32,000 nucleotides of DNA from Candidatus Nanosynbacter lyticus (GTDB taxonomy: Bacteria > Patescibacteriota > Saccharimonadia > Saccharimonadales > Saccharimonadaceae): NCBI RefSeq assembly GCF_030253515.1, contig NZ_CP124549.1, forward strand, positions 660,001 through 692,000. Reading direction: 5' to 3'. Below, piece by piece: positions 1-32,000 of the stretch. The notes beneath the pieces are model-generated. The model made no database searches. It was not told where the DNA came from and was given only the letters and a program-made list of their open reading frames with translations. Within the stretch, counting starts at the first letter, position 1, and each line of letters begins with the position of its first letter. The translations under genes and the position numbers were made by a program.

Positions 1-426
1 ACCGCCCGCTTCACCGGCGCGCACCATGTTGACATACACATCACTAAACGCCTCAGGATGCTTGCTCAGCGCATCAGCGAACGAGGTACCGCCTTCAATC
101 TCCTTAGATACTGCATTCAAAACCTCGCGAAAATGCGGACTCTCGGCGTGCTGCGCCATTGAGTTGAGTGACCTGAGAATTGGCACACCGGCAGACACCA
201 TGGTGCTCAGCTGCCTGGTAAAGCTAACTAGCTCCTCGGTCGGTACTGATTTTTTGCCACCCCCAAAACGAAACCCTTTCTTTTCATCGCCAGCTTCCTT
301 GAGATCGACCAACTTCATGCCCTGAGCTTGAATGAGCTGGATAGCACTGGCGCGACTGCTGGCTTCTAGCTCGCCGTTGATCGGCTGATTGTTATTTTTA
401 GTTGCGATATATTTAAATTTTGTCAT
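1..426 (-). CDS. pilC: Type IV pilus platform protein PilC/GspF family, N-terminal part (gene continues past the window start)
   Basis: Absent from the ORF track because the window edge truncates it. Minus-strand translation from the ATG at 426 gives MTKFKYIATKNNNQPINGELEASSRASAIQLIQAQGMKLVDL...EELVSFTRQLSTMVSAGVPILRSLNSMA...FADALSKHPEAFSDVYVNMVRAGEAGG, a typical GspF/PilC first-repeat signature. The ATG directly abuts the pilB stop (TAAATG). Confidence 0.85.
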   Translation of the reverse strand, partial: MTKFKYIATKNNNQPINGELEASSRASAIQLIQAQGMKLVDLKEAGDEKKGFRFGGGKKSVPTEELVSFTRQLSTMVSAGVPILRSLNSMAQHAESPHFREVLNAVSKEIEGGTSFADALSKHPEAFSDVYVNMVRAGEAGG

Positions 427-2208
427 TTATTGCTCCCTTGTTGCTCTCAAAACTTCCTCTAGCGTTGTCACGCCACGCAGCGACTTGACGAAACCATCCG
501 TCTGCATCGTTACCATTCCTTCGTTGATCGCCTGCTGCTGGATCTCATTACTAGTAGCATTAGCGGTGATCATCTTTTGGATCGGAATCGAAATACCGAG
601 GACTTCGTAAATACCAACGCGCCCCTTGAAGCCATTATGACCGCACTCATCACAGCCCTCAGGATTTGGTCGCCACAAATATTGAATCGTCACGTCGGTC
701 GAACCGAGCGGTGTATTGCCGCCAATCTTGTCAGCCGCCGCCTGCTGCTCCAATGCATGCAGTCGCTGCATCGAGCCCTGCTTGAGGTTAAACATCTGAA
801 CGATATAGGCGAGCTCCCCGGCATCCGGCACATATTGCTGACGACAATGCATACACAATCGCCGCACCAAGCGCTGGCCGATCACCGCCTTGACCGTCGA
901 GGCGATCAAGAATGGCTCAATTCCCATGTCCAATAGACGCGGCAAACAGGTGGCTGCGTTGTTGGTGTGGAGCGTCGAGAACACCAAGTGTCCAGTCAGC
1001 GCCGCCTGCACACCGAGGTTGGCGGTCTCGCCGTCGCGAATCTCACCAACCATGATGATGTTCGGGTCTTGACGCAGCAGCGCGCGTAGTCCCGAAGCAA
1101 AGGTCATGCCAGCTTTCGAGTTAGTCTGGGTTTGGTTGACCCCGGGGATCTTGTATTCAACCGGATCTTCGATGGTTGAGATATTTACATCCGGCGTATT
1201 AAGTTCTGATAGCACACTAAACAAACTGGTCGACTTTCCTGAACCAGTTGGCCCGGTCACCAAGATCATACCGTTTGGTTGCGCCATGGCGTCTTTAAGC
1301 GTACTCAGCGACAACCCCCAATAGCCGAGGCTATCGAGGGCAACCGCCTGATTGGACTCGTCCAAAATACGCATGACGATTTTCTCACCATCAGCGATCG
1401 GCAGCGTCGACACACGCAGCGCGTATTGCTTACCCGAGACCTTGATCTTGAAGCGACCGTCTTGCGGCACGCGGCGTTCGTCGATTTTCAAATTTGACAG
1501 GATTTTGATACGACTAACCAGCGCACCCTGAACATTGCGTGGTAATTTATTCACTTCTTTGAGCACACCATCAATTCGGTAACGAACTTGGACGAAATCC
1601 TCGCGCGGCTCGATGTGGATGTCTGAAGCACCCGACTTGATGGCATATTCCAGCAGCAAGTTAACCGTCTGGGCGATCGGCGAATTCTCAGAAATTTCCT
1701 CTTCAGAGACGTTTTGTGAATCTGATTCAGCACCACTCTGGATTGACACCACTTCATCCAGCTCATCGGTAATGTTACCGCGATAATTCTCCAGGCAGTC
1801 AAGAATGTTGTTTTTTGTCGCCAGGAACACCTTGATGTTGTAACCAATCTCTTTCTGGATGAAGTTCAGCGCCTGTACATCATCCGGGTCTTCCATCGCC
1901 AAACTCAGGACGCCATTATCATCAGCTGCAAACAATACGACATTGTACTGACGGGCAATGTGCTCGGGGATACGCTTGAGAACGTCATCAGGGATATCCT
2001 TTGGCTCGATGGTCACAAACGGCACATTGATATATTCGCCAATCTTTTGCCCGAGCTGTACCTCGCTCAGGATTTTGTGCTCCAAGATAATCGTCTGCAA
2101 CGAATGGTGCGTACGTTCCGCCTCCATCTTTAACTCGGCCAGCTGTGACTCAGAAATTACCTCACCCTGGCGCAAAATCTTCTCAATACTACTGTCAGAA
2201 ATGCGCAT
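427..2208 (-). CDS. pilB: Type IV pilus assembly ATPase PilB (GspE family)
   Basis: 593-aa ORF with Walker A GPTGSGKST. It has GspE Asp/His-box-like segments (RQDPNIIMVGEIRD, TGHLVFSTLHTN) and a tetracysteine motif (CMHC...CDEC). An N-terminal GspE_N-like domain is present. Confidence 0.95.
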   Translation of the reverse strand: MRISDSSIEKILRQGEVISESQLAELKMEAERTHHSLQTIILEHKILSEVQLGQKIGEYINVPFVTIEPKDIPDDVLKRIPEHIARQYNVVLFAADDNGVLSLAMEDPDDVQALNFIQKEIGYNIKVFLATKNNILDCLENYRGNITDELDEVVSIQSGAESDSQNVSEEEISENSPIAQTVNLLLEYAIKSGASDIHIEPREDFVQVRYRIDGVLKEVNKLPRNVQGALVSRIKILSNLKIDERRVPQDGRFKIKVSGKQYALRVSTLPIADGEKIVMRILDESNQAVALDSLGYWGLSLSTLKDAMAQPNGMILVTGPTGSGKSTSLFSVLSELNTPDVNISTIEDPVEYKIPGVNQTQTNSKAGMTFASGLRALLRQDPNIIMVGEIRDGETANLGVQAALTGHLVFSTLHTNNAATCLPRLLDMGIEPFLIASTVKAVIGQRLVRRLCMHCRQQYVPDAGELAYIVQMFNLKQGSMQRLHALEQQAAADKIGGNTPLGSTDVTIQYLWRPNPEGCDECGHNGFKGRVGIYEVLGISIPIQKMITANATSNEIQQQAINEGMVTMQTDGFVKSLRGVTTLEEVLRATREQ

Positions 2209-2263
2209 AATTACCCTTATGCTTGAGTATAGCGCATATCGTATGGGAGTTCAATGAGAAATA

Positions 2264-2605
2264 TTAGCGATTATCGCCCTGCCCGTGCAGCTGCTGGCGG
2301 GCTTGGCGGCTGGCGAGCTTTTGGTTGTTCATCTGGGCAACTTCCTCGAGGCTAGAACCGAGCAGATGCGCCACTGCATTAACATACCACAACACGTCGC
2401 CTAATTCTTTGAGAATCTCTGTGCGGTCATCGTCTGTCAATATGCCCTGCTTGTCGCGAACCAGCTTTTTGAACTTTTCAGCCACTTCGCCCGACTCACC
2501 AACCAGTCCAAGCACTTGTGCCATCAGTCGCGCGTCAACGTCCCCGTATTCATGCGTACCGATCAGTGTCGCGATAGCCTTCTTGGCATACTCATCAATT
2601 GTCAT
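2264..2605 (-). CDS. MazG-family nucleoside triphosphate pyrophosphohydrolase (small, single-domain)
   Basis: Motifs GLVGESGEVAEKFKKLVRD and ELGDVLWYVNAVAHLLG fit the MazG/all-alpha NTP-PPase EExxE/D pattern. I prefer the ATG at 2605 (MTIDEY) because AAGGAG lies 6 nt upstream. The track start at 2620 adds 5 aa. Confidence 0.85.
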   Translation of the reverse strand: MTIDEYAKKAIATLIGTHEYGDVDARLMAQVLGLVGESGEVAEKFKKLVRDKQGILTDDDRTEILKELGDVLWYVNAVAHLLGSSLEEVAQMNNQKLASRQARQQLHGQGDNR

Positions 2606-2624
2606 AGTTTCTCCTTTCAATTAC

Positions 2625-3299
2625 TTACTTTAATTCTGCCACAAATTCCTCAAAAAAGAACGGGTCGTGAAAGAACGTCCGCGCCACGATTTGTTCAACC
2701 GCTGGTGCTAAGTCATAATCCGCCAATCGATGCGGACGAGCCCACACGAGTTCTTCGCCCGCCACAACTTCATCGGTCTCACCATAAAATACGTGCGCCA
2801 GTGTCGATGATAATATCTCCCCCTCAATCAGGACGCGAATATAGCAATCACCTGCGTGTGTCAGCGGTAGCTTATCCACCGCCAATTTCTCGCGTGCCTC
2901 CCGCTGAGCAGCGGCCAAGACCGACTCGTCATCAATGTGTAGCTTGCCATATGGCAGCGTCCAGGTGTCGATATGTGGCTGCTTAGTGCGTCGCTGGAGT
3001 AGCACATCGCCATTAGCATTCTGGATGACAATCATGGTAATAATTTTCGGCTGGGTACGAATTTTGAGTGATTTAATACTAACTCTATCGACATACGATA
3101 GCCCTTCCCGCCCCAGACAGTATCCATCATCCGTCTTGATGACAAATCCCCGCTTCTTCAATAGATTTAAGTGGTAGGTATAGAGATTAGTATCGACTTT
3201 TGGCGGCCGCATATCCCGAAATCGCGCATATTTCATATGCATTAACACGCCAAGGATATGCTTCTGGATGTGATGTTCGGGGATAAATTGGTCAATCAT
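2625..3299 (-). CDS. Winged-helix (N-terminal) plus Nudix-fold (C-terminal) protein, possible nucleotide-responsive regulator
   Basis: The N-terminus HIQKHILGVLMHMKYARFRDMRP...YTYHLNLLKKRGFVIKTDDGYCL looks like a wHTH. The C-terminus carries a Nudix-like box, GKLHIDDESVLAAAQREAREKLAV, with one extra residue before the first Glu and REAREK in place of REUXEE. Confidence 0.7.
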   Translation of the reverse strand: MIDQFIPEHHIQKHILGVLMHMKYARFRDMRPPKVDTNLYTYHLNLLKKRGFVIKTDDGYCLGREGLSYVDRVSIKSLKIRTQPKIITMIVIQNANGDVLLQRRTKQPHIDTWTLPYGKLHIDDESVLAAAQREAREKLAVDKLPLTHAGDCYIRVLIEGEILSSTLAHVFYGETDEVVAGEELVWARPHRLADYDLAPAVEQIVARTFFHDPFFFEEFVAELK

Positions 3300-3314
3300 A
3301 GTTGAGTCAAATTA

Positions 3315-3342
3315 TACTTGCTAGAATTATGCTTGGCAAGTA
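3315..3342. promoter_or_regulatory. Inverted repeat TACTTGC-N14-GCAAGTA in the divergent promoter region between the wHTH-Nudix and HD-CYTH genes
   Basis: The 7-bp arms at 3315-3321 and 3336-3342 are exact reverse complements. TATAAT lies about 20 nt downstream, and AAGGAGG precedes the ATG at 3391. Confidence 0.3.
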
Positions 3343-3390
3343 AATACAATTAATGAGTGCTATAATGCCTATTATTATCAAGGAGGAAAT

Positions 3391-4716
3391 ATGGCTAGCG
3401 AAGTAATACAAGCTCAAGCTAGGGTGGATAATATCAAACCTGTGGAATTGCTAGAGGCACTACGCCAAGAAAAATATCCATCAATAGAGTCATCAAATAG
3501 TCAGGCTCTCGACACACTTCTATATGATAGGGAGCGATGGTCACTGCTGCTGAAAATGTCAAGTCTGGCAATTGAATCCTCTTGCTTGGTGGATAACTTT
3601 TCAGGCGTTGACCGCATACCTCGACGAAAAAACGGAGATCGTGAAACAGATGTAGAACACAGTTTTCTACTGGCGACATTAGCTCCAAATCTAGCACGAA
3701 TACTCTACCCTAATCTTGATATAGATCGTATCCGCCACTACAGCCTTGTTCACGACATGATAGAGATTGAGGTCGGTGATGTCGCAACATTTAACCTGTC
3801 ACCAGATGAACAAGCCGAGAAAGAACGTCGCGAACAGATAGCCTTGAAAAAATTACTAAAGGAACTACCGCTACTTGAAGCCGAAGCGTTAGCGTCATAT
3901 GAGAGGCAGGATACACCAGAGGCTCGTTTTGTCCGCCTCGTTGACAAACTTCTTCCGGCTGTCGTTGACATCACCGGTCAGGGTACTCGAGTTGTCGAAG
4001 AAGACTTCGGCGTCGCAAGTATTGACGAGCTTCGTAGCTCCCATGATAAGCTAGCCATTAAATGGCGAGACGTGTTCCATAACGAATTCCCTGAGCTTGA
4101 ACAACTCTACGCCGTCCTTGCCTATCTTTTTGAAAATAAGTATGAGCAAGAACGTCAAAGACAAAAAGAAACTCATATACCGGAACGACCAAACCAACTG
4201 AAAGAAGTTGAAAGAAAGTGGCTCATCGACCCAGATAATCTTCCTGATGGTCTAGAGAACTATCCTCATGCTGATCTTAAGCAAGGATATTTAGCAGTTA
4301 GTGGTGATGGATCCGAAACACGTATTCGTAGCTTCGGTGATGGTGAGCGGTTTGAGCTAACTGTCAAGACTGCCGGTACAGTTGTCCGCGGCGAGCAAAA
4401 CATTAAGATAACTGGCGAGATGTTCAAGGCACTCTGGCCACAGACCGAAGGCAATCGCGTTGAAAAAACTAGATACTACATACCCTTCACTGACAGTAAC
4501 AATAACCAGCACACGATTGAGCTTGATGTGTATGCGGGACATTTATCAGGACTAGTCACGGCAGAGATTGAATTCAGCGGTCGCGAAACGGAGGCATCGG
4601 TTCGTGCGGATGCCTTCACGCCACCAAAGTGGTTTGGTGATGATGTCAGCGAAGACAAGCGATATAAAAACCGTTCCCTCGCCTCAATGCAGCATGGTTT
4701 CATGAAGCTCGGTTAA
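3391..4716 (+). CDS. Fusion protein: YfbR-like HD phosphohydrolase domain plus C-terminal CYTH (triphosphate tunnel metalloenzyme) domain
   Basis: The HD part reads DVEHSF...(about 30 aa)...LVHDMIEIEVGDV...VRLVDKL, giving the H..HD..D metal ligands as in YfbR 5'-deoxynucleotidase. The CYTH part starts at about aa 272 (nt ~4204) with the ExExK signature EVERKWLI. It is followed by ETRIRSF, ELTVKT, VEKTRY, ELDVY and TAEIEF strands. A strong SD (AAGGAGG) precedes the ATG. Confidence 0.8.
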   Translation: MASEVIQAQARVDNIKPVELLEALRQEKYPSIESSNSQALDTLLYDRERWSLLLKMSSLAIESSCLVDNFSGVDRIPRRKNGDRETDVEHSFLLATLAPNLARILYPNLDIDRIRHYSLVHDMIEIEVGDVATFNLSPDEQAEKERREQIALKKLLKELPLLEAEALASYERQDTPEARFVRLVDKLLPAVVDITGQGTRVVEEDFGVASIDELRSSHDKLAIKWRDVFHNEFPELEQLYAVLAYLFENKYEQERQRQKETHIPERPNQLKEVERKWLIDPDNLPDGLENYPHADLKQGYLAVSGDGSETRIRSFGDGERFELTVKTAGTVVRGEQNIKITGEMFKALWPQTEGNRVEKTRYYIPFTDSNNNQHTIELDVYAGHLSGLVTAEIEFSGRETEASVRADAFTPPKWFGDDVSEDKRYKNRSLASMQHGFMKLG

Positions 4717-5377
4717 TAGATTTCCCTGCTCCCACAAACCCAATCGCTTTCCCCTCGCCAACCCAGCGCTGTTCGTAGGTTGTCATGATCCGGGCATCGC
4801 TCTCCTCGTCAAATCGCTCCGATTCGTGCAGATCAAACGTTAGCCCCCGAAGCTGCCAGCCAGCCACCACCAGCTGCTCCAAGCTCCAGCAGAAAAAGTT
4901 GTGATCATCATGCTTGAGCAGTAGCTCACCGCCCTCATCAAGCAACTTTGCGTACTGCGTTAAAAAATGCGGGTGCGTCAAACGCCTGCCGCTGGAGCGC
5001 TGGCGTGGAAATGGATCGGGGAAAGTGACCCACAACTGACTGAGTGATCCAGCCTCACATAACTCACCCAGCTGGTCTGCTCGCGCCCGCACAAACCAGA
5101 TATTCCTGAGGCCACGCTGCTCGGCCGCACGTGCCCCTTTTTGCAGTCGATCGGCCTTGACATCGACCGCCAGAAACTGCTGCTCGGGATGTCGCGCCGC
5201 CAGCTCGACACTAAACAGTCCCGTTCCAGCACCGACCTCCAGCACGTCAATCGACCGCGGCATCCACTCATCATACTCAAAACAAAGTGGCGAATTGTTA
5301 AATAGTGCGAATTTATACTTCTTGCGCCGCCGGGTGATGACAAATTGATTTGGATCGACAAAACTCATACTTTTCAT
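4700..5377 (-). CDS. trmB: tRNA (guanine46-N7)-methyltransferase TrmB
   Basis: SAM-binding motif LEVGAGTGLFSVELA, followed by FLAVDVK, LWVTFPDPFPRQR and RLTHPHFL. The start could be 5377 (MKSMSF) or 5368. The track start at 5413 would overlap the divergent MscS gene. Confidence 0.9.
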   Translation of the reverse strand: MKSMSFVDPNQFVITRRRKKYKFALFNNSPLCFEYDEWMPRSIDVLEVGAGTGLFSVELAARHPEQQFLAVDVKADRLQKGARAAEQRGLRNIWFVRARADQLGELCEAGSLSQLWVTFPDPFPRQRSSGRRLTHPHFLTQYAKLLDEGGELLLKHDDHNFFCWSLEQLVVAGWQLRGLTFDLHESERFDEESDARIMTTYEQRWVGEGKAIGFVGAGKSINRAS

Positions 5378-5389
5378 TATACTAAACTC

Positions 5390-6292
5390 ATGACGGATAC
5401 GCTTATCAAACAACTGTTAAATTCGTCGCGCGTTGACGAATGGATGACCGAGCATGGGCTAGGCTGGCTGGTAAGCGAGCGGATGGTTGAAACGGTCAGT
5501 GTCGTCATCGGCGCGGTTATCGTTTATTATCTTGGCCGCATCTTCATTACTTGGGCAATTCGCTACGCGATCCACTCCACCGCCAAGCACCGCTCATGGC
5601 ACCGCAAAGATATCGAAAAGCGCGAAAATACGCTGACGCAGCTGATTCGTAGTTTTTGGCGCATCACCATTATTGCCTATATCGCCGCTATGGTCGCCAG
5701 TAAATTATTCTACTTCGACTTGTCACCGCTGTTTGCTAGCGCCGGTATCATCGGCGTGGCGCTCGGATTCGGTGCGCAGTCACTTGTCAAAGATTTTCTG
5801 GCTGGCATTTTTATCATCGCTGAAAATCAATATCGAGTCGGCGACGTGGTTGACGTCATGGGAGCGAGCGGTACTGTTGAGCGCGTCGGCACCCGATCAA
5901 CGGTACTCCGCGATGCTGATGGTAATGTACACTACCTACCAAACGGCACCATCCAGCATGTTATTAATAAAACGATGGGATATAGCATGTCGCGCTTTAC
6001 CTTGCAGCTTGATCCAAGCAGCGACATTAGCCGCGCCGCTGATATCATCAACGAGACCGGCCAACAACTCAGCAAGGAAAAATCTTGGGATAAGAAAATT
6101 ATTGAGCCACCAAAATTTGTTTCCGTCGGCGATATCACTGGTCGATCAGTTGAATTGATCGTTGCTGGAAAAGTTCAGCCATCAGATCAATGGGCGGTTA
6201 CCTCAGAGATGCGCCGCCGGCTCCTCAAAGAATTTGAAAAACAAGAGATTGAGCTAGCTGTCATCCCAACAGCGATAACGCATAAAAATTAA
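5390..6292 (+). CDS. Small-conductance mechanosensitive channel (MscS family)
   Basis: TM helices are followed by the MscS signature LVKDFLAGIFIIAENQYRVGDVVDV..GTVERVGTRSTVLRDADGNVHYLPNG. I prefer the ATG at 5390 (MTDTLIK). The track start at 5345 overlaps trmB. Confidence 0.85.
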   Translation: MTDTLIKQLLNSSRVDEWMTEHGLGWLVSERMVETVSVVIGAVIVYYLGRIFITWAIRYAIHSTAKHRSWHRKDIEKRENTLTQLIRSFWRITIIAYIAAMVASKLFYFDLSPLFASAGIIGVALGFGAQSLVKDFLAGIFIIAENQYRVGDVVDVMGASGTVERVGTRSTVLRDADGNVHYLPNGTIQHVINKTMGYSMSRFTLQLDPSSDISRAADIINETGQQLSKEKSWDKKIIEPPKFVSVGDITGRSVELIVAGKVQPSDQWAVTSEMRRRLLKEFEKQEIELAVIPTAITHKN

Positions 6293-6366
6293 TCGCGAAC
6301 CGAGCCATTAACGAACCACAAAACTATGATAAGGTGATGTGACCAACCTCCCGCTAGCAATAAGAA

Positions 6367-6783
6367 TTACTCTAACGAGCCGTCCTGACCTTGTGTTGTC
6401 GCGCCGCCGGCGCCATTGCCGCCACCATTGACACCCAGCTGATCATCACTCAACACATTGCTAGCAAATGCCCGCGCACCGTCGGCCTTTTTTTCTTCTT
6501 GTTTGTATTTTTGCAGGAAATCATTCAATACCCTACCTGTCACCTCGCCCTGCGCCTCAAACATATCCCGATTACGATCGTTGGAGTTATCAATCTGCGC
6601 CCGATACGGTACATAATCCGGTCGGCTTAAATCCACTCTGAAAGCATCTGACGAATAGTATAAGTGCATCGAGATACCAACGAGCACGATCGACACCACA
6701 ATTACGCTAATTACCATCGTCGGTAATTTATGTTGCATAGTCAGCTCGACCAACCGGCGACTGAGTTGCTTGAGCTTATCCAC
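6367..6783 (-). CDS. Hypothetical membrane-anchored protein with a Gly-rich C-terminus
   Basis: 138-aa ORF with a single N-terminal TM helix (LPTMVISVIVVSIVLVGISMHLYY). It overlaps the upstream ORF by 8 nt, which suggests an operon. I recognise no family. Confidence 0.55.
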   Translation of the reverse strand: MDKLKQLSRRLVELTMQHKLPTMVISVIVVSIVLVGISMHLYYSSDAFRVDLSRPDYVPYRAQIDNSNDRNRDMFEAQGEVTGRVLNDFLQKYKQEEKKADGARAFASNVLSDDQLGVNGGGNGAGGATTQGQDGSLE

Positions 6784-7318
6784 GACTACCTCCGCTTGAT
6801 AGTTTCACTTTGAGCTGCTCCACCGCCACGCGGTAATCCGCCGCCAGTTTACTCATCGTCGTCACCGATTCGCTGACCTGCCGACGTGCATCGCGCGTCT
6901 TGATCAGCTGCGCATAAAACTCGCCCGGCTTGTCGCTACAATCCGTCTTGACTAGTGCCGCCAAATTGGACTCATACTCATTGTATTGCTGAGCAAACGC
7001 CTTGCGCGCCTCTTCGTAGTCGCGAGCGATCATCACCATTCGCGAGCTGTCAACCTGCGCCAATGCCAAACGGCTATTTAGTTTGGCGATGAGATTAGTC
7101 GAGATTGTGTTGTATGCTTGGCCGGCGTTAACCCGCAGCAAGGCGTCGTTATGCTGAATCCGCTGTAATGTCGAACGAATAGACTGACACTGGCTGCGGA
7201 TCAGATGGAGCGGCGGCGAACTCGGCGCAGTCTGTGCCATAGCAATACCCGACCGTATCATTACGCCGGCCAGGCTAATACCGCACACAAAAAACGCGAG
7301 ACTACGAAGATGTTTCAT
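6776..7318 (-). CDS. Hypothetical secreted alpha-helical protein
   Basis: 180-aa ORF with a signal-peptide-like N-terminus (MKHLRSLAFFVCGISLAGV...AMAQT). The remainder is helix-rich. I recognise no family. Confidence 0.55.
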   Translation of the reverse strand: MKHLRSLAFFVCGISLAGVMIRSGIAMAQTAPSSPPLHLIRSQCQSIRSTLQRIQHNDALLRVNAGQAYNTISTNLIAKLNSRLALAQVDSSRMVMIARDYEEARKAFAQQYNEYESNLAALVKTDCSDKPGEFYAQLIKTRDARRQVSESVTTMSKLAADYRVAVEQLKVKLSSGGSRG

Positions 7319-7361
7319 CTTTTTTATTATCTCGCGTTTTTGCGTTTAGGTCAAACTGCTA

Positions 7362-7637
7362 CTACGACTTCTTGAAATGTTTCTCGGTGTCGGCCTTGAC
7401 CGTACGAGCGGTTCCAGTAACGACATCGCCAACTTTTTGAGCGCCGACCTTGGCTGCTTCAGCGCTATCTTTGGCGGCAGCCTGGGCTTTTTTGGCAGTT
7501 TTGACAGTGGCAGTTTTTAGCTCACCAGCTTTTTTCTTGATGTCAGCGCGAGTTTCCTTGCCGCTTTTTGGTGCGGTCAAAATACCAGCCACGAAACCAG
7601 CCGCTGCGGCGCCGAGAACTGTTAATACTTTTTTCAT
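7362..7637 (-). CDS. YtxH-like general-stress protein
   Basis: The N-terminus MKKVLTVLGAAAAGFVAGILTAPKSGKETRADIKKKA matches the YtxH-domain pattern (TM plus APKSGKETR). The tail is Lys/Ala-rich. Confidence 0.75.
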   Translation of the reverse strand: MKKVLTVLGAAAAGFVAGILTAPKSGKETRADIKKKAGELKTATVKTAKKAQAAAKDSAEAAKVGAQKVGDVVTGTARTVKADTEKHFKKS

Positions 7638-7685
7638 ATATATCTCCTTGTTTGTTTTTATTAAATTGATATATGGAACAGATAA

Positions 7686-7907
7686 TTATTTTTTGCGAAA
7701 GAGTTGCACGACTTCAGTAAATAACTTTACTGGAGACAGCCACTCAGTTGCTTGAGCGATGTTAGACACCGCCGCTTCAGCCTGGTTGACGAGGCGCTTG
7801 AGCTTCGTCAGCAGTGAAATTATTACACCGAACAAGACAATAATCGTCACCGAGTGAATAATGATCACTACGGTCATCAGTATAATAACTGTTTGCATGT
7901 CTTCCAT
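7686..7907 (-). CDS. Small membrane protein, DUF948/YtxG-like
   Basis: 73 aa with an N-terminal TM helix followed by an amphipathic helix. It sits directly upstream of a YtxH-like gene, as in the Bacillus ytxG-ytxH arrangement. The assignment is tentative. Confidence 0.5.
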   Translation of the reverse strand: MEDMQTVIILMTVVIIIHSVTIIVLFGVIISLLTKLKRLVNQAEAAVSNIAQATEWLSPVKLFTEVVQLFRKK

Positions 7908-7952
7908 ACCCTTCCTTTGTTACTGTTTATGTTTGTCGTATTGACTGTGGCT

Positions 7953-7981
7953 ATGATAGCATAGGCAGTTTGAAATGTCAA
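7953..7981 (-). promoter_or_regulatory. Sigma70-like promoter for the DUF948-like/YtxH gene pair
   Basis: The minus strand reads TTGACA (7981-7976), a 17-nt spacer, then TATCAT (7958-7953). It lies about 45 nt upstream of the ATG at 7907. Confidence 0.4.
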
Positions 7982-8001
7982 TAGCTTAGCGCTCTATTCT
8001 G

Positions 8002-8772
8002 TCACTTTACAGCAATGAGACCGTCCCGTCGCAGACCATCCAGTGCCGCCGCAAATCGTGGATCGTCCTGCAACTCAGCGGTAATTTCAGCGAGCGGCTG
8101 CCCGCCAATATATCGACGCAAAATCTCGCCCCGCATCTGGCGGAGGCTACCGGTGAATTGTGATTGTTTGGTGTAGTGGCGACTGGCGGATAATTTGCCC
8201 TTTCCCTGAGATTTGAGCTCACTACCATAGTCCATCAGCGCCCAAAACCACTGACGCGGATTTGCCTGGTCCATCGTCTGCTCAACAACAGTCAATATGT
8301 CGCGATCCGCAACTGCCGTCTGGCCCGCAAAGAAATGATTGAGATAGACGGTACGAATATTGGTCTCAATGAACGGTGTTGGCACTTGATAAGCATAGTT
8401 CATGATGGCGCCAGCGGTATTGATGCCGATGCCTGGTAACTCAACGAGGTCATCTAGCGTGGCCACCGGGGCACCAGCGACAATGGCTTGTGACGCCCGG
8501 TGAAGATACTGAGCGCGGCGGTTATAGCCCAGCCCCTGCCACGCGCGGAGCACCTCGGTCAGCTCGGCCGCTGCCAGTGACTCAATATCTGGAAATTTCG
8601 CAGTAAACTCTCCGAACTTCGTCAAGACGCGAGCGACCTGGGTTTGCTGCAGCATTAGCTCACTCACCAGCACATAGTACAAGGTCGGCTGATCACGCCA
8701 CGGCATCGGCCGGTACAGTTCGCGGCCTTTTTGGTGGATCAGCGCCTGAAAGCGAGAGTCTTTATCATTCAT
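8002..8772 (-). CDS. HhH-GPD DNA glycosylase, MutY-like but lacking the Fe-S cysteine cluster
   Basis: LVSELMLQQTQV (the catalytic Glu context of MutY), GLGYNRRA, and the HhH motif LPGIGINTAGAIMNYAY are present. The C-terminus carries FTGSLRQMRGEILR. No Cys-x6-Cys-x2-Cys-x5-Cys motif is present anywhere. I prefer the ATG at 8772 (MNDKD), which is preceded by GGGGAG. Confidence 0.8.
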   Translation of the reverse strand: MNDKDSRFQALIHQKGRELYRPMPWRDQPTLYYVLVSELMLQQTQVARVLTKFGEFTAKFPDIESLAAAELTEVLRAWQGLGYNRRAQYLHRASQAIVAGAPVATLDDLVELPGIGINTAGAIMNYAYQVPTPFIETNIRTVYLNHFFAGQTAVADRDILTVVEQTMDQANPRQWFWALMDYGSELKSQGKGKLSASRHYTKQSQFTGSLRQMRGEILRRYIGGQPLAEITAELQDDPRFAAALDGLRRDGLIAVK

Positions 8773-8856
8773 TCTCCCCAGTATACCTAATTTCGAACTA
8801 GTTATCATTGCATAATCGGTCCGAACGACAGCCTGATTGAATTGCTATCCTTACAT

Positions 8857-8900
8857 ACACCAAGTGTATAGCTAGTTTGCTGTGACTATACACTTGATGT
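8857..8900. promoter_or_regulatory. Inverted repeat (15-bp arms, 1 mismatch, 14-nt spacer) abutting a TATAAT box upstream of the alpha/beta hydrolase gene
   Basis: ACACCAAGTGTATAG (8857-8871) pairs with CTATACACTTGATGT (8886-8900). TATAAT at 8900-8905 overlaps the end of the right arm. Confidence 0.35.
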
Positions 8901-8945
8901 ATAATAAGTCTTGTTTATAATAATTTACCTAGCGAAAGGGCAATT

Positions 8946-9887
8946 GTGAGAAAAATATTCAAGGTTTTCGGAATTATCACTATCATTCTTATTATCTGCC
9001 TTGGGATTCTACTGTTAGTCATGCAATATCTCAATCAAAGTATTACCGGAGATGATGGTGTAGCGACTGGCTATGCTGATAAGCTTAGCCCTAGTGGCAA
9101 CCTCGAACAATATTACACCAAGACCGGACCCTACAAAGTAGCGCACTACATTCAAAATAATACCGATGGTTCTAAGGCCTATCGTCTCTATTACCCTGAG
9201 CGCCAGAGTGCTAACCAGACTTTTCCACTGATTGTAGTGGTAAATGGCACGGCAACACCAGCTAGCACCTACACACCAATTCTTGAGCACCTCGCCAGCT
9301 GGGGCTTCGTTGTAATCGGCAATGAGGACGGCTGGGCTGGTACTGGTGCATCGACCGCAGCTATGCTTGATGCTGCTCTGCAGTACAATACAACCCACGA
9401 GAGTCCAGTGCGCGGGCTAATCAACACTAATAAAATTGGGATCGCTGGACATTCGCAAGGTGGCGCAGGAGCGATCAATGCCGCTACTAAGTATAGTAAT
9501 AGCAATAAGTATTCTTCGCTTTACACCGCTAGCGCCGTGAGTCGTGGCACTGCTAATAATAATCAATGGACCTATGACGTCTCACGCCTCAATACAGCGG
9601 TGTTCATGATGGCAGGAACTGGCGCTAGCGATAGTATTGCCATCAGTCCGCTCGATGACTTGAAGCATAATTTTGATGCATTACAAGGGGGCAAGCCAGG
9701 AGTCATTGCACGGCGTAAGTCAGTTGGTCATAAAGATGTGCTAGAATACGGTGATGCATATATGACCGCCTGGTTCCTATGGACACTGGCAGATGATGCC
9801 AAGGCGAAGATGGTCTTTGCTGGTGCCGACGCAGAACTACGCCATAACAGCGACTGGCAGGATGTCCAGGTACGCAATATTGAATAA
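8946..9887 (+). CDS. Membrane-anchored or secreted alpha/beta-fold hydrolase (lipase/cutinase/chlorophyllase-like)
   Basis: GTG start after AAAGGG. The N-terminal hydrophobic helix is FGIITIILIICLGILLLV. FPLIVVVNGT fits the oxyanion region, and the nucleophile elbow is GIAGHSQGGAGA (GxSxG). Confidence 0.8.
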   Translation: MRKIFKVFGIITIILIICLGILLLVMQYLNQSITGDDGVATGYADKLSPSGNLEQYYTKTGPYKVAHYIQNNTDGSKAYRLYYPERQSANQTFPLIVVVNGTATPASTYTPILEHLASWGFVVIGNEDGWAGTGASTAAMLDAALQYNTTHESPVRGLINTNKIGIAGHSQGGAGAINAATKYSNSNKYSSLYTASAVSRGTANNNQWTYDVSRLNTAVFMMAGTGASDSIAISPLDDLKHNFDALQGGKPGVIARRKSVGHKDVLEYGDAYMTAWFLWTLADDAKAKMVFAGADAELRHNSDWQDVQVRNIE

Positions 9888-9923
9888 TTATTCTGTTTAT
9901 CGCACCATGTATGGTACACTGGT

Positions 9924-10463
9924 ATGGCTATGAAAATATTTTTTAGACGATACATTTCAGAATTTGTGTATGGTGCAGTTGACGGCACAGTCACGACCTT
10001 TGCCGTAGTGGCGGCTTCAGCCGGAGCCGGTATTTCCAGCGCGGTTATCCTCATTTTAGGCATTGCAAACCTCATTGCTGATGGATTTTCAATGGGCTCC
10101 AGCGCTTACCTCGCAGCCAGCGCCGAACATGAAGAGTCGGCCCGCGACACCCAAAAACGAGCCTCCCCTAAGATCATTGGCACAGTTACATTTTTGGCCT
10201 TTGTCGCCGTGGGTAGCGTGCCGGTATTACCCTACCTGGTCGACGTGGTCACCAGCTTAAAAACGCCAAACACCAGCCTATTTTATGTCAGCTCCGTACT
10301 AACAGCAGTTGCTTTCCTGACGATTGGCTTCATTAAAGGTAAAGTCGGTAATCAATCATCATGGCGAGAAGCCGCCATCACCCTGCTCCTCGGCGCAGTC
10401 GCCGCTGGACTGGCGTACTTTGCCGGCGATATATTGGCGGCATGGCTGGGTGTTCGGTTATAG
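9924..10463 (+). CDS. VIT1/CCC1-family (Fe/Mn transporter-like) membrane protein, short form
   Basis: YISEFVYGAVDGTVTTFAVVAASAGAG and ILGIANLIADGFSMGSSAYLA are typical VIT-family N-terminal motifs. C-terminal TM helices are present. Confidence 0.75.
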   Translation: MAMKIFFRRYISEFVYGAVDGTVTTFAVVAASAGAGISSAVILILGIANLIADGFSMGSSAYLAASAEHEESARDTQKRASPKIIGTVTFLAFVAVGSVPVLPYLVDVVTSLKTPNTSLFYVSSVLTAVAFLTIGFIKGKVGNQSSWREAAITLLLGAVAAGLAYFAGDILAAWLGVRL

Positions 10464-10592
10464 CCTTCCTGTAGGCCCCTATCTTGCCAGCATTACTATC
10501 CTGCCCAATAAGCTAAAACCATCGTCGTGTAGATGCTACGTACATCAATATCGCTACATCAAACCTAGACCCCAGCGAGCAAGTAGCTTCAC

Positions 10593-11423
10593 TTACCTCG
10601 TCTGTTTTTTAGCTATTTGTTCAAAGACGCCGTCGCCCAAGAGGTACCGTGTGTAGAAGAGAACTCTCGCTAATTTACCAACAAGATACCGACGTCGTGG
10701 GTGCTTACTCTCGATAATTGTCGCCACTTTGTGCGCGACCACGCTAGGCGGTGACATAGTCCTGTATGACTGAGATAGGTTGTGCGATATTGCCTTTGCC
10801 ATACCGCTATAGGCACCGTTTGACGAATAACGAGTAAGCGGCTCTTCAGCTAATTTGTAGAAATTTGTAGCGATCAAGCCAGGCTCAATTACCACAAGCT
10901 TGATGTTGTATTCCTGCAGCTCTAGCCGCAAGCTATCGGAAAACCCCTCAATAGCGTGCTTTGAAGCATGATACCAGGCACCGAGCGGAAAATACACTCT
11001 GCCTCCAACCGATGACATATTAATAATCAAGCCCGAGCCCGCTTCTCTCATACTAGGCAGCACAAGCTGCGTCAGTCTAGCCAGCCCGAATACATTCACC
11101 TCAAACTGCCTGCGGGCCTGTTCAATTGGAATATCCTCTACCGCCCCCAGTAATCCATAGCCGGCATTATTAATAAGTACATCTATTCTTCCCTGCTCAT
11201 CACAAATCTTTTTTGCCGCAGACTCAAGTGATTTTTCATCTTTCATATCACCCGGTATTAGCCGAAGGCCTTTAATTTTTTGAAGCGCCTCACTGTTTCG
11301 AGCAAGTCCGTACACTATGTAACCTTTCTGCAAAAGCAGCTCAGCGGTCGCTCTTCCGATACCGCTGGACGCTCCAGTAATTAACACTACTTTATGATTT
11401 GAATTATACTTTTTTCTACTCAT
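10593..11423 (-). CDS. Short-chain dehydrogenase/reductase (classical SDR)
   Basis: The cofactor motif is VVLITGASSGIGRATA (TGxxxGxG), with NNAG and the catalytic YHASKHA (YxxxK). Confidence 0.9.
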   Translation of the reverse strand: MSRKKYNSNHKVVLITGASSGIGRATAELLLQKGYIVYGLARNSEALQKIKGLRLIPGDMKDEKSLESAAKKICDEQGRIDVLINNAGYGLLGAVEDIPIEQARRQFEVNVFGLARLTQLVLPSMREAGSGLIINMSSVGGRVYFPLGAWYHASKHAIEGFSDSLRLELQEYNIKLVVIEPGLIATNFYKLAEEPLTRYSSNGAYSGMAKAISHNLSQSYRTMSPPSVVAHKVATIIESKHPRRRYLVGKLARVLFYTRYLLGDGVFEQIAKKQTR

Positions 11424-11438
11424 AAATAGTAGTATAAT

Positions 11439-11458
11439 CTATGGAGTATACTCCATAG
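11439..11458. promoter_or_regulatory. Perfect 20-bp palindrome, candidate MerR-family operator in the SDR/MerR divergent intergenic region
   Basis: CTATGGAGTATACTCCATAG is its own reverse complement. It is immediately preceded by TATAAT (11433-11438) and sits 30 nt upstream of the MerR-family ATG. Confidence 0.6.
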
Positions 11459-11487
11459 TCAATAGGCCATAACGAGGGAGGTTTACC

Positions 11488-11856
11488 ATGCTAATTCATC
11501 AACTTTCCGAGAAATCTGGTGTTTCTATCGACACCATTCGTTACTATACAAAAATCGGTATTTTACCGGTAACACAACGTCCCGCTGGAAGCCGCAGTTA
11601 TTCAGACTACGACGAGAGTGCGCTCGAATACCTCACGGAAATACGCCTCGCCAAGTCGGCGGGATTTACACTGATGGAGATTAAGCAATACATCAAGGAA
11701 TGGAATGACGGACAGATTACACCGGATACAGCTATCGATATATTGCGCAAAAAGATTGCGATGGTACGAAAGAAAAAGTCTGAACTTGATGCAATAGAAG
11801 CGATATTAAAAAGTAAGATAACACAGCTACGCCCCCAGCTACATTGCCGTAATTGA
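11488..11856 (+). CDS. MerR-family transcriptional regulator
   Basis: The N-terminal HTH is MLIHQLSEKSGVSIDTIRYYTKIGIL, followed by a C-terminal coiled-coil dimerisation helix. SD GAGGGAGG. It is divergent from the SDR gene. Confidence 0.9.
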   Translation: MLIHQLSEKSGVSIDTIRYYTKIGILPVTQRPAGSRSYSDYDESALEYLTEIRLAKSAGFTLMEIKQYIKEWNDGQITPDTAIDILRKKIAMVRKKKSELDAIEAILKSKITQLRPQLHCRN

Positions 11857-11885
11857 GCACTCTGCTAGCTACTTTTGAGTAGATT

Positions 11886-13664
11886 CTACAGCCCTAATTC
11901 TCGCAATTGTGCTGAATCAACCATTGACGGCGAGTCCATCATCACATCAACGCCCGAGCCGTTCTTTGGAAAGGCCAGGGTTTCGCGAACATTAGTTTCG
12001 TCAATGAGTTCCATGAGGATGCGGTCAACACCAAAGGCACAGCCGGCGTGTGGCGGTGCGCCGTATTTGAAGGCATTTAGCATGGCGCCAAATTTCTCCT
12101 CAACGTAGCTTTCGCTAAAGCCAAGCAGGTCAAATACTTTGTACAGCACTGCTGGGTTGTGGTTGCGCACGCCGCCGGAGCAGATTTCATAGCCGTTCAT
12201 CACCATGTCGAATTGGTCAGCAACGATGGCGAGCTTGTCAGCGTCAGTCGTCGCTGACTCCAGCGCTTGTAATCCGCCCTTTGGCATACCAAATGGATTG
12301 TGTCCAAAATCAAGCTTCTTGCCGTGATCATCCCACTCATAGAATGGAAAATCGATGATCCAGGCAAACGCCACCACGCTCGGGTCTTTCAGGTTGAAAT
12401 GGGCGGCAAATTCGTTTCGCAGGCGACCAAGCACAGCGTTGACGACTGGGCGAGTGTCGGCACCGAAGAAAACTGCGTCGCCATCAACTGCACCAGTTTG
12501 TTGCTGAATTGCCATGAGCTCTGTTTCGCTCAAGAACTTAGCAATTGGTGATTTTGCCTCGCCATCTTGGTAGGTGATGTAGGCTAAGCCGCCTGCCCCT
12601 TCACTTTTGGCGATGTCGGTGAATTGGTCGATTTGCTTGCGGCTGAGACTGGCGCCGTTCTTGACGCAAATCGCCTTGATGCACTCAGCGTTCTTGAACA
12701 CGCCAAATTCGGTGCTGGCAAACACATCAGTCAGCTCAACCAGCTCCATGCCAAAACGCAAATCAGGCTTGTCCGAGCCATACGTCTCCATGGCGTCGCG
12801 GTAGGAAATGCGCGGAATTGGACTGCCATCACCGACAGACAAGTCGCTCAAATCCAGCAATTTCTTGCCCGCAAACTCGGTCGCCAGCTGCTGCATCAGC
12901 GGTTCGACCTCACGGCGAACTTCCTCGCCGTCCTCAACAAAGCTCATCTCCAGATCCAGCTGATAAAATTCGCCGTACAGTCGGTCGGCTCGCGGGTCTT
13001 CATCGCGGAAGCACGCCGCCAACTGATAATACCGCGGCACGCCGCCAACCATCAGTAGCTGCTTGAACTGCTGGGGTGCTTGCGGCAGAGCGTAAAACTT
13101 ATTTTCCTGCAAACGGCTCGGGATCAGGAAATCACGCGCACCCTCGGGGCTGGAATTTGCCAAAATCGGCGTCTGAATCTCGATGAAGTCGCGGTCATCC
13201 ATATACTGATGCATCCGGCGGTACATTTCAGCACGTTTTTTCAGCATCTGTTGCATCGTTGGGCGGCGCAGGTCGAGGTAACGATATTTGAAACGCAAGT
13301 CCTCACCTGCCTGATTTTCTTCGGCAAACGGCTGGATTGGCAAGGTTTCAGCACGGTTGAGAATCTCCAAATTCTCCACCACGATTTCCACATCACCACT
13401 GGCGATATTTGGATTCTTCAAACCTTCGCCGCGCTCCGTCACCACGCCGCTGGCACGAATCACAAACTCATCACGCAAGCTTTCCGCCAAACGAAAGGCC
13501 TCTGCCCTATCAGGATTAATCACCAGTTGCACCAACCCGGTGTGGTCGCGCAGGTCAATAAAAATCAGCCCGCCGTGATCGCGCCGAGAGTGTACCCAGC
13601 CAGCCACGGTAATTATTTCCCCAACATTATCAGGGGTATGTATCGCCAAAACTCTCTTTTTCAT
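11886..13664 (-). CDS. aspS: Aspartate--tRNA ligase (bacterial type with GAD insertion)
   Basis: 592 aa. The OB anticodon-binding N-terminus reads VAGWVHSRRDHGGLIFIDLRD. Class II motifs are present (FRDEDPRADR, GGVRNH, GCAFGVDRI). Confidence 0.95.
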   Translation of the reverse strand: MKKRVLAIHTPDNVGEIITVAGWVHSRRDHGGLIFIDLRDHTGLVQLVINPDRAEAFRLAESLRDEFVIRASGVVTERGEGLKNPNIASGDVEIVVENLEILNRAETLPIQPFAEENQAGEDLRFKYRYLDLRRPTMQQMLKKRAEMYRRMHQYMDDRDFIEIQTPILANSSPEGARDFLIPSRLQENKFYALPQAPQQFKQLLMVGGVPRYYQLAACFRDEDPRADRLYGEFYQLDLEMSFVEDGEEVRREVEPLMQQLATEFAGKKLLDLSDLSVGDGSPIPRISYRDAMETYGSDKPDLRFGMELVELTDVFASTEFGVFKNAECIKAICVKNGASLSRKQIDQFTDIAKSEGAGGLAYITYQDGEAKSPIAKFLSETELMAIQQQTGAVDGDAVFFGADTRPVVNAVLGRLRNEFAAHFNLKDPSVVAFAWIIDFPFYEWDDHGKKLDFGHNPFGMPKGGLQALESATTDADKLAIVADQFDMVMNGYEICSGGVRNHNPAVLYKVFDLLGFSESYVEEKFGAMLNAFKYGAPPHAGCAFGVDRILMELIDETNVRETLAFPKNGSGVDVMMDSPSMVDSAQLRELGL

Positions 13665-13672
13665 ATCTGTTA

Positions 13673-14674
13673 TTATAGCATATTGATGTGTTTTTTCGCC
13701 TTTGGCGTTACCCGGCGGCCGCGCGGTGTGCGTTCGATGAAGCCAATTTGTAGTAAATACGGCTCATAAAAATCCTCAATCGTCGTCGCTTCGTCACCTG
13801 TCAGCGCGGCAATAGTCGTCAGTCCCACTGGATTATCACCATAATTTTCCAGGATTGATTGCAGTAGATTACGATCAGCCGGGTCCAGCCCCAGCTCATC
13901 CACTTCCAGCATCTCCAGGGCACTCGTTGTCGTTTTCACATCAATTATGCCATCGCCATTGACGTCGGCGTAGTCGCGTACGCGTTTGAGCAGGCGGTTA
14001 GCAATGCGCGGCGTCAGGCGGGCCCGCGTCGACAATAAGTTCGCTGCTTCATGCCGAATCGACGACTCCAGGATGGCCGCACTCCGCGTTACGATTTTAG
14101 CGATATCTTCTGGCTCATAAAACTCCAAGCGGTAAATATGTCCAAATCGATCGCGCAGCGGCGCCGCCAAACTACCCGTCCGCGTCGTCGCGCCAATCAC
14201 CGTAAACCGCGGTAAGTCCAGTCGAATCGACCGAGCTGCCGGACCTTTGCCGATAACGATGTCCAGCTTGAAATCTTCCATGGCCGAATATAAAATCTCT
14301 TCCACAGCCCGACCCAGCCGATGAATCTCATCAATGAATAAAATATCGCCGTCCGCCAAATTGGTCAAAATCGATGCCAAATCGCCAGCTTTTTCAATGG
14401 CCGGGCCGCTGGTGATGCGCAAATTCGTCCCCATCTCATTGGCGATCACCGTCGCCATGGTGGTCTTGCCCAGTCCCGGCGGGCCGTACAGCAGCACATG
14501 ATCCAGTGGCTCACCGCGCTTCTTCGCTGCCTCAATTGCCAAGAGTAAATTACGCTTCAATCGCTCCTGGCCAACATATTCACTAAAACTCTGCGGGCGC
14601 AAGCTAACTTCAATCCGCTGCTCTTCCGCATCATCACCGTGCGAACTAGTATCAACTATTCTCTCAATTGCCAT
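13673..14674 (-). CDS. ruvB: Holliday junction branch migration helicase RuvB
   Basis: Walker [15 protein letters not shown], Walker [11 protein letters not shown], sensor motifs and a C-terminal winged helix. 333 aa. Confidence 0.95.
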
Positions 14675-14705
14675 ACATTCATTATATCATCCAAGCCGGA
14701 GCGAA

Positions 14706-14891
14706 CTAATCTCTTGTAAGCCGACTACGTAGTGCCTGCATAATTTCGCGAAAGGTCTCATCACTCACCATATGCACCGCGTCCTCTAAATGCCGCGGCC
14801 ACTTTGGATCAGGAAACTCCTCACCAGCAAAGGTAACACCGCCGAGATAGCGCGGGTACACATGCCAGTGCACATGTGTTGCCGGCCAGCT
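14706..14891 (-). pseudogene. 3' remnant of a HIT-family (histidine triad) gene, lacking its N-terminal half and start codon
   Basis: Minus-strand translation gives SWPATHVHWHVYPRYLGGVTFAGEEFPDPKWPRHLEDAVHMVSDETFREIMQALRSRLTRD*. It contains the HxHxHxx histidine triad. The frame is closed by TAA immediately upstream (14892-14894), where the sequence becomes AT-rich. Confidence 0.6.
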
Positions 14892-14981
14892 TTAATTATA
14901 CCACCTAACGAGAAGTGTCTATTCACAATCCGTACCATATTATTGCATAATTATAAATTATATTGTAGAATTGGTACCATT

Positions 14982-16310
14982 ATGAACAGGCGGTGCGCAG
15001 AAGCTACACCCCAGTTTGAGACTGAGGAGACAATAGATCGCCCAAATACATCCAAGCCACCAATGTGGATGAGAGTGGGAGTATGCGTTGTCGGCTGGGC
15101 AATGGGTACAGCCCTGAGTATTGGTACAGGCTGGAAGATTATGCCCACCGGCAGTCCAGATAGTCATCCATCAGCAACCGCCGCAGCGACACCGACTGAA
15201 ACAGCAACAGCACAACAGGCTGAACCTCATCGGCCCTTCACTCTGCCCGATTTCCGGCCAGTTATTATCACCGATCCCTTAACAACGACCGAGCACGTTA
15301 CTGACGTGGGTCAACGTTCACAGGAACAGCTCAAGAAGGCTATTGGAACCCTAGCCACGACCATGAGCGTTCCCGAGAGTAACGTCCTTGAGCCAGTAAC
15401 AATGGTGATGCCCAGTGCGCCGATCGACCCGAAGACGGGTAATCCGTGCTTTTCTGGCAAAGAAATACGGGAAGTTGTCAAAAATGCTCCCTATCTTGAC
15501 AACGCGGTTAGTTACGTTATTTTGCCGCCTCACGCGTGCGAAGGTCAACCGTGGTCCGCCTATGCCTACCATTACAGCAAGCTTATTATCACCACGACAA
15601 GTCCACACACTATTGAGGCTGGTGTCATTATGCATGAAGCTGCGCATACTTTTGGACTTGATCACACGAGAAGACTGAGTGTCAGATATCCAGACTCAGA
15701 TTCAACCCCAAGCTCGGAGTGGCGTAATGTCAAGCCAGAGGATTACGATATTATAGAAGATATAACTAATGGGTATGGTCAATTTCCTAAACTACAAAAT
15801 GGCGACATTGATCCAGCGAGTGGACAAGAGACCGTTACAGGCTACCATTATGGTATTGATTCTTGGTGTACTGAGAAAAATACCTGCTCTCATGTCCTCA
15901 ATTTCGTAGAAAGAAATAGGCTTGATCCAGAAAAATTCCCGATTCGCGATATTGACCCTGCGACGCTACCAGATGATCCCATTAGCCTCACAGTATCCCC
16001 AGAGCCACACAACATTTCTGGTGTCCGCATACCGCTACCAGCCGACCATCCAATTCACCAAATTAAGGGCTGCGAATCAGTTACCCACATTGTTATCGGA
16101 ATTGACCACATATACTATTCACTCATTGATAGCGCGCCAGGCTTTGGTACAACTATTATCGCCGTCAATAAAGACGGTAGCCTGATAGAGATAGATGCAC
16201 CAAAATATGACAAATTATATTATTCTCCATCAACAAAAAACATCCTAGAAAAAGAGCGGTGGAACTATCTATATAACGACAGTGCTACTGGAGTGAGTGT
16301 CGCAGCGTGA
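14982..16310 (+). CDS. Membrane-anchored putative zinc metalloprotease with a metzincin-type HExxHxxGxxH motif
   Basis: HEAAHTFGLDH is encoded at 15633-15665. An N-terminal TM helix (MWMRVGVCVVGWAMGTALSIGTGW) is followed by a Thr/Ala/Pro linker. The start is taken at the ATG at 14982, because the upstream 64 codons of track ORF 14790 are antisense to the HIT remnant. No clear SD is present. Confidence 0.65.
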   Translation: MNRRCAEATPQFETEETIDRPNTSKPPMWMRVGVCVVGWAMGTALSIGTGWKIMPTGSPDSHPSATAAATPTETATAQQAEPHRPFTLPDFRPVIITDPLTTTEHVTDVGQRSQEQLKKAIGTLATTMSVPESNVLEPVTMVMPSAPIDPKTGNPCFSGKEIREVVKNAPYLDNAVSYVILPPHACEGQPWSAYAYHYSKLIITTTSPHTIEAGVIMHEAAHTFGLDHTRRLSVRYPDSDSTPSSEWRNVKPEDYDIIEDITNGYGQFPKLQNGDIDPASGQETVTGYHYGIDSWCTEKNTCSHVLNFVERNRLDPEKFPIRDIDPATLPDDPISLTVSPEPHNISGVRIPLPADHPIHQIKGCESVTHIVIGIDHIYYSLIDSAPGFGTTIIAVNKDGSLIEIDAPKYDKLYYSPSTKNILEKERWNYLYNDSATGVSVAA

Positions 16311-16385
16311 TTAGTCGACGGGAAGACGGAACTTCGCGTACAGCCCTTCGATAGATAGCAAACAGACCACTCGCTGCTGCTCTGC

Positions 16386-16410
16386 TGCAGCATAACTAGC
16401 TGCATTTATT
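16386..16410 (+). terminator. Weak hairpin plus T-rich tract downstream of the metalloprotease gene
   Basis: TGCAGC-ATAACTA-GCTGCA followed by TTTATT. The stem is only 6 bp. Confidence 0.25.
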
Positions 16411-16440
16411 GTCAATGACTGTATCAAAAGCTACCGCTAC

Positions 16441-17019
16441 TCATTTCTTCAGCGCCTCGGTCACTCGTTGCGCCGTCGGCAGATTAACATCAACATTCTC
16501 AAGCGCCTTGGTAGCATCAGCCAAGGTGTAGCCCAACGCCATCAACGCCTCCAGTGCTTCGTCAGAGGTGTTCAGTTCGGTCTGGACTATAGTTTCTACT
16601 CGACCATACTGCGTCGGCAAACCAACCTTATCACTCAAATCAACCACCACTCGTTCGGCAGTTTTTTTACCGACGCCAGCAGCTTTTTGCACGAAGGCGC
16701 TATCGGCGTTGGCAATGGCATTACGCACCTGCTCCGCATCACCGAGGCTGAGAATTGCTAACGCGGCCTTTGGACCAACCCCCTGAACGGTGATTAGCAT
16801 TTCAAACAGCTTCTTTGCCGCCAGGCTCGAGAAACCAAACAATTCTTCCGCCTGCTCGCGCACATGATGATAGGTGTAAAACTTAGCGTCTTGATCCAGC
16901 GTCACCGCCTCGAAATCACCAGCCGATACGCTAACTTCATAGCCGACGCCGTGAACGTCAATCACGATGCTGCCCGCGCCAAACTTCTCAGCGATCATAC
17001 CAGAGAGATGGGCGATCAC
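16441..17019 (-). CDS. ruvA: Holliday junction DNA helicase subunit RuvA
   Basis: 192 aa reading MIAHLSGMI...VIDVHGVGYEV (OB domain), with HhH motifs (LITVQGVGPKAALAIL, AAGVGKKTAERVV). The GTG start overlaps the PBP stop (GTGA). Confidence 0.9.
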   Translation of the reverse strand: MIAHLSGMIAEKFGAGSIVIDVHGVGYEVSVSAGDFEAVTLDQDAKFYTYHHVREQAEELFGFSSLAAKKLFEMLITVQGVGPKAALAILSLGDAEQVRNAIANADSAFVQKAAGVGKKTAERVVVDLSDKVGLPTQYGRVETIVQTELNTSDEALEALMALGYTLADATKALENVDVNLPTAQRVTEALKK

Positions 17020-19442
17020 GGTCGTCTGTCTCCGCCGCCCGGAGGATTGGTCGGGCCGGGCGAAGTGCCGCCGCTGCCACCGCCTGAACCGCCGCCGCTA
17101 CCGCCGCCACTGCCATTGCCGCCGCCTGGATTTTGGTCGTCATCGCCAGTACTGCCACACGACGCAGTCTTTCGCGAATGCTTCGTCGCATCAAATTTGT
17201 CTTCGCTGATGGTGATGAGACGCCTAGTAGCTAGATCACAGACGGTGATCTGCTTAGTAGTGGACGTCTGCCGACAATCAGCAGCGTTCTTGGAATATTT
17301 AGCGGCATCAAACTGATCTTCAAAAATTGACTCTATTTGCTTGGTCGCGAGGTTACATACCTCGATCTTTGACTTAGTTTGGTCACATTTCTCGGTTGGG
17401 ATGGCGCTCGAGAGGAAGTATTCTTTGTAAGCACCGGGACTGGAATCATCAGCGAGGCCGCCATTACTACTACAGACACTTCGCTGGACAACGCCGTTTG
17501 GTACGTCAAAACCAGTTTTCGTGCCCGCCAGCAGCTTGGTCATCGTCGCCCGCCAAATTGGCGCCGCCACATCCGATCCACCGCTGTTCATGACTTTATT
17601 GTCATTATTACCAACCCACACGCCGACCGCATATTGCGGCGTATAGCCAATCGTCCAGGCATCGCGGTTATCATTGGTGGTACCCGTCTTGACAGCGACC
17701 GTCTTGCCACTCACCGTCAGGCTGCTGCCAAATATCCCTGCCCGCGCGGCATTATCCGACAGAATGCTAGAGATGAGATAGGCGCCGCCCTGGCTAATGG
17801 CTTGACGCGTATTGGCTGTTTTCCACGAAGCGTTTTTGTTGAACTTATCCTTGACTTCGGTGATGAGATTCAGCGATTCGTACTGCGTGCCGCCATTGGC
17901 AAAGGCCGCGTAGGCGTTGGTCATTTCGCTCAGGCGCACCTCGGCCGAACCAAGCGCCAGTGACAATCCGTAATTTTTGTTTTCATCAAGGGTGCTAATG
18001 CCGAGTTTCTTAGCCGCTTGGATGGAACGATTAATGCCATACTTTTGCATGATCAGAACGCTTGGGATATTTAGTGACCAGCTGAGCGACTTGCGCGTCG
18101 TCACCTTGCCGTTCCAGCGGCGGGTAGCATTGTACGGTACGTAGCCATTAAAGTCAGTCAATTTATCATCAAAAACTGTCGCCGGCGTGATGGCGCCATC
18201 AGCCATCGCCTGCGCATAATACAGCGGCTTGAAGCTCGAGCCGGGCTGACGCGGCGTGGTCACCATATTGACCTTGCCCCACTCGGCGTTATTATAATCA
18301 GCGCTGCCGACCAGTGCCCGCACCTCGCCGGTTTTTGGATCAATGACGATACCGCTGGCGTTGGTGCCACCGAGGCGATTGATCTGCTTCATTTGTTTGG
18401 CGATATTCTCTTGGAGGAGCTGTTGGGTGTCGAGATTCAGCGAGGTCTTGACGCGGTAGCCCGAGCGCATGACTTTTTCGTAGCCATATTTGTCGCTGAG
18501 CTGTTTGATGACCATCTCGGCAAAATGCGGCGCTGCGGAATTCGTGTGAGCCGCGCCGCCACCAGTATATGCTAGCTGTGTGGCTTCCGCCTGCTGCTTC
18601 TGCTCCTCGGTGATGAAGCCTTCTGTCTGCATCCGACCGAGCACCGTCTTTTGGCGCTGCTTGGCATATTCAGCATTGCCGCTGATCGGTGAATAGCGGC
18701 TTGGCGCCGGCAGTACACCAACTAGCATACTGCTCTCGGCCAGTGTCAAATCCTTCGGCGACTTATTGAAATACACCTTGGCCGCTTCCTCGATACCAAA
18801 GGCATTTTCGCCAAAGTACACTGAGTTGAGGTACATCATCAAGATCTGCTCTTTACTATAATTCTGTTCAATGGCGATGGCCATAAATAGCTCTTGGTAT
18901 TTGCGCATAAAGCTATGCTCATTGCTGAGCAAGTTATTCTTGACCAACTGCTGCGTCAAGGTCGACCCGCCACCGTGCCGCGTAATCGCCGCTCGGAAAA
19001 TACTAAAGATATTAAAGCCGCTGTGCTTATAAAAATCTTTATCCTCACTGGCGATCAGCGCCTTTTTCATACTCTCAGAGATGTCTTTGAGCTGCACCAA
19101 GTTCCGCCGCTCGGCATTACCAACGCTATAAATCACCTTATCCTTGGCGTCAGTCAGCACGATACCGGTATTATTGCGGTTCATCAGCCGCTCCTGATCA
19201 CCGATATCGCGCGCATAATAAAAATAGCTAGCAATCGGCACAATGATCAAGAACAATAGAATTGGTAGCAGGCACACCATAATTTTTTTCGGCCGACTCA
19301 GTCGCCAAAACCACAAAAAGTGTTTGTGTTGACGCGGTAATTTACCAGATTTCGCCTTGACTTGACCGAGATTGGCATACCGACCCATGTGCGGTGGTTG
19401 CTTCTTTATCGGAGCTCGTTTTCCCTTGCCTAATTGCACCAT
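17016..19442 (-). CDS. Class A penicillin-binding protein (glycosyltransferase plus transpeptidase) with a repeat- and Gly-rich C-terminal extension
   Basis: GT51 motifs are ASEDKDFYKHSGF and GGSTLTQQLVKN. Transpeptidase motifs are SSFKP, SWSLN (SxN) and KTGTT. An N-terminal TM anchor is present. 808 aa. Confidence 0.9.
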   Translation of the reverse strand: MVQLGKGKRAPIKKQPPHMGRYANLGQVKAKSGKLPRQHKHFLWFWRLSRPKKIMVCLLPILLFLIIVPIASYFYYARDIGDQERLMNRNNTGIVLTDAKDKVIYSVGNAERRNLVQLKDISESMKKALIASEDKDFYKHSGFNIFSIFRAAITRHGGGSTLTQQLVKNNLLSNEHSFMRKYQELFMAIAIEQNYSKEQILMMYLNSVYFGENAFGIEEAAKVYFNKSPKDLTLAESSMLVGVLPAPSRYSPISGNAEYAKQRQKTVLGRMQTEGFITEEQKQQAEATQLAYTGGGAAHTNSAAPHFAEMVIKQLSDKYGYEKVMRSGYRVKTSLNLDTQQLLQENIAKQMKQINRLGGTNASGIVIDPKTGEVRALVGSADYNNAEWGKVNMVTTPRQPGSSFKPLYYAQAMADGAITPATVFDDKLTDFNGYVPYNATRRWNGKVTTRKSLSWSLNIPSVLIMQKYGINRSIQAAKKLGISTLDENKNYGLSLALGSAEVRLSEMTNAYAAFANGGTQYESLNLITEVKDKFNKNASWKTANTRQAISQGGAYLISSILSDNAARAGIFGSSLTVSGKTVAVKTGTTNDNRDAWTIGYTPQYAVGVWVGNNDNKVMNSGGSDVAAPIWRATMTKLLAGTKTGFDVPNGVVQRSVCSSNGGLADDSSPGAYKEYFLSSAIPTEKCDQTKSKIEVCNLATKQIESIFEDQFDAAKYSKNAADCRQTSTTKQITVCDLATRRLITISEDKFDATKHSRKTASCGSTGDDDQNPGGGNGSGGGSGGGSGGGSGGTSPGPTNPPGGGDRRP
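17160..17366 (-). repeat. Two tandem ~30-aa Cys-bracketed repeats in the PBP C-terminal extension
   Basis: IEVCNLATKQIESIFEDQFDAAKYSKNAADC pairs with ITVCDLATRRLITISEDKFDATKHSRKTASC. A (GGGS)n / Pro-rich tail follows, encoded at 17019-17126. Confidence 0.7.
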
Positions 19443-19449
19443 GTATCAA

Positions 19450-19932
19450 TTATACCACGCCAAGGCGCGTCGTCGCTGCATGGGTGATGGCCGCCGCGAG
19501 TGCATCGGCGCAGTCATCTGGCTTGGGCACCTGGCTGAGACCTAAGTTGAGGCGCACCATTTCCTGAATCTGCTTTTTGTCGGCCTTGCCATAGCCAGTC
19601 AGTGTCTGTTTGATCTGAAGCGGCGTGTATTCACTGATCACGAGGCCTGCCTTGTGTCCAGTCAGCATCGCCACACCACGAGCATGAGCCACAGAAATAG
19701 CGGTGGTGACATTGCGGGCAAAGAACAATTTTTCAATCGACATCACCTCAGGTTTAGTCTCAGCGATAATCTCTGTCAGGCCATCAAAAATCTCCGCCAG
19801 CCGCTCGTCTAGCGGCGTGTGGGCGGGCGTCTTGATCACGCCGGCCGTTACCAGCCGGTAGCCGCCCTGCTTCGCATCAATCACACCAAAGCCCAAGATA
19901 CCAGTCCCCGGATCAATGCCAATAATTCTCAT
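19450..19932 (-). CDS. ruvC: Crossover junction endodeoxyribonuclease RuvC
   Basis: MRIIGIDPGTGILGFGVI carries the first catalytic Asp. An EY..LQIKQ..TGYGKADKKQ segment and DDCADALAAAITHA are also present. 160 aa. Confidence 0.95.
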   Translation of the reverse strand: MRIIGIDPGTGILGFGVIDAKQGGYRLVTAGVIKTPAHTPLDERLAEIFDGLTEIIAETKPEVMSIEKLFFARNVTTAISVAHARGVAMLTGHKAGLVISEYTPLQIKQTLTGYGKADKKQIQEMVRLNLGLSQVPKPDDCADALAAAITHAATTRLGVV

Positions 19933-20006
19933 GCGTTTATTATAGCACCCGGCCGGTGACAGTAATAATTAATCAAGCGGCTGCCTCGACGAGCTACTTC
20001 GCCGAG

Positions 20007-21899
20007 TTATCGCTTGCCGCGCGTGATGGCGTGTTTTAGCCGCGTAGCAGCCCGGCCAATTTCCCAGCGCCACTGCCAGCCAGCGTAGCCAACCGCCAGC
20101 AGACTGACGCCGCCGAGCACCCACCAGCCCCACATCGCGCCTGTCACCTGCTTGACCTGCTCCGGTGCAAAGCCAGTTTTTGGTGCAGTAGCCAGCGCGA
20201 CCTTGCGGCAGCGCTTTGTCTTTGGATTGCGCTCAAAGCCTTCGGCACACTCCTTCAACACGTCACTATCAGCGGCAATTTTCTTACAGCGTCCGGTAGC
20301 GGGATTACGAAACTTACCATCGGGACATGGCTTCAGGGTTTTGGCGGCTGTGGCTGCAATCGACCGACACCGACCGGTTATCTCGCTCCGATAGTACCCT
20401 TCACGACACGGCGTTTGGGTTTTGAGCTTGCCGATGTTGCGACACCGACCGGTTTCTAGTGAACGATACTGACCGGGCTTACACGGCGCGAGTTCCGGCT
20501 CGCGTACGATATTACGGCAGCGGCCCGTTGTTGGTGAACGGTACTGCCCCGGACGGCACGGCGTCGGCACTGGCTCCACCGGCTCCTTGACGCAGCGACC
20601 CGTGAGCTCGTGACGCACATAGCCCGCCTTGCAATCTGGCCACTGCTTGAATTCATTAGGCCGAGCCGGCGTCGGTGAAAATGTCACCTTCCATTCCCCG
20701 TCAAGCAGGCTCCACGACGAGTCCTTGGCCAGGCCAGTAAATGACGTCTGGTCGATCTCATTGCCACTAGCATCCAGCGCGTACACCTCGCCGCCACCGG
20801 TTTTTGTCAGTTTGAGATTTGTCTCTGCCAGCCGAACGACATGCAGCGCCCCGGCTGCCAGCTCAATACTTCTGAATATATGGGTCGTATCCTTATGCTT
20901 GCCCTGACCCTTCACGAGAATGGTGCAGCCCGTGAGGTCGAGGTCGCTGGTCCCGGCGTTAATAATCTCGATAAACGGCGCGTCAACGTTGGTCGCGATC
21001 TCATGTAATTTCAAGCCGCTGCAGCGATTGCTCGGTGGCGTCGGATCAACTGGCGGACGCGGCTCGTCAGGCTCACTGCACGCTGGCAGTTCACGTAGAC
21101 GCGGCGCCTCACCGACCGAAAAATCGCTGACGTTATTATCCGTATCAGTCACCACGCCATTTGTTTGGCAGCGCCAGGCGTGTAGCTTGCCGCCCAGCGT
21201 AATCGGACTGCCTTCGCGCTCTGATGCCGTGCCCCAGCCGACCAGATCCGACACCCGCCCATCACTCATCACCAACTTGACAGAGCCGCCGGTTTTTGCC
21301 AGTACTTTCTGGCTATCAAACCGCAGGTCGGCCTGCTCGGCAGGTAGCCGGCTATCACCGACCACCAACGCCCCGCCCGCCGGCACCATTAGGTCAGTCG
21401 ATATTGTTTTAAGCACTGTCACATGCCCCTTTTGGTTAACATACTGCAGCGTCCAGCCAGCGATATTGACTGGCCCTGGCGACGGATTGTAGAGTTCGAC
21501 GTACGCGCCGCGCGCTGTATCGAGGCCAATTTTAGTGATCAAGAGTTTAGCCGATGTACGAGCCGCAGCTGGTGGCGCAGGAGGTTCGGAAGGCGTTGGC
21601 TTAACTGGTGTGGGTGTCGATGGATCTCTGGGTGGCATCGACGGAGCAGGCGTAGACGTAGATGCAGACGTACTGCCAGAAGTCGTGTCCGGTGTAGCCA
21701 CTGCTGGGACTGATGGCCTGGTCGGGCTGGGTGCTGGATTGGCTGGGCGCGGCGCGGGCGTGTGGGTTGGCGCAACCGGTGTCGAGCCGCTAGCAGGAGG
21801 TGCGGCCTCTGGTGGGGAGTCGCTCGCAAACGCCACCACCGGCTGAAACACCAGCGCAATTATCGTTGACATAAGTAGTAGGCGGGTCAAAACCTTCAT
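20007..21899 (-). CDS. Cell-surface protein: signal peptide, Pro/Thr/Ser linker, two lamin-tail domains (LTD), six Cys-pair basic repeats, C-terminal TM anchor
   Basis: The signal peptide ends VVAFA/SD. LTD-like segments are LLITKIGLDTARGAYVELYNPSPGPVNIAGWTL and LKLHEIATNVDAPFIEIINAGTSDLDLTGCTI. The C-terminal TM helix is AMWGWWVLGGVSLLAVGYAGWQW, followed by a basic tail. Confidence 0.8.
   Translation of the reverse strand: MKVLTRLLLMSTIIALVFQPVVAFASDSPPEAAPPASGSTPVAPTHTPAPRPANPAPSPTRPSVPAVATPDTTSGSTSASTSTPAPSMPPRDPSTPTPVKPTPSEPPAPPAAARTSAKLLITKIGLDTARGAYVELYNPSPGPVNIAGWTLQYVNQKGHVTVLKTISTDLMVPAGGALVVGDSRLPAEQADLRFDSQKVLAKTGGSVKLVMSDGRVSDLVGWGTASEREGSPITLGGKLHAWRCQTNGVVTDTDNNVSDFSVGEAPRLRELPACSEPDEPRPPVDPTPPSNRCSGLKLHEIATNVDAPFIEIINAGTSDLDLTGCTILVKGQGKHKDTTHIFRSIELAAGALHVVRLAETNLKLTKTGGGEVYALDASGNEIDQTSFTGLAKDSSWSLLDGEWKVTFSPTPARPNEFKQWPDCKAGYVRHELTGRCVKEPVEPVPTPCRPGQYRSPTTGRCRNIVREPELAPCKPGQYRSLETGRCRNIGKLKTQTPCREGYYRSEITGRCRSIAATAAKTLKPCPDGKFRNPATGRCKKIAADSDVLKECAEGFERNPKTKRCRKVALATAPKTGFAPEQVKQVTGAMWGWWVLGGVSLLAVGYAGWQWRWEIGRAATRLKHAITRGKR
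20202..20633 (-). repeat. Six tandem copies of a C-x2-G-x2-R-x5-[GK]-R-C-[RKV] motif (period about 22-27 aa) within the LTD protein
   Basis: The copies are CKAGYVRHELTGRCVKE, CRPGQYRSPTTGRCRNI, CKPGQYRSLETGRCRNI, CREGYYRSEITGRCRSI, CPDGKFRNPATGRCKKI and CAEGFERNPKTKRCRKV. The DNA shows a recurring CGACACCGACCGGTT-type segment. Confidence 0.75.
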
Positions 21900-21959
21900 T
21901 GTGAACTCCCTGCTTGGCTTATGTTGGCTGATTATATTGTAAAAGAAATTCCTCCCAAA

Positions 21960-21986
21960 CGCAAAAGAGCGCCGCTAGGGGCGCTC
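21960..21986 (-). terminator. Rho-independent terminator downstream of yebC
   Basis: The minus strand reads GAGCGCC-CCTAGC-GGCGCTC followed by TTTTGCGTTT. It lies about 30 nt after the yebC stop. Confidence 0.55.
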
Positions 21987-22018
21987 GATATACCGTCAAT
22001 ACATGGCCTAAACGCAGG

Positions 22019-22735
22019 TCACTCCGCAGTGATATCGGCATTGGTATGCACATTCACCACGTCGTCCAAGTCGTCCAGCGCATCAACCACCTTCATCAAT
22101 TTCTGCGCGGTTTCCGTATCAGCGATCTCAACTGGCGTATTAGCAATGTAGCGCAGCTCGGCGTCTTTCACACTCAAACCCTGCTCAACCAACTGATTTC
22201 TAACGCTCGCCAAATCTTTCAGCTCCGTGTAAACAATGATCTCGCCGTCTTCCTCGACCGCATCCTCAGCGCCAGCATCCAAAATCTGGAGGAGCAATTC
22301 CTCGCCCGTACCCGCCACGGTGATCACGCCCTTACGAGTAAACTGAAACGCCACGCTACCAGCGTCAGCGATGCGTCCGCCGTTCTTCACCAATGCGGTT
22401 TTTACTTCCGGCAACGTGCGATTACGATTGTCGGTCGCTGTTTCGATGATGATACCGACACCGCCCGGACCGTAGCCTTCATAGGTAATTTCCTCTAGCG
22501 CCGCCGCGCTCTTATCCGCCACGCGGTCAATCGCCCGCTGGATATTAGCGCTCGGCATGTTGGCGGCCTTGGCTTTTTCAATGGCCATTGCCAAACTTGC
22601 ATTCAATGTCGGATCGGTACCGCCACGCGCCGCGATCGCAATTTGATTACCCAATTTCGTGAAAATCGCACCACGCTTCGCATCAACAATCGCCTTCTGC
22701 CGGTGCGTCGTCGCCCATTTACTATGTCCTGCCAT
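22019..22735 (-). CDS. yebC: YebC/PmpR-family DNA-binding transcriptional regulator
   Basis: MAGHSKWATTHRQKAIVDAKRGAIFTKL is the hallmark N-terminus of the family. 238 aa. Confidence 0.95.
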   Translation of the reverse strand: MAGHSKWATTHRQKAIVDAKRGAIFTKLGNQIAIAARGGTDPTLNASLAMAIEKAKAANMPSANIQRAIDRVADKSAAALEEITYEGYGPGGVGIIIETATDNRNRTLPEVKTALVKNGGRIADAGSVAFQFTRKGVITVAGTGEELLLQILDAGAEDAVEEDGEIIVYTELKDLASVRNQLVEQGLSVKDAELRYIANTPVEIADTETAQKLMKVVDALDDLDDVVNVHTNADITAE

Positions 22736-22792
22736 GTGTCCATACCTCCAGAAAATTCGTTTCTTTTAGTATAGCAGAAAACGGGCGAGGGG

Positions 22793-23674
22793 TTAACTGT
22801 CGAGCCGATCAGTGGTGTTTTCTGGAAAGGTAAAGCCGCCGCAATCTGATTCTATATATACCCCTTTAACGGGTGTATCATTGAAGGCTTTTTCGTCCTT
22901 AATGCGCAACCCATATTGAGAGGAGATGATCCCCTCATGGACATACAAACCCAGCATCCCTGCGACATATCCCACGGCCGCGTTGTCGTTATTCTGCTGC
23001 AAAATACCCAATGGGACTTGTATGGCAGGACAGTGGGCGTCCTCTGGCAAAGTCACATCAGAACCTACTAAATATGCCTTGGGAAGTGATTCATCTAACT
23101 TTGACACCCAGATATCGGAATCATCGTGCTCGAGATCCATAACCTTCCGTAAAACCTTTTTTCGACGCCGAGAATTATCCTCAGCAATCCCCACCACAAG
23201 ATCCGATACGCTTATCTCATAGGAGTTCAACCCAGCCTGTCCTCGCCGCATATTCAAGTCACCGATAAACTGATACATAATTGCATCGCTAAGCTTATCG
23301 GATTCAACAAGAGGCACTATTACCTCTCGCATCCTCTCTAAGTACTTTTCTTCAATTGCGGCTTGAGCAGTCTGTACTGCTTCCTTAGTGTGCAGGTCCT
23401 CTCCGTCTGTCGGGGCCTTATTCTCAGCGCGCTGCCTAGTGACTTCTTCCAGGTACTCATTACGTACCTTGGTAATTTCATCACATATTGCGTTTAGCTG
23501 CCGAGGTGTCATTGGCCCGCCCAGCTCCTGCGTCTCATCGTCTTGTGCATCACTATAGCCCTCAACCCCGCTAGACCGTTGCTCACCATAATTATTCGAT
23601 ACGGCCGCTAGCCTCTCCCATAAATCCATTGGACCTTGATCGCCGCTATTTCCATCTATTCTATCTATACTCAC
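22793..23674 (-). CDS. Hypothetical acidic cytoplasmic protein, downstream member of a tandem paralog pair
   Basis: GTG start at 23674, 5 nt after GGGAGGAG. 293 aa with no TM helix or signal peptide. The N-terminal half is charged and helical. It shares the block VGIAEDNSRRRKKVLRKVMDLEHDDSDIWV and HCPAIQVPLGIL with the upstream ORF. Confidence 0.7.
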   Translation of the reverse strand: MSIDRIDGNSGDQGPMDLWERLAAVSNNYGEQRSSGVEGYSDAQDDETQELGGPMTPRQLNAICDEITKVRNEYLEEVTRQRAENKAPTDGEDLHTKEAVQTAQAAIEEKYLERMREVIVPLVESDKLSDAIMYQFIGDLNMRRGQAGLNSYEISVSDLVVGIAEDNSRRRKKVLRKVMDLEHDDSDIWVSKLDESLPKAYLVGSDVTLPEDAHCPAIQVPLGILQQNNDNAAVGYVAGMLGLYVHEGIISSQYGLRIKDEKAFNDTPVKGVYIESDCGGFTFPENTTDRLDS

Positions 23675-23708
23675 TGCTCTCCTCCCAAAATTATTGAACC
23701 GTATGACA

Positions 23709-24512
23709 TCAGAAGCATTCAGCCTCTACGGCTATGATGAAACAGCGATTTGGCCTAAGCTTGCCAAAAGGCCACCCAAAACAATAGGTAAAGTCAATAT
23801 CGAATGGTGAGTCCGGGTATAGCCTAATAGAAACTGGTGGTATCAAACCCTTCTCAGTGAATTCTGCTAGCTTACAGGCGATCCTTTCTTTAGTCTTACT
23901 ACGATCCTCGTCTTCCTTCCACTTTCCGGGCCTTTCGCTTTTAAGCTCTTTGAAATCTTTACCAAGATAGAGTATAGGAACTATTGTGCTGCAGCCATAG
24001 CGGTCCGGAAAACCCCCCTCCTCTTTGTCGCGCAAACTCTCATCAATTGTTAGCACTGAATAATATGTTGAACGACCACTCTCAGGATCATTATACCAAG
24101 CCAAATCATCTCCTCCTATGCCCTGTGTTAGATCTTTTATTAGATCACTCCGTTCACGATTTGCGGATTCGGCGATACCTCGCGCAAATCTCAAAAATGA
24201 CAAATCAACACCTAGTTTCTCCCTCTCTTGGTCCATCTGCCTAATGGTCTTGTCTTTCTCATAGTCTAGCGCTGATAATGCACTAATTACGTTAAGGATC
24301 TCCATATCTATCTTTTCTACAGCAAGTTCAAACTGCTCATGCTTAGGAAGCAGGTAGCCCGTCACCGCACTTCGTAGTGCTTCATTCCCCATCTCTATCC
24401 GACGCTCTTTATCCTTTTCACACTCCCGCTGAAAAGCTTCGCCCTTCGCGTCAATACGTGCAACATCAGCCTGCATGCCTTCCAGAATACCTCGCATACA
24501 CTTTTCATTCAT
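23709..24512 (-). CDS. Hypothetical acidic cytoplasmic protein, upstream member of a tandem paralog pair
   Basis: I prefer the ATG at 24512 (MNEKCMRG), 5 nt after GGAGGAG. The track start at 24584 has no SD. 267 aa. It shares the block RGIAESANRERSDLIKDLTQGIGGDDLAWY and GCSTIVPILYL with the downstream ORF. Confidence 0.7.
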   Translation of the reverse strand: MNEKCMRGILEGMQADVARIDAKGEAFQRECEKDKERRIEMGNEALRSAVTGYLLPKHEQFELAVEKIDMEILNVISALSALDYEKDKTIRQMDQEREKLGVDLSFLRFARGIAESANRERSDLIKDLTQGIGGDDLAWYNDPESGRSTYYSVLTIDESLRDKEEGGFPDRYGCSTIVPILYLGKDFKELKSERPGKWKEDEDRSKTKERIACKLAEFTEKGLIPPVSIRLYPDSPFDIDFTYCFGWPFGKLRPNRCFIIAVEAECF

Positions 24513-24672
24513 TTCACTCCTCCGAACTAAGTAATGTATAGTTGCCTCACCAGCCGCCCGAGGGCCAAACCCGTGCTCACTCACCCCGAGTGATTAGCTG
24601 AATGAACCCATAGTAGTACATCCATCAGGTTTCCTCAAGCATGAGCGGGATAGCCTACCACAATCGTCCACG

Positions 24673-26127
24673 CTACTCAACCACATTACTCTCACGCAGT
24701 CGCAGCCCGGTCTGTCGCCGCATCCACCACATTGCCCCGATAATGACGAGGTAGACCACGACCGCCCACAGCCAGCTCAAGTTCACCTCCAGCTGCGCCC
24801 AGTCCAGCCCCGCCAGCCACGTGGCGATGCCGACTATATACTGGAGTAGCCACGTCGTCGGCGCAGCGACGAGCCCAGCCACCACCGGCACATCCGCGCA
24901 CACACCAACCACAAAGGTCAGTAGCATCGCTAGCGGCACCAATGGCAAAATGAGTATATTCGCGATCAGTGCCACGTTACTGATCACGCCAAACGACGCC
25001 ACCAAGAGCGGCCACGTCATGATCTGGGCCGACACCGTCTCGCCGATAATCTGCCGGATCACCCCGGGCGGCTTCGCACCAAAAAAGTATCGCTGCAGCA
25101 GCGGCGCCAGGATAATCACCCCGCTAAACGCCGCAAAGCTCAATTGCCAGCCGAGGTCGTTCCAGCCAAACTGTGGATTGATAAGTAGCGTCATCGCCGC
25201 AGCGACCGGCAGCAGCACTAGCGGATGAATCGTCCGGCCATAATACCACGCGGCTAGGCTCAGGCCCGCCACCAGCCCGGCCCGCGACATGCTCGGACTG
25301 AGGCCGGTCATCGCCATAAAGCCAATGATCATCACACCAGCGCTCAGCGCCGCCAGATATTTCGACACCCGAACGAACAGTCGCCGCGCCAGCCGCACTA
25401 AAATTGTTAAGTTATAGCCACTTGCTACGATGACGTGCGTCAAACCTGCGACCTGCAGCGCCGTCATCAATTCCAGCGGCAATGCCCGCCGCAAGCCCAT
25501 CAAGAACCCGAGGCCCAGTGCCGCCTCCGACTCCGGCACGTACCGCCGCACCCGCTCCGCAAACCAGTCACGGACGCCCACCGCCACGTCACCCGGTTGC
25601 TCGCGCGTCACTCGTTCAACCGCTGCCCGTGACATCCGCGCCGCAAACGCCCCAAACCCATCGGTCAGCGCGCCCCGAACCGTGACCACGTCGCTGCGTT
25701 TAATCGCCTGGTTATGCCTCGTCACCACCCAGACACTGCCAGGCAGCCGCCGATCATTACTCATGATATCACCCAGGCGCAGCACTGTCTGCCCCTTTTT
25801 ATCAACATCAGGATCTTCCAGCACCCGCCCGCTCAGCCGTACCATTTGACCGATCAGCGTTTGATAGTGCTCCAGGCCAATCTGCCCCACACTACCTCGC
25901 CACAGCCCAACCAGCACCCCACCGACTAGAGCTACTACGACCAGCCAGCGCCGCGCCCCAACGAGCGACGCTAGGGCCAATACCATTCCCGCCCCCAACC
26001 ACATCCAACCAGCAAACAGCCCGTACGGCGCTCGCATCACGCTGATAACACCGATAACGATGCCGACACCAGCCGCCGCCAACAGCCACGACACATGCAA
26101 ACGCTGGGTGAGGCCGAGAGACTTCAT
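24673..26127 (-). CDS. comEC: ComEC/Rec2 DNA internalisation channel, short form (no metallo-beta-lactamase domain)
   Basis: 484-aa polytopic membrane protein. An N-terminal OB-like segment (VRLSGRVLEDPDVDKKGQTVLRL...VWVV) is followed by the competence-domain motif AGLTHVIVASGYNLTIL. The ORF ends right after the last TM helix. Confidence 0.85.
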   Translation of the reverse strand: MKSLGLTQRLHVSWLLAAAGVGIVIGVISVMRAPYGLFAGWMWLGAGMVLALASLVGARRWLVVVALVGGVLVGLWRGSVGQIGLEHYQTLIGQMVRLSGRVLEDPDVDKKGQTVLRLGDIMSNDRRLPGSVWVVTRHNQAIKRSDVVTVRGALTDGFGAFAARMSRAAVERVTREQPGDVAVGVRDWFAERVRRYVPESEAALGLGFLMGLRRALPLELMTALQVAGLTHVIVASGYNLTILVRLARRLFVRVSKYLAALSAGVMIIGFMAMTGLSPSMSRAGLVAGLSLAAWYYGRTIHPLVLLPVAAAMTLLINPQFGWNDLGWQLSFAAFSGVIILAPLLQRYFFGAKPPGVIRQIIGETVSAQIMTWPLLVASFGVISNVALIANILILPLVPLAMLLTFVVGVCADVPVVAGLVAAPTTWLLQYIVGIATWLAGLDWAQLEVNLSWLWAVVVYLVIIGAMWWMRRQTGLRLRESNVVE

Positions 26128-26185
26128 ATAGTTAGTATACGCGAAGTGCGGCCAGACTTACATCAAATCACCTGAAATGGATACA

Positions 26186-26215
26186 ATAAAAAATCCTAGT
26201 TCATGAACTAGGATT
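26186..26215 (-). terminator. Rho-independent terminator downstream of tRNA-Lys
   Basis: The palindrome AATCCTAGTTCATGAACTAGGATT (26192-26215) is followed on the minus strand by TTTTTTATT. Confidence 0.6.
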
Positions 26216-26225
26216 GTACTCCACT

Positions 26226-26302
26226 TGGAGGGCCCACCGGGGCTTGAACCCGGGACACCCTGCTTAAAAGGCAGGTGCTCTAACCAGCTGAGCTATGGGC
26301 CC
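26226..26302 (-). tRNA. tRNA-Lys: tRNA-Lys (anticodon UUU), CCA encoded
   Basis: The minus strand reads GGGCCCATAGCTCAGCTGGTTAGAGCACCTGCCTTTTAAGCAGGGTGTCCCGGGTTCAAGCCCCGGTGGGCCCTCCA. It folds as a cloverleaf: 7-bp acceptor, GCTC/GAGC D stem, CCTGC/GCAGG anticodon stem with loop CTTTTAA, and CCGGG/CCCGG T stem with TTCAAGC. Confidence 0.9.
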
Positions 26303-26346
26303 GCACATGACGCGCAGCGCAACAAAGCGAGAACGCGACTTTTCAC

Positions 26347-26375
26347 ATTTTATCACAGAAGGACGGCGTTTTCAA
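26347..26375 (-). promoter_or_regulatory. Sigma70-like promoter for tRNA-Lys
   Basis: The minus strand reads TTGAAA (26375-26370), a 17-nt spacer, then TAAAAT (26352-26347). It lies about 45 nt upstream of the tRNA 5' end and overlaps the stop of the upstream ORF. Confidence 0.4.
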
Positions 26376-26863
26376 CGCTTTGTTTTCTTGGCAGCAGGTG
26401 CCTTGACCTTGAGCGGCACACTCATGTCAACCAGACCGGCCACCAGCCCAACGGTCGCCGCGTAGTACCACCAGTCGCTTAGCAATTTGTACGTCTTCAT
26501 CGCCTCCGCGTCCAAGGTCATAAACTTGCCCAGCGGCCGCACCAGCACCGCCGCTGCTAAGACGCCGATCAATATTGCTGAGATTAGCCGTAGCAACTTG
26601 CCATGTCCCTTTGGCCCAGTGATTAATAATAGTACCAGCGGCCCCACCGTCAGGATAATCGTCGCCACGACACCATTCGGTAGCCCTGCTACGTTACTGA
26701 CGCCCAGCCCGCCGATCACCCCGGCCAGCCACTCCGCCCATAACTCCGCCAGCAATGCACCAGCCGCCAGCGCCAGCGCCAACACGCCAAATCGCCGATT
26801 TAACACAAAAGCCAAGGCCGTCACCACCACGGCCACGCCACCAAATAACAACATTACACTCAT
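26372..26863 (-). CDS. Hypothetical integral membrane protein (4-5 TM helices)
   Basis: 163-aa hydrophobic ORF with a Lys-rich C-terminus. It overlaps the upstream DUF192 gene by 4 nt. I recognise no family. Confidence 0.6.
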   Translation of the reverse strand: MSVMLLFGGVAVVVTALAFVLNRRFGVLALALAAGALLAELWAEWLAGVIGGLGVSNVAGLPNGVVATIILTVGPLVLLLITGPKGHGKLLRLISAILIGVLAAAVLVRPLGKFMTLDAEAMKTYKLLSDWWYYAATVGLVAGLVDMSVPLKVKAPAAKKTKR

Positions 26864-27348
26864 CGCTTCCCCTCCGTCGTAAACCGCGCGGTGACGCCCG
26901 GTTTGATGCTGTGTTCCTTGGCACTACCTGCCGGCAGCTCCAACACGTACCGCGCCGGCACTGGTGTGTGATACACTTCGTGCGGCTCATTATCGGGCCA
27001 GACATCACGCTTGACATGCACGACCTTTTTCTTGGCATCCAGCCAAATGATATCAATCGGGACACGCATATCCTTCATCCACATTGGTATATCACCGTCT
27101 TTCTCGGCCACAAACAACATCCCCTCGCTCTTGCCCAGCTCCTGCCGACCGCCCAAGCCTCGCGCCCGCGTCTCGTCCGTATCAGCGACCTCTACTCGAA
27201 ACGTACCCTTGCCAATGTCAACCGTCGTGTACGTTTTATTCATCTGGCGCGTCACCGCCCATACGCCGTAGCCGATCCCGGCCAACACGCCGAGCACGAT
27301 CACCCAAACGATGATCCGCTGCACTATCGACGCCGACTTCGCATTCAT
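26860..27348 (-). CDS. DUF192 (COG1430) family protein with an N-terminal membrane anchor
   Basis: ARGLGGRQELGKSEGMLFVAEKDGDIPMWMKDMRVPIDIIWLD...VLELPAGSA matches the DUF192 pattern (RxxGLM..., MWMKNT, PLDiif). Confidence 0.75.
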   Translation of the reverse strand: MNAKSASIVQRIIVWVIVLGVLAGIGYGVWAVTRQMNKTYTTVDIGKGTFRVEVADTDETRARGLGGRQELGKSEGMLFVAEKDGDIPMWMKDMRVPIDIIWLDAKKKVVHVKRDVWPDNEPHEVYHTPVPARYVLELPAGSAKEHSIKPGVTARFTTEGKR

Positions 27349-27372
27349 ACTCCCATTATAGCAAGTTTAGCT

Positions 27373-28290
27373 TCAGGCGCCGACTTTATCTTTTTTGTTA
27401 CCGCGCTTGGCGTTGCGATCAATATAGTCGATGATTCGACCAGCCACATTGCGGCCCGTGACTTTTTCGATGCCAAATCCTGGACTGGCATTCACTTCTA
27501 ATACCAGCGCCCCACGGTTCGAGCGCATGAAGTCGACGCCGGCCACTACCAAACCCATGGCTTTGGCAGCTTTGATGCACATCTTTCGCTCATCAGGCGT
27601 TAATTTAATGGCGGTTCCCTCGCCGCCCTTATGTAAGTTACTGCGAAAGTCATCATCTAAACTCTGTCGTTTCATGCTAGCTACCACTTGACTACCGACC
27701 ACAAATGCCCGAATATCGGTGCCAGCCGACTCCTTGATAAATTCCTGTAGTAGCACGTTTGTGCCGTCAGAATCACTGAGGTAAAACGCTTGCATAACCG
27801 ACTTAGCGGCTTTAATTGTCTCCGCCAGTACCACGCCATTGCCGTGGGTGCCGCGCGCCAGCTTAATAATCGCCGGCGTACCGCCAATCTCATCCAGCAG
27901 TACATCGATATCCGTTTCATTGCGCGAGAACACCGTCTTTGGGATCGACACCCCAGCCCGGGCCAGCAGCTGCACCGATCGTAGTTTATCGCGCGAACGA
28001 CTGATGGCGATAGACCGATTCATAAAAAATGCTTGCGGATTCGCCATTTCCAATTGCCGCAGCACTGCCGTCCCGTAGCGCGTCATATAGCTAGCAATTC
28101 GCGGGATGAACACGTCAAAGTTACCGATTTCCCTGCCGCGATAAATAACCTTTGGATGCCGCTCATCAATTGACACATAACAATTTTTATACTTGATAAC
28201 TTTAACTCGATGACCACGCTTTTCAGCTTCTTCCTTGAGGCGAAGGGTGGAGTAGTTGATGTTACCGTTAGATAGAATCGCAATATTCAT
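27373..28290 (-). CDS. rimK: RimK-family ATP-grasp alpha-L-glutamate ligase
   Basis: MNIAILSNG...STLRLKEEAEKRGHRV, DKLRSVQLLARAGVSIPKT, IIKLARGTHGNGVVLAE, GTDIRAFVVG and LVLEVNASPG are all present. Length is 305 aa, typical for RimK. Confidence 0.9.
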   Translation of the reverse strand: MNIAILSNGNINYSTLRLKEEAEKRGHRVKVIKYKNCYVSIDERHPKVIYRGREIGNFDVFIPRIASYMTRYGTAVLRQLEMANPQAFFMNRSIAISRSRDKLRSVQLLARAGVSIPKTVFSRNETDIDVLLDEIGGTPAIIKLARGTHGNGVVLAETIKAAKSVMQAFYLSDSDGTNVLLQEFIKESAGTDIRAFVVGSQVVASMKRQSLDDDFRSNLHKGGEGTAIKLTPDERKMCIKAAKAMGLVVAGVDFMRSNRGALVLEVNASPGFGIEKVTGRNVAGRIIDYIDRNAKRGNKKDKVGA

Positions 28291-28292
28291 AA

Positions 28293-28799
28293 CTACGTAT
28301 CCTTTGGTTTATGGTATTTTTTATAAAACTTGTGAGGATTTTTAGCTAGTTCTTTATTTAGCCTTATAGTCTGTGATTTCTTCTGGTTCCTTACTTCATT
28401 CATACTTACGTCAACCAAAAACTTACCGCTTAATGTCCGTCGTCCAATTAGCACTGGAAAATTATGCACAGCCCTATCAGACAGGCTAAATAACGCTTTA
28501 ATCTTCTTGCCAGCCAATATAATGGTAAAATGTGTCCGATATTTTATAATTTCATGGCCAGAGGCGCTCTTAACCATCGCTACCGAATAATCGGTACGCC
28601 GAAACACCTTGCCGTTATAATACGGTGAGCCTTTACCAAATAGCGAGAACTTCAAGACACCGTCTTTATCAACACGAATATTGCTCGCCCACACTGATGA
28701 GCCGTCCGCACCGGTGTCAACCTTAGCCGGCACATTAACCGCCCGCCGACCAAAGTCCACCTTCACATTTCGACCAATGATGGTTTTTTGTGCTGCCAT
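28293..28799 (-). CDS. RimK-associated retropepsin-like protease (COG4067 / Zn_protease family)
   Basis: IGRNVKVDFGRRAVNVPAKVDTGADGSSVWA contains a DTGA aspartic-protease-like motif. It lies 2 nt upstream of rimK, the conserved pairing for this family. Confidence 0.8.
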   Translation of the reverse strand: MAAQKTIIGRNVKVDFGRRAVNVPAKVDTGADGSSVWASNIRVDKDGVLKFSLFGKGSPYYNGKVFRRTDYSVAMVKSASGHEIIKYRTHFTIILAGKKIKALFSLSDRAVHNFPVLIGRRTLSGKFLVDVSMNEVRNQKKSQTIRLNKELAKNPHKFYKKYHKPKDT

Positions 28800-28838
28800 G
28801 CACCATATACTATAATCTAAAAACCTACATCAGTCAAG

Positions 28839-29784
28839 CTACGAAGCTGCTCGTTTGTAGACAGCCGGAACATTAGCAGGCATGCCGACAAGTGGATCAT
28901 AGTACGGCATAAGGCCCGAGGATGCATTTATTTCAACCCTCGGAAATTATCGGGAGCTATAATGTCAACACCGCAGATAAACAGGCCGAAGTATTCAGTA
29001 ACTCGCACAGCCATCTGCTTCACTTCATTCGGTACTTTATTGAGGCACTCTAGCGCATAGCCACCACTAGAAATATTCGCTACACCAGTTACTTGTACTC
29101 GTGTCCCATCGGATGGAATACATCGCAACTCAACATCGCTCAAAAAGCCCGCACGGCCTCTGGGTCAATTAGATTCATGGACTTTTCATGAGGTAGCTGA
29201 CCGCAACGAGGATTTGTCATATTATCCAGGTCAATCAGCTCACGAGTTGTATGCACCCCATCGCCCCAGACTTCTGCGGGACAGCGCTGAATTGCTGCAA
29301 CCACCTCACCGTCTATCACAATAAGCCGATAATCATTTCCCTCAATGTGACGCTGCAGCAGCACACCTCCCTTCCTTACATATTGTTGTGCTCGCTTGAC
29401 TGCCCTTGCAATTCATCTATACGGCGGATATTTGTCGTCACCTCATCCCCATGTGTGGCATCAATGGGCTTCACCACTACCACACCCTGCTCCTCTAAAA
29501 ACTGCTCGGCAACAGCTATATCACCCACTATCACTGAAGGCACTGGCCATTGCTCAAATTCACCCGATTGCACCAAAAGCTTATCAGTCAGCTCTTTGTT
29601 ATCAGAAATTGATCGGCCAGTACCATTAGACACATCTGGTGAGCTGCCCATTATAAATCGCATGCGACCTGCGTAACGAAACGTAATACACGACGCCCCC
29701 GGATTTATAGCCGGCTACCGGGATACTGCGCTTCTTTAGTTCATTATAGATTGCAAGTGATGTCCCTTGTAGTTGATTTGTCAT
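28839..29784 (-). pseudogene. Decayed ATP-grasp ligase gene (cyanophycin-synthetase-N-terminal / RimK-related type) split over five reading-frame segments
   Basis: The segments, N- to C-terminal, each lie in a different frame from their neighbour. (1) MTNQLQGTSLAIYNELKKRSIPV (from the ATG at 29784). (2) RFIMGSSPDVSNGTGRSISDNKELTDKLL...VVVKPIDATHGDEV (29376-29663). (3) LLQRHIEGNDYRLIVIDGEVVAAIQRCPAEVWGDGVHTTRELIDLDN (29140-29364). (4) VANISSGGYALECLNKVPNEVKQMAVRVTEYFGLFICGVDII (28928-29143). (5) EINASSGLMPYYDPLVGMPANV...* (to 28839). Confidence 0.7.
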
Positions 29785-29832
29785 ACAGTGATAGTACCTC
29801 TATTATCTTGTATAAGAATACCCTTCTTGTAC

Positions 29833-31335
29833 CTACGCTGCAAGCGCCCTCATCATCAACTCTTGCTGCCTGGGGTTGGTTGGATCATACTTACCAGCAA
29901 AGAGACGAGTAACTCCATCAACGTCCTGATTAGCGTATAGACTCTCCAAATGTCGCATTGCCAGAACACGCCCCTCAAGATAAGCGAGGTCTTTATTAAA
30001 GGTTAGTGGCGCTACCCCAGGCTGGCGGTCCGCCATATCAGGCTGCGTGCCACGGAAGATCCTTACACAGGACCCATATGCCATTCGCTGCTCTTTATCT
30101 ATCATCTCCTGCGTCACCTCTTGATTATCCTTTAACTTCCCAAGTAGACGATATCGCCACGCTGTCTCGAACACCGTGCGAAAATCTGCACCCTGCTCCG
30201 CCAGCGAGATATTAATGTAGTGGCCAAGTTTTGCAGCTGTCCATTTCGGCACAGTATCACCAATCATTTCCTCAACCGTCGTCGCCAGCCCCTCTTCAAA
30301 GGTCAGGTAATCTGGTCGTGGAGTATCAGTGAACAAACCCATCCCGAGGACCGATAGCTTTGTCTTCAGTCCATTGATTGAACGCTGCCCATGTACTCCA
30401 AATTCGTGTAGTACCTTACGAAACAGCTCATCACTTGTCTTGATCGGCGCTCGCTTCCCACCAACTACCACTGCCATCTCTGGAGATTCCCAAGATAGCG
30501 CAGTCTTATTTTCTACTAGCTTCACCGTTACGCCGCTGGTATGATCAGGGTCGCGCAGATTGATCACTGCTTGAAACGCTTCGACGATATCAGCTGGACC
30601 GCATACATATTCTTCACCACATTCTTTGACTTTCTGGCCCCATAACTCCTGCACCAGCGCCTGAATATCAGCATTGTGCTCAATAATCTGCTCACCAGCC
30701 CACTCCAATGCCTGATTATCCTCAAAGCGAGGAAGTCGTGCTTCATCATCTTCAGCACGGAGCATCGCCGGTATTACCTGGTCCTGCCAGTTAAAGCCAT
30801 TCGCTAACTCATCGTACAAAACCTGTGCGGTCGGGTGATAGGCTTTGCCGTCTAGTATATTCCACAGCTCATTAAGCGCCGCATCACGAATCTCTGGCTG
30901 CGGCTGACCGTATAATTCATGACCAAGCTGTCGAGCTTGCTCCTGCACCTCACTCAACTCTTCTTGATTTCCCCCTTCATGATGTAAAAACTCTAGCTGA
31001 CCGAGCAACTTCACATATTCCATTTCCGCCATGCGAAACGCAAGCGACGAACCAATCGCCTCACGGGATACTGAGTCAGGCTCACGATCAGTCGCCTCTT
31101 CACGAGCTCGACCAAGTGCTATAACACCCTTATCTAGTGCCGACATATCGCGAAGACGCCGGTGTTCAAAGCGAGGATTACGAAACTTCCCAGCGATAAA
31201 GTCCTCTCGCTGATCGAGCGCATTATTAACAAGTTCTGTATACGACTGAAACCCGGCTTCAGGAAGATTGTGAGGATTAATAATCTCTTCAATCGTTCGC
31301 GGTTGGCGCGGTACCATTTCGAGCACTATACTCAT
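29833..31335 (-). CDS. DUF1704 / MATCAP-like putative metallocarboxypeptidase (QEGLA-motif family)
   Basis: 500 aa. The HExxxH motif HEFGVH is encoded at 30391-30408. A downstream FEEGLATTVEE (EGLA motif) sits at 30283-30297, the spacing expected for a gluzincin third ligand. Confidence 0.7.
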   Translation of the reverse strand: MSIVLEMVPRQPRTIEEIINPHNLPEAGFQSYTELVNNALDQREDFIAGKFRNPRFEHRRLRDMSALDKGVIALGRAREEATDREPDSVSREAIGSSLAFRMAEMEYVKLLGQLEFLHHEGGNQEELSEVQEQARQLGHELYGQPQPEIRDAALNELWNILDGKAYHPTAQVLYDELANGFNWQDQVIPAMLRAEDDEARLPRFEDNQALEWAGEQIIEHNADIQALVQELWGQKVKECGEEYVCGPADIVEAFQAVINLRDPDHTSGVTVKLVENKTALSWESPEMAVVVGGKRAPIKTSDELFRKVLHEFGVHGQRSINGLKTKLSVLGMGLFTDTPRPDYLTFEEGLATTVEEMIGDTVPKWTAAKLGHYINISLAEQGADFRTVFETAWRYRLLGKLKDNQEVTQEMIDKEQRMAYGSCVRIFRGTQPDMADRQPGVAPLTFNKDLAYLEGRVLAMRHLESLYANQDVDGVTRLFAGKYDPTNPRQQELMMRALAA

Positions 31336-31376
31336 TTTTTCATGATAGCATATTTATGCAAAAAAGCAAGTACGTA

Positions 31377-32000
31377 TTACGAAAACAGTCCGCGCCTCCT
31401 CGCACCATCAAACTGTTCCAGTAGTTCTCGCTGCTTCTTACTCAGTTTGGTTGGCGTATCGACGATGACGCCGACGATGTGCGGGCCGCGTTCGTCATTT
31501 CTCAAGTGCGGCACGCCGTGGTCTGATAACTTAAAATCAGTCCCCGACTGGGTGCCGGCTGGGATTTTCATCCGCACGGTGCCATCCACGGTTTCCACAT
31601 CAATTTCCGTTCCCAGCGCTGCATCAACCATCGAGATATGCTCTTCTGACAGGATAATGTCGCCTTCACGAGTGAACTTCTTATGCGCCTTGACACGAAT
31701 GTGAACGTATAGGTCGCCGCGCGGGCCGCCTTGAACAGCTTCGCCACGACCATGCAGGCGGATCGTCGCGCCATCATCAATACCAGCTGGGATCTTGACC
31801 GTGATCTCCTGGCGCTGGCGAGTCGTACCCTTACCGCCACAGACTGAACAGTTTTGCTCTGGAATCTTGCCGCGGCCGTGACAGGTCGGACAGGTGACTG
31901 CTTGCTGAATTTGTCCAAAAATCGAGTTCATGACGCGAGTCTGCTGACCAGAACCCTTGCAGTCCTCACAGGTTTTTAAGCTATGGCCCGGCTCGACGCC
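31377..32000 (-). CDS. dnaJ: Molecular chaperone DnaJ, C-terminal part (5' end outside the window)
   Basis: Zinc-finger repeats CEDCKGSG, CPTCHGRG and CSVCGGKG are followed by CTD I/II (KIPAGIDDGATIRLHGRGE, GDLYVHIRV). The frame stays open to the window edge. Confidence 0.9.
   Translation of the reverse strand, partial: GVEPGHSLKTCEDCKGSGQQTRVMNSIFGQIQQAVTCPTCHGRGKIPEQNCSVCGGKGTTRQRQEITVKIPAGIDDGATIRLHGRGEAVQGGPRGDLYVHIRVKAHKKFTREGDIILSEEHISMVDAALGTEIDVETVDGTVRMKIPAGTQSGTDFKLSDHGVPHLRNDERGPHIVGVIVDTPTKLSKKQRELLEQFDGARRRGLFS

Follow-up and report, generated by a model that had tools for sequence, protein, structure and literature searches.

The junction between comEC and yebC in the analysed window (the whole stretch of 32,000 nucleotides) carries two adjacent genes, here called A and B. 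The pair is dispensable, and to judge from our profile, sequence and fold searches it is new in lacking any matching family or fold, a label that covers no new mechanism. We tentatively read it as a module that cells can do without, whose products would bind other molecules, without enzymatic activity, where two parties are in conflict. The features of the locus are as follows.

22019–22735, minus strand: yebC, the downstream flank
22768–22796, minus strand: yebC promoter-like site from the scan (TTAACC, 17 nt, TATACT, with an upstream TG), overlapping the stop codon of B
22793–23674, minus strand: gene B, an open reading frame of 293 aa
23675–23708, minus strand: A-B spacer of 34 nt, read from the sequence, carrying the Shine-Dalgarno (SD) site of B
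23709–24512, minus strand: gene A, an open reading frame of 267 aa
24513–24672, minus strand: leader from the comEC stop to the A start, 160 nt, conserved, read from the sequence
24673–26127, minus strand: comEC, the upstream flank (PF03772, Competence)

The comEC stop and the yebC start are 1937 bp apart, and this stretch is exactly the interval 22736–24672. The coordinates confirm that the pair lies between yebC and comEC, both open reading frames are present on the minus strand at the places and sizes given in the earlier note (267 and 293 aa), and the gap of 34 nt between the A stop and the B start was confirmed on the sequence. The gene order in every carrier is comEC, A, B, yebC, and the position is fixed.

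For gene A, the ATG at 24512 holds as the true start, on the basis of homologs of 264–274 aa and of indels in the leader. A GTG at 24584 was ruled out as the start, because the homologs begin at the ATG and the leader indels are not multiples of three. The start of B is the GTG at 23674, which is found in 11 of the 11 extracted B alleles. Both SD sites, GGAGGAG at 24523–24517 for A and GGGAGGAG at 23686–23679 for B, are as strong as had been proposed; however, the spacer is 4 nt for both genes (for B, 4 nt 5′ of the GTG) and not the 5 nt that had been claimed. The leader of A contains a promoter-like −35 box TTGAGG (24638–24633), a 17-nt spacer and a −10 box TACTAT (24615–24610), which were read by eye and are absent from the consensus scan. 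Over 7 alleles the leader has a mean column identity of 85%, which exceeds the value for the coding sequence of A, and it includes long stretches without any change. This conservation suggests that expression of the pair is under selection. No structured RNA was detected in the leader (no Rfam match; covariation term only −0.99 kcal/mol). As had been noticed before, yebC has a promoter-like TATACT of its own (TTAACC-17-TATACT at 22796–22768, from the scan), and this stretch is kept in the alleles that lack B (L095, L098 and L099).

Homologs of A and B are confined to one clade of oral Saccharibacteria, including oral taxon 488. The pair is absent from L008–L012, L016 and L017. In five more distant Saccharibacteria among these (L010, L011, L012, L016 and L017) the comEC stop lies at most 50 bp from the yebC start, and in L008 and L009 the junction holds an unrelated P-loop gene of 204 aa. 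The proposal that the pair is an inserted module is thus borne out: because comEC adjoins yebC in sister species, or has only the P-loop gene between, the pair is a clade-specific insertion. It is also not a universally conserved core pair, being absent in relatives and often inactivated or half-deleted. The further suggestion of an acquired module stands as a derived insertion but not as horizontal acquisition, for which no donor appeared in viral, phage, plasmid or other-lineage data; IMG/VR, the INPHARED phages and the PLSDB plasmids gave no matches to either gene. Horizontal acquisition and origin inside the lineage are equally possible. Within the clade, inheritance of the pair is vertical, always at the same site, and nothing points to mobility. 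A and B would form a two-gene operon, clade-specific and dispensable, with its own conserved promoter-like leader; an ancestor of one human-oral Saccharibacteria clade would have received the insertion downstream of the comEC stop and upstream of the yebC promoter.

The statement that neither protein belongs to a recognisable family was supported by profile, sequence and fold searches. Pfam, NCBIfam, PADLOC, PHROGs and PDB sequences (single sequence and profile) gave no family match for A or B. Foldseek found no fold match against the PDB for both proteins or against BFVD for A; the queries were full-length, and the helical hairpin dominated the results. Sub-threshold matches to GrpE, Beclin, prefoldin, IpaB, DUF349 and Csm2 were dismissed as coiled-coil noise. 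An exhaustive search with the B profile against 1.84 billion representatives and a search with the A profile retrieved only their own families. The locus is not mentioned in the strain-variation paper (PMC9040727) or in the Tn-seq paper (PMC10633639).

The contents of the junction raise the question of whether it is a variable integration spot at which A and B serve in defence against phages or mobile elements, as a pair not yet characterised in which a coiled coil would be the sensor and a small domain the effector. The pair resembles accessory defence genes at integration hotspots in that the site is empty or holds either A-B or other cargo, the P-loop ATPase-like gene of L008 and L009, and in that the products are cytoplasmic, dispensable, fast-evolving and recurrently lost. 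However, PADLOC gave no match for A, and the best match for B was a Csm2 model at noise level (E = 0.0078, 14.5 bits). In neither protein did the searches turn up an effector domain, whether nuclease, NTPase, Sir2, TIR or another. The neighbours (comEC, yebC, ruvC/ruvA, a class A PBP, RimK and aspS) are housekeeping genes and not a defence island, and inheritance is strictly vertical at one site, with no sign of mobility or of relatives in other lineages. We therefore consider a defence function unlikely.

The predicted structures show two proteins with a similar layout. Both are acidic (pI 4.98 for A and 4.48 for B) and, in agreement with the earlier reading, neither has a hydrophobic segment of transmembrane grade. 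A signal peptide is absent from both, and nothing ties either to a secretion system. The AlphaFold model of A (AF2; pLDDT 86.5, pTM 0.79) has an antiparallel helical hairpin at aa 3–129 (helices 3–82 and 90–129), followed by a small alpha/beta domain at aa 147–265 that ends in an invariant E-C-F/L. The model of B (AF2; pLDDT 69, pTM 0.66) is disordered at 1–52, has four helices within 57–179 and an alpha/beta domain at 199–276 with an invariant ES(D/N)CGGF, and ends in a disordered tail. The charged, coiled-coil-like N-terminal halves that had been described are accordingly helical in both models. The A family comprises 33 homolog clusters and is an orphan, and B has homologs in 57 clusters, with two allele classes of about 293 and 330 aa.

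Such an arrangement recalls the Esx heterodimers (EsxA/EsxB, PE/PPE and AesA/AesB of Schaalia), and a type VII-like pair, encoded in tandem, whose helical-hairpin products form heterodimers and leave the cell would fit what PMC13622651 says of Esx substrates in general. The likeness consists of tandem co-oriented genes, acidic products without signal peptide, antiparallel helical N-terminal parts that could pair (110–180 aa; about 125 aa in A and B) and fast sequence evolution. However, there is no WXG100, LXG, PE or PPE match and no WxG motif, Foldseek returns no Esx substrate, and YxxxD/E is not conserved in A, because the fourth residue after Y140 varies between E, K, N and S from allele to allele. 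The C-terminal domain of A and of B is moreover a structured alpha/beta one and bears a Glu/Cys motif. Finally, for Saccharibacteria a T2SS, a T4SS and type IV pili, but no Esx system, are given in PMC10633639 and PMC12857230. An exported Esx-like pair is therefore very improbable.

The earlier note regarded A and B as old duplicates, and this view is only partly upheld. Pairwise BLASTP between the two is not significant (E = 0.41), the two HMMs do not match each other, and the B profile did not retrieve A among the 1.84 billion representatives. The C-terminal blocks quoted as shared did not survive comparison with shuffled columns (score 16.3, against a shuffle maximum of 17.7). Full-length profile-profile alignment, by contrast, is collinear over 204 columns (hhalign, E = 1 × 10−4, probability 57%), and its score of 38.8 exceeds those of reversed profiles (23.8 and 25.9) and of block shuffles (at most 29.3; 0 of 80 reach it). 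The order of secondary-structure elements in the AF2 models is also the same: both run from a helical part through strands and a helix to a final pair of strands. There is only moderate support for A and B as paralogs. That they form a heteromer, as had been proposed, is plausible in view of their architecture.

We compared evolutionary rates between the pair and its flanks. Identity between relatives is 94–98% for comEC, yebC and RimK, whereas it is 48–59% for A and 34–85% for B. Among carriers alone, comEC is 94–96% and yebC 97–98% identical, and yebC is still 92–96% identical in sister species without the cassette. Nucleotide identity falls sharply at the cassette edges. For A, dN/dS is about 1 (0.77–1.51) and dS equals that of the flanks; for B, dN/dS is 0.33–0.48. 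These values are 3 to 50 times higher than in the flanks (0.01–0.20). The nonsynonymous excess in A lies at aa 1–156 and 221–259. Relaxed constraint on surface residues of A accounts for most of the dN/dS pattern without positive selection. Between the two B classes, dS is 1.1–1.5, three to five times the value of about 0.3 in the flanks, so long-term maintenance or allele import is needed beyond drift.

The alleles are mosaics. Segment identities are discordant: L005 and L096, for example, share 68% in the N-terminal part of A, 96% in its C-terminal part and 36% in B. A-domain alleles that are 93–96% identical occur with B alleles that are only 33–36% identical, so that A and B types are unlinked. 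Conservation of the B N-terminus was considered as evidence for a secretion signal and rejected as such; dS in this part is reduced too (0.20, compared with about 0.4) and dN/dS is no lower than in the rest of the gene, so that a recombination breakpoint explains the conservation. Variation driven by a diversity-generating retroelement (DGR) or by repeats was rejected as well: no template/variable repeat was found and variation spans the whole gene instead of a C-terminal variable region. The only repeat touching the cassette is a 20-nt inverted match at chance level. In naturally transformable Neisseria, Helicobacter and Streptococcus, surface or contingency loci are kept hypervariable by recombination. 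The A-B locus is like them in its conserved flanks, sharp identity drop, mosaic alleles, deep allele classes and on/off lesions, and differs in having no export signals, repeat tracts or silent donor cassettes.

Loss is frequent. In about 8 of the 25 sampled loci the pair is interrupted by frameshifts or a nonsense codon or has lost B completely, with comEC and yebC intact, and further split fragments also exist. One on/off lesion sits in a short homopolymer. In L098 (a 480-kb contig at 24x coverage) A is intact and B is deleted; in L088 and L103 B is intact and A is frameshifted. Simple decay fits the recurrent pseudogenes equally well.

These single-gene alleles bear on whether A and B are a toxin-antitoxin or polymorphic toxin-immunity pair; a toxin/immunity-like function was among those that the earlier note had thought plausible. 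Adjacent co-transcribed genes of no known family and with high allelic diversity would suit such a pair. However, A can be intact where B is missing, and B can be intact where A is broken, which disfavours toxin-antitoxin, and allele types reassort freely. Searches of Pfam, NCBIfam, PADLOC and PHROGs gave no significant toxin or immunity domain, and both proteins are large and share one architecture, unlike typical immunity proteins or antitoxins. Hence this function is disfavoured to the point of being highly improbable. The free reassortment also argues against a tight, allele-specific interface between A and B.

Taxonomically restricted genes usually show high dN/dS, low GC3 and frequent pseudogenes. 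A and B could accordingly be young orphan genes under relaxed constraint, either born in this clade or brought into it, with a marginal cytoplasmic function and drifting towards loss, with no antagonist involved. The absence of homologs outside a narrow clade among the 1.84 billion representatives, the mildly low GC3 and the lesions and split fragments described above are all alike to orphan genes. Of five independent allele pairs, only one gives a whole-gene dN/dS of A that departs significantly from 1; in the other four the confidence interval includes 1. However, several results speak against drift alone. The reading frames stay open even where nucleotide sequences have diverged by 25–30%, and without selection this would be very unlikely: under neutral drift the probability of an open frame is 0.03 at 10% divergence and 0.0004 at 25%. 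Indels in intact alleles are in-frame only. The hydrophobic core is kept, as conservation in the A hairpin is stronger at hydrophobic than at polar columns (entropy 0.74 vs. 1.23, p-value = 5.6 × 10−5), and the A alignment has 43 invariant columns. Conservation of the leader, with its promoter and SD site, exceeds that of the coding sequence, and the folds are predicted with confidence. The two B classes diverged anciently, as their dS indicates, and the position is fixed in all carriers. We regard orphan drift as possible but doubtful. If A and B are nevertheless decaying orphans, they are a clean case of gene birth and death in a reduced genome.

Saccharibacteria are obligate epibionts on oral Actinomycetes, within the largely uncharacterised Patescibacteria. 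For the binding module that we prefer, the products would be soluble, acidic and apparently non-enzymatic, each with a helical part of about 125 aa and an alpha/beta domain with Glu/Cys in the last strand. The helical parts may serve as a protein-binding surface, and A would probably pair with B, or each with itself. This surface would meet a fast-changing antagonist, which would most likely be the Actinomycetes host, with phage as the alternative. Such an antagonist would favour novelty and sometimes gene loss. Saccharibacteria are naturally transformable through ComEC, which provides a recombination route (PMC10633639). A 2026 preprint (PMC13622651) reports that an Esx effector is the weapon of the host against Nanosynbacter and that the host can distinguish close strains, the epibiont-side factors being unknown.

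A more specific and rather unlikely version is that, on the epibiont side, A and B decide the arms race between Nanosynbacter and Actinomycetes, as proteins that the T4SS delivers to the host, as a target or decoy of the host Esx effector AesB, or as the ligand by which the host sensor Esr distinguishes close epibiont strains. The T4SS that would deliver them is essential in Saccharibacteria, and its substrates are unknown. If this version is true, allelic diversity and on/off state of the pair would help to set strain-level host range.

A and B are a concrete candidate for the host-epibiont interface, in that they belong to one oral clade, match no known fold or family, evolve much faster than the genes beside them, are reshuffled and are repeatedly switched off. 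The candidate is directly testable because Saccharibacteria can be engineered by natural transformation.

The base composition of the cassette had been described as clearly A+T-rich. The GC content of both genes is indeed lower than the window mean (A, GC 0.449 and GC3 0.419; B, GC 0.483 and GC3 0.493; window gene averages, GC 0.515 ± 0.045 and GC3 0.555 ± 0.086). However, the contrast is mild, and values as low as those of A occur in four further genes. It appears large mainly because comEC is the GC-richest gene of the window (GC 0.615, GC3 0.729).

The interval 22736-24672 runs exactly from the comEC stop to the yebC start and contains two ORFs, A and B, both on the minus strand:

24673-26127, minus: comEC, the upstream flank
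24523-24517, minus: SD site of A, GGAGGAG, 4 nt before the start codon
23709-24512, minus: gene A, 267 aa, ATG start
23686-23679, minus: SD site of B, GGGAGGAG, 4 nt before the start codon
22793-23674, minus: gene B, 293 aa, GTG start
22019-22735, minus: yebC, the downstream flank

The SD sites described in the earlier note are both present, with spacers of 4 nt and not 5, and its distance of 34 nt between the A stop and the B start is borne out by the sequence. The B GTG was found in 11 of 11 alleles extracted. The homologs of A (258-274 aa) start at the ATG in 31 of 31 clusters. Because indels of 8, 6 and 3 nt separate alleles upstream of this ATG, the region there is non-coding; homolog starts and indels together rule out the GTG at 24584, an extension in the ORF list, as the A start. 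The 160-nt leader preceding A has 85% column identity among alleles, above that of the A coding sequence, and holds a promoter-like site (TTGAGG-17-TACTAT) together with the SD site. A short hairpin lies just past the comEC stop (about 24648-24672, minus; GCCGTGGAC...GACCACGGC in most alleles), with G-U pairs replaced by G-C in 3 of 7 alleles and no T-run; it may be a weak comEC terminator or processing site. A tRNA gene (26229-26302, minus; Rfam 70 bits) is located outside the cassette, between a 163-aa membrane-protein gene and comEC.

We found the order comEC, A, B, yebC in all 24 related contigs recovered (L001-L007, L088-L104), once contigs truncated inside the locus and B-less alleles are allowed for. 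The junction was then surveyed in GTDB species representatives with yebC as anchor. Among the matches listed, five Saccharibacteria with yebC 58-92% identical (L010, L011, L012, L016, L017) have at most 50 bp between the comEC stop and the yebC start, and the TATAAT box of yebC itself comes immediately past that stop. Two sister Saccharibacteria species among these matches, L008 and L009 (yebC 96%, comEC 64-71%), hold an unrelated ORF:

L008:6318-6932, plus: 204-aa P-loop ORF with GGMPTTGKTT; same arrangement in L009

This ORF has weak matches, below curated cut-offs, to PF13521, PF13238 and PF13671 (AAA_28, AAA_18 and AAA_33). Because these relatives have comEC next to yebC or the P-loop ORF there, the cassette is an insertion, as the earlier note had proposed, and is derived in one clade; since L008 and L009 hold the P-loop ORF where carriers hold A and B, the site takes different cargo in different lineages. 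Viral contigs, phage genomes and plasmids yielded no donor for A or B. The description of the cassette as clearly more A+T-rich has to be softened. The deviation is real (GC and GC3 of 0.449 and 0.419 in A, 0.483 and 0.493 in B, both below the window gene means of 0.515 ± 0.045 and 0.555 ± 0.086), but it is mild: four other window genes are as low as A, and comEC marks the GC-rich end of the range (0.615 and 0.729). It is no proof of foreign origin. GC skew is negative nearly throughout the window (cumulative −7.2) and roughly three in four genes have minus-strand orientation, which is consistent with a window on one replichore.

Sequence, profile and fold searches gave no significant match for A or B, in agreement with the first reading that neither belongs to a recognisable family. 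Pfam, NCBIfam, PADLOC and PHROGs returned only sub-threshold matches to coiled-coil models, and PDB sequences gave none in single-sequence or profile searches. Foldseek found nothing at E ≤ 0.001 (best 0.057 for A and 1.2 for B against PDB, 0.029 for A against BFVD), its best matches being generic helical hairpins. Homologs form 33 clusters for A and 57 for B, all metagenomic, some with an NCBI source too; the only named one is an oral taxon 488 genome, and the sole name from any source is 'hypothetical protein FBF27_03785' of Candidatus Saccharibacteria bacterium oral taxon 488. An exhaustive B-profile search gave ten matches: B-family members, short fragments and one 510-aa protein (E 9e-4), whose match is confined to the coiled-coil region and is probably spurious. 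Because no known family or fold matches, the pair is far from any described system, and is categorically new in the limited sense of family and fold. A defence system is improbable, with neither a supporting domain nor a supporting neighbourhood.

Both proteins are acidic (pI 4.98 for A, 4.48 for B) and lack a TM-grade hydrophobic segment, as previously noted. The AlphaFold2 model of A, built with the family alignment, is confident (pLDDT 86.5, pTM 0.79). It predicts a long hairpin of antiparallel helices (3-82 and 90-129), followed by a small alpha/beta domain (strands 147-155, 165-170 and 175-182, helix 201-220, strands 227-232 and 258-265). The AlphaFold model of B is fair (pLDDT 69, pTM 0.66); it predicts that the N-terminus (1-52) and the tail are disordered, with a helical part (57-179) and an alpha/beta domain (199-276) between them. 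Some B alleles (268-277 aa; L090:1125-1943, L091:3824-4651 and proteins P0058 and P0060-P0062) start about 20 codons later, with a longer gap after A, so the first 20 or so residues of this N-terminus seem dispensable. Two elements are invariant in each family: G(L/I)I(P/S)(P/S) after the domain helix and, in the last strand, a Glu/Cys motif that reads VEAECF at the A C-terminus and IES(D/N)CGGF in B. An Esx-like substrate pair would share the architecture of A and B, but the two fail motif and profile tests, making this very unlikely.

The view that A and B are old duplicates was retained in part. BLASTP was not significant (E 0.41), neither HMM matches the other's ORF, and the B profile did not recover A from 1.84 billion representatives. 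The C-terminal blocks quoted as shared score 16.3, within the column-shuffle range (maximum 17.7). However, profile-profile alignment over the full length gives 204 collinear columns (E 1e-4, probability 57%), and its score of 38.8 exceeds reversed controls (23.8, 25.9) and the best of 80 block shuffles (29.3). In the models, the secondary-structure elements of A and B also follow the same order. Distant homology is likely, at about two chances in three.

Among carriers, protein identity is 94-98% for comEC, yebC and RimK, 48-59% for A and 34-85% for B, and nucleotide identity drops sharply at the cassette edges. By Nei-Gojobori estimates, dN/dS is 0.01-0.20 in the flanks, 0.33-0.48 in B and 0.77-1.51 in A, where dS (0.25-0.50) is similar to that of comEC (0.21-0.33). 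B has two allele classes, one of about 293 aa and a longer one of about 330 aa, which contains a coiled-coil insert; dS between the classes is 1.1-1.5, versus 0.22 within a class. Within A, residues 1-156 and 221-259 have a dN/dS of 1-2, and the domain core has 0.5-0.85. Because bootstrap intervals include 1 in four of five independent pairs (1.04-2.13 in the other), gene-wide positive selection on A is not demonstrated. The evidence for such selection is weak. Decay is a live alternative; a young orphan pair under relaxed constraint is the main rival, which we consider possible but rather doubtful. The probability that a 267-codon frame stays open under random divergence is 0.03 at 10% and 0.0004 at 25%. 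Intact A alleles have only in-frame indels and 43 invariant columns, and in the hairpin, hydrophobic columns are more conserved than polar ones (entropy 0.74 versus 1.23, p 5.6e-5). These patterns show that A is not drifting freely; its fold is kept while its surface changes.

Segment histories within the cassette disagree. Between L005 and L096, identity is 68% in the A hairpin, 96% in the A domain and 36% in B; between the window and L096 it is 42%, 69% and 94%. The apparent conservation of the B N-terminus goes with lower dS, not lower dN/dS, and thus marks a recombination breakpoint. Saccharibacteria are naturally transformable via ComEC (PMC10633639), which provides a route for allele exchange. 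Cassette lesions are common, while comEC and yebC are intact on the same contigs. In A, one nucleotide is missing in L088 (from a T4 run adjoining a G7 run) and in L095, and four are missing in L100; the A frame of L103 is shifted and contains extra sequence, and in L099 a CAG codon has become the nonsense codon TAG. One protein cluster contains additional split fragments of A. The B frame is shifted in L093 and L100, and L095, L098 and L099 share the same near-complete deletion of B (cassette 1079-1089 bp versus 1937-2061 bp). Metagenome assemblies can show single-base lesions in error; the L099 nonsense substitution, the 4-nt deletion of L100 and the common B deletion are not plausible as errors. 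The G7 and T4 runs (GAGGAGGGGGGTTTTCC) lie inside A at about 24003-24013 (minus), and the L088 change is T4 to T3 exactly there; either an assembly error or slipped-strand on/off switching could account for it. Single-gene alleles occur in both directions (intact A without B, intact B with a broken A) and A and B alleles reassort freely, which contradicts the suggested toxin/immunity-like function and makes a toxin-antitoxin pair scarcely credible.

A and B would form a dispensable, non-enzymatic protein module, with a helical surface free or driven to change, kept diverse through recombination and at times discarded. Genes at a conflict interface typically show such a signature. The conflict on record for these organisms is that with their Actinomycetes hosts, which use an Esx effector against Nanosynbacter and distinguish close strains, and epibiont-side factors are given as not yet known (PMC13622651). 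The Saccharibacteria T4SS is essential and may export proteins, without known substrates (PMC10633639, PMC12857230). Because the signature fits conflict genes, host conflict is documented and the T4SS may export proteins, we tentatively favour a role in host-facing conflict, at somewhat less than even chances; the link to the host is one that we infer. The pair is a concrete, genetically testable candidate for this open question, not a demonstrated mechanism.

Elsewhere in the window, a 630-aa protein (20007-21899, minus) has a signal-like segment at its N-terminus and a TM helix at its C-terminus, together with a Lamin Tail Domain, a long region rich in Pro, Thr and Ser, and six Cys-rich 'TGRCR/K' repeats. 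Its identity is 87-92% among carriers but only about 41-42% in sister species whose yebC is at 92-96%, and it is probably a fast-evolving surface protein. The 808-aa protein at 17019-19442 (minus) is a class A penicillin-binding protein (Transgly E 7e-61, Transpeptidase 8e-28), whose orthologs in L001, L002 and L005 have no Pfam match in precomputed annotation. A cluster at 27373-31335 (minus) encodes a RimK-type ATP-grasp ligase (27373-28290), a RimB-like/Zn_protease protein (28296-28799) and a MATCAP-like (PF08014) 500-aa protein (29836-31335); L005-L007 have a second RimK paralog and a 438-aa protein where L001 and L002 have small ORFs.

Follow-up and report, generated by a model that had tools for sequence, protein, structure and literature searches.

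A RimK/RimB-like gene pair linked to a MATCAP-family metallopeptidase gene in Saccharibacteria: a putative system for extending and trimming C-terminal tails

A cassette of four genes, all on the minus strand, was found in the genome of an oral Saccharibacterium (TM7), Candidatus Nanosynbacter lyticus, within a stretch of 32,000 nucleotides (positions 660,001 to 692,000 of NZ_CP124549.1), which we refer to as the window. On balance, we favor the view that this cassette represents the RimK/RimB poly-alpha-glutamate system as it occurs in Saccharibacteria, expanded with a metallocarboxypeptidase of the MATCAP family and, ancestrally, with extra ATP-grasp ligases. The RimK/RimB half of this system is not new because such an add-and-remove pair has already been shown experimentally (PMC11957791). 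What is new is the steady linkage of this pair to a MATCAP-family carboxypeptidase, a family whose human members also deglutamylate. An initial annotation of this DNA had suggested that the four genes form a module for adding and trimming C-terminal tails, a suggestion that both family membership and synteny support.

RESULTS

The four elements and their common orientation, as initially annotated, were borne out at their positions, and the domain matches are far beyond chance. Cassette genes have a GC content of 0.42-0.50, against 0.55-0.61 in the immediate flanks. The claim that the cassette is A+T-rich therefore stands relative to these flanks but is weak, as the mean of the window is 0.511 and many noncassette genes lie at 0.43-0.48; given these values, the composition of the cassette is not unusual.

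The rimK gene (27373..28290, minus strand) is intact and encodes a product of 305 aa. Its identification as a RimK ATP-grasp ligase is upheld by matches to the Pfam families RimK (PF08443; 1.1e-57, 195.2 bits) and Rimk_N (PF18030; 3.3e-30, 104.7 bits), by a TIGR00768 score of 250.9 bits (cutoff, 143.4), which places it in that family, and by full-length alignments to solved RimK structures (7qyr, 1.5e-89; E. coli 4iwx, 2.1e-86). Against NF007764, the equivalog model for the 30S ribosomal protein S6--L-glutamate ligase, the product scores 324 bits, the cutoff being 331. The ratio of nonsynonymous to synonymous changes (dN/dS) is 0.02-0.05.

Upstream of rimK lies a gene for a retropepsin-type aspartic peptidase of 168 aa (28293..28799, minus strand), and the ORF coordinates confirm that only 2 nt separate its stop codon from the rimK ATG. 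The expected membership of PF05618 was found, with a score of 44.2 bits (cutoff, 27), and the DTGA motif occupies residues 28-31. In 10 diverse homologs and 31 closer ones, D28-T29-G30 does not vary and A31 is present in at least 90%; an LIGRR motif is likewise invariant among the homologs. The protease is predicted to have a retropepsin fold: searches by Foldseek with an AF2 model (pLDDT, 86.1) matched RloA (9g58; E, 7.5e-10; target-normalized TM, 0.73), 2pma (4.6e-9) and HIV-1 protease (about 3e-5). With the RimB equivalog model NF052261, however, the protein scores 29.5 bits, far under the cutoff of 200, and hence we use the name RimB-like rather than RimB. The best-scoring PF05618-type NCBI model is RloA3, at 45.2 (cutoff, 210). 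Inspection of the N-terminus MAAQKTIIGRNVKVDF by eye revealed no hydrophobic leader, and the protease is thus predicted, unlike RloA, to be cytoplasmic and without a signal peptide. Basic helices occupy the C-terminal residues 140-168, and dN/dS is 0.05-0.15 in informative strain pairs. A promoter-like site, TTGACT-17-TATAGT (28809..28837, minus strand), is situated within the 3' end of the pseudogene region described below and just upstream of the rimB-like start; it agrees with the consensus at 10 of 12 positions, a consensus match only, and its sequence is kept in all five aligned strains.

The next element (28839..29784, minus strand) is the pseudogene of a stand-alone ATP-grasp ligase resembling the G domain of cyanophycin synthetase. 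In a three-frame translation the coding sequence is split over four reading frames, whose fragments match TIGR02068 at profile positions 202-429 (E, 1e-6 to 1e-15) and also match PRK14016, in agreement with its initial description as a frameshifted, cyanophycin synthetase-like second ATP-grasp. The pieces score 26-56 bits with TIGR02068, the cyanophycin synthetase model, for which the cutoff is 850. A full cyanophycin synthetase, consisting of N, G and M domains, was ruled out, as only the G-domain region is present and its frame is broken. Alignment of five strains located four frameshifting deletions, of 2 bp (near 29696/29697), 1 bp (near 29405/29406), 1 bp (in the T-run at 29142-29146) and 10 bp (near 28936/28937), together with an in-frame deletion of 24 bp (near 28860/28861). 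These lesions differ between sister strains, and taking the majority base at each column of the five strains restores an uninterrupted ancestral ORF of 327 aa. Intact orthologs exhibit 91% (P0272), 84% (P0273) and 68% (P0274) identity, and the intact copy at locus L006 matches the structure of the cyanophycin synthetase CphA1 (7wac) at 9.6e-50. The dN/dS of the pseudogene, 0.22-0.30, is more relaxed than that of the three intact genes. The ligase is dead in this strain, and the gene decayed recently and separately in each of the strains, which sharpens the earlier observation that one ligase of the cassette is being lost.

The last gene (29833..31335, minus strand) is intact and encodes a protein of 500 aa, which, judged from its sequence, does belong to the MATCAP/DUF1704 family, as had been anticipated. 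The PF08014 score is 48.3 bits (cutoff, 27), although only positions 176-321 of the 365 in the profile are matched. HEFGVH is present at residues 310-315 and FEEGLA at 346-351, and 40 homologs show no variation at H310, E311, H315, E347, E348 or G349. HEFGVH and EEGLA align with HEIGTH (E281) and EEGLA (E316) of human MATCAP, in which E281 and E316 are catalytic, as determined by mutagenesis (PMC10499314). Comparison of profiles by hhalign links the family of the 500-aa protein to a sister family of ~450 aa (probability, 100%; E, 2.4e-72), which itself matches human MATCAP (7z5g) at an E value of 4.9e-9; the direct comparison with the human catalytic fragment gives a probability of 83% (E, 8.8e-6). 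The family profile by itself detected no PDB sequence at an E of ≤1, and the protein falls short of the QEGLA-motif model TIGR02421 (39.7 bits; cutoff, 338.65). With a confident AF2 model (pLDDT, 94.3; pTM, 0.90), MATCAP was absent from the top 50 Foldseek matches in the PDB, and the best match was the M32 carboxypeptidase 3hq2 (E, 1.8e-3; TM, 0.30). The dN/dS of this gene is 0.12-0.17.

We examined 22 Saccharibacteria loci, consisting of the window and 21 others. RimK was found in all 22, and the RimB-like protease adjoins it in every locus covering that position. Synteny was seen in all of the related genomes studied, with an intact MATCAP-like gene accompanying the RimB-like and RimK genes in 20 of the 22 loci, despite changes in gene order; where measured, identity of the MATCAP-like protein to the window copy ranges from 37% to 92%. 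In the remaining two loci (L008 and L021) only a remnant of this gene persists and both RimB-like and RimK are kept, indicating that the MATCAP-like enzyme is dispensable for the core pair. Gene order is rearranged in three loci. The MATCAP-like gene lies directly beside RimB-like/RimK in L011; in L016 it is one gene away from them and is parted from dnaJ, and so does not simply track dnaJ; in L012 a mobile element puts ~6 kb between it and RimK. Overlaps of 4 nt or gaps of 2 nt are frequent between genes of the cassette, and in L020 the MATCAP-like gene overlaps the protease gene by 4 nt. Extra ATP-grasp ligases have been gained and lost at this spot across the loci, and they and second MATCAP paralogs accumulate at exactly this position. 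Purifying selection acts on the three intact genes (dN/dS, 0.02-0.17), and the trimmed-down module is therefore probably still in use.

DISCUSSION

Our results suggest a division of labor among the encoded enzymes. As its full-length similarity indicates, RimK would use ATP to activate a C-terminal alpha-carboxylate and would add L-glutamates successively, the acceptor being either a protein tail, classically that of S6, or glutamate or oligo-glutamate in free form. Addition of glutamate by RimK is established for E. coli and Pseudomonas. A dimer of the RimB-like retropepsin would cut within runs of about five or more glutamates, as is established for RimB of P. fluorescens, thereby resetting long tails and freeing oligo-glutamate. 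The MATCAP-like enzyme would strip acidic C-termini residue by residue, as may be surmised from the deglutamylase activity of the human and Tetrahymena TMCP/MATCAP enzymes, the conserved active site and the synteny, and could either shorten tails too short for RimB to cut or recycle oligo-glutamate to free glutamate. The cyanophycin synthetase G-domain-like ligase was possibly an accessory C-terminal extender, which may have added another residue. RimB is known to remove poly-glutamate from RpsF and also to stimulate RimK (PMC11957791). TMCP1 and TMCP2, as well as a homolog from Tetrahymena, shorten chains of poly-glutamate (PMC10499314).

Other explanations of the locus need to be weighed against this view. 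It is unlikely, in our judgment, that RimK mainly makes free poly-alpha-glutamate and the accessory ligases other short peptides or polymers, all of which the two peptidases then degrade, in place of an editing of protein tails. RimK would then be stimulated by the RimB-like protein, and the product would be a glutamate store, an osmolyte or an envelope component in an epibiont that scavenges amino acids. RimK does make free poly-alpha-glutamate, a reaction stimulated by RimB (PMC11957791), and the accessory ligase most resembles the polymer-building G domain of cyanophycin synthetase (7wac, 9.6e-50 for L006). Furthermore, the neighborhood encodes no candidate protein substrate: rpsF lies neither in the window nor in the 21 other loci, and no ORF ending in an acidic ...E tail was found within about 350 kb of sequence. 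However, the E. coli and Pseudomonas versions of the same enzymes modify S6, the MATCAP-family enzymes of known activity target protein tails, and the conserved core contains neither a transporter nor an envelope-linking gene. A different order of events, which we regard as very improbable, is that the MATCAP-like enzyme precedes RimK and trims the target by one or a few encoded residues at its C-terminus, thereby exposing a glutamate for extension, by analogy with the detyrosination and subsequent re-extension of tubulin. MATCAP/TMCP enzymes do remove the encoded terminal tyrosine of tubulin and then glutamate (PMC10499314), and RimK requires a C-terminal glutamate whereas some RpsF proteins end otherwise (PMC11957791). 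Obligatory priming is, however, hard to reconcile with the two loci that have no intact peptidase and still keep RimK and the RimB-like protease.

It is also conceivable, if quite improbable, that the adjacency is functionally meaningless and that the MATCAP-like peptidase serves an unrelated housekeeping function, its placement being due to Saccharibacteria-wide synteny. The flanking dnaJ, DUF192, comEC, yebC and ruvC genes are likewise conserved in order in most loci, and as the whole dnaJ...comEC-yebC-ruvC neighborhood is conserved in the phylum, some of the adjacency may be merely inherited. The promoter-like site preceding rimB-like and the two losses of the peptidase without loss of RimK point in the same direction. 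Against this, the rearranged MATCAP-like genes of L011 and L016 are still beside, or one gene from, RimB-like/RimK, in L020 the gene overlaps that of the protease, MATCAP paralogs and extra ATP-grasps gather at exactly this spot, and acidic C-terminal tails are the point on which the biochemistry of the two families converges.

A tentative and rather unlikely extension of the RimK/RimB-MATCAP reading is that Saccharibacteria possess a "tail code" at one locus, in which RimK acts as the alpha-linked C-terminal elongase, the RimB-like protease as an endo-eraser and the MATCAP-like enzyme as an exo-trimmer, while lineage-specific ligases, either cyanophycin-G-like or RimK/TTL-like, add other residues. 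Such a bacterial ligase-MATCAP unit would act on a ribosomal or other target, and strains would tune it by gene gain and loss. If this is true, then the pairing of an ATP-grasp ligase with MATCAP that eukaryotes use on tubulin was already a functional unit in bacteria.

Among known systems, the RimABK system of P. fluorescens and E. coli (PMC11957791) resembles the cassette in having a RimK of the same family encoded directly downstream of a small, cytoplasmic retropepsin-like peptidase with a DTG motif, and in the presumed logic of opposing addition and removal of glutamate tails. The cassette differs in lacking rimA, in the strong divergence of its protease (29.5 bits against a cutoff of 200), which carries a basic C-terminal extension of two helices, and in the incorporation into the locus of a MATCAP-family metallopeptidase along with as many as two more ATP-grasp ligases. 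Human MATCAP/TMCP1 and TMCP2 (KIAA0895L and KIAA0895; PMC10499314; 7z5g, 7z5h and 7z6s) share PF08014, HExxxH, EEGLA and the downstream RG and KD..Y..G motifs with the TM7 protein; they cleave residues from the C-terminal ends of acidic tails and shorten poly-glutamate, which is the activity needed beside a polyglutamylase. The TM7 protein, however, is 500 aa in length and begins with a long region of helices, and its identity to human MATCAP is about 33% over only 123 aligned columns of the catalytic core. The TM7 organism also has no tubulin, and the partner ligase is RimK and not a TTL/TTLL enzyme as in eukaryotes. RloABC, consisting of the secreted retropepsin RloA, RloB and the ATP-grasp RloC (PMC11957051), likewise combines a RimK-superfamily ATP-grasp with a PF05618 peptidase, but RloA has a signal peptide, which the cassette protease is predicted to lack, and the cassette has no counterpart of the transglutaminase-like membrane protein RloB. 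The proteobacterial QEGLA-motif DUF1704 proteins (TIGR02421) share their Pfam family with the 500-aa protein, yet are separated from it by the wide shortfall in score given above. TIGR02421 proteins are linked to RimK-like ligases. Lastly, the dead ligase, like its intact relatives, aligns with residues about 205-475 of CphA1 (7wac and 7lg5), which form the G domain, an ATP-grasp unit that elongates a C-terminal carboxylate by an amino acid. The TM7 ligase, in contrast to CphA1, stands alone at about 327-338 aa and has neither the N nor the M (Mur-ligase-like) domain, and because these domains are absent it would be unable to make cyanophycin.

Results

All elements of the four-part cassette proposed in the initial annotation were found on the minus strand of the window, whose source is an oral Saccharibacteria (TM7) genome. 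In order of transcription, dnaJ (truncated by the window end) is followed by the gene for a 500-aa MATCAP-like peptidase (29833-31335), a broken ATP-grasp gene (28839-29784), the gene for a 168-aa RimB-like protease (28293-28799) and rimK (27373-28290), and then, on the same strand, by a DUF192 gene, a small membrane protein gene, tRNA-Lys and comEC. A promoter-like site, recognized by a consensus match only, precedes the protease gene. The cassette does have a lower GC content (0.42 to 0.50) than its flanks, as had been remarked, but many genes of the window have similar values, which makes A+T-richness a weak argument; horizontal transfer, which A+T-richness would suggest, was rejected because the GC content of the cassette lies inside the range of the other window genes. 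Elsewhere in the window there are a 630-aa lamin-tail-domain (LTD) protein between ruvC and yebC (20007-21899), a 506-aa ORF with only a weak M11 gametolysin-type peptidase match (14790-16310) and two neighbouring ORFs of ~290 aa without a Pfam match (22793-24584).

The sequence of the rimK product places it unambiguously in the RimK family. It matches the Pfam RimK (1.1e-57) and Rimk_N (3.3e-30) domains, scores 250.9 bits on TIGR00768 (cutoff, 143.4) and can be aligned from end to end with two solved RimK structures, 7qyr (1.5e-89) and 4iwx from E. coli (2.1e-86), in agreement with the initial call. Its score on the NCBI S6-ligase equivalog is 324 against a cutoff of 331, i.e., 7 bits under.

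Only 2 nt separate the stop codon of the protease gene from the start codon of rimK, and the description of a DTGA protease at this position was borne out by a PF05618 score of 44.2 bits (cutoff, 27). Among 10 diverse and 31 closer homologs, D28-T29-G30 is invariant, A31 nearly so, and a retropepsin-type LIGRR motif is present. An AlphaFold model (pLDDT 86) matched RloA (9g58 and 9g59) and Lpg0085 (2pma) at 1e-8 to 1e-10 and HIV-1 protease at ~3e-5. Judged from its sequence, the N-terminus has no signal-peptide-like features, a resemblance to the cytoplasmic RimB and a difference from RloA, which is secreted (PMC11957051). As its score on the NCBI RimB equivalog is far under the cutoff (29.5 against 200), we name the protein RimB-like rather than RimB. 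In oral Saccharibacteria, residues 140-168 (window 28293-28382) form a conserved, lysine-rich, two-helix C-terminal extension with the motif LNxELxxNPxxFYKKYHK, in which P155 and F158 are invariant. The extension is absent from more distant Saccharibacteria copies (L009, L014 and L016), and the models for RimB and RloA are shorter; this putative binding element might contact RimK, RNA or an acidic tail.

The 500-aa protein scored 48.3 bits on PF08014 (MATCAP; cutoff, 27), over the catalytic core only, but stayed below the cutoff of TIGR02421, the proteobacterial QEGLA equivalog (39.7 against 338.65). Residues H310, E311, H315, E347, E348 and G349 are invariant in 40 homologs that are 34-90% identical to the window protein. 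Mutations of E281 and E316 in human MATCAP/TMCP1, which abolish activity (PMC10499314), lie in HEIGTH and EEGLA, the counterparts of these motifs. Searches of PDB sequences with the family profile alone, and with a paralog from L009 alone, gave no match; homology to MATCAP was therefore shown through an intermediate family and by hhalign. The profile of the 500-aa family aligned end to end with that of a ~450-aa sister family (probability, 100%; E, 2.4e-72; 445 columns), which in turn matched human MATCAP 7z5g at 4.9e-9, including the N-terminal F..NP.xEY motif. Direct alignment of the 500-aa family with the human catalytic fragment gave a probability of 83% and an E of 8.8e-6 (33% identity, 123 columns). 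Taken together, the PF08014 match, the invariant motifs and the bridge to 7z5g place the protein in the DUF1704/MATCAP family. A search of 1.84 billion cluster representatives recovered 1122 representatives of the 500-aa clade and its sister at E<=1e-3, and all the contexts of clade members examined were Saccharibacteria-like.

Conservation of the neighbourhood was assessed in 22 Saccharibacteria loci, including the window, drawn from genome, ENA, JGI, Logan and NCBI assemblies. In the genome collection, the window was closest to MAGs and to one complete genome of 856 kb, that of 'Candidatus Saccharibacteria bacterium oral taxon 488' strain 106.1.1 (CP128407.1; locus L002). RimK is present in 22/22 loci, the RimB-like gene adjoins it in every locus reaching that position, and 20 loci have an intact MATCAP-like gene or an intact ~450-aa variant of it, so the cassette genes are syntenic in related genomes. 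The MATCAP-like, RimB-like and RimK genes occur in this order in L010, L013, L019 and L020 (with a 4-nt overlap of the first two in L020), while a second MATCAP paralog follows the first in L009 and L014. The order is RimB-like, RimK, MATCAP-like in L011, and the same with a 162-aa ORF after RimK in L016; in L012 a resolvase/Rep insertion lies between RimK and the MATCAP-like gene, and in L015 the MATCAP-like gene is followed by an ATP-grasp::protease fusion and RimK.

Additional ATP-grasp genes are less constant. Two intact ones, 'A' (RimK/GshB-like) and 'B' (CphA-G-like, the type dead in the window), are found in L003, L005, L006 and L007, and a single one at the cassette spot in L011, L017, L018, L020 and L021; L015 has a fusion and the window clade has pseudogenes. 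For the intact 'B' protein of L006, structures of cyanophycin synthetase gave matches of 1e-46 to 1e-49, in the G domain only. The stable core of the locus is the RimB-like and RimK pair, with the MATCAP-like gene as a near-constant third member and the extra ligases as a variable shell.

Several loci have features of their own. The 463-aa fusion of L015 (2964-4355) joins a RimK/GshB-like ATP-grasp to a C-terminal RimB-like protease domain, with an independent RimK gene after it. The RimBK hybrids in the literature unite domains of RimB and RimK, whereas the fused ligase here is an extra one. The tandem MATCAP-family paralogs of L009 (7001-9828) and L014 (7001-9841), of 501 aa and then 430-434 aa, are ~28% identical and lie directly 5' of the RimB-like and RimK genes. 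The serine resolvase and Rep (PF23343) genes of L012 (1368-3923) are probably a small mobile element. The 'A' protein of L003 (11513-12457) has RimK and GshB matches and, over residues 138-194, a partial match to PF03133, the family of tubulin-tyrosine ligases (29.2 bits; cutoff, 20.1), which probably reflects generic ATP-grasp similarity. In L017 (8347-10550) the MATCAP-like gene is separated from the RimB-like gene by opposite-strand genes for a glycosyltransferase and an ATP-grasp_4 protein, and in L020 (5964-6968) a weak 334-aa ATP-grasp lies just 5' of the MATCAP-like gene.

The coding pieces of the window ATP-grasp pseudogene are scattered over four frames and match the cyanophycin synthetase G-domain region, the GshAB ATP-grasp domain and N-acetylglutaminylglutamine synthetase. 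Alignment of this region with four sister strains located deletions of 2 bp (near 29696/29697), 1 bp (near 29405/29406), 1 bp (in the T-run 29142-29146) and 10 bp (near 28936/28937), the last two of which are also present in L008, and an in-frame deletion of 24 bp near 28860/28861. L001 and L002 have another 1-bp deletion in common and a CAG-to-TAG nonsense codon of their own in each, L004 has 2-bp, 1-bp and 115-bp deletions, and no lesion is common to all five aligned strains. Taking the majority base per alignment column restores an open 327-aa ORF for the ancestral ligase, whose intact orthologs are found in other Saccharibacteria (91%, 84% and 68% identity). Sequencing error was rejected as the cause of the frameshifts because there are five separate lesions, two of them common to L008; it is also contradicted by the differing lesions of L001, L002 (a complete genome) and L004 and by the intact adjacent genes. 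The ligase was thus correctly described as being lost, and its decay is real, recent and strain-specific.

The MATCAP-like gene has been lost in two lineages. In L008, 8-bp GGTCAGCT microhomologies (window 29195-29202 and 30995-31002) bound a deletion of ~1.8 kb, which joins residue 114 of the MATCAP-like protein to the middle of the pseudogene (L008:4900-4915); because this deletion runs into the MATCAP-like gene, residues 115-500 of the peptidase are also lost. The RimK of this strain is 100% identical to that of the window. L021 (3573-7993) has the reverse of the window pattern: a 68-aa MATCAP-like remnant (residues 15-51 fused to 470-500) adjoins an intact, 330-aa copy of the ligase that has decayed in the window. 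Between dnaJ and this remnant lies an ORF for a polytopic membrane protein of 1038 aa, without a Pfam match.

Between strains, dN/dS (Nei-Gojobori) was 0.02-0.05 for RimK, 0.05-0.15 for the RimB-like gene in informative pairs, 0.12-0.17 for the MATCAP-like gene and 0.22-0.30 for the pseudogene. Selection therefore maintains the three intact genes, and constraint on the ligase was lost only recently. Synonymous divergence is unequal between adjacent cassette genes of the same strain pair (window versus L001-L004), as in L001 (dS of 0.80 for RimK, 0.22 for the RimB-like gene, 0.27 for the pseudogene and 0.34 for the MATCAP-like gene), which suggests a recombination mosaic within the cassette.

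Discussion

Our family assignments, synteny and selection for the cassette support, as far as sequence analysis reaches, the proposal of a module that writes and erases C-terminal tails. RimB is a retropepsin-like endopeptidase that needs about five to six contiguous glutamates, strips the RpsF tail and stimulates RimK (PMC11957791). MATCAP/TMCP enzymes act on acidic tails as processive metallocarboxypeptidases, and those of humans and Tetrahymena shorten poly-glutamate chains (PMC10499314). In the most economical scheme, every catalytic step of which we infer, RimK would be the writer of alpha-linked glutamates onto a C-terminal carboxylate, the RimB-like protease would erase long tails and the MATCAP-like peptidase would act as an exo-trimmer of tails that RimB cannot cut or as a recycler of released oligo-Glu.

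S6 is the classical acceptor of RimK, which also makes free poly-alpha-glutamate (PMC11957791). A tblastn search of the window and all loci with E. coli and B. subtilis S6 did not find rpsF, and a search of the same loci for an ORF ending in an acidic ...E tail found none. Metabolism of a free polymer instead of protein-tail editing is an unlikely reading. It is improbable that the MATCAP-like gene adjoins the RimB-like and RimK genes without functional significance, in a region of general synteny; this gene remains with them in the rearranged L011 and L016, and in L016 it does not track dnaJ. The peptidase might also prime the substrate by exposing a terminal Glu ahead of RimK action, which we regard as very improbable; two lineages that keep RimK but have lost the peptidase argue against priming as an obligatory step and show that the peptidase is accessory to the core.

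The writer, long-tail eraser and exo-trimmer scheme gives the uncharacterised bacterial DUF1704/MATCAP proteins a testable candidate activity, as exo-deglutamylases for RimK products. That the module is kept under purifying selection in genomes of ~0.86 Mb points to a real physiological role, which might lie in controlling translation or in the glutamate economy of an epibiont. Because accessory ligases are gained, lost or decaying from strain to strain, natural knock-outs are available for comparison.

As the add-and-remove pair of RimK and RimB is already known, half of the write/erase idea was established beforehand. No paper linking RimK with the MATCAP/DUF1704 family was found in the literature searched, where both the phylum-wide coupling of this pair to a MATCAP-family peptidase and the turnover of extra ligases at its locus appear to be undescribed. 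RimK and RimB belong to a recently characterised system by which bacteria retune their ribosomes through the addition and removal of glutamate tails, and MATCAP, itself a recent discovery, erases the tubulin code of eukaryotes; here, the two families are locked together throughout a phylum of ultra-small, host-dependent bacteria. This suggests that the partnership of a ligase with a MATCAP peptidase is older than eukaryotes and hints at a prokaryotic antecedent of its eukaryotic form.
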